Source: Candidatus Culexmicrobium cathedralense (GTDB lineage: Archaea; Thermoproteota; Methanomethylicia; Culexarchaeales; Culexmicrobiaceae). From it: 35,655 nucleotides of DNA. The stretch spans positions 1 to 35,655 of the forward strand of contig JANZKC010000005.1 in NCBI GenBank assembly GCA_025061115.1, written 5' to 3'. Under the pieces are notes generated by a model. That model was not told the DNA's origin. It did no database searches and saw nothing but the letters and a program-made list of their open reading frames with translations. Both the position numbers and the translations under genes were made by a program. This document shows, piece by piece, positions 1 through 35,655 of this stretch. Every line of letters begins with the position of its first letter. Positions within the stretch are counted from its first letter, which is position 1.

Positions 1-203
1 AAGAAGCACAAGAGTTAATAGCAAAAGTCAAGAAGCTTGTTGAAAGTGCTGAAGCAGAAATGTTCGAAGACGCTACCGAAGCGTTAAAGTTCATCATAGA
101 CAACATAGTTAATGCTTTCGAAAACTACGAAAGAAGCATAAAAATGCATGAAATCATAAGCGACTATCCTGTTGGCCAAGTAGAAGTAGTGATTTACGAC
201 TAA
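1..203 (+). CDS. 3' part of a hypothetical protein spanning the circular junction (EAQELIAKVKKLVESAEAEMFED...VVIYD*)
   Basis: Open frame from position 3 to TAA at 201-203. It joins in frame with the ORF starting at 35499 (119 aa in total). Confidence 0.75.
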   Translation, partial: EAQELIAKVKKLVESAEAEMFEDATEALKFIIDNIVNAFENYERSIKMHEIISDYPVGQVEVVIYD

Positions 204-225
204 AAATAAACTTTTATTTTTTCTC

Positions 226-1287
226 CTAGTTTTCCTCTATTATTTTCTGGCATGCGCATTCTTCTATTGCATGGTTGTCTACGTATTTTTGGAAGCATTC
301 TCCAACCTTGTCCATTAGGTCGTGCCATGCTTCTTCCTGTTCTTCGTCAGATGACATTCTCAAGTCCATGGATGTTGCTAGGGCTATTGTTTTAGCTACC
401 TTGTCTCTTCTCTCCCATATTGGCCCTTCGCATTCAATACCTGTTTCCAATCCTTCCTCGTACATTCTCCTGCATTTTAGCCCCTGTTTTTCCAGCAGGG
501 ACTCCACTATGTCGTTTACTGGCCTGTCGTTGTCGAAGTACTGTAGCTTACCTTTCTCGAGGTCGACGTGGGTTCTATGCCCCTTAGCGGAGCCGACTTT
601 AAGCTCAACCCTGCTGTTCACAGCTACTCCTCTAAGCTCCGGAGCGTCTTCAGGCCAGTACAGGCCTTTCTCGTCGAACATTTTAGAGTACTTGTCCCAT
701 AGTTTGCAGAACTCTACAGCTCTTTCAGATGCCCTACCTAGGGCCAAGCATTTCTCGGAAACCTTCCGTAGGGGCCCTATTTTCTCCCTAAAATACTCTA
801 TTAGCCTATGGTAGCATGCCGTGCAGTCGTTTATAGCTGCGGTTAAAGTGTACGGTTCAACAACGCCTCTAAGCCACGTGCACCTGCGGCCCCAGATCTG
901 CTCGGCCACCTTGTCAACGCCTCTTAAATACGTTGCAGCCCGTTTAAGCCTGTCAGTAACGTTTGAAGAGCACTGTTTAAAGGAGGGAACAAGCTCCGTA
1001 TAGCATTCCCTAGACGCAATATCGACGTTGAAAACGGCTTCCTTAAGCTCCCTGATAAACCTTTCAACCCTTCCATCACCAACCAGGGGTGCAGCATCTT
1101 CGAACCTGTCAAGCGACCTGTAAACGTCAATACACCATGAGCTAACTTCACTGTACTTTGCAGACTCAGGTTTAGAAGCTAGTTCTCTCCCCTTCTCCTC
1201 AAGCTTAGATGCTTCTTCGAGAACAACATCTATGGAGAACTGCGGCAACCATGAACCTGCCAGCCTAGATCCACTGGTAGTCCACAT
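226..1287 (-). CDS. Cys-rich hypothetical protein (353 aa) with N-terminal WTTS-x6-SWLPQ motif
   Basis: Long ORF. The likely start is ATG 1287, after GGAG, which avoids overlap with the helicase. Confidence 0.8.
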   Translation of the reverse strand: MWTTSGSRLAGSWLPQFSIDVVLEEASKLEEKGRELASKPESAKYSEVSSWCIDVYRSLDRFEDAAPLVGDGRVERFIRELKEAVFNVDIASRECYTELVPSFKQCSSNVTDRLKRAATYLRGVDKVAEQIWGRRCTWLRGVVEPYTLTAAINDCTACYHRLIEYFREKIGPLRKVSEKCLALGRASERAVEFCKLWDKYSKMFDEKGLYWPEDAPELRGVAVNSRVELKVGSAKGHRTHVDLEKGKLQYFDNDRPVNDIVESLLEKQGLKCRRMYEEGLETGIECEGPIWERRDKVAKTIALATSMDLRMSSDEEQEEAWHDLMDKVGECFQKYVDNHAIEECACQKIIEEN

Positions 1288-1310
1288 TGCTTCTCCAAAA
1301 TATAATAATG

Positions 1311-2862
1311 TTATTTTAACAATATATCTTTTATTTGCCATTTAGGTTCAGTACTATATATTTTCCTCCTCCTCATGGCGTGGTCTTCAAAATACTTGAT
1401 GTGATCCCATACATCGATGACAATGCCGTACTTCTTGTTGGGCCATGGCCTAGTTATTCTCCCTACTCTTTGAAGCGCCCTTGTCGATGATTTCCCCCCT
1501 CCGGCCAAGATCAGGGTTCTTAAAGCTGGGAGGTCTAGTCCCTCATCGGCCAGAGTTGTCGCTATTATTCCATCTATTTTCTCCCTCCTTACAAGATCGA
1601 ACATTAAAGCCCTAATGTCTGGATCGACCTGCCCATAGAGAAATGCTACTTTCAATCCTAGTTTCTTACATTCCTTCTCAATTAATTCCCCATGTTTTAT
1701 CTCTTTAACTAGGATCATGAATGGTTTAGGGGCCTTGTAAGCTATTCTTGCTATTAGCTGGTTTCTTATCGGATCCTGGAAAACAGCTTTCTTAACCTTG
1801 TTGAACAACCATGGGCCTCCCCGTTTACCCTCGAAATCCTTGGCATACTTGGGGAAGTAATGTGCGAAATAGATCTTGACAGGAACAAGATAGCCTTTCT
1901 CTATTAGTTCGCTACTAAGAATCCTCCTTGGAACCATATCCCCATAGCATGCATAGATATCTAGGTCTCTGCCGTCATCGCGCCAAGGTGTAGCGCTTAA
2001 GGCTAGTCTTAAAGCGTTAGGGTTAGACATGGACGTGTACCATACTGTTCTAGCAGGTACATGTTGGCATTCATCCATTATTACTAGGTCTGCTTTCCTA
2101 TAGGTTTCATATAGTTTCAGCTTGTCTTCAACATCTGTTTCTTCAAGCAAATACTTTACTTCCTCGTCAAGGCTCTCTTCAGGGTATTCGTATGCCTCAT
2201 ATGTTCTTATAGCCCGGTAAAGTGTTTGAACAGTACAGCACACTACGTTTCTATCTATTTGGAAATAGTCTTTGTTGACTAGTCCCGCCTCCACACCGTA
2301 CTTCCTGAACCTGTCCCTAGCTTGAATCAGCAGGTCCGTGTTTAGAGATAGGAAAAACGTTTTCCCTGGCTTAAGGATCTTATGTAGTGCTACAGCTACT
2401 TCAGTTTTGCCACTTCTGGCCTGCCCGGGGGTGTTTATAGGTAAACTTTCCCCCCCTAGGCAGGTTTCCAGTGCAGGCTTGGAGTGTTGCAGCTCCTTGG
2501 AATTCTAGTTGCTTAAGTATCGATATTAGTGCTTCAAGCTGGTATTTGCGTAGAAACTTTGCCTCGTAAAGATCATAGTCTAACTCCCTATATTTAGCTT
2601 CAACACGCCCCATTTTCAGGTTTTCAGCTATCCTCTTAACCCTAACGGTTAGGCCTCTGAAGGTTGTGAAGCTTAGTTTTGAAGGGTTAAACCAGTACCG
2701 TCGTATCATAATGTACTCGTATGCTTTAATGTCAGGGTTCCACTTCTTAAGCTCATATGCGAAATACTTATCTGAAAACATCTTTAACGCTTCATACTTG
2801 GCCGGGTCATCTAGGAAAACTGTAACGTAGTTTCCATGGAAAACTGCTTTCACGTTTTCCAC
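1311..2862 (-). CDS. Superfamily 2 DExH helicase (XPB/Rad25-like), intron-split: exons 2466-2862 and 1311-2413, 499 aa
   Basis: Q motif LRKYQ; Walker A ACTG|SGKT restored by splicing; motif Ia FFLSLNTDLLIQ; DECQH; SAT; ADEGLDLP; QRVGR. Confidence 0.9.
2414..2465 (-). other. 52-nt archaeal bulge-helix-bulge intron in the helicase mRNA
   Basis: Central helix CUGG/CCAG; 3-nt bulges AAA and AAG; intron stem CCUGCCU/GGGCAGG, GGGGG/CCCCC, GUUUA/UAAAC. Cutting after the second nucleotide of each bulge gives ACU GGA AGU GGC AAA ACU (TGSGKT). Confidence 0.88.
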
Positions 2863-3074
2863 CCTGTTTTCTTAATGTATTTTTCGAAGCACATGAATGT
2901 TCTATGGTTCCAAACGGGCTCGTAAAGTCTGCACTCCCAAATTGACTTTGGAGCCTCGGAAGGTGACATTACTTCTCCTGTTCTATGGCATTTAATAACG
3001 TATCCGCTTCCTCCATGTTTCCTTATTACTTCGCAGAAGTAGCAGCTGTAGCATAGTTTAGGTGCTTTAGGCAT
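2850..3074 (-). CDS. Small Cys-rich (Zn-binding) protein, 74 aa
   Basis: Likely start MPKAPK after GGGTGG; CxxCxxC...C...C pattern. Confidence 0.7.
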   Translation of the reverse strand: MPKAPKLCYSCYFCEVIRKHGGSGYVIKCHRTGEVMSPSEAPKSIWECRLYEPVWNHRTFMCFEKYIKKTGWKT

Positions 3075-3084
3075 GTTTCCACCC

Positions 3085-3125
3085 AAGTATAGTATATACA
3101 GTATATAATATATAAAGTATAGGGT
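3085..3125. promoter_or_regulatory. Divergent promoter region with ATACAGTAT/TAGTATA motif
   Basis: AT-rich intergenic stretch between divergent genes; the same motif recurs at 7378 and 30468. Confidence 0.5.
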
Positions 3126-3186
3126 AGAGAGTGCGGCAGAAAAAATATAAGGTAGAAAGTGTGTACCGGGTTTCTCGGAGGTAACT

Positions 3187-3711
3187 ATGTCTGAGAAGGG
3201 AATGGAAAAGCTAATAAGAACCCTTATGAGGTTCGGCATGACTAGGGAGGATGCTGAAAAGTATGCTCAAAGATATTTTCAAGCTTTAAACGAGGCTCAA
3301 AGGGTTAGTAAGGATAAGCTCGAAGAGATCAAGCGCTTCGCCTTAAAAACTCTGCCTCATAGCGATGATTTTAGAGTTAAATACGATAAGTACGATGTCA
3401 TAATAGTTCAAGTTCCAGCGGTACCTAATGTTAAAAGGACCTCAAGCGGAAACTACAAGATCGGACTACTGTGGCCAGGGGCTAAGGGATCTATTGGTGG
3501 GCCATGGATTTCGGCGTTCTTTAGCTCTAAGGAGGAGGCCGACAAGGTAGCTTCAAGGCCCGGTGATTTCTTCCTCTTGGTTGGTAAGGTTAGGACCAGG
3601 GAGTACATGGGTGGGCCAACGTACAGTATTAACGTTGCCGGATTGATTGAGCTTGGTGAAGAAGAGGTTCCTGAAGAGGTTTTCGGTGAAGAAGGTTTTG
3701 CGGAGGAGTAG
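3187..3711 (+). CDS. Putative OB-fold single-stranded DNA-binding protein
   Basis: OB-like beta pattern (ISAFF, FLLVGKVRTREYMG..YSINV), acidic C-terminal tail, next to Cas4 and a RecA-like ATPase. Confidence 0.65.
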   Translation: MSEKGMEKLIRTLMRFGMTREDAEKYAQRYFQALNEAQRVSKDKLEEIKRFALKTLPHSDDFRVKYDKYDVIIVQVPAVPNVKRTSSGNYKIGLLWPGAKGSIGGPWISAFFSSKEEADKVASRPGDFFLLVGKVRTREYMGGPTYSINVAGLIELGEEEVPEEVFGEEGFAEE

Positions 3712-3715
3712 CTGA

Positions 3716-4357
3716 ATGGAGAACGTTGACGAGCTTAGGAGGAAGATTAGGCAAGCATTCATAATGTTCGATGTTAAGCCAAGAAACCCGTATGAAATCT
3801 ATGTTACTGAAGCGGTCGGATGCCTTAGAAGAGCTTTTTTCAACATAAAGTTCAACGCTAACCCTGTTCTCGAATCAGCTGATGTAATAATGGGTAAGCT
3901 TGTGCATTTAGCGTTACCTAAGGTTCTCAAGGACATTGTTAACGCGGAGTTCGAGGTTCCTCTTGGATACAATATTTCCGGTCCATGGGTTCTAAGCGGA
4001 CGGGCAGACGCTATGGACGCTGACATGGTTTACGAGTTCAAGTTCTCTTCACCGTATAGTGATGCTAAGCCAATATATTTCATGCAGGCAAACGCATACG
4101 CTGTCATGGCTGAGAGGCCGATGTTCGCCCTGGTTATTATCGATAAGAAGACCTTCGACGTGGACATTATGGTTTCCGAAGCGGATGTTAAAGGGTTTAA
4201 CGCTGTTGTTGAAAGAGCTAAAACAATAATATCGTGTGTTGAAAGAAACGAGGTACCTCCCGGACCCGACTATGATTGGCAATGTAAGAACTGCCCTTAC
4301 GCATTAATTTGTGTGGAGGGTAAGAAATGGATAGGTCAGAAACCTCTAAAACCATAG
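3716..4357 (+). CDS. Cas4-like PD-(D/E)XK exonuclease with Fe-S cluster (solo viral type)
   Basis: N-terminal C (GCLRR), GxxxH, GRAD...YEFK, QxxxY, C-terminal CxxCxYxxxC. Confidence 0.9.
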   Translation: MENVDELRRKIRQAFIMFDVKPRNPYEIYVTEAVGCLRRAFFNIKFNANPVLESADVIMGKLVHLALPKVLKDIVNAEFEVPLGYNISGPWVLSGRADAMDADMVYEFKFSSPYSDAKPIYFMQANAYAVMAERPMFALVIIDKKTFDVDIMVSEADVKGFNAVVERAKTIISCVERNEVPPGPDYDWQCKNCPYALICVEGKKWIGQKPLKP

Positions 4358-4533
4358 GGTGGCTGGTTTACTGGTTGGGTTTAACGTTGCTAGGTGTTTC
4401 TCTTGCAATCTACTTGTTACGTTCAAGTAATCCAGTGAAGGTAGGGTTAGGGTTTGTAACGTTGATTTTAGTGGTTGCTTCAATGTCTTTCACTGCATAC
4501 TTCCTTCATAAGCTTTTAAGGAGGGGGAAATAA
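4327..4533 (+). CDS. Small membrane protein (2 TM)
   Basis: Two hydrophobic segments; GGAGG RBS. Confidence 0.7.
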   Translation: MDRSETSKTIGWLVYWLGLTLLGVSLAIYLLRSSNPVKVGLGFVTLILVVASMSFTAYFLHKLLRRGK

Positions 4534-5241
4534 ATGTCTGAAAAAACAATTGTTGAAATGGTTAAGGAGAAGGGGAAGGAAAGAGAGAAGAAGAGGATTA
4601 GCGAAATTGTTAGGAAAATACATGCGATTGTAGGATATGATACATTCCAAGTGTTTGGACCTACAGGTTCAGGGAAGACGAGTTTTGCCCTATGGTTGGC
4701 CCATGAGTTCGCAAATTCCGGACTTAAAGTATGGTATCTTGATACTGAAAGAAATCTAAGTAGGCCTCCGAAACATGAGAACATAGAGTACATTTACACA
4801 CCGGTTTTCGACGAAATATACAACTACGTTAGGAACCTTCCGAAAGCCCATCTGTACATAATCGACTCAATAGGTATCCCGGTGCTTGCTGCTTACAGTG
4901 AATCAAGCATGTACGAGAAAGGCACTATGCTCCTGAAAATGGTTACCATGGCCAACTACTTGAAAATAGCAACATACAAGAACAAAGCTATGGCATTAAT
5001 AACGAACCAGCCAGTAAGCCCCTATGGTAAAAAGGAAGTTACTGAGGAGGACCTAAGGCCCCTAGGTAGCAAGGCGCTGTTCTTAAGTAAGGAAATATGG
5101 AGGACATGGATTATTGAGACTAGTCCAAGCAGAACCATGTGCGAGATCAGAACATGGAGATCCAGGAGGTACGGTAGAGGAAAGAAGCTCTTCAGAATAG
5201 AAATAACAGACCATGGAGTTAAGGTAACTCCGCTAATATAG
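4534..5241 (+). CDS. RecA/RadB/Sak4-like ATPase
   Basis: Walker A GPTGSGKT, YLDTE, Walker B YIIDSI, LITNQ. Confidence 0.85.
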   Translation: MSEKTIVEMVKEKGKEREKKRISEIVRKIHAIVGYDTFQVFGPTGSGKTSFALWLAHEFANSGLKVWYLDTERNLSRPPKHENIEYIYTPVFDEIYNYVRNLPKAHLYIIDSIGIPVLAAYSESSMYEKGTMLLKMVTMANYLKIATYKNKAMALITNQPVSPYGKKEVTEEDLRPLGSKALFLSKEIWRTWIIETSPSRTMCEIRTWRSRRYGRGKKLFRIEITDHGVKVTPLI

Positions 5242-5328
5242 CTTTAAGTTCAATCCTCTTTTTTCTATTTCCCGGTAGGTTTAAATAGGGGTTCTACCTA
5301 GGTTATACTTGAGAAAAACCTTCCCGGG

Positions 5329-5658
5329 GTGAGATCCATGTCTAAGGCTCCTATTTCTGCTTTAGAGAAAGAATATGAGGAGGTTCTAGAGGAATATAAG
5401 CAACACATTATAAGGTTCATTAGGAGAACATGGAGGATCAATAGGAAGCTGAGGAGGCTAATTAGAAGCACAGACTTCAGAAAGCAACCAGAGAAAATAT
5501 TCAAGGTTCTTGACAGGTTAACCAAAGTTTTCGTAGCCTTATACGATGAAGTCGATGTTTGGCTGGAAGCTTGCAATTACGAAGAACATAACAAGATAGA
5601 AATGCTAAACTTCCTGCTACCCGACGAAGAAATAATAGAAGAAATAAAGAAAGCATAA
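5329..5658 (+). CDS. Hypothetical helical protein
   Basis: ORF downstream of a TTTAAATA box; the start may be ATG 5338. Confidence 0.7.
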   Translation: MRSMSKAPISALEKEYEEVLEEYKQHIIRFIRRTWRINRKLRRLIRSTDFRKQPEKIFKVLDRLTKVFVALYDEVDVWLEACNYEEHNKIEMLNFLLPDEEIIEEIKKA

Positions 5659-5672
5659 TGGAGGTGTAGGTA

Positions 5673-5873
5673 ATGGACTATTGTTCAAGGTGTAGGCAGA
5701 AGAGTGTTGAAAGAAGTGAGATAGTAATAGACGGTTATGTTAGCTACCTGTATAGGTGCACTATCTGCGGTTACACCTACTGGACATTACCAGTACCATT
5801 ACCGGGGAAGAAGCTTGACAAAGAGGAGATAAGGCAAGTAATAAAGAAGCTTATAAAAATGTACGGTGATTAA
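5673..5873 (+). CDS. Zn-ribbon protein
   Basis: CxxC...YRCxxCGY; GGAGGTG RBS. Confidence 0.75.
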   Translation: MDYCSRCRQKSVERSEIVIDGYVSYLYRCTICGYTYWTLPVPLPGKKLDKEEIRQVIKKLIKMYGD

Positions 5874-5875
5874 CC

Positions 5876-6130
5876 ATGTATCCTCCTTTCTCCCATGAGG
5901 ATGCGGTTCAGTTTCTTGAGGAGGCTAATGAGCTTAGGGAGGCTTTTAGCGTTCTTAAGTCTGCTGTTGAGGAAATATTGCCTAAGCTTAGGGAGGTTAA
6001 GAAGGCTATTCATGCTTGCTGGCTTGAAGCGGAAACAGCGGACGAAGCAACGTTCTGGGGAGAGCTTGAGGAGGACCTAGACCAGATAATTAACAAGCTT
6101 GAAGAAACCCTGAAGGAGGTGGGTGAGTAG
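5876..6130 (+). CDS. Acidic coiled-coil hypothetical protein
   Basis: ORF in operon with GGTGA RBS. Confidence 0.7.
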   Translation: MYPPFSHEDAVQFLEEANELREAFSVLKSAVEEILPKLREVKKAIHACWLEAETADEATFWGELEEDLDQIINKLEETLKEVGE

Positions 6131-6309
6131 TGAAGGTTAAGGTACACAGGGTTGGTCATGGTAGAAGCTTTAGCGTAGTTATTCCAAAGCCAATAGTTTT
6201 ACTGTTGGCGAAACATCACGGCGTAAGCCCCGATGAAATAGAGTTTCTCGAACTAGACTACAGGAACGGAGTAATACTAATAACCATACCAAAAGAGGTG
6301 AAAAAGTGA
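6130..6309 (+). CDS. AbrB/MazE-like DNA-binding protein (59 aa, not in ORF track)
   Basis: My translation: MKVKVHRVGHGRSFSVVIPKPIV..., which fits the swapped-hairpin pattern; GGTGA RBS. Confidence 0.7.
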   Translation: MKVKVHRVGHGRSFSVVIPKPIVLLLAKHHGVSPDEIEFLELDYRNGVILITIPKEVKK

Positions 6310-6545
6310 TGGTTAAGAAGGAACATTACAAGTACACTGTCTACCTTCGAGGTGAAGGAAGGAAAATCCTAGACGAAATTGCTTCTGTTGCTGATATGTC
6401 TAAAACCGATATTATGGTGGTTGCTTTGAAGCTTCTAAAGCACTTCGCAGTTCACGGCGTAGGTGAATCAGCAATATACAGTATGCCCCATGATCTATGG
6501 AAGCAAATATATGAAATCCACAGGAAATGGCATGGGCTACAGTAA
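6306..6545 (+). CDS. Ribbon-helix-helix protein
   Basis: YTVYL...ILDEIA...MSKTDIMVVALK pattern. Confidence 0.75.
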   Translation: MMVKKEHYKYTVYLRGEGRKILDEIASVADMSKTDIMVVALKLLKHFAVHGVGESAIYSMPHDLWKQIYEIHRKWHGLQ

Positions 6546-6757
6546 TGCTACCAGCTGTCTTGATTTTAATCTGGTTTTTTCTCCTCTTAGCCTTTACATT
6601 CTACAACTTACATCTTCTAGCACAAGAAGAACCTATGTCGTGGAGTTCAGTTAGAATTATAGCTACTTTCGTTATGGTGTTCATATTTTCTGTTATAGTT
6701 CTTCTCCTCGGTATATTGGTATTGCTTATAAGGGGTATTTTGAGAAAATATTATTGA
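6527..6757 (+). CDS. Small membrane protein (2 TM)
   Basis: Two long hydrophobic segments. Confidence 0.65.
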   Translation: MAWATVMLPAVLILIWFFLLLAFTFYNLHLLAQEEPMSWSSVRIIATFVMVFIFSVIVLLLGILVLLIRGILRKYY

Positions 6758-7347
6758 TGATAAGTGTAGTTGTTCCTTTGTGGTGTGAGCCTAGAGAGTA
6801 TTTGCTTATGTGTTTACGTAGCCTAAATAGTCAAAGCCTAGACAGGAGAAGTTATGAGATAATTCTTGTAGATGGATGTTTAAACCCTGACCAGGAAGTT
6901 TACAGCTTAGCTGACAAGGTTCTTTACGCGCCAAGGGGGAAGCTTCATGCGAGACATTTAGGAATAGTTAATGCTAGAGGGGACATTATTGTTTCATGCG
7001 ATGCGGACACCATTTATCCTTATAACTACATTGAGAAAATAACGGTGCCATTCCATGATCCGGACGTTGTTGCTGTTGCCGGGACAGCATCGTGGGATCT
7101 TTTCTGGGATGTTCTAGCATACCCGGTGAAAATAGCTCACTACGGTAGCAGGCTTTCAGGACGTGCTTCAGCGTTTAGGAAATGGGCCTATTTTGCTGTT
7201 GGAGGATTTGACCTAACCGTGAACCAAGGCAACTGGAAGCAGCTTGAACTAGAGGAGGAAATAAGGTTCTACCGTAAGCTGAAACAGCTAGGTAAAGTAG
7301 TTGTAGTAGACACCAATGTTAAACATTTAGCATGGGGACGTCATTGA
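6754..7347 (+). CDS. Glycosyltransferase family 2 (GT-A fold)
   Basis: ISVVVP, EIILVDG, ARHLG...ARGDIIVSCDAD, VGGFD. Confidence 0.9.
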   Translation: MMISVVVPLWCEPREYLLMCLRSLNSQSLDRRSYEIILVDGCLNPDQEVYSLADKVLYAPRGKLHARHLGIVNARGDIIVSCDADTIYPYNYIEKITVPFHDPDVVAVAGTASWDLFWDVLAYPVKIAHYGSRLSGRASAFRKWAYFAVGGFDLTVNQGNWKQLELEEEIRFYRKLKQLGKVVVVDTNVKHLAWGRH

Positions 7348-7424
7348 GGTTGCTGTAGGGGAACATTTTTATATATAATACTGTATAGTATACTGTGTTA
7401 AAACATATTGTAGGGTGGTTGCCC

Positions 7425-7556
7425 ATGGGTTACCATACAGTGTATTTAACTAAAGAGTTGGAAACGTTAGTAAGGGTTTACATGAAGAAAACCGGTAAAT
7501 CGTTCACTAAAATTGTGCAGGAAGCGCTAATGGAGTATTTAACAGCAAGAATTTAG
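7425..7556 (+). CDS. Ribbon-helix-helix protein (43 aa, not in ORF track)
   Basis: My translation: MGYHTVYLTKELETLVRVYMKKTGKSFTKIVQEALMEYLTARI. Confidence 0.75.
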   Translation: MGYHTVYLTKELETLVRVYMKKTGKSFTKIVQEALMEYLTARI

Positions 7557-7568
7557 AGGTGTTTTTCA

Positions 7569-7748
7569 ATGGAGTATGTTACTCTCTTCAAAATTCCGGC
7601 AGTAGTTAAAATACATGGTTTTGAAGGGAAAAAGGTGGTTAAAATAGTTGACGGGAAAGGAACAGTGTTGGAAATCGTAGCTGACAACGATAAGGCTACC
7701 GTAGCTGTTTGCGTTAGAAAAGACTACTATGATGTTTTGAAAAAGTAG
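7569..7748 (+). CDS. Small beta-rich hypothetical protein (59 aa, not in ORF track)
   Basis: MEYVTLFKIPAVVKIHGFEG...YDVLKK, after a GAGGTG RBS. Confidence 0.65.
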   Translation: MEYVTLFKIPAVVKIHGFEGKKVVKIVDGKGTVLEIVADNDKATVAVCVRKDYYDVLKK

Positions 7749-7751
7749 AAA

Positions 7752-7964
7752 CTATTTTCTCCTATTGTTTTTAGTTTCTTCTTCCCTCATAAGCTCCGAT
7801 ATAATGTATGCTACGTACGGTGCTTTCGGAAGAATTAGTCTAAGAAGTTTAACCAGAAACCTCACAGTTTCACTGTTCGATTCGAAACCTGCAACCTTCT
7901 TGACAGAGTAAATGTACTGCATGTCGGACTCGTCTAAGAAAACCTGAACCCTTGTCTTCGCCAT
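7752..7964 (-). CDS. Ribbon-helix-helix protein
   Basis: TRVQVFLDE...GFESNSETVRFLV. Confidence 0.75.
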   Translation of the reverse strand: MAKTRVQVFLDESDMQYIYSVKKVAGFESNSETVRFLVKLLRLILPKAPYVAYIISELMREEETKNNRRK

Positions 7965-8043
7965 AGCTGTACTCCCACCATACTCTAACTAGAGCATAAG
8001 AAGTATAAAAACCCATACCCATATGTTTAAAACGGTGACACAT

Positions 8044-8274
8044 ATGAGTGAAGCAAGAAAAGCTTTAAGAAAGGCTGTTAGAGGAGCATGGGACACCAAC
8101 AAAGCACTAATAACGATACAGGATGAGCTAACTAAGAAAGGCTATGCCCTCCTACATGACGGATACAAGAAATGTATTACAGAAGGCGACGAACCTATAA
8201 AGAAATGCTACAGAGACGTTGCCACGGAGAAGAAACTTAGCGAAGAATATCGTTCAATATGGGAAGCTAAATAA
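8044..8274 (+). CDS. Small basic helical protein, paralog 1 (76 aa; candidate nucleocapsid/DNA-binding protein)
   Basis: Start MSEARK after GGTGA; clear paralog of 8288-8518. Confidence 0.7.
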   Translation: MSEARKALRKAVRGAWDTNKALITIQDELTKKGYALLHDGYKKCITEGDEPIKKCYRDVATEKKLSEEYRSIWEAK

Positions 8275-8287
8275 GGGGGTGTAAGCC

Positions 8288-8518
8288 ATGGCCGAGTCCT
8301 TCCGTAAGAAATTAAGGTCAAAAGTAAGATCACTATGGACAGCTGAAGGCTTTGATATACAGGAAGCACTCAAGGAGAAGGGAAGAGCACTGCTAAAGGA
8401 AGGATACAGGAAATGTGCTGAGGAAGTTCCAGCTAAAGAGTTTCCAGCATGTCTAAGGAAGGTAGCTGACGAAAAGAACATTTCAAGAGAATACAGGAGC
8501 ATCTGGGGAACTGTATAG
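8288..8518 (+). CDS. Small basic helical protein, paralog 2 (76 aa)
   Basis: Shares IQxxLxxKGxALLxxGYxKC...CxRxVAxEKxxSxEYRSIW with paralog 1. Confidence 0.7.
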   Translation: MAESFRKKLRSKVRSLWTAEGFDIQEALKEKGRALLKEGYRKCAEEVPAKEFPACLRKVADEKNISREYRSIWGTV

Positions 8519-8669
8519 AGTAGTTAAACTATTGGCGATTACACCTTAGAGTTCAACTTATTTTTTCTCTTTTCGTTCAGTCTTCTTCTAACATGTTCAA
8601 TAAAGCTAATTTCTGAGAGTAAGCTTTAAAAGAATGTAATACAATATAACATATGAAAATATAATATAG

Positions 8670-9017
8670 GTGGTAAAAGTGAAAATACCAAACTGGTTAA
8701 TAATAAAAACGTCGTATCCTCCACGAACTGTTGGCGCCCTAATGGGTGTTGAAAGAGAGGTAGACGTAGAGCAATTAATGTGCCTAGCAAAGAAAATATT
8801 GACTGATCTTCACTATTTAGCAATAAAAGCATGGGAAGAAAAGAACGTTGACAGTAGCGACATACATGGTGTAATATTTCTCTTCAAACAATTCTTGGAT
8901 GAGCTTCTATTACCTACCAGTGATATTGACAGAGAAGCTAGGGACAAAGCGATTGAGTGGTGGCGGCAGCACATAAGAATTATGGAACGTAAGGAGTTTT
9001 TGTCCCTAAATAGTTAA
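8670..9017 (+). CDS. Hypothetical protein
   Basis: 115-aa ORF after an AT-rich promoter region. Confidence 0.6.
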   Translation: MVKVKIPNWLIIKTSYPPRTVGALMGVEREVDVEQLMCLAKKILTDLHYLAIKAWEEKNVDSSDIHGVIFLFKQFLDELLLPTSDIDREARDKAIEWWRQHIRIMERKEFLSLNS

Positions 9018-9018
9018 C

Positions 9019-9309
9019 CTATTTTTTCCTTCTCAAATATTTGCTTACGATTTCTTTGTCTACGAAATCTGTTACTTCGTGAACTATTTTAACTAGCTCA
9101 TCCTTAGGTACTCCAAGTTTTCGAGCTATTTCATCTACTGAAGCTTTTCCTTCAACCCTTAGCCTAAGGGTTTTACGGCAGAAGTCCGGATCTATTTTAG
9201 GGTTTATTCTGCGAACTATTTCGCAGACACCGTACTCTATGGTTTCAACTACTGCTTCACATGTAGGGCATTCTTTAAGGGTTTTGGACAAGTCCTTCAT
9301 TCTATACAC
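9019..9309 (-). CDS. Small protein with CxxC and HTH-like segment
   Basis: CPTC; SVDEIARKLGVPKDEL resembles a helix-turn-helix. Confidence 0.6.
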   Translation of the reverse strand: MYRMKDLSKTLKECPTCEAVVETIEYGVCEIVRRINPKIDPDFCRKTLRLRVEGKASVDEIARKLGVPKDELVKIVHEVTDFVDKEIVSKYLRRKK

Positions 9310-9494
9310 CTGTAGTCCTTAGCTACCTTCCTTATAAGCCTTAACGTGCTAAGCCAGTCCTTCCAAGGAGGAGTAAATAAGATTTCAGGTTTCGCCTTAG
9401 CTACTGTTACTAGGTCTTTTTCGAACTTCTCTATTGCCTTTCTTAGTACTTGGCAGATTTCTTCTTTCTCAGCCATTTCTCCAAATACCTCCAA
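9297..9494 (-). CDS. Hypothetical protein
   Basis: ORF in the minus-strand operon; the start is probably MAEKEE. Confidence 0.6.
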   Translation of the reverse strand: MEVFGEMAEKEEICQVLRKAIEKFEKDLVTVAKAKPEILFTPPWKDWLSTLRLIRKVAKDYRCIE

Positions 9495-9709
9495 TTATAT
9501 TTCATAAACTTATCTAAATCAACTTTACCCTCAACCAAACTGTGAGCAACAAAGTCTACAAAAATGTAGGCTGGGTGTTTCCTAAATAATGGGTGGAAAA
9601 CTGAGTCTATAATTTTATTTAAAACGTATTTATTTCTTAGCTTTCTCCGTTGTTTCATCAACCATTCTCTCCGCAGCTTTAAACATTTTCTCTGCAATTG
9701 TTCTAACAC
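9443..9709 (-). CDS. Basic hypothetical protein
   Basis: ORF in operon; the start is probably MKQRRK. Confidence 0.5.
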   Translation of the reverse strand: MLEQLQRKCLKLRREWLMKQRRKLRNKYVLNKIIDSVFHPLFRKHPAYIFVDFVAHSLVEGKVDLDKFMKYNWRYLEKWLRKKKSAKY

Positions 9710-10304
9710 AGTAAGCTATATGTCTAGGATCTCTTTCTGGACTAGTACACACCATGTGGAGGTGGACGGATGATTGCCCCGCGGAATTGTGAACATGAAC
9801 CTCGTAGACACGGCACGTTTTCGAGCAAACACCTAGTTCAACGGTTTCCCTATTCCACTTAATAAAGTCCGGGTGATGGTAGAACGGGGCCGCAATTTCT
9901 CCTTCAGCGTAAAGTCCTCTTACAGGATCTTCTGAAACATGGAAAGAGGACATGTTAGACCATGTTGCGAACTCCACCATTTTCTTCCTAAGATACTCAG
10001 CCTTTTCCGGTGGAAGTTTCTCGGCTTTTTTCTTAAGTATTTCAAACGCCTTCTTGAACAGCTTAGGATCCTTAAAGTCCAAGGTGCACATGTTAAGGTC
10101 CGGCCAGTCTCTTCTTCTAACATCGACACCTATGTCTTTAAGTAGCTTCTCGATTAGATCGCATGTTGTTTTTACTGGTTCACTTATTTGTAGAAACCAT
10201 TTCTCCCCTTCCGCTCTCATGAAGAAATCTGCTAAGAAACCATAGGGTCCTCGAGCGGAAGGTTTGTGGTTGCAAAGCCATGTCACAGTATCATCCCCGC
10301 ACAT
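9630..10304 (-). CDS. Hypothetical protein, Cys/His-rich
   Basis: 224-aa ORF; HxH motifs (EVHVH, VHLHM) in the C-terminal half. Confidence 0.7.
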   Translation of the reverse strand: MCGDDTVTWLCNHKPSARGPYGFLADFFMRAEGEKWFLQISEPVKTTCDLIEKLLKDIGVDVRRRDWPDLNMCTLDFKDPKLFKKAFEILKKKAEKLPPEKAEYLRKKMVEFATWSNMSSFHVSEDPVRGLYAEGEIAAPFYHHPDFIKWNRETVELGVCSKTCRVYEVHVHNSAGQSSVHLHMVCTSPERDPRHIAYCVRTIAEKMFKAAERMVDETTEKAKK

Positions 10305-10858
10305 CTGAGCAGTTCTCTTCTTGCCCTAAGGTATTCCCCGTATTTTTCTATTGCCTCCTTCAATTTAGGGCTTTTCATAATAGCTAACATCCTAATATCC
10401 CTGGACGCTCTCCTAGGGTTAACAGGTATTTCCCAAAGATCCTCAATTGCCTTAATAAACCTTTTAACCTCGTCCCTGCAGAAGAAGGGTGTAACATCTT
10501 TGCATAGAAACTCAATATCTCTTAAGGCCCTAACCCTATCCCTATATGCTATGTAGTAGTCGTCTATTGCTTTGAAAAACTCGTATGCGTCAACGCATCT
10601 TCCGAAAACACATACTTTACCATCCCTGTATTCTAACATACCGCCTCTAATAATCCATGGAATCCTCATTATGATTTCTCTTGCGGGTAACCGTTCACCT
10701 AAGAGAATAGATCCGAGCTCCCTAATTCTCCTGGCTGCTTCACGTTGCCTCCTATATGCGTCCCCTAAATCCCTAATTGCGTTGTCGCATGGTCCGAAAA
10801 CGGTTATTTGGGGAAGCCAGCTACTAGAAGCTCTAGTATATGATGTTGTCCACGTCAT
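10283..10858 (-). CDS. Hypothetical protein with N-terminal WTTS-x6-SWLPQ motif
   Basis: 191-aa ORF, coupled to the upstream gene by an ATGA overlap. Confidence 0.75.
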   Translation of the reverse strand: MTWTTSYTRASSSWLPQITVFGPCDNAIRDLGDAYRRQREAARRIRELGSILLGERLPAREIIMRIPWIIRGGMLEYRDGKVCVFGRCVDAYEFFKAIDDYYIAYRDRVRALRDIEFLCKDVTPFFCRDEVKRFIKAIEDLWEIPVNPRRASRDIRMLAIMKSPKLKEAIEKYGEYLRARRELLRCAGMIL

Positions 10859-11814
10859 TGCCCTACAGCTTTACGCGCTATTTCCTCCGCCAAGTTTTCG
10901 TCTTTAACTCCGAGAGCATGTGCTAGCTCGTGGGCAACTATTTTCTCCTTCTCCTTCTCGGAAAGGGTTTCCCAGCATTCGCAGTTGTAAAGTTGCTTCA
11001 CAGGTTTAAGGTCAGGGTTGGTGGCGGCACATGCTTCGAAACCGTCTTTAACAACAACACCTTCTTGAACAACAAGCTCCACTGGCTTTAGCCGAAAACC
11101 TTTATCGGCAGCTGCCTTAATAACTTTGGGCATTATCTTTTCTATTTTCTCTTTAACCTCCGAAATACATGATGGCCTATTGACAATCCTAACCACGGGA
11201 GAAAGCTTAATTTCCGACTTTGATTTCTCCATTTCCTCAATTGTCCTTTGAATAGCTTTTATAGCCTGAATGGCTGGAGATAGTTCTTTCCTAACTGCCC
11301 TTATCTCGTTAGCTAACTCTTCAAAGTTAGTGTATCCTTCGAGAAGCTTTTTCTCAACATCGTTAATAACCATGGCGAGCTTATCGTAGGCAGCACATTC
11401 CTCGGGTGTACGGCAGAACTTCTTACCCTCCTTAGCATACATTCTCAAGGCAGGGAAGTGGTTTTCAACAAGACATGCTACACACAGCTTAGCTTCCTCT
11501 CCTTTAGCGGCCCTTAAATGGTCTTCTGAGGCTACGAGATGTTCTAGGGCCATTCTCCTAGTGTATTCTGCCGCTTCATCCCTTGTAAAAGCCGCTTCAC
11601 TACTTGTAGAGGATACTTCATGTTCATGTTCCGCCATGGTTTCTAACGGTTTCTCCTCAACCATTTTTTCCGTTTCAAACGTTTTCCCTGCGGGTGCTTC
11701 TTCTGCTTCAGGTTTCTCATATGGTAGGGTAATTTTGGGTGTTGAACTGTACGAGTCTATTAGCATGTACACTACGTTTAAAACAATGTCTTTCGCTAGG
11801 TTTTTTAAGCTCAT
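10855..11814 (-). CDS. Protein with C-terminal zincin-like metalloprotease domain
   Basis: IVAHELAHALG (HExxH) followed by E residues. Confidence 0.65.
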   Translation of the reverse strand: MSLKNLAKDIVLNVVYMLIDSYSSTPKITLPYEKPEAEEAPAGKTFETEKMVEEKPLETMAEHEHEVSSTSSEAAFTRDEAAEYTRRMALEHLVASEDHLRAAKGEEAKLCVACLVENHFPALRMYAKEGKKFCRTPEECAAYDKLAMVINDVEKKLLEGYTNFEELANEIRAVRKELSPAIQAIKAIQRTIEEMEKSKSEIKLSPVVRIVNRPSCISEVKEKIEKIMPKVIKAAADKGFRLKPVELVVQEGVVVKDGFEACAATNPDLKPVKQLYNCECWETLSEKEKEKIVAHELAHALGVKDENLAEEIARKAVGQ

Positions 11815-12146
11815 CTCTTCCTCGCCCTAGCTAAAACTATTAAGCTTAAACCTGCGAGAGCTGCTCCAGCAGCAATAATGCCCCAAGGTATTTTAGCTGG
11901 AGGCTTAGCTGTGGTCGATGTTTGAACCTTATATCTTCCAGGCTCCTTAAACGTCCATGTGAACTCGTAGTATCCTTCTCTTAAAGTTTCAGTGTCTGCT
12001 ACGATCTCGTCGTTTATTAGTAAATATATTTTAGCTCCTTCAACTGGCTCCCAGTTTTTAGTTAGCTTCCTTAGTTCCCCATGGAACACGACTGGCTCAT
12101 TAACATACGCTACTTCTGGACCGTAAAGTGTAAGCTTATATTGCAC
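11811..12146 (-). CDS. Ig-like domain protein with C-terminal TM anchor
   Basis: PVEGAKIYL...GYYEFTWTFKEPGRYKV; hydrophobic tail followed by basic residues. Confidence 0.7.
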   Translation of the reverse strand: MQYKLTLYGPEVAYVNEPVVFHGELRKLTKNWEPVEGAKIYLLINDEIVADTETLREGYYEFTWTFKEPGRYKVQTSTTAKPPAKIPWGIIAAGAALAGLSLIVLARARKR

Positions 12147-12182
12147 TTACTCCACCACTATATTATTTTCCAAGGCGAACAT

Positions 12183-12815
12183 TTATTTTTTAATGGCTGA
12201 AATAAAAGCGGCTAAACCAGCAGACGCAGCCGCTAAGCCGAGAAGCCACCATACTTCTCTCGGAATCGCAGCTGGAAGCTCCTTAATGATCAAGAAGGAG
12301 AAAACAGCGACCACAACTAAACACACTGCAATAATTACCGCGGCAATTACAAGCCCTGACACTGGGCTGTGAACCTTATACCTTACTGTGACAGTGTTAT
12401 CTGCTGCTTTAATTTCCAAGATTTCAACAGGGTAAACTGCTTCAACAGCTGATTCAAGGTTTTCCCAAAGCCACTCCACAAACTCTGAAGGCAGAGGCCC
12501 AGTTTTCATAATAAGCTTAAACACATGGGGAGGCCCGGAACCGACCAGTTGAACCTCATATGTTTGAAATGGAACCACGCTTATCTTCTCAATGTTTGTT
12601 TGGAAATCATCCCTTTCTCTTCTTCCGAAAACAAGGTAAACATATGGCCATAGCCCATCAAAGTATGCGTACCCGTCATCATCAGTTACAGCTGAAGCTA
12701 CAAGGCTCATCTTTGCCGAGAAAGACACCGGATCTGCCCTGTGAACCTCAACAACAACTCCTTTCTGAGGCCTACCGTAAACGTCTACAACCCTAACTGT
12801 TAATTGCGGACTCAC
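12183..12815 (-). CDS. Membrane protein with prealbumin/carboxypeptidase-regulatory-like beta domain
   Basis: LTVRVVD..GRP..GVVVEV...TDDDGYAYFDGL; two C-terminal TM segments. Confidence 0.7.
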   Translation of the reverse strand: MSPQLTVRVVDVYGRPQKGVVVEVHRADPVSFSAKMSLVASAVTDDDGYAYFDGLWPYVYLVFGRRERDDFQTNIEKISVVPFQTYEVQLVGSGPPHVFKLIMKTGPLPSEFVEWLWENLESAVEAVYPVEILEIKAADNTVTVRYKVHSPVSGLVIAAVIIAVCLVVVAVFSFLIIKELPAAIPREVWWLLGLAAASAGLAAFISAIKK

Positions 12816-13303
12816 TTTTTCAAAGCCTCCTCTACTCTTCTCTTAGCAATACCTAGTCCTTTACTAACCTTTTCAACAGCCCACGACCTTACAGCTGGAA
12901 CATAGATAAATGGCGCTACGAAAAACGTTCCAATAGCGATCCCTAGTAAAACATCCTCTATTCCCCCGCCAGGGTACTTCTTTTCCCCGTCGACAACCTC
13001 GTATTTTTCATGGCAAACATAGCATTCCACATTTCTACCGTTAACAATTAATGGCGACCCGCATGTTTCACAAGTATATGTCGCATATCCTAAATCTAAA
13101 GCGTAATGTAGAAGCTCATGTAGAGCAACTGTTTCATTAATAGCCTCCGGAGTAGCGAAATATATTGTCCCCTTATAGTAGCACGCTATGTGCCCATGGC
13201 ACATGGTTGGATCGTACTTCACTCTTGGCGGAGGTATTCCGAAGTGTCTACATATTTTCCTAACCAGCTCCTCAGCCTGTTTCTCGTAGTCAACGTAGGC
13301 CAT
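12812..13303 (-). CDS. Zincin-like metalloprotease with Zn ribbon and TM segment
   Basis: VALHELLH; CETCG...CYVC; hydrophobic segment. Confidence 0.7.
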   Translation of the reverse strand: MAYVDYEKQAEELVRKICRHFGIPPPRVKYDPTMCHGHIACYYKGTIYFATPEAINETVALHELLHYALDLGYATYTCETCGSPLIVNGRNVECYVCHEKYEVVDGEKKYPGGGIEDVLLGIAIGTFFVAPFIYVPAVRSWAVEKVSKGLGIAKRRVEEALKK

Positions 13304-13324
13304 GCCATCACCTGTTTTAAATAT

Positions 13325-13536
13325 GCTTCTAAAAACCTATTAACCTTACTACTCTAAGCAACATAGAACCAATTCTACATCGCATTTTCTATTGTTTCTA
13401 AAATTCTACATTATGTTTCTATGTGTTTTTAGAGCATGTAGACTATGATAGTGTAAACCATATTGTCTATTCTAAAACTTATATAGAGGTTTTAGAAGAA
13501 TCTATGTTAGAAAAAATATTGTAGAGCTGGGTCTAC
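13325..13536. repeat. Divergent intergenic region with 18 TCTA/TAGA tetramers
   Basis: Counted by eye; AATTCTACAT direct repeat at 13371 and 13402. Confidence 0.6.
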
Positions 13537-13983
13537 ATGGTTCAGTACAAGTGCCCTATTTGTGACCGTAAATTTCCTAGTAAAAAGAAGCTTAGAGAAC
13601 ATATGGAGAAACAGCATCAGGTAAGTGAGAACCCCCCCTCCCCCCCTCCCCCCTCGGAGCGGGCTTCGCCTACGCCAGAGGTTGCTGAGGATTTTAGAGC
13701 AATGATTTCTAAAATAGTCGATGAGAGAATTAGAGAAGTTCTGCCTGAGATTGTAGAGAAAATGAAGAAAGAGTCCGTTGTCGAAAGAGAACTAGAGGTT
13801 TCCGGTGGGCTAACATTGGCAAGGAAGGTTAAGATAGATCCGAGGGTTATCCAGCTTTACGAATACGTTCTAGCTCATGGAAGCAAAATGTCTTTCGACG
13901 AGTTCGTAAACGAAACAATCCTTGAGCACTTTACTGAATGCTTAGGTATTGAACCAGCTATAATTAGGAGGAGGGTGAAATAA
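13537..13983 (+). CDS. C2H2 zinc-finger protein with C-terminal RHH-like region
   Basis: YKCPICDRKF..KKKLREHMEKQH; Pro linker; KVKID...MSFDEFVNE. Confidence 0.8.
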   Translation: MVQYKCPICDRKFPSKKKLREHMEKQHQVSENPPSPPPPSERASPTPEVAEDFRAMISKIVDERIREVLPEIVEKMKKESVVERELEVSGGLTLARKVKIDPRVIQLYEYVLAHGSKMSFDEFVNETILEHFTECLGIEPAIIRRRVK

Positions 13984-15002
13984 TGGGTAAGATTAAGGAG
14001 ATTCTTAAAATTAAAAAGGCGGAGGAGTCCGATATAGGGATGGATGAGATTGACGAGTTCTTGAAGCAGCAGGCTAAGGAAATGGTTGCTAAAGCTAAGT
14101 TGGCAAGAGTTAAAGAGTATTGGTTAGAGTCGGAGCTTAAAGCTAAAAAGCTTGAAAGGGAGCTTAGGGAAATGGAGGAGGAAAAGGCAAGGCCTAGGCC
14201 AAAAGGAAGGGAACAGTATGAGATAACGGAAACTGATGTTGAAATAGCAAAAATGCTTAAGGACCTACCACCACATGAGCGCGCAGAGGTTCTAAACATT
14301 CTTGCCGCGCTTAAAGCTGCAGGTCGCGGTGAACCAGCATCCCTGCTAATACCTATGATTATGGCTGCGAAGTCAGCTAACCCATATGCTTCGCCAACGG
14401 AAATAGTTAGCGCTGTAACTAATGCGGCCAAAACAATTGTTGAGCTCCGTGAAGGAGGATCTACAGTAGATAAAATAGTTAGTAAAGCATTAGATGTTCT
14501 ATCTACGCCAAGAGGGGCTACTTTTGAATCTAAATTAGCTGATAAATACATAGACTTAATGGAGAAAGTAGTTACATCACCGCAGAAAGGTTTCTGGGAC
14601 CAAATATTTGAAGACCCTAAGAAGTTGCAAACCTTAAAAGAGATTTTCGGTGCAAAAACGGATCCAAGGCTTCTCATTGAGCTTGAGAAGCTCAGGCATC
14701 AGCACAGGTTAGAGGAGAAGAAGCTTGAGCTGAAAATGCTTGAGCTGAAACATAAGATCTTATCGTCTAGGAGAAGGGAGAAAATACTTAAAGAATACGG
14801 TAAGAGAATAGCTAAGTCAGTAATAGACGGTATTTTATCGTCCAGCGAGTCCCCGGAAAAACCAGCACCTAAAGGTTTGCCGAAAGGATGGGTTACCAGG
14901 AAATGTGAAGTCTGCGGTACGCCAATAACTTTTAACCCTGAAGAAGCCAAGACAGTTATTTGTCCAAAATGCGGTACAAAATACAGGATCGAGGTAGAGT
15001 AA
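13983..15002 (+). CDS. Coiled-coil protein with C-terminal Zn ribbon
   Basis: Heptad-rich; CEVCG...CPKCG. Confidence 0.75.
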   Translation: MGKIKEILKIKKAEESDIGMDEIDEFLKQQAKEMVAKAKLARVKEYWLESELKAKKLERELREMEEEKARPRPKGREQYEITETDVEIAKMLKDLPPHERAEVLNILAALKAAGRGEPASLLIPMIMAAKSANPYASPTEIVSAVTNAAKTIVELREGGSTVDKIVSKALDVLSTPRGATFESKLADKYIDLMEKVVTSPQKGFWDQIFEDPKKLQTLKEIFGAKTDPRLLIELEKLRHQHRLEEKKLELKMLELKHKILSSRRREKILKEYGKRIAKSVIDGILSSSESPEKPAPKGLPKGWVTRKCEVCGTPITFNPEEAKTVICPKCGTKYRIEVE

Positions 15003-15386
15003 ATGGGTTTCCTGGAGAAAGCAAGAGATGTTTTGTGGAAAATAGGTAAGGCTTTCGCAGTTGATTTATCACCGGAAATAGCGAGAGGTGTTATAGCAGA
15101 CTATCTTAGAAAAGCCAGGGTTGAAGACCTAGTAAACTACATTGAATCTAACGAGTCCGTTTTCGAAAAAATATGGGGTAGCCTTAGAGACGATGTTAAA
15201 GAGAAAATAGTTAAGACCCTATCAAACATTAAAGAAGCCAAAGACATGATAACTGTTAAAACCACGTTAGAAGCGCTTGTTGAAGCCGAAAGATACGATC
15301 TATTAGCGGTTTTCGTTAACTCCAAGAAGGCGCTTCAATGGCTTAGGAGAGAGGTTGAGCTAGCTAAGAAGACTCTTTGGCCCTAG
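15003..15386 (+). CDS. Hypothetical helical protein
   Basis: 127-aa ORF in operon. Confidence 0.7.
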   Translation: MGFLEKARDVLWKIGKAFAVDLSPEIARGVIADYLRKARVEDLVNYIESNESVFEKIWGSLRDDVKEKIVKTLSNIKEAKDMITVKTTLEALVEAERYDLLAVFVNSKKALQWLRREVELAKKTLWP

Positions 15387-15439
15387 AGTATTATGCTACT
15401 CTAAAAGCTTAAAACATCTTTTTTACATTAATTCTATCG

Positions 15440-15805
15440 GTGAAGAACGTGCCCGTTAAGCTAGTTAAAGTTGGAACATCGGCTGTCGTAGGTTTAGTAG
15501 ATATTGGGTTGGAAAAACTAGATGAAATGAAGGGATGGGTTGAGCCATTCAAAAACACACACGACATTTTCAGAGCAGGTGCTTTCGCATTCGGCCTCAT
15601 CAACGAACTCATGGGTTTAGGTATTGTTCCAAGCGAAGTTGCCGAATCCATGATGGACGCTAGCTTACCGCTCTTAGAAAAGTCAATATATGGGCTTGTA
15701 AAGTCAGTAACAGGAGCAGGGTACAGGGAGATACGCTTAAGAAAAATAAGGGAGGAAACTAGTAAAGCCCCGCATTTTAGAACCTCAGCGCTTGTAAGCG
15801 TTTAG
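15440..15805 (+). CDS. Hypothetical, possibly membrane-associated virion protein
   Basis: Gly/Ala-rich amphipathic segments; upstream of the putative capsid gene. Confidence 0.6.
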   Translation: MKNVPVKLVKVGTSAVVGLVDIGLEKLDEMKGWVEPFKNTHDIFRAGAFAFGLINELMGLGIVPSEVAESMMDASLPLLEKSIYGLVKSVTGAGYREIRLRKIREETSKAPHFRTSALVSV

Positions 15806-15981
15806 ATTGCTTCAACAATAGACGGGTAGCCTACTCCAGCACAGTCCAGTAGTTTTTTCAGTGCTTCACCGTAGGTTAAATCGTTCACTTTAGCATACAT
15901 GACGAAGCGAATATAGGTTTCGCGATCACATCTTATAAGTAGAGCTTTTTCCGTTTTCTGCTTTTTCTCCGATATCTTCAT
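15802..15981 (-). CDS. RHH-like protein (59 aa, not in ORF track)
   Basis: My translation: MKISEKKQKTEKALLIRCDRETYIRFVMYAKVNDLTYGEALKKLLDCAG... Confidence 0.6.
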   Translation of the reverse strand: MKISEKKQKTEKALLIRCDRETYIRFVMYAKVNDLTYGEALKKLLDCAGVGYPSIVEAI

Positions 15982-16060
15982 TTCTTCAACCTGATATCTA
16001 GATATTTTTCAGAGGGGTTAAATACCTTATGCAACCTAGTTTACCATAGGTGATTGATGA

Positions 16061-17098
16061 ATGGGCGTGTTCGATCCAATAGTTGAGCTTAAAGCAGTAT
16101 GGTCAGGTGTCTCTCTTAGCGCTGGGGAAGAAACAACCAAGGACGTCTACGAGCTGTCGCCAAACGAGGTTTTAGAGGTTTTCAGAATAGAAATAGTGCC
16201 CCCAGTAGATACTTCAACAGGCACCATTAAGAAATTTAGAGAAGTAGGTTTGCTGATTAATGGTGAAAAATACCCGTACATTCATGCCAACTCAGTAATG
16301 TTTCCACTGGAGCATCCAAACAACGTTGCTAAAGCCGTTGACCTCGGAGTTCCGATAACCTGGAGTAGGCTTCTCGGCAAAGTACCTGAGCCTTTCGAAA
16401 CAACAACGGTTAAGCTGAAAGAAGGTGACACGTTAGGAGTCTACGCTATCGCTGATGAGTCTATAACGCAGGACTTTGAAGTAAGATTATTGGCTTCAAG
16501 GGTAAGAGGAGCTGATGAACTGGCAAAGCATGCTCCAGCATCTTACACTGTAGGCTTCAGCCTTGACGCTGACGTTTACAGTAAGCCAGCAATACCTGTA
16601 ACACCTGAGACGTTTAACGAGCTTCCAGGAGGCGTTGGCCAAAGCAAGCCAGCAATTTACCCGTGGATAACATATGCTAGGAACGCGCAGGCAACAACTG
16701 CGAACCAATGGTATGCTTTCGACTACCCAACATATGTAAGCTATGAGTGGCAGAAACTACATTGGAACCTAGTAAACAAGACCAGAGCCTACCTTGTAAA
16801 GTACCTTGGCGTTATACCTCACGACAACAGCAAAGCACTTAGACTTTACGTTGAAGGAAGAGAAACAAACCCAGAATATGTGACAAGGCCTTTGCCAGAG
16901 CAGAACTTCTTCCCGCCAGCAATGTTCTACGACACAACGGTTAATGCTGGACTTAAACATGCAGGTCCAAAGGAGCTGTTCCCGCACAGGCTATTCCACG
17001 GAGTTAAAGGAGGAATACAAATACTGGACAATGGAACAAGCATTCCAGCGAACGGAGTAGAACTACATGTTTACGGAGTAATATTCATACTTAAATAA
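16061..17098 (+). CDS. Putative major capsid protein, probable double jelly-roll (345 aa)
   Basis: Beta-rich with two jelly-roll-like halves; TTAAATA promoter and GGTGA RBS; heads the structural block. The fold is inferred, not matched. Confidence 0.55.
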   Translation: MGVFDPIVELKAVWSGVSLSAGEETTKDVYELSPNEVLEVFRIEIVPPVDTSTGTIKKFREVGLLINGEKYPYIHANSVMFPLEHPNNVAKAVDLGVPITWSRLLGKVPEPFETTTVKLKEGDTLGVYAIADESITQDFEVRLLASRVRGADELAKHAPASYTVGFSLDADVYSKPAIPVTPETFNELPGGVGQSKPAIYPWITYARNAQATTANQWYAFDYPTYVSYEWQKLHWNLVNKTRAYLVKYLGVIPHDNSKALRLYVEGRETNPEYVTRPLPEQNFFPPAMFYDTTVNAGLKHAGPKELFPHRLFHGVKGGIQILDNGTSIPANGVELHVYGVIFILK

Positions 17099-17112
17099 GG
17101 GGTGGTGGATGA

Positions 17113-17403
17113 ATGCCCATAACAGTTCTCGTCGGAAACATAGCTGCTGCATCAGGTTCCAACATTAGCTTAAAAGGGAAAATACCTGCACCAATAGGCT
17201 CAATAATTTCAGCAGTTGTTCTCGCCGGACACAGCGTTGACGAAGGTGGAACAGCAACATACGACATCTTAGCTGCAACCTCCGCAACAGCAACCAAAGT
17301 AGATGACTACACGATAACCCTTAACGTAGACATAACAACCAAGGACCTACTGCAGCTAACATACATGCCGAAAACAGAATACGTTAAACCATCATCTGTG
17401 TAA
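17113..17403 (+). CDS. Small beta-rich putative virion protein
   Basis: A/T/S-rich; co-transcribed with the putative MCP. Confidence 0.6.
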   Translation: MPITVLVGNIAAASGSNISLKGKIPAPIGSIISAVVLAGHSVDEGGTATYDILAATSATATKVDDYTITLNVDITTKDLLQLTYMPKTEYVKPSSV

Positions 17404-17446
17404 AGCGGAAACCAGTAATTAACCCTTAAGCTCAAAAATATTTTTT

Positions 17447-17614
17447 CTAAACCTCGACCTTCATGCTTCTATAGTATTTATTAATCAAGAAGTTAATTAC
17501 TTCATCGTAGCTTCTAACATCTAAATGGAGCTTAAGTATTACAAGCTTCCTCCACGTACTATGCTTTACTTTAATCCATTTCCCCTTCCTGACTGTTTCG
17601 TTTTGTATTTTCAA
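17447..17614 (-). CDS. RHH-like protein (55 aa, not in ORF track)
   Basis: My translation: ...KWIKVKHSTWRKLVILKLHLDVRSYDEVINFLINKY... Confidence 0.65.
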   Translation of the reverse strand: MKIQNETVRKGKWIKVKHSTWRKLVILKLHLDVRSYDEVINFLINKYYRSMKVEV

Positions 17615-17667
17615 AACAACCCCTATTTTAAATCTCTAAAACGACATTATTTATATTTGGTGGTTTA

Positions 17668-18591
17668 ATGGCTCAGGTAGATGTTCGTAAAGCTTTAAAA
17701 TATCCTCCAGAGGTTTTCATGGGGATTATTGTTAAGGATCTTTCAAGCGGACTAAACGACATAGTATCATATACTGGACTTGATGTTGCAAAGCTTTTCT
17801 ATGCTTTAACAGGGTTTTCAACATCTGTAGCGTCAAATGTTGCATTAGACATTACTAGCGATGGTAGGCCAGGATACGTTACGGTCAGCGATCTTGGAGC
17901 GGTTAGGGGACTAGACTACATGGAGGAGGTTAGGGTTGGATGTTTAAGAGAGCTAATAGTTAGGGCTAGAGCCATATCTGATGTAAGCAACTTCGTGTTC
18001 AGATATTTGATCAAAGCATCTCCGGCTAAAGCGGTTCATAAGCTTCTTTACGGGGGAACGTTAACTCCTAGGGAAAGAGAGCTTGGAGAAAAACTTGGCT
18101 TGTCGGAGTCTATTAGAGCATATCCTGTTGAGGTTTGGAACCCGTACAAGGGTGTTTTAGACATAAAGTACCAGTCCATGTCGGTTTCTGCGTCAGCTAC
18201 GATTTTAAGGGTTACGCCGAAGTCAGGGTGGAAAGCGGTTCTCCTTGGAATATCGGGTGAGAGGCCAGCGTCGCCGAACTCGTTTAAAATATCTGTTTCA
18301 AGAGACGGATTAGAAGACATTATGGAGCTTGACGCGTATGGTTTACCAACATACGCTACGTGGTGGGGTTCTCCAGCGTGGAACACTTTAAGAGTAGTGG
18401 CCATAGATGAGTTGCTAATAGAAGCAGAAGTTACTAGTGGAGGACCGTACAAGGTAAGAATAGTTTACGGACTAGCCCCCGTGACGGTTGCTGAGAAAAT
18501 AGCTTGGGGACTAGACCTAACAGCGGAAGACAGGAGAATAGCAGATAAGCTCAACCTTTACGACATGGTTGAAGCAGGAATCCTACCATAA
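17668..18591 (+). CDS. Putative structural protein with internal tandem duplication (two jelly-roll-like domains)
   Basis: The two halves end in KLLYGGTLTPRERELGEKLGL and KIAWGLDLTAEDRRIADKLNL. Confidence 0.6.
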   Translation: MAQVDVRKALKYPPEVFMGIIVKDLSSGLNDIVSYTGLDVAKLFYALTGFSTSVASNVALDITSDGRPGYVTVSDLGAVRGLDYMEEVRVGCLRELIVRARAISDVSNFVFRYLIKASPAKAVHKLLYGGTLTPRERELGEKLGLSESIRAYPVEVWNPYKGVLDIKYQSMSVSASATILRVTPKSGWKAVLLGISGERPASPNSFKISVSRDGLEDIMELDAYGLPTYATWWGSPAWNTLRVVAIDELLIEAEVTSGGPYKVRIVYGLAPVTVAEKIAWGLDLTAEDRRIADKLNLYDMVEAGILP

Positions 18592-18609
18592 AGCTAAAGG
18601 TGATAACCT

Positions 18610-18765
18610 ATGAGCACGAAGCTACCTGAGAACATCAGGAAGCAAATAGAGGAAGCAATTAAGCAGGGAAAAATGGTTATCATACATCCGGAAGCATCCA
18701 AGAAAACAAAGAAAACAAATCAAGTGGAGCCAATAGACTGGCCACCAGCACCTAAAAAACCATAG
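18610..18765 (+). CDS. Small basic protein (51 aa, not in ORF track)
   Basis: MSTKLPENIRKQIEEAIKQG..., after AGGTGA. Confidence 0.6.
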   Translation: MSTKLPENIRKQIEEAIKQGKMVIIHPEASKKTKKTNQVEPIDWPPAPKKP

Positions 18766-18775
18766 GTGGTAGGCA

Positions 18776-19306
18776 GTGTTCGGGTGGCTACAAGCCTTTG
18801 TCGAACCGTTTGTAGAAGCTCTTGGAGGAGTATTCTATCATGACACTGCAATGTATATTATTCCTCCGACAACGGAGCCGATTTATGCAACATACGTTCC
18901 GGAGCCTAGAACGAAAGTCCTAGTAATAGGGGTTACGTTTGGAACACCCCGGGAATACGATCCGGCAACAGGGACTTTCGGGCCGGAAGTTGAAAGCATG
19001 AATATTGGATTCTGGCATGCTACCAGGGGGAAAATGGATTGGCATTGGGATCCGCTGGTGAAAAGTATTTTGATGACTAATCCTTATCCTCAGCTTATAT
19101 GGTGTGATGCTAGCAAACCCTATGAGTTGCTGATTGTTAACGATACTTCCACAACCGTTGCTGTTGACGTTACTTTTTGGGTTATAAGGTTCCCTAAGAG
19201 GACATGGTGCCCTGTTCTTGGAAGGTACTGTGACCCGGAGGAGCTTTGGAACAAGTACATGAACGGAATAGTGGAGTTCTTTGTGAAACAAGCTGTTGAA
19301 ACATGA
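18776..19306 (+). CDS. Putative structural protein (single jelly-roll-like)
   Basis: Beta-rich; YELLIVNDTSTTVAVDVTFWVI. Confidence 0.55.
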   Translation: MFGWLQAFVEPFVEALGGVFYHDTAMYIIPPTTEPIYATYVPEPRTKVLVIGVTFGTPREYDPATGTFGPEVESMNIGFWHATRGKMDWHWDPLVKSILMTNPYPQLIWCDASKPYELLIVNDTSTTVAVDVTFWVIRFPKRTWCPVLGRYCDPEELWNKYMNGIVEFFVKQAVET

Positions 19307-19346
19307 GAAGGAACTGTAAACGATAATGGAGATGGGGTGAAACGTT

Positions 19347-19775
19347 GTGAGCACCATATATCCTAGGCTTGAAACATTAAAGAAAGCTCTTGAGGAAACG
19401 GTTGCACCGGTAAGGGAGAAAACGGTTAAGGAGCTAGACACGGTAAGCATAGGTCCCGGTGAAGTAGCGGAGTTCGCGGTTGAGTCTGCGAAGAAATACT
19501 CTGCCATGGTTGTAACCGTTAAAGCTACATATGATCCCTCTGCAACCGCCGGAATTAGGGTGAGATGGCTTTACTCAGCCGATGGAACAGACTACGACAG
19601 CCCCGAGGATGCTATAGATGCGGGGAACTACGAGGATTTAACTTTTGAAGCCGGAAAAACCAGGCAGAGAACAGTGCTTATACCTCTGCTTCAACCATAT
19701 GTGAAGGTTCAAATAGTTAACATGGACACATCATACTCTGTTGTCGTTACCGTGTGGAGGACGCTTATGAGGTAA
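19347..19775 (+). CDS. Putative structural protein (single jelly-roll-like)
   Basis: Beta-rich; YSADGTDYD, PYVKVQIVN. Confidence 0.55.
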   Translation: MSTIYPRLETLKKALEETVAPVREKTVKELDTVSIGPGEVAEFAVESAKKYSAMVVTVKATYDPSATAGIRVRWLYSADGTDYDSPEDAIDAGNYEDLTFEAGKTRQRTVLIPLLQPYVKVQIVNMDTSYSVVVTVWRTLMR

Positions 19776-20699
19776 TTGATCATGACGTTCGATGTTATTT
19801 CGTATTTCTTGGCGAAAAAGTCTCTTCTAAGAGCAATTAGGGCTGAGTCTCTTCCCACACTCAAGGACTTAGTAATCGATGTTGACAAGGACTGGCAAGG
19901 CTATAAGATAAAGAACTTGGGTACACCTGAAGACCCTAACGATGCTGCCACAAGGATCTACACGGACATTGCTGCTACTGGCCTTGGTGTGACGCTTTTC
20001 TTTCTTGATGAAGCGGATCCCGACGTTCCAGCCTATAAGTCTATGAGTGTTTCCGTTCCTGTCCTATCTGAGGCCTTTGCTGAAGCAACATCCAATACTG
20101 CTGGCGACGTACTGGTTGCCGGATGGATAGCGCCTGCCGACTTCTCCGTGCTTAAATTAGGTGTTGTAACTGCTTACTTCCAGGCTGAACGTGTTTCAGG
20201 CAACATAGATGTGAGAGCTTTCTTCAAACTTTTTGAAAGGGACTCAGCGGGATCTGAGACGTTGATAGCTGAGTCAACGTTAAGCGACTTAATATCCGAG
20301 AGAAGAGATGTCTTCATGAACCTGGTTCTACCAGGCGACCACATATTAGCTGCGGGCAGTAGGCTAGTGGTTAAGCTTTACGCAAGGTTTCTATCGTCAG
20401 GCTCACCTACTACCGTTAGGCTGTACTATCAGGGAGTTGTTAGGAGCAGGTTAACGTTCCCAATATCTAAGGAGATACTGGATGTGCTCTACGTACCCTA
20501 TACTGGAGCTAAATACGATATAGACCTTGACGGTAAAAGCATATTTAACGCTGGAGACATTTCTGTGAAAAACACGATAAGTGTGGGCGATGTTCTTTTC
20601 AGAAACGGATGGGTACTTACCGAAGACAAGAAACACGGAATAATATTTATCAGTCCTGAGGGGAAAAAGTATAGATTGAGGTTGGAGAAGGTAAAATGA
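19776..20699 (+). CDS. Putative spike/fibre protein 1
   Basis: KIKNLGTPEDPNDAAT fibre-like motif; C-terminal module shared with 20696-21247. Confidence 0.6.
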   Translation: MIMTFDVISYFLAKKSLLRAIRAESLPTLKDLVIDVDKDWQGYKIKNLGTPEDPNDAATRIYTDIAATGLGVTLFFLDEADPDVPAYKSMSVSVPVLSEAFAEATSNTAGDVLVAGWIAPADFSVLKLGVVTAYFQAERVSGNIDVRAFFKLFERDSAGSETLIAESTLSDLISERRDVFMNLVLPGDHILAAGSRLVVKLYARFLSSGSPTTVRLYYQGVVRSRLTFPISKEILDVLYVPYTGAKYDIDLDGKSIFNAGDISVKNTISVGDVLFRNGWVLTEDKKHGIIFISPEGKKYRLRLEKVK

Positions 20700-21247
20700 G
20701 CAGGACAATCATAATTGACGGAAAGAAAATTAAGCTATCACCTGAAACAGCCGACCCAACCCTTGAAGCAGGTATTATATGGTTTAGAGGCGATATGGGA
20801 GAGTTGAAATTCAGCCCTGACGGCACCGCGGTTAAGACAGTGTATCCAGCAGCATGGGGCGACATTACCGGGAAACCATCAGCGTATCCGCCCGAGCCCC
20901 ACACCCATGACGCATCAGAAATAACTTCAGGTAGGTTAACGCTTGACAGGCTACCTGAAGGCGCAGCCGGTTACGTTCTTGAAGCCCAGGGTAGCGGTGC
21001 GAGCCCCGCATGGGTTGATCCCAACGGCAGATACGCTCCTGCAACACACACCCATGTGAAAGCCGACATAACAGATTTCGCACACGACCACAGCGGGGAA
21101 ACGTTGAGGCCAGCGAAAATTGAGGTTGGAGACATAAAGTTCGCAAACGGTTGGGTGCTTACAGAGGACAAGGAACATGGACTGGTATTGGTTTCGCCTA
21201 AAGGAAAGAAATATCTTCTACAGCTCAAACCATTAGATAGGAGTTAA
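20696..21247 (+). CDS. Putative spike/fibre protein 2 with His-Thr-His repeats
   Basis: WGDITGKP, HTHDASEITSG and HTHVKADITDF, typical of phage tail-fibre repeats. Confidence 0.7.
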   Translation: MSRTIIIDGKKIKLSPETADPTLEAGIIWFRGDMGELKFSPDGTAVKTVYPAAWGDITGKPSAYPPEPHTHDASEITSGRLTLDRLPEGAAGYVLEAQGSGASPAWVDPNGRYAPATHTHVKADITDFAHDHSGETLRPAKIEVGDIKFANGWVLTEDKEHGLVLVSPKGKKYLLQLKPLDRS

Positions 21248-21248
21248 A

Positions 21249-21923
21249 ATGTTCAAAACTATAGAGAGCATAGTTAGAAGAAAAATACTAGAATGGCTAC
21301 TTAAGGACGGGCTCCCCAAGCTCAAAGTCGGCAACAACACAGTTACCATAGACGACGAATCAATAACATTAGCAAGCCTAACAAGCAATCCAACACTGGA
21401 AAAAGGAAAAATATGGTTCAGAGGAGACACCGGGAAAATCATGTGGAGTCCAGATGGCGCAACCGCCAAAGAAGTAAGCGACATCACAGCAGAAGACGTA
21501 TGGACATACTCTAGGAGACGTTTAACAGTTTCCATCCATTCATCACCCACCGACACAAATGAGTACTTTACTTCGAATACAAGTTACACTAAAGTAGCAA
21601 CTGAAAAGGTTAACTTCGGTGTGGCAAACGCAATAATACATATCGTCAGGGTTAGTTTCTCAAGATACAGTAGAACAGAAGACAGCTCCAGCGCGGCATA
21701 TTCAAGAATAAAGATAGCTGGAAATCCATATTGTGAAGGAAAAACCAACAATACCTATTATGTTCAGTTAGTTAACGAGTCAGTTGCAGACCTGTACGTT
21801 AAAACTGATTCAAACGGAGAAATAGCTGTAGATGTGGAATTATATAGTGAGGACTCACGTTATAGAATATATGTTACAAACATAGTAGTAAAAATATGGG
21901 GTATAATTATTGAGCCAGAGTAA
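21249..21923 (+). CDS. Putative spike/receptor-binding protein 3
   Basis: N-terminal module shared with fibre 2; VWTYSRRRLT linker; beta-rich C-terminal domain. Confidence 0.6.
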   Translation: MFKTIESIVRRKILEWLLKDGLPKLKVGNNTVTIDDESITLASLTSNPTLEKGKIWFRGDTGKIMWSPDGATAKEVSDITAEDVWTYSRRRLTVSIHSSPTDTNEYFTSNTSYTKVATEKVNFGVANAIIHIVRVSFSRYSRTEDSSSAAYSRIKIAGNPYCEGKTNNTYYVQLVNESVADLYVKTDSNGEIAVDVELYSEDSRYRIYVTNIVVKIWGIIIEPE

Positions 21924-22065
21924 GGAGGTTATACATGATGTTAGAGATGAAAGATTCAACCCTTTAATCGTGAAAATAGCTGAATATTTAGCTGAAAACT
22001 ACGAGCTAGAATTCGAATGGCAAGGAAAGAAAATAAGGGTAAGGTTTGTGAGGAAAAGCAGTTGA
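21910..22065 (+). CDS. Small hypothetical protein (51 aa, TTG start, not in ORF track)
   Basis: MSQSKEVIHDVRDERFNPLIVKIAEYLAENYELEFEWQGKK... Confidence 0.45.
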   Translation: MSQSKEVIHDVRDERFNPLIVKIAEYLAENYELEFEWQGKKIRVRFVRKSS

Positions 22066-22147
22066 AGAAAAATGGCTGAGGAAGGGGTTTTGCTTTAAAA
22101 ACTGTTAAGTACTGTTCTGTGTAAAGCATATTTCAGGTGGAGGTGAA

Positions 22148-22939
22148 ATGTGGGTTCCCAAGGAGCCTCCTGCTGTTCCAAGTTTGGAAAAGTATCCTTC
22201 AAGCATGGCTAAGAGGTTCACAGACGTTTGCATTACCCATCTCCTAGTTCACAGGCAAACATGGATACGTAGGAAAATGGAGGAACTAAATATAAGAACC
22301 GCTAGGGACGCAGTAGAGTTTGTTATTAGGAGAATAGACTACCCGCTTACTTGGGGACATCCTGATGACAAGCATTTGTGGAATGCGTTCAGCGGGAAAG
22401 CATGCTACCAGATAAGCATGGACTACTGGCAGACAGCCTATGAAACGTTGATGACATTTGTTCTGAACAACAAGTTACACGGAAAAAATGGGTATGGAGA
22501 CTGCGAGGACACATCAATACTGACTGCTAGTATGCTTAGGTTGCTGAGTGTTCCATGCTATGTTGTTTTAGGAATGGTGTACAGGGATGGAATACCGCTG
22601 GGAGGCCATGGATGGGTTATAGCTGAGTTCCCAGATAAGAAGTGGAGACTAGTGGAAACAACACTAGATGAGCCTCCAACATGGTATAGTGGCTATCCAA
22701 CAATAAACCCTGAGGAGAACAGGTGGAGGGTTGGAAACATAGTTTATGAGGGGTGGGTTAGGTTCAACGAGAAGGAATACTATGAGTGGGGTAACGGCAA
22801 TATGTTTGAAAAATACGTTAAGATGGGGTTTAGGGAGAAGGAGACAGTTAGAAAGCATAAGGCTATCTCGGAAGCCTTCAAGACTAGAACTAAAGCTTTA
22901 AGACATAGGAGACTGTTAGGTAGATTGAGATGGAGATAA
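22148..22939 (+). CDS. Transglutaminase-like (papain-fold) cysteine protease
   Basis: GDCEDTSIL, GHGWV and WRLVETT form a catalytic-triad pattern. Confidence 0.85.
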   Translation: MWVPKEPPAVPSLEKYPSSMAKRFTDVCITHLLVHRQTWIRRKMEELNIRTARDAVEFVIRRIDYPLTWGHPDDKHLWNAFSGKACYQISMDYWQTAYETLMTFVLNNKLHGKNGYGDCEDTSILTASMLRLLSVPCYVVLGMVYRDGIPLGGHGWVIAEFPDKKWRLVETTLDEPPTWYSGYPTINPEENRWRVGNIVYEGWVRFNEKEYYEWGNGNMFEKYVKMGFREKETVRKHKAISEAFKTRTKALRHRRLLGRLRWR

Positions 22940-23283
22940 GCAGAAGACTATTGGAGGTTATTATTTTTCTCTCACTTCTAGTAGCTTATGCTGCTTTAGC
23001 ATACTGCAACAATCCAAACGCTGAGCTTCTAGGTGATTTACTGAAGCTTGTAACTGTAGCTATTGTCTCATATGAGTTTGGAAGGGTAACCCCTACTCTA
23101 GCACATTTGGAGCCAGAGTATGTTAGGAGAGCAGCAGCTCTGTGCCTGGGTTTCGGAATAGCTTTAATAGTTGAGCACTTCGTGGTTCACGGCGGGTTCG
23201 ACCCCATTTGGGAGGATCCCTTAGGCCATGAAGCAATAGGATTGTACCTTATTGTTGTCTCCATGTTTCTGTTGAGGAAATAG
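22930..23283 (+). CDS. Multi-pass membrane protein
   Basis: About four hydrophobic segments. Confidence 0.7.
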   Translation: MEISRRLLEVIIFLSLLVAYAALAYCNNPNAELLGDLLKLVTVAIVSYEFGRVTPTLAHLEPEYVRRAAALCLGFGIALIVEHFVVHGGFDPIWEDPLGHEAIGLYLIVVSMFLLRK

Positions 23284-23330
23284 TTTTATTCCAACAGTAC
23301 AATAGTTTATTTAGGGGGTAGTTGTTGAGT

Positions 23331-23492
23331 ATGGAAAAAGACAATGTTGACCCAGTAGTGTTGGCTGAAAGAGTTGCTAGGCTTGAAGCTGATGTTGCAT
23401 GGCTTAAAAAGTATGCCACAGCAAACCTGATTATAAGCGTTTCCACCTTCATAGGCATAGTGGTTGCTTTGCTAAAAATCGTGCTGGGGTGA
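23331..23492 (+). CDS. Coiled-coil plus TM small protein (53 aa, not in ORF track)
   Basis: LAERVARLEADVAWLKK followed by a hydrophobic tail. Confidence 0.65.
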   Translation: MEKDNVDPVVLAERVARLEADVAWLKKYATANLIISVSTFIGIVVALLKIVLG

Positions 23493-23498
23493 GGGGTT

Positions 23499-23621
23499 GT
23501 GGAAAAGGAGAGGCTTGGATGGAAGAGAACGTATTTGCTCGCATTAGGCGGTGGGTTAGGTGCACTTGCAGGTGTGTTGCTAACAGCATATTTAATACAT
23601 TTAAGCAGGGAGGGTGAGTAG
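23499..23621 (+). CDS. Single-TM small protein (40 aa, not in ORF track)
   Basis: YLLALGGGLGALAGVLLTAYLI; GAGGGG RBS. Confidence 0.6.
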   Translation: MEKERLGWKRTYLLALGGGLGALAGVLLTAYLIHLSREGE

Positions 23622-23956
23622 TGGCCTACAGTAATGTTTTAACAGTGGAGGTTTTGCCGAAGGAAAAGTTCAACGTTAAAATATATGCATTCTACTACGA
23701 CAGGTTCGGTATGCCGAGGGAAATACCTGTGGAAATAAAAATATGTATTGTTCATCCGGAAATAGGTTACAGGTGTTTTTCAACGAAAACGCCTTTCGAA
23801 ACCTCTTTGAAGGGAGGGTACATTGTTGAAGTATCTGTTCCAGAGTATTGGTGGGGCTACAGGTTCGTAATGTGGAGTGACGGTGTAACCGACAAGTATA
23901 GGAGGTTCACGGTTACTTCTGACGTTGAGCTTGGAGCAGAGTACACGCCAATCTAA
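23621..23956 (+). CDS. Beta-sandwich protein (PEGA/InlB B-repeat-like)
   Basis: KTPFETSL..G.YIVEV...YRFVMWSDG. Confidence 0.65.
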   Translation: MAYSNVLTVEVLPKEKFNVKIYAFYYDRFGMPREIPVEIKICIVHPEIGYRCFSTKTPFETSLKGGYIVEVSVPEYWWGYRFVMWSDGVTDKYRRFTVTSDVELGAEYTPI

Positions 23957-23993
23957 AATACTATATACTGCATATACACATTTGGTGGTATAT

Positions 23994-24926
23994 GTGGCTG
24001 AAATCTACAGCAACGTAATCTACGTAGACGTGGTTGAAAAGGGTAAAATATTTATTGTAGAATACCCTGAAACCATTGAGCTTCTAACAGATGAGGCAAC
24101 ATATTTCGAGGTTAAGGTGAGAAACGAATACCTTGACTACAAGCTTGTTAGAACAGAGCTAATAGACCATGAAGGCAAGGTGCGGAAAGACGAGAGAAAA
24201 ATAGCACCCAAAACAGCTGTTCTAATAGCGTTCTACCATCCAGCAATAGGTGTTGAAGGAACATACATGTGGAAGCTAAGAGTAACCAACCTAACCGACG
24301 GCAAAGTTGAAGACGAGAAAACAATAACCGTTACAGTTAAGAAGCCTGAAAAACCAAAATACAAGGTAACGGTAGCATATACTGGTTTCGCTAAGCCACC
24401 ATATGTTTCAGCCCTAATAAACGTTGGTGCCGGAGATGTACGTAAAGAACTTCCTGTAACAGTTGAAACAACAGGATATCTTAGAATATCAGGTATTAGG
24501 CTTTACACTAAAAGAACATATGAAGGATATGTTTGGCAATACGAAACCGGAGCCCATCCAAAATGGATTTACAGTATGGAACCATATCCTGCACCTGAAA
24601 CCGAAGTAGCTAAAATAGTTTTCCAAGAATACGCAGTAAACCTAACATATAAAAGCAAAAAAGTTACAGACACAACTCTCACTGTTTTAGGTGTTTCATC
24701 AGATGGAAAGGTAACATTAAAGTTTTCAGTAGCAAAGTACGGATACCGTGAAGTAAGAGGCACAATATTAGAGTCAAATGCTCAAGTAAAGTTTAAATGG
24801 ATATGTCCTGTTTGCGGCTATGTCAACGTCGATGTTGAAGATAAAGACAGGTTAATTTATTTAGAATGGAAGGTTGCTGAAATGTGCGATAGATGTAAGG
24901 TTCAGTCTTATATAGTTTTAATGTAA
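23994..24926 (+). CDS. Ig-like multidomain protein with C-terminal Zn ribbon (310 aa)
   Basis: Likely GTG start at 23994 after GGTGG; GTYMWKLRV; CPVCG...CDRC. Confidence 0.7.
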   Translation: MAEIYSNVIYVDVVEKGKIFIVEYPETIELLTDEATYFEVKVRNEYLDYKLVRTELIDHEGKVRKDERKIAPKTAVLIAFYHPAIGVEGTYMWKLRVTNLTDGKVEDEKTITVTVKKPEKPKYKVTVAYTGFAKPPYVSALINVGAGDVRKELPVTVETTGYLRISGIRLYTKRTYEGYVWQYETGAHPKWIYSMEPYPAPETEVAKIVFQEYAVNLTYKSKKVTDTTLTVLGVSSDGKVTLKFSVAKYGYREVRGTILESNAQVKFKWICPVCGYVNVDVEDKDRLIYLEWKVAEMCDRCKVQSYIVLM

Positions 24927-24947
24927 AAATATGTTTTGGGTGGAAGA

Positions 24948-25430
24948 ATGTCATATGTTTGGAGTTCAGGGGTGTCAGTTACTATTTCGTCCCCGCCTCC
25001 TCCTGAAGTAGCATCCGTAACCATAACTCCTGAGAGAACTGAGGGTGTAGCTCCTGTAACGTTGGAGTTTAAGGTTACAGCTGTTTTGAATAGGGAGGTT
25101 TACGACTGGGAGAAAGTTGATGTTGAAATTGTTTTAGCGGTGAACAGCAAAGACAACATTGTAGCCAGGAAAACAGTAACGATTTCACCGGGGTACAAGG
25201 CTAAATCAGCGTATTTAACATACACGTTCAGCAAGCCGGGAACATACACTGTCTGGGGCGGTGCAAGAACCATATCGGCCGGAGTAGCAGGTGCTGCATA
25301 CACTTACTCTGCACCGGTGGAAATCATGGCCCACCCAGCACCAACACCGGAACTGAAGAATCTAGCAATCACCGGAGCAATAGCGGCAATAATAGTAATA
25401 GCAGCATCGGCCATAGGGAGGAGAAAATAG
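24948..25430 (+). CDS. PKD/Ig-like protein with C-terminal TM anchor
   Basis: GVAPVTLEF, YTFSKPGTYTV; hydrophobic tail followed by RRK. Confidence 0.75.
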   Translation: MSYVWSSGVSVTISSPPPPEVASVTITPERTEGVAPVTLEFKVTAVLNREVYDWEKVDVEIVLAVNSKDNIVARKTVTISPGYKAKSAYLTYTFSKPGTYTVWGGARTISAGVAGAAYTYSAPVEIMAHPAPTPELKNLAITGAIAAIIVIAASAIGRRK

Positions 25431-25531
25431 TTTAATACTCCCATATTTTCTCTGGTAGACTTCTTCATAAATAAAGCTTATATAGTATAACATATTATAG
25501 TATATTAGGTATAGTATATTAGGTGGTTTAA

Positions 25532-26542
25532 ATGGACTGGTCCCAAGTTCTAAAAACAGCACTTGAAGAAGCCAGAAAGTACTGGTACCAATATTCTGAA
25601 CCATTAACCCTAAGAGGGCTCTTCTATATCCTGGTCTCCAAGAACGTTATACCTAACACTAAATCAGCATATAAAAGGCTAAGCGCCGTACTGGCCAAGG
25701 CACGGTATAGAGGGGAGTTTCCATGGTATTATTTAAAAGATGTTACTAGAAAAGTACAGTATCTTGAACCATGGACCTACTATCCTACAAAACCTCTTAG
25801 CGAAGAAGAAATATTGAAGATAATTGAAGACTATGTTAACAACCACTTCGACGTCTCAATTAACCCATGGGATGATCAGCCAAAAAGAGTGATCGTGGTT
25901 GTTGAGAAAGAGGCCCTAGGAGATCTTGTTGCTGCATTTGTGAAAGAAGTGTTTAAACATGGAGTTTACCAGGTAAGAGTTATTAAAGGATATGATAGTG
26001 CAACGGATGTTAAGAAGGTAGCTGAAGATGTTGAATCAATAGATAGTAGAGGTAAAATACCGGTGGTCCTTCAGCTAGGAGACTATGATCCATCGGGAGA
26101 AGACATTGTAAGGGACTTCCGTGAAAGAGTTAAAATGCTTTCTAATGTTGAAAACATTGTTTTCGAGAAAGTAGCTGTAACAGCAGATCAAATATTGGAG
26201 CTGAACCTGCCACCTAAGCCGGAGTCGGCAGATGAAATTGCTAAGCTAAAGAGGGATCCAAGATATCCTAAGTACGTTGAGAAACTTAAGAGGGATCCTA
26301 AGCTTAGACCGCTGGTTGAACAGTATGGAGGACTAGTCCGTGTAGAGCTCGATGCGCTAGTAGCTTTAAGGCCTGAAGACTTCAAGAAAATCCTCAGAAA
26401 AGCCATAGAGAAACACTTTGACTGGAACATTTACAATAATGTTACCAAGAGGAAAAAGGAGGAACTAGGGAAAAAAGCAGAGGAATTCAAGAAGCAAACC
26501 ATGGAGAACCTGAAGAAACTACTTAAGAAGCAAGGTGAGTAA
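25532..26542 (+). CDS. Toprim-domain protein of the Topo VI-A/Spo11/JetD-like group
   Basis: TLRGLFY (winged-helix Tyr), VVVEKEAL, GDYDPSG, VELDAL. Confidence 0.85.
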   Translation: MDWSQVLKTALEEARKYWYQYSEPLTLRGLFYILVSKNVIPNTKSAYKRLSAVLAKARYRGEFPWYYLKDVTRKVQYLEPWTYYPTKPLSEEEILKIIEDYVNNHFDVSINPWDDQPKRVIVVVEKEALGDLVAAFVKEVFKHGVYQVRVIKGYDSATDVKKVAEDVESIDSRGKIPVVLQLGDYDPSGEDIVRDFRERVKMLSNVENIVFEKVAVTADQILELNLPPKPESADEIAKLKRDPRYPKYVEKLKRDPKLRPLVEQYGGLVRVELDALVALRPEDFKKILRKAIEKHFDWNIYNNVTKRKKEELGKKAEEFKKQTMENLKKLLKKQGE

Positions 26543-26544
26543 AC

Positions 26545-26793
26545 ATGCTCACCATAGTGGCAATAATAATAGCAATAATAGTTGGCGTAATAGCAATACT
26601 AGTATATGAATTCCGTAAATCAGAAGAATTTCCCAAAGTAGGTGAAATTGAGCTAGTGGAAAAACTACCTGAAAAATGTTATATTTGCGGAGGAAAAGTA
26701 GAAATAATATTGTTCAATACGGGTTTCTGCTATAAATGCCTTGAAAAACTAACTAAATACATCGCGGATAAGTACAAGGAGGAAAACAAGTAG
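26545..26793 (+). CDS. N-terminal TM protein with CxxC/CxxC Zn finger
   Basis: Hydrophobic N-terminus; CYICG...CYKC. Confidence 0.7.
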   Translation: MLTIVAIIIAIIVGVIAILVYEFRKSEEFPKVGEIELVEKLPEKCYICGGKVEIILFNTGFCYKCLEKLTKYIADKYKEENK

Positions 26794-26850
26794 ATTCTCT
26801 TTTTTCCACATACCTTCTTAACAATATCATGTATACTTGACCGCACATAG

Positions 26851-26988
26851 TTATTTACCTTTAATTATTAGTTCGAATCTGTTACAGCATTTAACACTGT
26901 GCTCAGCTATGAAAGGTAGGTTGGATAAAGTAACTATGAACTCACGGCCGCACCTACTACATTTTAAAACATAATATTTTTTCGCCAT
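26851..26988 (-). CDS. Small Zn-ribbon protein
   Basis: Likely start MAKKYY; CSRCG...CC. Confidence 0.55.
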   Translation of the reverse strand: MAKKYYVLKCSRCGREFIVTLSNLPFIAEHSVKCCNRFELIIKGK

Positions 26989-27154
26989 TTCCGCTTCTAA
27001 CTTCTCCACGGTCCAATATAGACTTTCCTTTAAGCCCAAGATCCCACATGTGCCCGCAGAACCTGCATTTAGCATAGTAATGTAGGGAACCCTCAATAAT
27101 CTCAACATTTGACCTTCCGCAAACAGGGCACCTAAGCTTCACTTCTCCCACCAT
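26957..27154 (-). CDS. Zn-ribbon protein
   Basis: CPVCG...CRFCGH. Confidence 0.7.
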   Translation of the reverse strand: MVGEVKLRCPVCGRSNVEIIEGSLHYYAKCRFCGHMWDLGLKGKSILDRGEVRSGNGEKILCFKM

Positions 27155-27861
27155 GCGGGCCTAATTGTTTTCCTGTAAACCGTTACCCCGTATGATTCAA
27201 GAAGCTCTATTAGCTTAAGCGTCTGCTCCAGAGACGGCTCGGGCAACTTGTTGTTGTAGTTGTCGTATCCTACATAGACGAATTCAGGGTTTATTTCAGC
27301 TATTTCCTTGGAGAACTTGTAAACGTCTCTTATCTGTATTATTGGCTCAACTGAAACCATTAGCCTTACGTTCCCATTAACCATTCTAATCCACTTCATT
27401 GCGTTAATTCTCCTTGAAGGAGAAGGAGCATTGCTTATACCGTATGCCCAATATACTTTGTCGAAGTCCGTTTCTACGGTAGCACCTAAAATAACGTTAT
27501 CCATGTGTGAAAGCTCATCCAAGAACTCAAAGTACCTAGCAGGGTTCTTTGTTAGGAAAAGAAAAGTTGTTTCAGGGAATTTCCTAATATGGCTGATAAC
27601 CGTTTCAATCCAGAAGTCTTTAACCCACCAGCCCCACATATCACCCATGTCACTGACGAAGATAAATTCACCTGGTTTAAACTTTTTCCTAAGCTCTTGA
27701 TGATGAAACTTAGGCTTAAAACCTTCACTATACTTCCTAGTGTTTTTAAGCCTAGTCTCAACAAGTTTCCTAGCCCAACAGTATTTACATAAATGTAGGC
27801 AACCGGTAATAACATTCCATGTCTTTGTCACTTTATGGAACATTCTTGACCTCATTGCCAT
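27139..27861 (-). CDS. Phage Gp37/Gp68 (DUF5131) radical-SAM-like protein
   Basis: TWNVITGCxxxCxYCWA, IFVSDMGD, FLTKNP, VSVEPI. Confidence 0.85.
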   Translation of the reverse strand: MAMRSRMFHKVTKTWNVITGCLHLCKYCWARKLVETRLKNTRKYSEGFKPKFHHQELRKKFKPGEFIFVSDMGDMWGWWVKDFWIETVISHIRKFPETTFLFLTKNPARYFEFLDELSHMDNVILGATVETDFDKVYWAYGISNAPSPSRRINAMKWIRMVNGNVRLMVSVEPIIQIRDVYKFSKEIAEINPEFVYVGYDNYNNKLPEPSLEQTLKLIELLESYGVTVYRKTIRPAWWEK

Positions 27862-28112
27862 TCCTCCTTCATTATTTCAACTATATTAAGCGGTTTTTCG
27901 GTTCTTAGGAAAACACCTTTTTTAGCCATAATTTTACCTATGTGCTTGCCGAGCTCTTCAGGGCTAAGGCTTGCTATTTTATCGCATACTTTAACATGTA
28001 TTTCTCCTTCAACTACTACCCAATCATACCTGTTAAGCTCAATAAATGCTTCAAATATTGGACAATCATGCTTTAACGGACAGCATTCACATAACCCCTT
28101 AAGCTCAACCAC
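27852..28112 (-). CDS. Small Cys-containing hypothetical protein
   Basis: CECCPLKHDC; located in operon. Confidence 0.65.
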   Translation of the reverse strand: MVELKGLCECCPLKHDCPIFEAFIELNRYDWVVVEGEIHVKVCDKIASLSPEELGKHIGKIMAKKGVFLRTEKPLNIVEIMKEEWQ

Positions 28113-28128
28113 CTATATGTCACCTCCT

Positions 28129-28269
28129 TTATTTCAGCTCTTCTGCAACTATTTTTTGAGTATATCCGCAAACCGGACACCGATACAAGTATTCAATTGT
28201 ATTACTGCAATGGTGTTTCTTCATCTTTACTACAATCATTTCACGGTTGCATTTGGGGCAAAAATGCAT
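28129..28269 (-). CDS. Zn-ribbon protein (46 aa, not in ORF track)
   Basis: MHFCPKCNREM...YRCPVCGY. Confidence 0.7.
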   Translation of the reverse strand: MHFCPKCNREMIVVKMKKHHCSNTIEYLYRCPVCGYTQKIVAEELK

Positions 28270-28272
28270 TAT

Positions 28273-28479
28273 TTAATCACCTTCCAGTTCTTCAAGCATT
28301 TTTTCCATTTTCTTTATTGTTAGATAGCTGCTGTAGGCCATTCCCAAAAAGAAACATGACACCAGAGCTAACCAGAGAGGAATGTCTTCATAGTGGGCAG
28401 ACATGTTGTACCCTATTGCGAAACCGCAAAGCGTGAAAATAACCCATGTTATTTTCTCAAGCCTGCTCCAGCCCATCAC
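28273..28479 (-). CDS. Small 2-TM membrane protein
   Basis: Two hydrophobic segments and a charged tail. Confidence 0.65.
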   Translation of the reverse strand: MMGWSRLEKITWVIFTLCGFAIGYNMSAHYEDIPLWLALVSCFFLGMAYSSYLTIKKMEKMLEELEGD

Positions 28480-28663
28480 TTTTCACCTTTTTCTTTAGTT
28501 CTTCTAGTTCGGAAAGTATTACAGCACCTATGAACAGTATTGTCAACCAGATAGCTAACAGCCCGGTTTTAATGTCGCCTGAGAAGTAATAGTAGTTTGA
28601 CCACGTAACTACAACACCTATACCAAGCAATAGACCTAGAACCCTATGTACAACACCCATCAC
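28457..28663 (-). CDS. Small 2-TM membrane protein
   Basis: Two hydrophobic segments and a charged tail. Confidence 0.65.
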   Translation of the reverse strand: MMGVVHRVLGLLLGIGVVVTWSNYYYFSGDIKTGLLAIWLTILFIGAVILSELEELKKKVKSDGLEQA

Positions 28664-28890
28664 TTAGCCGCCTCTGTTGTTACTGTATTTTTAAGAATTT
28701 GCTGTAGATGTGCCAATAATGTTTTAAACTCTTCCAAGGTAAGCTCTACTTCTCTCGTTTCCCCGTCTAGGAGGTTAACTATTATTTTAACATATTTTTC
28801 ATTATCCACCGTGAAAACAACTGTAGTAACTACTACGTCCCCGCTTAAAGCAGAGGAGCTAACGTTTAAAACCCGTCTCTCCACATTCAA
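28660..28890 (-). CDS. Hypothetical protein (PC4-like beta-beta-alpha pattern)
   Basis: VKIIV...REVELTLEEFKTL. Confidence 0.6.
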   Translation of the reverse strand: MNVERRVLNVSSSALSGDVVVTTVVFTVDNEKYVKIIVNLLDGETREVELTLEEFKTLLAHLQQILKNTVTTEAAK

Positions 28891-29127
28891 TCACCTCCAC
28901 TTCACCAAGACCTTTTCGATTTGATGTTCAAGCATTATTAGTTTGCTATCAGGTAGTGTGAAAGCGTTTTCATAAGCATCTATAATCGCCAACTTCATAG
29001 CGCCATCTATGTTTACGTTCTCAAAACTTTCAATAGCCGCATATACTGCCTTGTCAAGTAATTCCAATACTGAGTAGGCGTGTTTTCCTTCATCTTTTCT
29101 CGGAAACAAGCTTATCAAAACCATCAC
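28891..29127 (-). CDS. Hypothetical protein
   Basis: Translationally coupled ORF. Confidence 0.6.
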   Translation of the reverse strand: MMVLISLFPRKDEGKHAYSVLELLDKAVYAAIESFENVNIDGAMKLAIIDAYENAFTLPDSKLIMLEHQIEKVLVKWR

Positions 29128-29396
29128 TTAATCACCAGTATTAGGTATTCTGCTAGGTTCTTCAATTCCTTTCTGGTCATGCTTACGGAAAGCTTTCTAC
29201 CGTCCTCTCTTTCAACAGTTACAACCACTATGTCGTTGAAGAACTCAGTATCAATCCTTCCTCTAGGAGGTATTTTACCTTCCACCCTCTTTTCCAACTG
29301 CTCCCTAAACTTTTTCACATGGTATTCGCAGAGAGCTATGTTGCCGTAAGCCCAGACTGCCTCCCTATTGCATCCGATAACGGAGCACTTAACCAT
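29124..29396 (-). CDS. Zn-finger protein (Cx4C...CxxH)
   Basis: KCSVIGC...LCEYH; the C-terminus resembles 28660-28890. Confidence 0.7.
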   Translation of the reverse strand: MVKCSVIGCNREAVWAYGNIALCEYHVKKFREQLEKRVEGKIPPRGRIDTEFFNDIVVVTVEREDGRKLSVSMTRKELKNLAEYLILVIK

Positions 29397-29566
29397 CGCT
29401 TAACCACCTTGTAAGGTTTTGGTTTTCTTTTAGGACGGTAACGTATGTAGTGGTGTTTTTCAACATAGCCGCAGTGTGGACACCTGTACTCTACCACGGT
29501 TTCATGTTCGAAATGAAACACTTCCTTCCTCATTTCATGGAAACATCTAGGACATCTCATCAACAA
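29336..29566 (-). CDS. Zn-ribbon protein
   Basis: CPRC...YRCPHCGY. Confidence 0.7.
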   Translation of the reverse strand: MLMRCPRCFHEMRKEVFHFEHETVVEYRCPHCGYVEKHHYIRYRPKRKPKPYKVVKRWLSAPLSDAIGRQSGLTAT

Positions 29567-29684
29567 CCACCTTTACATGTACTTCTACTTTTCTAACACA
29601 ATCAGAATGCCTAATAAGCAAATGATGTAGAAATATTTCAGCATTACTGTATTTTTCCGAACAGATGGGGCAAACATATACCAT
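29547..29684 (-). CDS. C2H2 zinc-finger protein (45 aa, not in ORF track)
   Basis: MVYVCPICSEKYSNAEIFLHHLLIRH. Confidence 0.7.
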   Translation of the reverse strand: MVYVCPICSEKYSNAEIFLHHLLIRHSDCVRKVEVHVKVVVDEMS

Positions 29685-29711
29685 CACTTATTCACCTTCT
29701 TGCTTGTATTT

Positions 29712-30011
29712 TTAATCTACTTGTTTAACCATTTTATGCCATAGGTGTGAAACTATGTGTTTTAGAACCGTAATGTTTTTAGGTGGTTGATAAGTGTAGA
29801 GCAGGTCTTCTAGGGCGTTTAGTTCAAGCTCCGAGACAGGTATTTTAATCAAATACGTTTTCCCGGGTTCCACGTCGGCCTCCCTAAGCTTCTCAGCGTA
29901 TTTCCTAACCTCCTCAAGATAGTTTACGCCTGGCAAATCCGTAACATACTTCTCCTTACCAATCTTGTCAACTAGGTCTCGGTCAACCCAAACCCAGCCA
30001 GCCATCAGCAA
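29712..30011 (-). CDS. Hypothetical protein
   Basis: ORF in operon with GGTGA RBS. Confidence 0.65.
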   Translation of the reverse strand: MLMAGWVWVDRDLVDKIGKEKYVTDLPGVNYLEEVRKYAEKLREADVEPGKTYLIKIPVSELELNALEDLLYTYQPPKNITVLKHIVSHLWHKMVKQVD

Positions 30012-30193
30012 TCACCTAGAACTTCGAGTACCAAGTATTTTTCACCATCTATCCACTTTGACGACCAACCGTAAGGGTCGCTAACCTTAACATACTTGCC
30101 GCTGGGAGATACTTCAATAACCTTAACCTCCTCGATGCCATCATATGGGCCTCTTATTAAAACCCTTTTACCGACAAGCTCCTTCCAATTCAC
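30005..30193 (-). CDS. Small SH3/Sm-like beta-barrel protein
   Basis: LVGKRVLI...VKVIEVSPSGKYVKV. Confidence 0.65.
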   Translation of the reverse strand: MNWKELVGKRVLIRGPYDGIEEVKVIEVSPSGKYVKVSDPYGWSSKWIDGEKYLVLEVLGDC

Positions 30194-30200
30194 CTACGTT

Positions 30201-30455
30201 TCACCTGCTGAACTTTATTTCTTCAACTATTTTGAACCCTAAGCTTCCAAGCTCATCGCTGATCTTGTCGAAGTCACTGCCTTCAACCTTGGCTTTTAGA
30301 ACTGCTCTCCTCCTAGCGCTCTGCACAACAGCTACCAAGGTTTCCCCGTCGAAGCAAAAGTACCTTTCACCTGTCGGATTCTCTTCTTTAATCCATTCTA
30401 TAAAAGACTTATAATCCGAGAACTTAACATGCAACACAGCACCGCACCACCACAC
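30201..30455 (-). CDS. Hypothetical protein
   Basis: First gene of the leftward operon, divergent from the RAMP gene; start uncertain. Confidence 0.6.
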   Translation of the reverse strand: MWWCGAVLHVKFSDYKSFIEWIKEENPTGERYFCFDGETLVAVVQSARRRAVLKAKVEGSDFDKISDELGSLGFKIVEEIKFSR

Positions 30456-30499
30456 TTATATGCTAGTATACTGTATATATACTTTCCGGAGGTGATATT

Positions 30500-31042
30500 G
30501 TGAAAAGAAGAAACCCAGAACAAGAAGAGGCAATAATAGAGGTAACGTTAATACCGGAAACATGGATTATAGCGCCACTTGTAACAGAGCAGCAACTTAG
30601 AAGATGGTATGAGAAAGGATGGATTAACGATGAAGACCTCCACCTGGACCGTGCATTTCCCAGATCAGCTGATGGTAGGCCGATAATTTTCAAGCTTTGG
30701 CTGCTGGCTCCTATGAAGCGTGCATGTGATAAGCTAGGGTATTCCAGGAGCGTGCTTAACTTCTCAATTATTGACGACCACGGGTTCCCTGTCGAATATG
30801 TTGAAATACCTGACCAGCCTTTAAAATACCGTAGAGTCATATTGGGGCCTAAGCAGTCAACGGAGTATTTCGAATACATTGACAGCACCTATGAGTTAAA
30901 GTTCAGGGTTAAAACCAGATACCCCAAGGAGTTCTGCGAAATCCTCAACGCAGCTGGAAGAATAGGTTTAATGGCGAGATCAGGTAAGGGATTCGGAAAG
31001 TTCAGAGTTTCCTTCAAGGTGGAAACACTTAAAAACCAATAA
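30500..31042 (+). CDS. Stand-alone RAMP-superfamily protein (Cas7/Csm3-like)
   Basis: N-terminal strand IEVTLIPETWIIA; PRSADGRPII..WLLAPMKRA (compare Csm3 PxIPGSSLKG); FEYI...ELKFRV; C-terminal Gly-rich loop GLMARSGKGFGKF; GGAGGTGA RBS. Confidence 0.75.
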   Translation: MKRRNPEQEEAIIEVTLIPETWIIAPLVTEQQLRRWYEKGWINDEDLHLDRAFPRSADGRPIIFKLWLLAPMKRACDKLGYSRSVLNFSIIDDHGFPVEYVEIPDQPLKYRRVILGPKQSTEYFEYIDSTYELKFRVKTRYPKEFCEILNAAGRIGLMARSGKGFGKFRVSFKVETLKNQ

Positions 31043-31074
31043 CCCCTTTTTTCCCCCATACGTGTAGGGAATGT

Positions 31075-31093
31075 ATCCCCTTCCCGAGGGGAT
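31075..31093. other. GC-rich hairpin ATCCCCT-TCCCG-AGGGGAT bordering the periodic array
   Basis: 7-bp perfect stem. Confidence 0.65.
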
Positions 31094-31099
31094 GAACCC

Positions 31100-31418
31100 C
31101 AACGCACAATATCAACACAGTATTTGGCAATTTTCATTTAATATTTCGCAATTTGCATCACGTATCTAACATCACCCATCATAAAATGATAACACTTCAT
31201 CTCGCAACCACCATACTTAATTCATAATTAGCAACAGTAACAGGCAGATTCCAACCAACAACTAACACCCACCATTCACAGATTAAAACGCACAAATATT
31301 AACCGACAATACTAACCAACCATATTTAAAGGCACAGCAATAATTCACAATCTGACAAATACCAACTCTCAATTACAACCATGAAAAGAACAACCCGCAA
31401 CCTCAAAAACCAAATATA
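31100..31418. ncRNA. Non-coding 7-nt periodic array (H-A-N5, about 45 units); candidate guide RNA for the adjacent RAMP
   Basis: A at position 2 in 20/20 units from 31100 and 20/20 units from 31279. Position 1 is C in about half the units and never G. No ORF of 60 aa or more covers most of it. Confidence 0.7.
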
Positions 31419-31419
31419 A

Positions 31420-31680
31420 TTATTCCTCCTTCCTCTCATAATCCATACATGCCGGATCAGTTTCCAAAACACAGTTAAACCTGTAATACGGACATTCCGG
31501 TGTTAAAAACTTCCTGCATGAACCACAGCATTTAAACTTCATTCTCTCGCTTCTAGGTAGACTCCTCCAAACCCATATTGTTTTAAACTTCTCATCTAAG
31601 GCCTTAGGAAGCTCCTTTTCCAAATCCTTCAAAACATCGTAAATTATTTGCCAGAAGAAATCAACATCATCCTTAGACAT
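31420..31680 (-). CDS. Small Cys-rich protein
   Basis: CCGSC...C...C...ACMDYE; similar to the C-terminal Cys domain of 32415-33983. Confidence 0.7.
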   Translation of the reverse strand: MSKDDVDFFWQIIYDVLKDLEKELPKALDEKFKTIWVWRSLPRSERMKFKCCGSCRKFLTPECPYYRFNCVLETDPACMDYERKEE

Positions 31681-32415
31681 TTAGATCACCTCCTCAAGGG
31701 TTTTCTGCCTTAAAATATCCCTAGCGTAGATTCTCCTATTAGCCACGAAGAAGGCAGATCCTTTACTCTTCATCTTGCTTTCAAGCTCAACGAATCTGCG
31801 GAAGAAATCAGGGAACCGGGCCCTTAAAACCATAAGCTCCTTCTCACTCATGAAAACACCGCAGCAGCATGTCTCCTTTACACCGATCCTATACCATGGA
31901 GGATAGGGTAAACCATGCTCCTCAATATATTTCTCCACCTGTTCATCAGACCAGTCGATAATGGGGCAATAACCCCATGCAAGAGCGTCCCTCTTAAATA
32001 TTATTTGAGGTAGATTGGCTCGTCTAGGAGACTCGCTACGCCTTAACCCTAAAACCTCTGCTTTAGATCCTTTAAACCTCTTAACATACTGTATTATCGG
32101 TTTGAGTTTTAAATGGTAGCAACACCACCTCCTAGTTTTCTTAGGGAAACCATACTTCAAAACCATGTCTTCAAAACTTATTTCCGGCCTTAAAACCACC
32201 AGATCCCATCCAAGACTCTTAGCAACCCTTCTAACATATTCTTCAACACCGGGAAGCATAATAGTAGTGTCAACGTGTAAAACCTTAATCTCGAGGTCTA
32301 GTCCCCTAGTATCCTCTATGAAATAATGCGTAGCAACCAAACTATCCTTGCCACCGCTGAAACATGGAAAAGCATACTTAATCCTATACTTCACAACAAA
32401 ATCCCTAGGCCTCAC
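31681..32415 (-). CDS. PAPS reductase family (PP-loop) protein
   Basis: FSGGKDS, VDT, RWCCYHLKLKP, GLRRSESPRR, PIIDWS, C-terminal Cys cluster. Confidence 0.9.
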   Translation of the reverse strand: MRPRDFVVKYRIKYAFPCFSGGKDSLVATHYFIEDTRGLDLEIKVLHVDTTIMLPGVEEYVRRVAKSLGWDLVVLRPEISFEDMVLKYGFPKKTRRWCCYHLKLKPIIQYVKRFKGSKAEVLGLRRSESPRRANLPQIIFKRDALAWGYCPIIDWSDEQVEKYIEEHGLPYPPWYRIGVKETCCCGVFMSEKELMVLRARFPDFFRRFVELESKMKSKGSAFFVANRRIYARDILRQKTLEEVI

Positions 32416-33983
32416 TATTCTTCACCTTTAGGTTCGAAGTCTTTGCATGCTTTGGTCAGGTTCATTTCCATTTCAGACACTAGGTTGTGGCCTTTAAGAC
32501 AAGTGTATGTTCTTTCCTCATGGTCGAAGACTAGGTGTTTGCAGTTAAGGCAGCACCTGTAGTTGGAGGAAACAACGTAGACAGGTGTGTGAGACCCTTT
32601 CTTCCATGTTCTAGGCCAAACCCTTGCCTCTCCTTTGCGGTCGAGCTCCCAAACAGCTCTCACAACCTCCCCGTAGGTTGCTGTTTTAGAGGGGAAGCTT
32701 CTTGCAAGGCTTCTGAGCCTTATCTTCCCCGCTGCTTCAATCTTGTTCCTTACTTTTTCCAGTATTTTGAAGAACCTTTCCTCCCTAGGGGAAGCAGCCA
32801 TGTCAGGCACTTGACCCCAGCTTGTCGATACCGTGTCGATTAACATGTCGGCAATCAGAGTACCGACATCTCCACTTGTCGGCACCCCCGTATCGACAGG
32901 AGGTATCGACACCGTACCGACAACTATATCGACACCTCTCACACCAATAGTTTTCAAGAACTCCAGAACATCAGGGTAACATGAGAAAAAGTTGGAGATG
33001 TCGGTACTCTCACCATATAAGAACTGGTTTACCAGTGATGGGTTCTCCAGTAGCTTATTTAGAGAGATAATGGTGTGTCTGGAGTGCGGAAACCGTATCG
33101 ACATGTCGACAGGTTCTCTTATTTCAGCTAATTTGGAAGCAGCCTCATCAACCAAGTAGGCTGCCATCAGCTTAACCCAGTACTCGGCCGCCATCCTTGC
33201 AACCGCAGGGTCCCCTGTTCTCTCATATATTTTCCTCTGAACGTAGGACCCTATTTTTGTCTCGTAGTTCCAGTCCAGGTGAACCAGGAAAGCCCACCTG
33301 CTTAGAGCAGCCGATGTCCTCATAAGCTCCGCTAGTGCTTTCGCCCCCTCGGCTGTTATCGGCCAAGCTGCGAACGGAAGGGTTTTCCCGAAGTTCAGGA
33401 ACAGGATCCTTCTTTTCAAGGCGGGCCAGAGGCTGAATATTCCTGAGAAGTCATCGGGGGTTCCTAGGAAAAGAGCTGAAACATAGTATTGCTTGGGTGG
33501 AACGTAGACTGTTCTTTCAACCTTCCTTCCTTTCTCAACCCTTCCAACGCTTATTTCTTCGAGGTTGTAGAGTTTAAGCGCGATCATGTTACCCCATTCG
33601 CTCATGTAGCCTCTTCTCTGAGCGATCTTCAGTATTTCACCTATCTCGTAAACAACGTATATTCCCCATTTTTTCTCCTCAATTTTCTCCGCAACAGACT
33701 GGGGGGATCCGTGGATTATCGTCGGCAACAGCATGGAAGGGATTTCGGCAACCCATGACTTTGCGGAGCCGGTTTCACCTATCAGGCCCAGCATTCCGTT
33801 TCCGAAGTGGACGGGCCTAGGGTTAATGTAGACTTTTCCAATAGTGTTTAAAACAATGGAACCCAGGATTTTAAGTTCGCTAAGCCTTTTCCTTGCAACG
33901 TCGGGGCTGTAGTCTTCGAAAAACCGAATCCACTTCTCCATCCATCCTCCGGGAAGGAAAGGATCCAGGTTTAGCTGGGGCAA
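32415..33983 (-). CDS. P-loop (AAA+/MCM-like) ATPase with winged helix and Cys domain; putative replication helicase/initiator
   Basis: LIGETGSAKS (MCM-type Walker A variant), YVVYEIG Walker B-like, ALKRRIL arginine finger-like; C-terminal wHTH-like region and CCLNC. Confidence 0.6.
   Translation of the reverse strand: MPQLNLDPFLPGGWMEKWIRFFEDYSPDVARKRLSELKILGSIVLNTIGKVYINPRPVHFGNGMLGLIGETGSAKSWVAEIPSMLLPTIIHGSPQSVAEKIEEKKWGIYVVYEIGEILKIAQRRGYMSEWGNMIALKLYNLEEISVGRVEKGRKVERTVYVPPKQYYVSALFLGTPDDFSGIFSLWPALKRRILFLNFGKTLPFAAWPITAEGAKALAELMRTSAALSRWAFLVHLDWNYETKIGSYVQRKIYERTGDPAVARMAAEYWVKLMAAYLVDEAASKLAEIREPVDMSIRFPHSRHTIISLNKLLENPSLVNQFLYGESTDISNFFSCYPDVLEFLKTIGVRGVDIVVGTVSIPPVDTGVPTSGDVGTLIADMLIDTVSTSWGQVPDMAASPREERFFKILEKVRNKIEAAGKIRLRSLARSFPSKTATYGEVVRAVWELDRKGEARVWPRTWKKGSHTPVYVVSSNYRCCLNCKHLVFDHEERTYTCLKGHNLVSEMEMNLTKACKDFEPKGEE
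32823..33111. repeat. Iteron-like GTAYCGACA cluster with 18-bp inverted repeat; candidate replication origin
   Basis: About 12 copies in both orientations; AGAGTACCGACATCTCCA at 32857-32874 and its reverse complement at 32993-33010. Confidence 0.7.
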
Positions 33984-33997
33984 AGCAGAGTGCCTCT

Positions 33998-34444
33998 CTA
34001 CTTTACTTCTTCCTCTACGATTTCAACGTTTTCCAGCCCTGTTTTACATGAGTAGTAGTAGCATGGCAGGTAAATTGTTTGCCACAGGAAATCCCTTAGC
34101 CCCTTCGTTAGCGTTAAAGGTATTGTGTTGTTTTTCCTCCTCCTGGAAGCAATGTCGCTAATGAACCTGCTGAGGAAACCTGTAATCTTCCATTCTGGCT
34201 CAATAATTCCTCTAACATTGTTTTCAACGTCTCTAAGCAACCAGAGAATATAGTCTAGGACGAAACCCGGCACTCTGTCAATACGTTTCTCCAGCATGTA
34301 GTCCAGTAGCCTAATAAGCCCTGCTACGGACGGTAGAAGGCCTATGTCGGCGTCGGGCTCTATAGCTAACCTTACCTTGCCGTATTTGATTTCAACCATG
34401 TCGAGGTTGTCAAAATATTTGATGTAAACTTTTTCTCTAGGCAA
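33998..34444 (-). CDS. Hypothetical protein heading the replication operon
   Basis: TTG start after GGGTGA and a TTTAAATA box. Confidence 0.7.
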   Translation of the reverse strand: MPREKVYIKYFDNLDMVEIKYGKVRLAIEPDADIGLLPSVAGLIRLLDYMLEKRIDRVPGFVLDYILWLLRDVENNVRGIIEPEWKITGFLSRFISDIASRRRKNNTIPLTLTKGLRDFLWQTIYLPCYYYSCKTGLENVEIVEEEVK

Positions 34445-34628
34445 AAATTCACCCCTATAATTTATTTCTCTTACACTAGTATTTAAACCTTATAGATAAA
34501 AAAGGAACAAACTGCGGAAACATATAAGCATATAGGCAAATAGGAGGAAGCAAAAACAGAAAACGCTCAGAAGTAATAATACGTAATTACCTGGAAAGAA
34601 AAATAATATTAAACTTATGGCTTATTTT

Positions 34629-34979
34629 TTAGTAGAACAGCTCATCGCTGACTATTTTCCTGAGGTGTTCAGGTAGTTGACTTATTTTCGCTAGTATGGT
34701 TTTCAACGGCATTAATGTTGAAACTTCTGCAACTACTCTATTCTCTCTAAGGTCAAAAACTGTAACGTATATGTTGCTACGCGTTGTTTCATATACGTGT
34801 ATAAGATATCGCATTTCTGGTGTTTTTTCGATAACTTGCGGTCTTTTTTCCGCACTAAATTCTGCTAATATTTTCCCATCACTAGATAATATCATGTATC
34901 TGTTGGCATAGCATGTTCGGCGAGATGTTGCTCTTGGAATGTATATTTTGTTTTCTAACACTATTGGGCTTGCACTCAT
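34629..34979 (-). CDS. Hypothetical protein (116 aa)
   Basis: Likely start MSASP after AGGTGGTG; the longer track ORF overlaps the divergent promoter. Confidence 0.6.
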   Translation of the reverse strand: MSASPIVLENKIYIPRATSRRTCYANRYMILSSDGKILAEFSAEKRPQVIEKTPEMRYLIHVYETTRSNIYVTVFDLRENRVVAEVSTLMPLKTILAKISQLPEHLRKIVSDELFY

Positions 34980-35100
34980 TAGCACCACCTTCATGTGTAC
35001 TATTTTATGTGCAACCATATTTAAATGTTCCGCTAAATGGCTAATTAGGGGAGGGTTTAAATACTTCTCTGCACACCTAATATACATGGAGTGAGAAAGG

Positions 35101-35451
35101 ATGTACAAAGGAATCGTGGTGATCAAAAATGCAAATGAACTGGAAAGAGACGTAGCTGAAGTGAAAAAGAAATACGAGATTAATGTTATTAAAAGAGACG
35201 CTGCTATAGATAGCGTAGTATATGATCCTGAGAAAACAGACTATCTAGTAGTGTATGTTGATGATTTAGAAAAAGCTAAGAAACTTGATTACGAAAAGCG
35301 AACATACATAGTGCCGACATTGAAGGAGATAAAGTTCAGCAATCCTGACATCGTCAGAGCAGTAATGTATTCTGAAAAGTATCACTATAAATTTACTGTC
35401 AATCCGTCAATACACTATACCTATGTTTATACGTTAATAATAAGAAAATAA
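35101..35451 (+). CDS. Hypothetical protein
   Basis: 116-aa ORF after TTTAAATA and GGAGTGA. Confidence 0.7.
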   Translation: MYKGIVVIKNANELERDVAEVKKKYEINVIKRDAAIDSVVYDPEKTDYLVVYVDDLEKAKKLDYEKRTYIVPTLKEIKFSNPDIVRAVMYSEKYHYKFTVNPSIHYTYVYTLIIRK

Positions 35452-35498
35452 GTTCAACTATTCTTTTTCTTTTCTTATAATATGCATGAGGTGTGAAA

Positions 35499-35655
35499 AT
35501 GGCAAAAATAAAAGTAATTAAAGCGAGAGTTGAGAGATACAAACCACAGTTCAGCTATCTTAACAAGAACGAAGTAAATGTAGAAGATAAGCGATACGGT
35601 AAGCCAGTAAAATACGTTGCTCAGGTAAAATATCAGTACCGTTGCGGAACTAATG
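35499..35655 (+). CDS. 5' part of the junction-spanning hypothetical protein (MAKIKVIKARVERYKPQF...)
   Basis: ATG after GAGGTG; open to the window end; the final G plus the initial AA give an in-frame GAA codon. Confidence 0.75.
   Translation, partial: MAKIKVIKARVERYKPQFSYLNKNEVNVEDKRYGKPVKYVAQVKYQYRCGTN

Follow-up and report, generated by a model that had tools for sequence, protein, structure and literature searches.

How can a helicase gene specify an intact enzyme when its Walker A motif is interrupted by 52 nucleotides that put its two halves in different reading frames? This question is raised by the minus strand of a 35,655-nt stretch of DNA assigned to Candidatus Culexmicrobium cathedralense (contig JANZKC010000005.1, hereafter the window). 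The ORF at 2401-2862 ends in ...LQACTG followed by the tail NLPRGGKFTYKHPRAGQKWQN and a stop, and SGKTEV resumes in a different frame. Exon 1 (2466..2862, from ORFs and tblastn) covers the N-terminal domain through ...LQACTG plus the first base of a Ser codon, starting at a GTG at 2862 or at a GTG at 2853, as used by the homolog P0017. Exon 2 (1311..2413, from Pfam, NCBIfam and PDB sequences) runs from SGKTEV to the stop and carries ResIII and Helicase_C domains, with PF04851 and PF00271 scoring above the Pfam cut-offs. The insert between them (2414..2465, cuts between 2466 and 2465 and between 2414 and 2413) falls between TG and SGKT of the Walker A motif of an XPB/Rad25-like SF2 helicase, and had been proposed in a first-pass annotation to be a bulge-helix-bulge (BHB) intron of the type cut by the archaeal splicing endonuclease EndA. 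Removal of the 52 nt gave a 1500-nt ORF of 499 aa reading LQACTGSGKTEV, with TG joined to SGKT as that annotation had claimed; the Walker A sequence ACTGSGKT is formed only once the insert is removed, and a DExH box, MDECQH, is present. Because the XPB/Rad25 match in NCBIfam was under its cut-off and the PDB sequence match had an E value of 1e-14, the protein is predicted to be a distant relative of XPB/Rad25 and no XPB ortholog.

The junction is defined by homology. An intron-less homolog of 495 aa, P0003, reads LQACTGSGKTEVAVALHKV without interruption, in agreement with the predicted junction. By tblastn, exon 1 was 60% identical to P0003 residues 1-130 and exon 2 was 73% identical to residues 130-495, and a genome search gave a match over 2464-2850 with an E value of 9.9e-49. 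Only four cut placements reproduce the homology-fixed junction, and these are equivalent.

In a BHB motif, EndA cleaves each bulge 3' of its second nucleotide. In the minus-strand RNA, as seen by minimum free energy (MFE) folding and pattern scan, CUGG at the end of exon 1 (2468..2471) is followed by the bulge AAA (2467-2465), and CCAG at the 3' end of the intron (2416..2419) is followed by the bulge AAG (2415-2413). The 4-bp central helix CUGG:CCAG and its two 3-nt bulges were found as first described, together with a long intron stem of 7 bp or more, and cutting by the EndA rule yields the TG/SGKT junction of P0003 and the 499-aa ORF. The stem-loop within the intron (h', 2420..2464) pairs CCUGCCU (2464-2458) with GGGCAGG (2426-2420) and continues through a stem of the G-run with CCCCC to a terminal hairpin. 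The unconstrained MFE fold of 2485..2395 included this core (CUGG:CCAG, the AAA bulge and the 7-bp stem running into GGGGG:CCCCC and the hairpin) at -34.1 kcal/mol, and 6 of 200 shuffled sequences were equally stable. The stability of the fold is only a modest gain over shuffled sequence (z = -2.0). The exon-side helix fared less well than the core: the 2-bp pairing of CA (2473-2472) with UG (2411..2412) that leaves a 3-nt AAG bulge is possible, but the MFE fold prefers GCC (2478-2476) paired with GGC (2410-2408), in which AAGU is unpaired and the 3' bulge has 4 nt. The window intron is best described as a relaxed BHB rather than a strict hBHBh' motif. No covariation was found at this position (site 1), where the sole variant differs by one deleted G.

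How often would such a motif arise by chance? The window contains 365 matches to a loose BHB pattern, whereas 20 shuffled versions average 237. A strict pattern, which requires Watson-Crick pairing in the central helix, at least 7 bp in the intron stem, at least 2 bp in the exon helix and an intron of at most 120 nt, leaves 14 matches; 30 shuffled versions then average 3.8, with extremes of 0 and 10. Both patterns are thus frequent by chance, and the BHB motif by itself proves little. We roughly estimate from the strict-pattern counts that a strict motif of the right length at the homology-fixed junction would arise by chance with a probability of about 1e-5. The weight of the case lies in the coincidence of the motif with a junction defined by homology, combined with the evidence from relatives. 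Scanning for BHB motifs as a way to find further introns in the window was rejected as too noisy, with thousands of hits when long introns were allowed.

An insert in a window taken from a metagenome bin could be an assembly or sequencing error, in particular because the only length variant is located in the G-run at 2451-2457, and homopolymers of this kind are prone to length errors. Independent contigs from runs X1, X2 and X4, which derive from vent or sediment samples, nevertheless span the insert, and it is carried by contigs from three samples and a different assembler. Record 1 of X1, the probable source sample, is identical over the insert; record 9 of X2 (covering 1759-2525) is free of indels within it; and record 26 of X4 (covering 2137-3000) lacks one G at 2450, in the G-run, giving a 51-nt insert. 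For a self-splicing group I or group II intron, 52 nt is much too short; in addition, no Rfam family was found in the window at gathering scores, the insert included, nor in the related locus L164 (positions 4100-5100, E up to 1). We consider an artefact or a ribozyme intron extremely improbable. The 52-nt form breaks the reading frame and the 51-nt form keeps it, which argues that the insert is not retained for translation; in P0017 the 51-nt form has been read through.

The insert is also absent from close relatives. A diverged relative that co-occurs in X1, record 3, reads ...ASTLQCATGG followed directly by GKT past 2411, like P0004, and has no insert at site 1. Site 1 is thus occupied in the window, X2 and X4 and empty in X1 record 3, P0004 and P0003, and a second position (site 2b) is occupied in X3 and X4 and empty in the window. 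Close relatives thus differ in whether a conserved target site is occupied, as is characteristic of mobile introns. In X3 there is also a joint from 2408 to 2510.

Further inserts were found at other positions in the helicase family. At site 2b, contigs of close variants in X3 and X4 have extra letters at window position 1966. These form a 35-nt intron with a canonical BHB, in which the central helix GCCG:CGGC is flanked by AGA and UCA bulges and the stem has 11 bp, and canonical excision of the 35 nt gives back the intron-less sequence exactly. Building this intron with base 1966 on both sides is a reading, and the only one that fits the P0017 tail REESGT and stop. L164 holds an insert of 808 nt (4201..5008) inside motif V, between TTLADE and GLDLP, whose excision restores TTLADEGLDLP; it has a canonical BHB with GACG:CGUC and bulges AAA and AUG, and its 13-bp stem was retained in the MFE fold of all 870 nt. 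Within this insert lies an ORF of 264 aa (L164:4215-5006) with a LAGLIDADG_3 match (E 3.5e-10) and an HTH. A search with this putative endonuclease returned itself and two weak relatives only, and PDB sequences gave no match. By comparison, the 52-nt window intron contains no ORF and encodes no homing endonuclease, and the window's own TTLADEGLD, in the 1530-1570 region, is intron-less.

We surveyed the family through the 120 homologs listed among 582 matches. Of the best 22, nine showed an interruption or a truncation at these sites: the window's own P0001 and P0002, together with P0004, P0009, P0014, P0015, P0017, P0019 and P0022. A further 12 were uninterrupted and one, P0021, was unjudgeable. 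The inserts at site 3 have IAAGG/IVAGG/IAVGG...RH in common. The in-frame inserts of P0004, P0014, P0015 and P0022 are seen at the protein level, and their BHB shape is suggested by degenerate back-translation. In total there are at least four insertion sites, in conserved motifs that include Walker A, WRDDGRD and TTLADEGLD. A search with the exon 1 ORF for proteins ending at site 1 found none, missing the window's own ORF too. No close homolog was found in the genomes of 61 relatives and in 401 genomes of the phylum, and a profile scan of genome contigs with helicase alignment A1 found no match above 37% identity; an uninterrupted homolog with 44-46% identity is encoded on the chromosome in three genomes, all of one genus.

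These inserts bear directly on whether the helicase is instead a decaying pseudogene, in which a short insertion, from a small mobile DNA or from slippage during replication, disrupted the Walker A motif and is never removed. Such an event would account for an insert that shifts the frame and destroys the P-loop, its inverted-repeat ends and GAA...GAA flanks would suit a very small element that duplicated its target, and none of the 16 listed sequencing-run holders is an RNA run that could show splicing. The insert is, however, single-copy, with no second copy in the 1.98-Mb binned genome, and both exons are open over 135 and 367 codons. Among the 40 variant differences listed out of 207, 29 of 37 single-letter exon differences between insert-bearing variants were synonymous, and in exon 2 25 of 31 listed differences were at third codon positions (binomial p 9e-8). 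The exons therefore appear to be under purifying selection, contrary to the decay that would mark a pseudogene. Inserts also occur at three further conserved positions in the family, and each one verified in DNA restores the motif exactly when cut at its BHB. Taken together, this makes a pseudogene quite unlikely.

Alternatively, the gap might be crossed during translation. In phage T4 gene 60, ribosomes bypass a 50-nt gap, for which the take-off and landing codons must match and the take-off codon must be followed by a stop. The 52-nt insert is near that length and contains a stable hairpin, but its edges are unmatched, with GGA AAC at the 5' side and CAG AAG at the 3' side, and no stop codon adjoins the take-off site. 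A programmed frameshift in the overlap at 2504-2404 would leave about 17 foreign residues in the P-loop. Moreover, the 35-nt insert and the 808-nt insert with its own ORF and stops cannot be hopped, yet they have the same BHB layout. Ribosome hopping or frameshifting is scarcely credible on this evidence.

If the insert is a BHB intron, the host should have the enzymes to remove it. The binned genome encodes two EndA paralogs (PF01974), matching the catalytic C-terminal and structural N-terminal halves of a fused enzyme, and one RtcB gene (PF01139). The EndA genes lie in the regions G000:C1:462959-463216 and G000:C2:433801-434061, and RtcB lies at G000:C2:508224-509531. Aragorn predicted introns in 17 of the genome's 47 tRNAs. 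The cbf5 gene contains a canonical hBHBh' intron of 20 nt (G000:C2:254526-254545), whose 4-bp exon helix has one bulged A and whose excision restores GTLDPKVTG. Cutting after the second bulge nucleotide exactly reproduced the aragorn intron in three of 15 host tRNAs, and the same rule restores the L164, site 2b and host cbf5 sequences. The window's contig was placed with this genome by binning alone, in a bin with 7.65% contamination, and it has no nucleotide match, spacer-like ones included, to the other contigs.

The nature of the element that carries the helicase was examined separately. The first-pass annotation had called it viral, and its gene content is indeed virus-like or plasmid-like, but no capsid or packaging gene was recognized. 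Neither Pfam, run on 29 ORFs, nor PHROGs, run on 20, gave a match to a capsid or packaging family, and no virus hallmarks were found with the Atlas. A comparison of the ORFs at 15003-15383 and 15440-15802 as candidate paired capsid genes revealed no hallmark either. Three window proteins used as single queries, the helicase included, found no relative in IMG/VR, where a profile scan with alignment A1 gave distant helicase matches only (at most 31% identity); phage records gave no match to the window, tblastn included. The contig showed neither terminal repeats nor a circular overlap.

We conclude that the 52 nt at 2465..2414 are probably a BHB intron that lies within the coding part of an XPB/Rad25-like SF2 helicase gene carried by a mobile element of about 30-36 kb, either a virus or a plasmid, of a hyperthermophilic crenarchaeon. 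The original proposal that a BHB intron in Walker A would need removal by host tRNA-splicing enzymes is well supported by the intron-less homolog, the 52/51-nt variation, the BHB inserts of the family, selection on the exons, and the EndA, RtcB and cbf5 intron of the bin. In the proposed mechanism, the pre-mRNA would fold so that CUGG of exon 1 pairs with CCAG at the intron 3' end between the two 3-nt bulges, a two-subunit splicing endonuclease of the host would cut after the second nucleotide of each bulge, and RtcB would ligate the exons and probably circularize the intron. The ligated mRNA would then encode ACTGSGKT and with it an intact Walker A in a 499-aa helicase. The intron would be one of a set that colonized Walker A, WRDDGRD and TTLADEGLD of the helicase family, and most likely an ORF-less remnant or derivative of a homing mobile intron and no regulatory device. 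Cleavage, ligation, homing and replication of the element in the binned host are all steps that we infer.

We also considered whether a real BHB intron might double as a regulator, either tying helicase output to host EndA and RtcB or limiting infection to hosts whose endonuclease has broad specificity. To our knowledge, EndA and RtcB are essential housekeeping enzymes in all archaea, which would make them a poor timing signal. The intron is kept in three sampled variants, and its weak exon helix suggests a need for the two-subunit crenarchaeal enzyme, a class described in PMC2724299 and tied to pre-mRNA splicing in the title of Yoshinari et al. 2006. Close relatives nevertheless lack the intron and others have introns elsewhere, a pattern of selfish gain and loss and not of a conserved control element. 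The earlier suggestion of a timing or host-range switch thus found no support: the patchy, multi-site distribution and the LAGLIDADG ORF fit selfish mobile introns and their remnants better, and a regulatory role appears unlikely. More broadly, we favor, with moderate confidence, the view that in elements of about 30-36 kb (probably viruses) of hydrothermal crenarchaea the replication helicase gene is a homing ground for EndA-dependent introns, with at least four sites in conserved motifs, one intron with a LAGLIDADG ORF and the others ORF-less mini-introns of 30 to 117 nt.

If this is correct, the substrates of the archaeal splicing endonuclease widen to mRNAs of mobile elements, and an extrachromosomal element needs the tRNA-splicing enzymes of its host to make an essential replication protein. 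The helicase would join the few archaeal protein genes that are spliced, and BHB introns, one of them with a homing endonuclease, could colonize coding sequence at several sites. Gene callers split such genes or read through the inserts (P0001, P0002, P0017, P0014), so these introns would be systematically hidden. With a defined RNA and defined enzymes, the locus offers a testable system for how archaeal introns spread and for whether protein-dependent mRNA splicing in archaea is more common than gene callers show.

The closest mobile parallels are the archaeal BHB introns in rRNA and tRNA genes that encode LAGLIDADG endonucleases such as I-DmoI and I-PorI. The L164 intron resembles these in combining a BHB core, a long closing stem and an internal LAGLIDADG ORF, and the short ORF-less forms at its site (P0022, P0014) resemble degenerated mobile introns. 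The rRNA and tRNA introns reside in stable-RNA genes, whereas the host gene here is protein-coding, such that splicing must restore the reading frame too, and the window's intron is ORF-less. Among protein genes, crenarchaeal cbf5 likewise has a short, patchily distributed BHB intron in its pre-mRNA, which interrupts a catalytic-site codon and is a presumed substrate of hetero-oligomeric EndA (Watanabe et al. 2002; Yokobori et al. 2009, PMC2738675). That intron differs in residing at one site in a chromosomal housekeeping gene, as opposed to at least four sites and one homing-endonuclease ORF in a mobile element. According to PMC7714728 (2020), the cbf5 intron had been the only BHB intron reported outside tRNA and rRNA; that paper adds one from Haloferax volcanii, located in the 5' UTR of HVO_1309. 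In both HVO_1309 and, by prediction, the helicase, an mRNA is a substrate of the tRNA splicing endonuclease, but the HVO_1309 intron lies in an untranslated leader of a chromosomal, euryarchaeal gene and is served by a homodimeric enzyme (PMC7714728).

The first-pass annotation knew of no such intron in an archaeal virus, and the full-text literature that we searched, with most subscription journals outside it and an earlier report therefore possible, agrees: it contains no report of BHB introns in protein genes that archaeal viruses or plasmids carry, apart from the unproven 12-bp inserts of a rudivirus. As discussed in PMC2738675, the "putative 12-bp introns" of that rudivirus genome (Peng et al.) are in frame and possibly translated, with splicing undemonstrated. 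They share with the window insert that short inserts in protein genes were proposed as introns; the window insert is frame-shifting, forms a full BHB and has its junction defined by an intron-less allele. In their distribution, the helicase introns resemble phage group I introns with homing endonucleases and helicase inteins (PMC3984707, PMC10643990), which are selfish, occupy conserved motifs of viral replication and nucleotide-metabolism genes, often at several sites per gene, and are removed harmlessly. BHB introns may invade and persist in protein genes as group I introns and inteins do, with the difference that their removal here would rely on host EndA and RtcB rather than on a ribozyme or on protein splicing.

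The binned assembly (1.98 Mb, 25 contigs) contains the window as one entire contig, C5. An ORF at 2862..2401 (-) ends in LEFQGAATLQACTG followed by an unrelated tail and a stop, and SGKTEVAVALHKIL resumes in a different frame that runs to a stop at 1311 on the minus strand. Removal by coordinates of the 52 nt at 2465..2414 gave a 1500-nt ORF of 499 aa reading LQACTGSGKTEV, in which exon 2 carries ResIII and Helicase_C domains, both over Pfam cut-offs; the nearest named relatives of the exon 2 product were XPB/Rad25 helicases, all distant. The unconstrained minimum free energy (MFE) fold of 2485..2395 (-34.1 kcal/mol, z = -2.0, equalled by 6 of 200 shuffles) contained a CUGG:CCAG central helix (2471-2468 with 2419-2416), an AAA bulge (2467-2465) and an insert stem of 7 bp running into a G-run:CCCCC stem and then a hairpin. 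The exon-side helix was weak, being CA:UG (2 bp) as first drawn or GCC:GGC (3 bp) in the MFE fold, a form that makes the 3' bulge 4 nt. The first-pass annotation had drawn a bulge-helix-bulge (BHB) structure around this insert, and its frames, drawing and coordinates were borne out by the ORFs, the excision and the MFE fold, since the fold contains the drawn BHB core at matching coordinates.

The BHB shape at this site (site 1, Walker A) is by itself not beyond chance. With both strands counted, the window had 365 matches to a loose BHB pattern, against an average of 237 over 20 block shuffles, and 14 matches to a strict pattern, against an average of 3.8 over 30 shuffles (range 0-10). The significance of the motif lies instead in its coincidence with a junction set independently by homology. 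Alignment showed the predicted junction in the intron-less homolog P0003 (495 aa; 73% identical to exon 2 and 60% to exon 1), which is unbroken across the insert point and reads LQACTGSGKTEVAVALHKV. Because GAA is present at both insert edges, just four cut placements yield a P0003-type junction, and the chance of a strict motif of the right length falling on one of them was roughly 1e-5, an informal estimate from the strict-pattern counts. Many spurious loose matches came from a long G-rich run at 13635-13660 (-), whose minus-strand sequence resembles GGGGGAGGGGGG and which immediately precedes the C2H2 zinc-finger ORF on its upstream side. Two further BHB-like motifs, at 15343-15431 (+; 9-bp stem, no exon helix) and 12204-12106 (-), would on excision join ORFs 15003-15386 and 15440-15805 and ORFs 12183-12815 and 11811-12146, respectively; such chance matches are expected at the loose thresholds applied.

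The 16 sequencing runs listed as containing the element included none from RNA. DNA contigs from four of them, X1-X4, were compared with window 1200-3000. A 3106-nt contig from X1, the probable source sample put together with a different assembler, was identical over the compared stretch; a 767-nt X2 contig spanning 1759-2525 had 15 differences and carried the insert without indels; and a 1723-nt X4 contig spanning 2137-3000 had 36 differences and lacked one G at 2450, which leaves a 51-nt insert. The missing base lies within the insert G-run, opposite which the stem has five C only. P0017, a protein from an NCBI MAG (93% identical), reads TGNLPRGESLPINTPGQARSGKT, exactly what translation straight through the 51-nt insert gives. 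The insert differs in length between variants (52 or 51 nt), which implies that it is not retained for translation. Its recovery in contigs of three samples (X1, X2, X4) answers the artefact check proposed earlier in favor of real DNA, and with no Rfam ribozyme match the insert is very unlikely to be either an artefact or an intron of the ribozyme type. Another X1 relative, a more distant one (record 3, depth 9), aligned to 2411 and continued with gene-strand letters ...ASTLQCATGG/GKT, which are those of homolog P0004, so this element does not have the site-1 insert. One X3 contig joined 2408 to 2510 with the letters between unread, and X3 depth was zero over 2420-2480; possibly the Walker A insert of this variant is another one or has diverged.

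Pseudogene-like decay, which the first-pass annotation had named as a refuting sign, was not seen. The exons are open for 135 + 367 codons, and among 40 listed of 207 variant differences 37 fell within exons, of which 29 were synonymous when each was taken singly. Third codon positions accounted for 25 of the 31 listed differences in exon 2 (binomial p = 9e-8), and two of the eight listed replacements (D>N, P>L) were also present in P0017. A gene dead since insertion would look otherwise, and the pattern points to selection on the helicase in intron-carrying lineages. That the helicase is a decaying pseudogene is accordingly quite unlikely, given selection on the exons, exact restoration by excision at four sites and an insert without further copies.

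Inserts were also found at other conserved motifs of the helicase family. L164, a 28.8-kb metagenome contig whose neighboring genes are syntenic with the window, has an 808-nt helicase insert (L164:4201..5008) that breaks motif V between TTLADE and GLDLP (site 3). It has a GACG:CGUC central helix, AAA and AUG as bulges, a closing stem of 13 bp and an exon helix GGCC:GGCU; the MFE fold of the entire 870-nt region retains the central helix, 5' bulge and 13-bp stem, and cutting behind the second bulge nucleotide restores TTLADEGLDLP. Within the insert a 264-aa ORF (L164:4215-5006) extends to the intron 3' end and matches LAGLIDADG_3 (E = 3.5e-10, over cut-off) with an N-terminal HTH; a protein-collection search returned two weak relatives and no others, and Rfam detected no ribozyme in the insert region. 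Contigs from X3 and X4 have 34 extra letters at window 1966, within WRDDGR/D (site 2b). The insertion was tabulated as from 1966 to 1966, and placing base 1966 on both sides gave a 35-nt RNA with GCCG:CGGC, AGA and UCA as bulges and a stem of 11 bp. Canonical excision of this build recovered, letter for letter, the sequence without the intron, which the alternative build failed to do, and the P0017 C-terminal tail (...DDGREESGT, then stop) is compatible with the 35-nt build only. The site-2b intron is absent from the window; the carrier variant is ~95% identical in DNA, and in X3/X4 carriers the site-1 intron is 51 nt, the form read in the X4 contig.

In an alignment of 120 listed of 582 homolog matches, in-frame inserts or truncations at conserved motifs were rare, and affected WRD/DGRD in P0004, P0015 and P0014; DGR/D in P0014 (39 aa); TTLADE/GLD, with inserts in P0014 (10 aa) and P0022 (14 aa) and a truncation in each of P0004, P0015 and P0019 (the L164 protein); and Walker A in P0017 and in P0009, which starts MVHN-SGKTE. 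Among the best-scoring 22 of the 582, nine were affected (two being the window's own fragments), 12 were uninterrupted at every site, and P0021, from a 1468-nt contig, was not judgeable at the insert sites. The other 98 of the 120 listed, several of them N-terminally incomplete, had no insert at the same sites. Site-3 inserts start IAAGG, IVAGG or IAVGG, and an RH ending is common to the in-frame read-throughs (P0022, P0014) and the L164 intron 3' end, which marks them as homologous introns that either have or lack the endonuclease ORF. For site-3 inserts known as protein, a BHB shape is inferred from degenerate back-translation only.

Together, the P0003 junction, the other sites and exon selection lend comparative support to the earlier proposal of a BHB intron in the Walker A motif of a helicase mRNA. 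The 52-nt insert is probably spliced by the archaeal splicing endonuclease EndA and the RNA ligase RtcB: EndA cuts and RtcB ligation would remove it from the helicase mRNA, and it would be an ORF-less mini member of a selfish set targeting conserved helicase motifs. Translational bypass or frameshifting across the insert is very improbable, as matched codons are absent and 35-nt and 808-nt relatives exist. The first-pass annotation had also suggested a timing or host-range switch. A regulatory role is compatible with a genuine intron but has no support, and the patchiness of the introns speaks for their gain and loss as selfish elements; we judge the switch unlikely.

The binned host assembly encodes two EndA proteins over the Pfam cut-off and one RtcB. 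Compared with the fused two-domain enzyme, the 186-aa EndA product corresponds to the catalytic half at the C terminus and keeps Tyr, His and Lys at what we take to be the catalytic-triad positions; the 174-aa product corresponds to the N-terminal half, with a weak match to 'subunit beta', and does not have the triad His. The enzyme is of the two-subunit crenarchaeal type. Aragorn called introns in 17 of 47 tRNAs; cutting after the second bulge nucleotide agreed fully with aragorn on start and length for 3 of the 15 introns <=130 nt, and either odd calls by aragorn or relaxed motifs account for the 12 that did not match. Calls of tRNA-Phe with a 637-nt intron (G000:C2:258860-259571) and tRNA-Ser with an 1895-nt intron (G000:C4:125827-127817) could be false or could be long host introns, possibly ORF-bearing. 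The host cbf5 gene (pseudouridine synthase; L265/L266) is split over two frames by a 20-nt insert at the catalytic Asp codon (G000:C2:254526-254545), with a canonical hBHBh' MFE fold (CGGA:UCCG, CCCU:GGGG, bulges AGA and AAA, GCCCU:AGGGC), and excision gave AGHGGTLDPKVTG (GTLDPKVTG) and a 338-aa frame. An intron at this codon is of the known crenarchaeal kind, as described in PMC2738675. If the binning is right, the host already seems to need a BHB intron spliced out of one of its mRNAs. C5 is linked to this assembly by binning only (contamination 7.65%, G+C similar), and no nucleotide match was found between C5 and the remaining contigs.

The window is a mobile element. The helicase was absent from the 61 nearest genomes searched, and 401 genomes of the phylum held solely a chromosomal homolog of 44-46% identity in one genus. 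The majority of window ORFs have no family; the others include a GT2 glycosyltransferase, a C2H2 zinc-finger protein and a transglutaminase-like protein. Topoisomerase-like (25532-26542; PHROG, E = 5.4e-45), DUF5131/radical SAM (27139-27861) and PAPS-reductase-like (31681-32415) genes are accessory genes frequent on phages and other mobile elements. Divergent from the adjoining helicase is a module at 3187-5241, comprising a 174-aa family-less ORF (3187-3711), a Cas4-like nuclease (3716-4357; phrog_1706, E = 5.6e-23) and a Sak4/RecA-like ATPase (4534-5241). The helicase and module are syntenic in the related contig L162 and in part in L164, related contigs being 20-34 kb. We take the nuclease/ATPase pair to resemble a conserved rudivirus and lipothrixvirus operon, and the whole module presumably the rudivirus ssDNA-binding/nuclease/annealing operon. 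No capsid gene, packaging gene or terminal repeat was found in the window, nor any close IMG/VR relative, where a helicase-alignment profile scan returned distant helicases of <=31% identity. In the earlier label 'viral helicase', 'viral' therefore remains a guess, and the element is about equally likely to be a virus or not.

The claim of a spliced helicase mRNA is specific, would surprise most specialists and can be put to a direct test, the RNA and the enzymes both being defined. Full-text searches, short of most subscription journals and of supplements, turned up no account of archaeal viruses or plasmids with BHB introns in their protein genes, although an earlier report is possible; for archaeal viruses, only the unproven 12-bp inserts of a rudivirus came up (PMC2738675). 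According to PMC6125680, 'all known archaeal introns are BHB introns' bar a few group II introns, and that paper goes on to report group I introns in archaea. PMC7714728 gives cbf5 as the sole BHB intron reported outside tRNA and rRNA until then, to which that paper added one in a Haloferax 5' UTR. The mechanism of BHB splicing is already known; what is new is its setting in a replication gene of a mobile element, its occurrence at multiple sites and, in L164, a homing-endonuclease-bearing BHB intron within coding sequence.

Follow-up and report, generated by a model that had tools for sequence, protein, structure and literature searches.

Cas7 subunits polymerise on RNA and display it in segments of 5 nt, and the locus described here raises the question of whether a lone protein of this kind, encoded next to non-coding DNA that is phased in steps of seven nucleotides, could serve an RNA-guided system outside CRISPR. 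The locus lies on contig JANZKC010000005.1 of the Candidatus Culexmicrobium cathedralense assembly GCA_025061115.1; the window is the whole stretch of this contig that was analysed, 35,655 nt in length, and all coordinates are given on it. On the evidence discussed below, we consider that the locus is probably a minimal non-CRISPR RNA-guided module, similar to VIPR, on an archaeal mobile element. As described in the accessible text of two preprints, VIPR consists of a Vipr protein and a vrRNA in which a gapped code of 5-nt repeats is read by a RAMP, with one protomer per repeat on the RNA and gapped base pairing to double-stranded DNA, and it silences competing mobile elements (bioRxiv 10.64898/2026.04.26.720920; 10.64898/2026.04.26.720927). 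The same text gives pentanucleotide repeats for all seven VIPR types and describes a Vipr family that was reached by PSI-BLAST from X1U2U4 (bioRxiv 10.64898/2026.04.26.720920).

The RAMP protein and its family

The gene occupies positions 30500..31042 of the + strand and encodes a solo Cas7/Csm3-like RAMP of 180 residues from a GTG start, 3 nt upstream of which a Shine-Dalgarno-like element can be read in the sequence (GGAGGTGAT, 30488..30496, + strand). A preliminary description of this DNA had named two RAMP motifs in the open reading frame, DGRPII and GLMARSGKGFGKF, and both are present in the translation. The AF2 model of the protein (pLDDT 91.4, pTM 0.85) has the RAMP core topology β1-α-β-β-α-β, with β1 at residues 11-19, a β-hairpin in the position of the thumb at residues 108-127 and a C-terminal glycine loop, formed by the second of these motifs, at residues 156-167; at the level of a model, the Cas7/Csm3-type fold that had been proposed is therefore borne out. 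The best VIA matches of the model are to Csm3 and Cmr subunits (Z 10.2, 10.2 and 10.0, over 137-150 residues), with CRISPR RAMPs filling all 19 of the 19 top rows, and a Foldseek search of the PDB returned 85 matches with E<=0.001, at the head of which stand type VII and type III Cas7 proteins (top E 2.7e-7). Its likeness is to the Cas7 backbone subunits Csm3, Cmr4 and type VII Cas7, which are its best structural matches. Judged from the model, the protein is a minimal RAMP with a single RRM, a glycine loop and a thumb.

At the level of sequence, a Pfam scan of the protein gave a sub-threshold lipocalin match only, and a PDB sequence profile search gave 0 matches. The family comprises 46 homolog clusters, all of them without Pfam matches, and it is rare: a profile search of 1.84 billion protein representatives yielded 44 clusters. 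No relative of the protein was found in IMG/VR with either of two different alignments, and tblastn searches of a phage collection, in which the protein and two of its distant relatives served as queries, returned no useful match.

The heptanucleotide array

Downstream of the gene lie 376 nt of non-coding, A/C-rich DNA (31043-31418; A 146, C 107, T 87, G 36), the identity autocorrelation of which has peaks at lags 7, 14, 21 and 28 only, with z of 2.5, 2.7, 4.2 and 3.5, respectively, against 1000 first-order Markov simulations of the same region. The phased 7-mers that had been claimed 3' of the gene prove to be two runs of exactly 20 units at stride 7, each unit having the form [C/A/T]-A-N5 with an invariant A. 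Block 1 spans 31100..31239 (+ strand; invariant A at 31101+7k, k = 0-19) and block 2 spans 31279..31418 (+ strand; invariant A at 31280+7k, k = 0-19), and between them is a junction of 39 nt (31240..31278, + strand) that shifts the phase by 4 and includes a third, short-lived phase of A (31239+7k). Position 1 of the unit is C, A or T, with C in 11 of the 20 units of block 1 and 10 of the 20 of block 2; position 2 is A in 20/20 units of each block; positions 3-7 are variable, and all 20+20 units are distinct. Block 2 ends 1 nt short of a convergent gene on the minus strand (31420-31680), the stop codon of which is at 31420-31422.

Elsewhere in the 35.6-kb window the longest one-base run at strides 2-12 is 13, and the next stride-7 run in the whole 1.98-Mb assembly is 17; no run of 20 arose in 20,000 mononucleotide shuffles of the array region, the longest being 16. 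Stride-7 runs of 13-17 on contig C1 of the assembly lie in A-rich sequence without the CA motif, and the run of 17 has no homolog nearby. Tandem Repeats Finder reported nothing in the array region, and the array is therefore a matter of phasing and not a classical repeat; Rfam gave nothing at the gathering threshold or at E<=10, and a tRNA search found none.

Linkage of gene and array, and evolution of the units

The preliminary description had proposed that homologs be examined for arrays of the same period, and relatives down to 38-47% identity indeed carry a period-7 array directly 3' of the gene and on the same strand. Among homolog loci in which 300 nt or more of downstream sequence is available, 33 of 43 have a stride-7 run of at least 10 within 1.2 kb 3' of the gene (29/39 when four near-duplicates are removed), as against 7/43 at whichever of six other strides does best and 2/40 upstream; for runs of at least 12 the figures are 23/43 loci versus 0 at other strides and 0 upstream. 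All 33 runs of at least 10 are runs of A or C on the gene strand. The arrays differ in architecture: the longest series of consecutive CANNNNN units, in L034, is perfect over 85 units, and those of L037, L048 and L036 reach 82-83, 69-70 and 62; the L004 array is made up of 24+17+21 units, relatives having a longer middle block at the site of the window's junction, and the arrays are made up of modules of ~20 units, which in L039 have handles of their own (four handles). The RAMP gene is the only gene common to the 44 loci, and the neighbouring ORF families include none that is shared beyond close relatives and no vap-like accessory gene.

The units evolve in a way that separates a constant from a variable part. 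In 15 unit-level alignments of related arrays, the mismatches at unit positions 1-7 number 33, 2, 50, 44, 31, 39 and 41, and the gaps are of whole units. In contigs of other sequencing runs, 0 of 27 listed substitutions within blocks touch the invariant A, and the one insertion is 14 nt long. The array diverges faster than the gene (array versus gene, 73% vs 91% and 78% vs 97%), and within any one array 86-100% of the N5 blocks are distinct. G makes up only 8-16% of the bases at the N5 positions, and positions 3 and 4 of the unit have base preferences of their own. Superficially similar arrays in IMG/VR were considered as relatives and rejected: stretches with 13 CA in a row at stride 7 numbered at least 115, and in the 132 arrays among the matches listed the fraction of distinct units was 0.77 at best and in none reached 80%, these being ordinary heptamer repeats.

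Oligomer model and searches for targets

When three copies of the RAMP were modelled as protein only, the ipSAE was 0.43, compared with 0.00 for the best control. This is a narrow pass over the mark of 0.42, which 20 of 30 homo-pairs of solved structure and 1 of 23 single chains attain, and likeness to solved Cas7 filaments may be a cause of it. Across the trimer runs, contact agreement is at least 85% and partner pLDDT at least 81. The predicted interface is head to tail and involves residues 18-22, 48-59 and 128-131 together with the glycine loop, which are the most conserved motifs of the family.

The preliminary description had also suggested searching for targets with the concatenated N5 blocks while allowing skipped bases, but no target was found under such rules. 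In the host assembly and all locus flanks (2.17 Mb), a search with N5 blocks spaced by 0-4 skipped bases, in which two exact units served as the seed and the arrays were masked, gave top scores of 15-17, which is the level of the reversed-unit control. One match alone scored higher, and it was discarded as part of a homologous array that had escaped masking. Exact gapped patterns of five conserved units had 0 matches in IMG/VR at skip 1 and skip 2, and a single five-unit pattern, searched at skip 1 with 2 mismatches allowed, had 0 matches in 401 genomes of the host's phylum. Whichever skip rule is applied, substitutions between related arrays are without a codon-phase signal (p = 0.23-0.83), and neither coding-potential nor codon-phase tests of the predicted targets gave a clear one. 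With its 20 units, one guide would specify 100 bases, far beyond the need of any guide known to us.

These results are where the most durable alternative has its footing. In this alternative, which we regard as unlikely, the RAMP coats the array RNA in a 7-nt register to form an RNP that is not a guide, either a decoy or sponge (such as an anti-CRISPR mimic of the Cas7-crRNA backbone) or a structural or regulatory filament, and N5 is variable because only the (C)A matters. The fold, the linkage, the invariant A and the oligomer fit a coat of this sort equally well; the lack of a target, the roughly even spread of N5 mutations without a codon phase and the host's possession of a CRISPR-cas system of its own are also in keeping with it. 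What it does not lead one to expect is that some N5 runs are preserved without change in arrays that otherwise differ, such as five units common to L034, L036 and L048 and in part to L037, which suggests that the content of these segments matters. Nor does it readily accommodate the base preferences of positions 3 and 4, or the ~20-unit modules, which, with handles of their own in L039, resemble separate RNAs and not one sponge.

The leader and its flanking signals

Sequence elements that may serve transcription lie around the end of the gene. A TTAAAAA element (31029..31035, + strand), which overlaps the end of the gene and lies about 27-33 nt before the leader fold, resembles an archaeal TATA box in sequence and is the putative promoter of the array RNA; by eye, TTTAAA/TTAAAT-like elements stand between the stop codon and the leader in many homolog loci. 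A T6 run just past the stop codon (31047..31052, + strand) may be an archaeal terminator of the RAMP gene, and T runs are likewise present in homolog loci. The hairpin that had been claimed 3' of the gene exists as part of a larger leader, or handle, which in the MFE fold (31062..31105, + strand) is built of an outer stem, an internal loop (AAUG / AAC) and a 9-bp hairpin. It bears AATGT...GATGA motifs, and its 3' end lies within the first 7-nt unit. Within 130 nt of the stop codon, GATGA occurs in 26 of 38 loci when the gene strand is read and in 10 when the other strand is read, against a shuffle expectation of 3.6. The stems of the leader hairpins vary between loci and between the modules of L039, with pairing kept. 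A permissive rule of a hairpin plus GA picked out 29/97 leaders and 121/589 background GATGA sites and gave no separation of the two. The MFE of the array region as RNA is -37.8 kcal/mol for the + strand and -80.1 kcal/mol for the - strand.

In a box C/D-type kink-turn, which binds L7Ae, RUGAUGA and CUGA boxes are joined by a stem, with tandem G-A pairs and a 3-nt bulge. Many of the leaders are similar in consisting of (U)GAUGA, a hairpin, (U)GA(AAG) and a short outer stem, and the likeness is seen by eye in the four L039 handles and in the L039-L041 handles. The leaders differ from the known element in having no Rfam match at E<=10 and, in the window, in having AAUGU in place of the 5' GAUGA.

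The strandedness of the locus bears on a second alternative, for which we see only a slight chance, namely that the array acts as DNA: as a phased protein-binding or bendable tract (CA/TG every 7 bp), for instance the element's origin, partition or packaging site, the protein being unrelated or DNA-binding. A double-stranded site has no need of a strand-specific leader or of the strand asymmetry of the units (G 8-16%), and the array is on the gene strand in 33/33 runs of at least 10, next to a protein with the fold of RNA-binding Cas7 proteins. Iterons are normally near-identical, unlike the units here, of which 86-100% are distinct. The attraction of a DNA site lies in the array's position between convergent genes, in the absence of RNA among the sequencing runs listed as holding the locus, and in the geometry of the phasing, since by our reasoning three units of CA steps at period 7 would correspond to two helical turns.

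Host and mobile-element setting

Of two claims in the preliminary description about the setting, one is wrong and one is not supported. It had stated that the genome has no cas operon or CRISPR repeat, but the assembly contains CRISPR arrays (73 and 16 repeats) on contigs C1 and C4, together with a cas1 gene that is also off the contig of the RAMP gene; 0 of 84 host CRISPR spacers match that contig. It had also supposed an archaeal virus, but no capsid or terminase match was found among the 21 ORFs scanned, and the contig carries mobile-element genes. That the protein is a stray or degenerate Cas7 which uses host CRISPR RNAs, with an incidental periodicity downstream, is most improbable: its nearest solved structures are Cas7 subunits and the host assembly has CRISPR arrays and cas1, but no cas gene or CRISPR array is present on the contig or adjoins any of the 44 loci, the Pfam RAMPs family PF03787 is matched neither by the protein nor anywhere in the host assembly, gene and periodic array are conserved together in the family, and of 61 further genomes in the class of the host, 0 carry the gene.

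Comparison with VIPR

The preliminary description had likened the locus to VIPR while remarking that its period and motif are different, and this was apt: the published VIPR repeats, in the accessible text of the preprints, are pentanucleotides and the units here are of 7 nt, which makes the present system a heptanucleotide variant. As far as that text goes, the two share a small RAMP that has one RRM, a glycine loop and a thumb, the lack of cas genes and CRISPR arrays, a location mostly on mobile elements, several array architectures, and flanking tandem short units on the same strand in which fixed bases alternate with hypervariable ones; in phage SUSP1 the VIPR repeats are on the strand of the vipr gene, as the arrays are here. 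According to the same text they differ in the unit, which is 7 nt long here and 5 nt long in VIPR: the bases that stay fixed are (C)A here but follow GGY or some other 3-of-5 pattern in VIPR, and those that vary make up 5 nt here as against 2 nt there. They differ further in the structured element, which is a 5' handle here, if the gene strand is taken as the RNA strand, and an invariable 3' tail in VIPR, in the number of units in phase (about 20 to 85 here, 9-16 in VIPR), and in the accessory gene, there being no conserved one here and a vap gene in the two-gene VIPR locus. The hosts here are vent archaea.

The link between the two families in sequence is marginal. With hhalign, the profile of the RAMP family aligns with 36 relatives of SUSP1 Vipr over 119 columns, including the glycine loop, at a probability of 61% and an E of 8e-5, and with the single SUSP1 Vipr sequence at a probability of 7.8%; with HMMER the family neither reaches Vipr nor is reached from it. 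Since the profile search returned just 44 proteins, the large Vipr family was not pulled in. A heptanucleotide VIPR-like variant was not found in print, the accessible main text of the VIPR papers and of the Evo-PIN survey being silent on one.

Proposed mechanism and implications

We propose that the gene product would act as a single-RRM RAMP of the Cas7 type and that the array DNA would be transcribed in the direction of the gene from its own promoter, giving an RNA in which a structured GAUGA-hairpin handle is followed by 7-nt units in a chain that is unstructured and poor in G. RAMP protomers would polymerise head to tail on this RNA, one per unit, with the constant (C)A of each unit held in a pocket between neighbouring protomers and the five variable bases shown as short stacked segments, much like the 5-nt segments of Cas7 backbones. 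The N5 segments together might then read a nucleic-acid target by means of a gapped (noncontiguous) code. About 20 units would make up one guide, and the long arrays would be guides in series, either in one phase or split by phase shifts or further handles. By analogy with VIPR, the likely use would be the silencing of competing mobile elements.

It may be, and we put this forward tentatively, that the locus embodies a second, independent noncontiguous RNA code, in which a solo Cas7-like protein uses 7-nt steps, a (C)A clamp and 5-nt guide segments that are written in the genome and not acquired as spacers. Such a code would be intermediate between VIPR (2 nt) and class 1 CRISPR (5 nt, with a continuous spacer), and its kink-turn-like 5' handle would perhaps recruit host L7Ae to define the ends of the RNA. 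If this is true, a gapped RAMP code is not unique to VIPR but is found also in a different RAMP lineage, in hydrothermal-vent archaea and with five programmable bases per protomer. It would bear on the origin of Cas7 backbones with 5-nt segments, on a denser programmable code (5/7 bases specified vs 2/5) and on a thermostable single-protein scaffold, and real systems would have been missed by periodicity searches tuned to 5, 18 and 60-79 nt.

The variable block of 5 nt equals the length of the segment that Cas7 displays, whereas the period is 7 here and 6 for the Cas7 of class 1 CRISPR-Cas. Unlike class 1 systems, moreover, the locus lacks a repeat-spacer array and any partner of the Cas5, Cas6, Cas10 or Cas11 kind, its protein does not match Pfam RAMPs, and its 'guide' is broken by a fixed dinucleotide encoded in the DNA. 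Non-coding arrays of 7-nt period that were found by their periodicity have been described as Evo-PIN cluster #156,623 (bioRxiv 10.64898/2026.10.21.760802); compared with what the accessible text says of that cluster, the arrays here are distinguished by units of 2 fixed and 5 variable bases, by having no inverted copy and by an adjoining RAMP gene.

The heptanucleotide array

The 180-codon RAMP ORF at 30500-31042 (+) begins with a GTG start codon, with GGAGGTGAT three bases upstream, and is followed by 376 non-coding, A/C-rich and G-poor bases that reach as far as a convergent gene, whose stop codon is at 31420. Base identity across 31043-31418 exceeds first-order Markov simulations at lags 7, 14, 21 and 28 only (z = 2.5, 2.7, 4.2 and 3.5, respectively). 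The lag-7 autocorrelation arises because two blocks carry an A at every seventh base; a stride-run scan placed these on the + strand with A at 31101+7k (block 1) and 31280+7k (block 2), each of exactly 20 units, separated by 39 nt and offset in phase by four. Roughly half of the units have C before the invariant A and the rest have A or T there; the five bases following the invariant A differ in every unit, which is why Tandem Repeats Finder is blind to the array and reported nothing for the region. The phased 7-mers noted in the preliminary description stand above all three controls: the longest single-base run at any stride of 2-12 in the rest of the window is 13, the next stride-7 runs in the whole assembly are 13-17 and lie in A-rich sequence lacking the motif, and the longest run in 20,000 shuffles of the region is 16, with none above. 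A second period-7 spectral hotspot, at 18838-19089 (strength 4.13 vs 4.01 for the array), falls within a coding ORF (18776-19306, +) that also has period-3 power there.

The pattern extends to the whole protein family. Relatives of the 180-aa protein were located at 48 loci, comprising 45 metagenome contigs and three MAGs labelled Desulfurococcales, Nanopusillus and Aerophobetes. Downstream sequence of at least 300 nt is available at 43 loci, and 33 of these have a stride-7 run of at least 10 identical bases within 1.2 kb 3' of the gene (29/39 without four near-duplicates), compared with 7/43 for the best of six other strides and 2/40 for stride 7 upstream; at a run length of at least 12 the counts are 23, 0 and 0. 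All 33 runs consist of A or C when read on the gene's strand. The period-7 array anticipated downstream of homologs is thus found at these 33 loci. The longest perfect CANNNNN series comprise 85 (L034), 82-83 (L037), 69-70 (L048) and 62 (L036) consecutive units, at loci whose proteins are only 46-47% identical to that of the window. Ten loci fall short of a run of 10 (L017, L018, L023, L025, L029, L030, L035, L042, L044 and L045), and in L017, L030, L044 and L045 no leader motif was seen either. The more G+C-rich L020 (840-1340) keeps C at stride 7, in runs of 13-16, and has A, C or G after it in place of a fixed A, which may represent a motif variant. Across the loci no other conserved gene adjoins the RAMP gene, and this genome is the only one of 62 from the host's class to carry the RAMP gene.

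The protein and its predicted oligomer

Pfam and PHROGs gave no significant match to the 180-aa protein. A word-indexed search collected 46 relatives, which are 164-230 aa long and all lack Pfam domains. When 1.84 billion cluster representatives were searched in full with the family profile, only 44 members were returned; the family is therefore rare. Its alignment has invariant or near-invariant residues at P19, T21, W22, HLDRAFPR (48-55) and E125-Y-I-D-x-T, as well as a C-terminal G-x7-G-x-G-K/R-F loop. The AlphaFold2 model made with this alignment (pLDDT 91.4, pTM 0.85) has an RRM-like core, a glycine loop ahead of the last strand and a beta-hairpin (108-127) at the position of the Cas7 thumb. 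A PDB sequence profile search with the family found no match; by structure, Foldseek found 85 PDB matches at E<=0.001, led by type VII Cas7, Csm3 and Cmr subunits, and an independent all-against-representatives alignment gave Z 10.2 to Csm3 (rmsd 2.8-2.9 over 137-145 residues) and Z 10.0 to a Cmr subunit, with CRISPR RAMPs filling 19/19 top rows. Four predicted viral structures also matched at E<=0.001, including a siphovirus "Cas system-associated RAMP" and a Los Azufres archaeal virus 2 protein. These searches of the predicted model place the protein among the Cas7-group RAMPs, in agreement with its original assignment.

Folding three copies with the family alignment gave an ipSAE of 0.43, whereas the best of three controls reached 0.00; a mark of 0.42 is reached by 20/30 proteins solved as homo-pairs and by 1/23 solved as single chains. 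Across trimer runs at least 85% of contacts agree, with partner pLDDT of at least 81. The modelled interface is head-to-tail, joining residues 27-66 and 92-100 of one copy to residues 18-22, 108-112, 128-131 and 154-169 of the next, and involves the family's most conserved motifs. The score clears the mark only narrowly and may owe this to a resemblance to Cas7 filaments of known structure.

Leader and strand

Ahead of the first unit and after the stop codon, most loci carry a T run followed by a GATGA motif, in many cases with a TTTAAA-like element between the two. Within 130 nt, GATGA lies on the gene strand in 26/38 loci and on the opposite strand in 10, against a shuffle expectation of 3.6; a hairpin with locus-specific sequence and maintained pairing commonly comes next, and then (T)GA. 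This arrangement resembles what we take to be the consensus of a box C/D-type kink-turn. Rfam gave no match for the leader, and a permissive leader rule could not tell true leaders from background sites. In the window, the predicted fold of 31062-31105 consists of an outer stem, an internal loop and a 9-bp hairpin, which bears out the hairpin described directly after the gene. The predicted fold energy of leader plus array RNA is -37.8 kcal/mol for the + strand vs -80.1 for the opposite strand; neither value stands out from shuffles of the same RNA (z = -0.7 and 0.4), and the difference is therefore one of base composition. A weakly structured + strand RNA, as predicted, fits a single-stranded RNA meant for coating. 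Among the listed sequencing runs that contain the locus, none is of RNA.

Locus L039 (1990-2720) carries four serial modules of 167-283 nt, each with a handle of the form (GC)TTGATGA-hairpin-(T)TGAAAG, whose stems differ and remain paired, followed by about 20 CA+N5 units. On its sequence, L039 is the clearest case of separate, putatively guide-like RNAs within one array.

Array evolution

In unit-by-unit alignments of 15 non-independent pairs of related arrays, unit positions 1-7 have 33, 2, 50, 44, 31, 39 and 41 mismatches, and gaps are whole units. Arrays diverge faster than the adjoining gene: DNA identity between the window and two relatives is 73% in the array and 91% in the gene (L004), and 78% and 97% (L009), and arrays become unalignable once gene identity falls to 71-74%. 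Four other vent or sediment runs also supplied contigs with variants of the window's array, from samples that may in part be shared with the loci; by our own arithmetic, among the rows listed, 0/27 substitutions inside the two blocks hit the invariant A. The mismatch pattern, the divergence and the variants thus indicate that selection maintains both phase and A, as well as the C in one clade, while the other five positions vary. The variable positions have preferences, with G at only 8-16% and position 4 being 70% pyrimidine, and array substitutions gave no codon-phase signal. Among the rows listed, contigs of other vent runs have a 14-nt insertion, equal to two units, at 31169. At the block junction (31236-31243), contigs of other vent runs have a 63-nt replacement of 6 nt, and relatives carry a longer middle block at this site.

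Relation to VIPR and interpretation

As described in two preprints of 2026 on VIPR systems (10.64898/2026.04.26.720920; 10.64898/2026.04.26.720927), the minimal RAMP Vipr polymerises on RNA with one protomer per 5-nt repeat; the RNA has 9-16 YNNGG units and then a 3' tail; Vipr clamps GGY, leaving the NN pairs to read double-stranded DNA with a skip of one base; and all seven types are described as pentanucleotide, with NNNGG, YNNNG and NNNNG variants. A later survey reports further 5-mers and one period-7 cluster, which is built differently from the present array, with four fixed and three variable bases, an inverted copy and no protein (10.64898/2026.10.21.760802). The likeness to VIPR drawn in the preliminary description, with another period and motif, holds. 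In the record of phage SUSP1 the VIPR repeats and the vipr gene share a strand, as array and RAMP gene do in the window, and the period differs, at 7 vs 5 nt. The sequence kinship is suggestive, not proof: hhalign of a profile of 36 SUSP1 Vipr relatives against the present family gave a probability of 61% (E 8e-5, 119 columns). No relevant paper came up in a literature search that combined heptanucleotide or 7-nt repeats with Cas7, RAMP or Vipr; the VIPR supplementary tables might list family members.

The best reading, and in our judgment a fairly probable one, is that of an RNA-guided module resembling VIPR and coded in heptanucleotides. Each 7-nt unit would have a fixed (C)A and five programmable bases, a 5' handle and the ~20 units after it would together form one guide, and the RAMP module would work with no accessory gene. 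The window system has a heptanucleotide in place of the pentanucleotide that defines VIPR, and has neither the operon nor the repeat-spacer array of CRISPR-Cas; on that basis we class it as a variant akin to VIPR that belongs to neither group.

Searches of host and viral genomes with N5 blocks and skipped bases, as outlined in the preliminary description, returned no target. Gapped searches with 0-4 skipped bases against the host assembly together with the flanks of every locus scored equal to control, two exact gapped patterns had no match in IMG/VR, and one gapped pattern with mismatches allowed had none in 401 genomes. IMG/VR holds no relative of the 180-aa protein and is therefore a poor place for a target search.

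Genomic context

The window spans an entire contig (C5; 35,655 bp), one of 25 in a 1.98-Mb assembly that includes an archaeal-type RNase P RNA (173.9 bits; gathering score 84). Contrary to the earlier statement that the genome lacks a cas operon or CRISPR repeat, the assembly has arrays of 73 and 16 copies of a shared repeat on contigs C1 and C4, plus a cas1 gene, all outside the window (C1 ~285.3-343.3 kb and 345182-345976; C4); 0/84 host spacers match the window's contig.

The contig encodes helicase, PAPS-reductase-like, DUF5131/radical-SAM and topoisomerase-like proteins, and many of its ORFs are unmatched. None of the 21 ORFs scanned matched a capsid or terminase and no structural genes were recognised among them, and so the proposed viral carrier is more safely labelled a mobile element. 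The DUF5131/radical-SAM (27139-27861, -), topoisomerase-like (phrog_6247; 25532-26542, +) and helicase (phrog_16; 1311-2294, -) genes are replication and modification content of mobile-element type. Convergent with the array are an 86-aa cysteine-rich ORF with no family matches (31420-31680, -) and a PAPS-reductase-domain protein (31681-32415, -; PF01507, E 4.9e-28), a pair that also lies 3' of the array in L004 and L009.

Follow-up and report, generated by a model that had tools for sequence, protein, structure and literature searches.

The preliminary description of a contig of Candidatus Culexmicrobium cathedralense drew attention to an apparently random intergenic stretch in which every seventh base is A, located next to a gene for a presumed RAMP protein. 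This raises the question of whether the hidden phase exceeds chance, which molecule carries it, and how it is related to the neighbouring gene. The window analysed here is the complete contig of 35,655 bp, one of the 25 contigs of a 1.98-Mb assembly, and the tract occupies the gap between two convergent ORFs, of 180 aa on the + strand and 86 aa on the - strand (Table 1). Beyond the 86-aa ORF, the - strand carries a PAPS-reductase-family gene followed by a 522-aa ORF. The contig also encodes a helicase, a Cas4-like nuclease, a topoisomerase-like protein, and a DUF5131 radical-SAM protein, and shows weak tail-fibre-like matches; from its sequence, we read it as a putative archaeal virus or plasmid. 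No tRNAs were found in the window. Rfam covariance models, including those of box C/D sRNAs, gave no match in the window at E ≤ 1 and only two chance-level matches, below the gathering score, in nine related loci. At the DNA level, there was no similarity to phage records, and the sole match in 60 related genomes was a chance one inside a coding gene.

Table 1. Position of the phased tract, its leader, and the flanking genes in the contig
Feature	Position	Strand	Remarks
180-aa solo RAMP gene	30500..31042	+	Minimal Cas7/Csm3-like fold (predicted structure)
TATA-like box CTTAAAAACC	31028..31037	+	Candidate archaeal RNA promoter; about 30-38 nt upstream of the leader hairpin
T6 run	31047..31052	+	Candidate mRNA terminator just past the RAMP stop codon
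Leader hairpin GGG-AAU-GU-hairpin-GAA-CCC	31067..31099	+	K-turn-like variant; 3' end abuts the first heptamer
Phased block A	31100..31239	+	20 heptamers HA-N5; A at position 2 in 20/20
Register slip ACAGG	31240..31244	+	5 nt; close relatives L007, L009, L010, and L012 have additional sequence here (alignment)
Phased block B	31245..31279	+	5 heptamers CA-N5; A at position 2 in 5/5
Block B/C junction	31279	+	Final base of B is the first of C; slip of -1
Phased block C	31279..31418	+	20 heptamers HA-N5; A at position 2 in 20/20
Convergent 86-aa ORF	31420-31680	-	

The heptamers at 31100-31418 proved to be exactly those listed in the preliminary description, including the counts of A at position 2 in each block, and the last of them ends 1 base short of the stop codon of the 86-aa ORF. 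Comparison with shuffled sequences placed the phase far beyond chance. The longest period-7 run of A in 20,000 mononucleotide shuffles of the region was 18, and a run of 20 was reached neither in these nor in 5,000 dinucleotide shuffles, while the actual region contains two of them. At the other periods from 2 to 14, the longest A runs were 4-8, except for 11 at period 14. The whole 1.98-Mb assembly contained nine period-7 runs of a single base with a length of at least 12; runs of 20 were restricted to the tract locus, and the seven others, 12-17 in length, were found within A-rich, coding-like sequence.

The identity of units at positions 3-7 was 0.287 versus 0.283 expected from composition, which confirms the earlier view that the tract is not a decayed tandem repeat. 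The likeness of blocks A and C was not significant (global score of 3 versus a shuffled mean of -4.9, sd 5.1, and maximum of 10). No higher-order periodicity was detected among the units, with just a weak avoidance of similar neighbours in the related locus L039, and no ORF of 40 aa or more is present on the + strand within the tract. The + strand was as G-poor as described earlier, with 24 G per 325 bases at 31096-31420. The first position of the 45 units is occupied by C (26), A (15), or T (4), and never by G. Since G makes up only about 7% of the region, this earlier claim is marginal for the window alone; it gained support from the relatives, where G accounted for 1% of 1,550 pooled units, chosen with a score that itself favoured C/A at positions 1-2.

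The upstream gene had been taken for a RAMP gene, and the predicted structure of its product agrees with this assignment. The 180-aa protein, for which 46 homologues were identified, had no match in Pfam and PHROG; a glycine-rich motif, IGLMARSGKGFGKF, is located in its C-terminal part, and the motif HLDRAFPR is almost invariant. The AlphaFold (AF2) model obtained from a 32-row alignment had a pLDDT of 91.5 and a pTM of 0.84. Its best PDB matches found by Foldseek were type VII Cas7, Cmr4, and Csm3 (E 7e-8 to 1e-4); there were 87 matches at E ≤ 1e-3, and among the matches listed nearly all were Cas7, Csm3, or Cmr4. The independent all-against-all aligner VIA gave Z scores of 10.2, 10.0, and 10.0 for Csm3, Cmr4, and Csm3, the best alignment (Z 10.2) having an rmsd of 2.9 over 145 residues, and just 5.0-5.6 for Cas6. 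The top structural matches in BFVD were phage RAMP-like proteins, with a structural lead to Los Azufres archaeal virus 2.

At the sequence level, comparison of the profile with the sequences of solved structures yielded only two chance-level matches. A profile search of 1.84 billion representatives revealed just 45 clusters at E ≤ 0.001, and tblastn of three family members against 50,697 phage records gave no match; a relationship to any large family is therefore not detectable by sequence. No related loci were found in viral contigs by single-protein and alignment searches. Of the 62 genomes of the host's class, only the source genome itself contained the family.

Modelling of four copies gave a median score of 0.48, with 0.00 for the best control; in the calibration of the method, 20 of 30 solved homo-pairs and one of 23 single chains attained this value. 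At least 75% of the contacts agreed among the four-copy runs, and the partner pLDDT was 81-83. The modelled interface is asymmetric: residues 18-22, 108-109, 128-130, and 151-169 meet residues 29-39, 54-66, and 89-100. The RAMP copies are predicted to associate head-to-tail, and this result may reflect likeness to Cas7 filaments, since such filaments have been solved. Metal-independent RNases exist among RAMPs, and the phase mark is a fixed dinucleotide, as would suit a Cas6-like endoribonuclease acting on each CA of the transcript to release 7-nt products. Such a role is hardly credible, given that the fold is nearer to Cas7 than to Cas6 by the Z scores above, that random 7-mers would be without evident use, and that the predicted head-to-tail self-association suits a backbone subunit.

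The alignment search identified 55 related loci, of which 52 come from contigs of metagenomes and 3 from genomes of species. The three species-genome loci are labelled as a Desulfurococcales MAG, an Aerophobetes bin, and a Nanopusillus MAG. The contexts of the related loci are archaeal mobile elements (STIV B116-like, MCM/AAA, integrase, and TraG/VirD4 with ParA), and the nearest Atlas clusters are 94-96% viral. The same phased tract occurs downstream of RAMP homologues in relatives, and random intergenic DNA was rejected as its explanation.

Arrays were scored in 49 usable rows (loci and the window) with at least 150 nt downstream, among them close relatives and three pairs of duplicates; another seven loci lacked the length for scoring. 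A slip-tolerant chain score was used, and an array was called if the score was more than 1.5 times that of the reverse strand or of the 20 shuffles, whichever was larger, a threshold set post hoc. A phased tract was present just downstream of the gene, on the gene's strand, in 36 of the 49 rows, which upholds the previously proposed tie between tract and RAMP gene. A weak signal was observed in five rows (L006, L038, L040, L052, and L053), and in eight the gene had no detectable array (L021, L022, L023, L026, L035, L037, L049, and L050). Chain scores did not exceed 11.5 on the reverse strand versus 18-169 on the gene's strand. The numbers of consecutive phased units reached 85 in L039, 82 in L042, 69 in L057, 62 in L041, 41 in L014, and 38 plus 23 in L012; A was found in all units of the first three (85/85, 82/82, and 69/69), and C in 84 of the 85 units of L039. 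Comparable T runs were absent from the related loci. Overall, the arrays comprised 20-118 units.

Most deep clades in the tree of 39 RAMP proteins include arrays, which suggests an ancestral association of gene and tract. The unit signature differs by clade, being CA in the L039 group, HA in the group of the window, and AA in the L018/L019/L024 group. Proteins of the latter group have RCWPR in place of the RAFPR found in others; this co-occurrence represents one evolutionary event and thus is merely a lead. Clustering of ORFs from 54 loci showed that the RAMP family is the only one common across loci beyond close relatives; no conserved accessory gene was found, nor any replication or partition gene common to all loci. 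Partner genes for Cas5, Cas6, Cas10, or Cas11 were missing at the related loci. The RAMP gene and the phased tract probably constitute a two-part module that includes a non-coding RNA gene.

The relatives also revealed how the tract evolves. Substitutions between L039 and L057 numbered 1, 0, 19, 21, 15, 9, and 18 at heptamer positions 1 to 7, and indels were 21, 7, 56, 14, 9+5, and 7 nt in size; other pairs were similar. The window differs from its close relatives by indels of 7, 14, and 21 nt. The stretch is contained in 18 public runs, none of which is recorded as RNA, and contigs of four DNA runs were compared with the window. These contigs carry a 14-nt insertion after 31169, and those of two runs have 63 nt instead of 6 nt at 31236-31243; no substitutions affected the phased A among the differences listed, beyond which there are 70 more. 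The comparison with relatives suggested in the preliminary description thus found variation confined to N5 and an invariant phase mark. The fixed CA, the variable N5, and indels in heptamer steps indicate strong selection on CA and on the 7-nt frame.

Divergence of N5 was 0.25-0.26 between L039 and L057, versus 0.23 at four-fold synonymous sites; the corresponding values were 0.16-0.19 and 0.72 for L039-L041 and 0.12-0.15 and 0.62 for L057-L041. Changes per unit between L039 and L057 were over-dispersed, with 25 unchanged units versus 14.9 expected, and blocks of up to eight identical units survived despite the synonymous divergence of 0.23. The N5 may be under constraint or may be subject to exchange through recombination.

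The proposal that register slips may mark boundaries between separate guides was not supported. The best-kept arrays have no slips in 62-85 units, the slip of the window at 31236-31243 is a site where close relatives retain sequence, and the true boundaries in other lineages are recurring hairpins. L044 contains four recurrences of the hairpin inside its tract, and L031, L025, L005, and L045 contain two each; the segments that follow restart with CA, in phase. In L044, the recurring hairpins are 27-34 nt long with different stems, and the phased segments between them are 136-249 nt. The architecture, therefore, is one or more cassettes of a hairpin and a phased segment.

An A/T box and a hairpin are located between the stop codon and the first unit in nearly every array-bearing locus. 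Boxes similar to that of the window (CTTAAATAA, TTTAAA) were found at comparable distances in related loci, and also downstream of arrays; the T runs after the stop codon are likewise comparable in relatives. A standard kink-turn consists of a C stem, a 3-nt bulge, tandem G.A/A.G pairs, and an NC stem. The leaders of many lineages are laid out as a stem, a 3-nt bulge (GAU), GA, an inner hairpin or loop, GA, and a stem, while the leader of the window departs from the standard kink-turn, having GU instead of GA (U where A is required) and an extra A. The strict K-turn descriptor was passed by six loci (L016, L017, L030, L031, L044, and L045). The relaxed descriptor was passed by 29 of 32 loci and by 665 of 3,200 shuffles, a frequency that makes it weak evidence alone. 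The distance from the end of the motif to the first unit is 0-1 nt in at least 17 loci. In K-turn-type leaders, the fourth stem pair, optional under the descriptor, is complementary in 14 of 17 cases, which gives a C stem of 4 bp, and the stem sequences are diverse. Alignment of five lineage variants revealed compensatory double changes in 6 of 13 pairs and a U.G pair kept in all five.

The host assembly contains CRISPR arrays whose repeat ends in ATTGAAAG. No spacer of the host CRISPR matched the contig, where just a 14-nt match was found among 83 segments. The leader as a mimic of the host CRISPR repeat was rejected because the sequences are dissimilar and the host repeat is unrelated.

The closest known relative of the module is VIPR (Viral Interference Programmable Repeat); compared with it, the module would be a variant that has heptanucleotide units and a 5' hairpin but lacks an accessory gene. 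According to the available description, VIPR systems of phages and archaeal viruses consist of the solo RAMP Vipr and a vrRNA with 9-16 tandem pentanucleotide repeats (YNNGG, with the variants NNNGG, YNNNG, and NNNNG) and a 3' tail; an accessory gene is usual, the sequence of the double-stranded DNA recognised is specified by the variable bases with a skip of one base, and all seven types are described as pentanucleotide (bioRxiv 10.64898/2026.04.26.720920). As far as that description goes, both systems comprise a small single-domain RAMP outside CRISPR loci, mainly viral, and an adjoining non-coding tract of tandem short units composed of a fixed motif and hypervariable bases in alternation. 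In both, a conserved structured element caps the tract, some members have several RNA cassettes, and adaptation genes are absent. The 180-aa protein, with its Cas7-like fold and glycine-rich motif, is indeed a solo RAMP, since no cas neighbours were found in the window and the 55 loci.

The differences, again by the description of VIPR, concern mainly the RNA. The unit is 5 nt there and 7 nt (CA-N5) here, with 2-4 variable bases versus 5, and the number of units is 9-16 versus 20-118. The fixed motif is GG in VIPR and CA in a G-poor RNA here; pentanucleotide GG(Y) repeats were not found, and the principle of fixed plus hypervariable bases is shared. The structured element of VIPR is a 3' tail, and here it is a 5' K-turn-like hairpin, if + is the transcribed strand. 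An accessory (vap) gene usually accompanies VIPR, while none is conserved in the 54 loci clustered here, and the hosts here are archaeal elements of hydrothermal vents.

Which strand is transcribed had been left undecided. The sequence data make the + strand the likely RNA. Of 29 leader elements, 24 fold more stably on +. The predicted folding energy of the arrays was -5 to -9 kcal per 100 nt for the + strand versus -18 to -24 for the - strand in 12 of 14 cases, so that + RNA is about three times less structured than - RNA. The + array of L039 folds less well than its own shuffles (z +2.06), and the + RNA of the window, leader included, has a z of -0.65. The orientation of the tract relative to the RAMP gene is fixed across loci, and both the GA/GA internal loop of the K-turn type and the kept U.G pair work on + only, which favours this strand.

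A functional - transcript would begin with (N5-UG)n and end in a structured 3' tail that corresponds to the hairpin in reverse complement. This is the VIPR order as far as described, with repeats first, an invariable 3' tail, and a G-rich fixed motif (bioRxiv 10.64898/2026.04.26.720920). In addition, A/T boxes are present just past the arrays in L039, L042, and L057 and at 31414-31421 in the window, and A5 runs upstream of the hairpin are T5 when read on -. The box in the window, noted in the preliminary description as a TATA-like sequence of the - strand, overlies the stop codon region of the 86-aa ORF. Transcription from - is nevertheless quite unlikely: the GAUGA...GA internal loop with its 3-nt bulge is a K-turn on + only, the U.G pair would become a C-A mismatch, the leader would lose stability in most elements, the RNA would be U/G-rich and strongly folded, and the tract always has the orientation of the RAMP gene.

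The tract could also act as DNA, double- or single-stranded, with phased CA/TG steps as a binding track for the RAMP-like protein or a different one, as in an origin, a partition site, or a packaging signal. Its position between convergent genes of a mobile element, its A/T richness, and changes in length by whole units, like those of iteron arrays, would fit. This is highly improbable, since every solved complex that was matched has the RAMP fold on single-stranded RNA, the strand asymmetry is strong, and the orientation to the gene is fixed. Moreover, the leader shows RNA-type covariation with G.U pairs, a step of 7 bp does not match the turn of the DNA helix, and the loci have no replication or partition gene in common.

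With + RNA as the preferred reading, the balance tips slightly towards a RAMP protein that coats this RNA in 7-nt steps. The RNA would be transcribed on + from its own A/T box. Its 5' start would be the conserved hairpin, K-turn-like in most lineages, which could recruit archaeal L7Ae or serve as a handle, and it would continue as an unstructured A/C-rich, G-poor chain of 7-nt units. The Cas7-like protein could polymerise head to tail along the RNA, one subunit per heptamer. The first two bases (CA; HA in the window) would be the protein-bound register mark, and the five variable bases would stay free. Points against this reading are that the Cas7 backbones described to date hold 6 nt with each subunit, not 7, that the gene stands without a detectable array in eight of the 49 rows, and that the leader of the window has GU in place of the GA of a standard K-turn.

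It is doubtful, though conceivable, that the N5 segments specify targets; this least supported step is proposed by analogy with VIPR systems. The N5 would then specify the nucleic acid of a competing mobile element via a non-contiguous code. No target was found. A collinear scan with N5 only gave at best 51/100 for whole blocks, and no 6-unit N5 window reached 24/30 except self. Seven other arrays had no target in 4.4 Mb, and with skip rules 0-3 no window reached 32/40 in the 2-Mb assembly and 55 loci except homologous arrays. The database searched was small, so the absence of a match says little. The G content of N5 was 0.098 versus 0.186 in the antisense of the contig's coding strands (p 0.001), and an origin of N5 as antisense of coding DNA was dropped because of this difference in composition. 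The G-poverty of N5 is odd for guides copied from arbitrary targets, and arrays of 300-600 nt far exceed the needs of specificity, which speaks against the guide reading.

The main rival, considered unlikely on the whole, assumes the same RAMP-RNA complex with N5 that carry no target information. The RNA would serve as a rail or sponge for a fixed number of RAMP subunits, which it loads or sequesters, either as in type III toxin-antitoxin systems, where an unstable repeat RNA would restrain a RAMP ribonuclease, or as a decoy for host CRISPR parts. Consistent with this, a module of a protein and an adjacent repeat RNA moves between unrelated mobile-element contexts, and the N5 look random, both in their identity and in the lack of higher-order periodicity. 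The drift of N5 at about the synonymous rate in L039-L057, a depletion of G beyond any genome-copied composition, the length of the arrays, and the lack of targets in the small database of the 2-Mb assembly and related loci point in the same direction. On the contrary, the identical blocks of up to eight units and the excess of unchanged units in L039-L057 are at odds with uninformative N5, and the comparisons with L041 show arrays better conserved than synonymous sites. Furthermore, the solved precedent of this architecture, VIPR, is a guide system as far as its description extends (bioRxiv 10.64898/2026.04.26.720920).

Several other systems share single properties with the RAMP-coated RNA favoured here. 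The Cas7 backbones Csm3, Cmr4, type VII Cas7, and Csf2 have the same fold, glycine-rich loop, and head-to-tail polymerisation, which is predicted here, and by implication the same periodic hold on extended RNA. Cas7 binds any spacer with a 6-nt period, while here the period is 7 and encoded in the RNA sequence. The protein found here also differs in its size of about 180 aa with a single RRM-type core, and a CRISPR array, other cas genes, and a Pfam RAMP match are lacking. Of the hallmarks of class 1 CRISPR-Cas, the Cas7 fold was observed, while unique spacers arrayed between near-identical repeats (about 23 nt or longer) and other cas genes were not found; the window has one hairpin only.

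A hidden period in RNA that equals the footprint of a repeating subunit, with the contact bases alone conserved, is known from TRAP, which binds 11 (G/U)AG repeats with a period of 5-6, and from the assembly origin of TMV, with G at every third base. The proteins are unrelated, the tracts shorter, and the periods 5-6 or 3. Type III toxin-antitoxin systems (ToxIN) likewise combine a protein gene with a tandem-repeat RNA on mobile elements, but their repeats are 34-45 nt long and nearly identical, the toxin has another fold, and the RNA precedes the gene. HRAMP is also a diverged, array-less RAMP module outside canonical CRISPR; it comprises Cas5 in addition to Cas7 and nucleases, is chromosomal in Haloarchaea, and has no phased RNA reported in its available description (PMC8730458).

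In the tentative guide version, the module would represent a second natural non-contiguous guide code, used by viruses and plasmids of hydrothermal archaea. Each subunit of a minimal Cas7-like RAMP would grip the CA and expose five programmable bases; the guides would span 20-85 or more units, and assembly would begin at a K-turn handle, possibly with host L7Ae. VIPR, an ancient viral mode of DNA recognition by a RAMP and a repeat RNA, is known only from a 2026 preprint and, as described there, from pentanucleotide types (bioRxiv 10.64898/2026.04.26.720920). If real, a heptanucleotide system independent in sequence from it would make the principle broader than one code, and would provide a second geometry to set beside the 5+1 arrangement of CRISPR crRNA, with a bearing on the origin of the latter, and a different scaffold for programmable recognition. 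Its guides would be the longest and most information-dense natural ones known. Even with uninformative N5, a filament whose register is written in the RNA over 600 nt would be an unusual assembly.

The leader hairpin, a conserved element that abuts the first heptamer of the phased tract and is K-turn-like in most lineages, recurs inside the tract at several related loci. At L044 (positions 2000-2864) it is repeated four times, with segments of 249, 136, 208, and 146 nt, and repetition within the tract was also found in L031, L025, L005, and L045. The flanks of the recurring hairpins are kept (GCTTGATGA...TGAAAGC), while the stem sequences vary. The 3' flank is probably similar to ATTGAAAG, the sequence with which CRISPR repeats of archaea end. 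The host assembly contains CRISPR arrays on contig C1 (approximately 285-343 kb) and contig C4 (166729-167737), with repeats ending in ATTGAAAG. Comparison of their 83 inter-repeat segments with contig C5, which carries the RAMP gene and its tract, revealed no match beyond one 14-nt chance hit.

The 180-aa Cas7/Csm3-like RAMP protein varies among close relatives: L007, L008, and P0002 carry a 13-aa insertion directly after the conserved HLD motif. At the same spot, 6 nt at positions 30649-30656 of the window are replaced by 45 nt in public contigs. The top viral structural matches to the AlphaFold model of this protein in BFVD were phage proteins; A0A8S5R426, annotated as a RAMP superfamily protein, was among the best. 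These best matches also include a protein of 166 aa from Los Azufres archaeal virus 2 (E-value 6.5e-5, 22% identity). Genes similar to those of two proteins listed below, the DUF5131 and PAPS-reductase-family ones, accompany phage DNA-modification functions.

Additional features of the window
Feature	Position	Context
DUF5131 radical-SAM protein	27139-27861	Same element as RAMP
PAPS-reductase-family protein	31681-32415	Same element as RAMP
Perfect inverted repeat, 18 nt	32857-32874 / 32993-33010 (118 nt apart)	Within 522-aa ORF (- strand)

In L024, a TnpB/Cas12f-like gene with a Cas12f1-like TNB domain (L024:1-972) lies immediately 5' of the RAMP gene, and the hairpin and array are located about 1 kb farther downstream than usual. 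For the RAMP homologues of L021, L022, L023, L035, L037, L049, and L050, no phased tract was detected within 1.8 kb downstream, which may reflect its loss, its relocation, or the use of a different RNA. Next to the L037 homologue are genes for ParA and for a coupling protein of the TraG/VirD4 kind, an arrangement suggesting that a conjugative element carries this RAMP.
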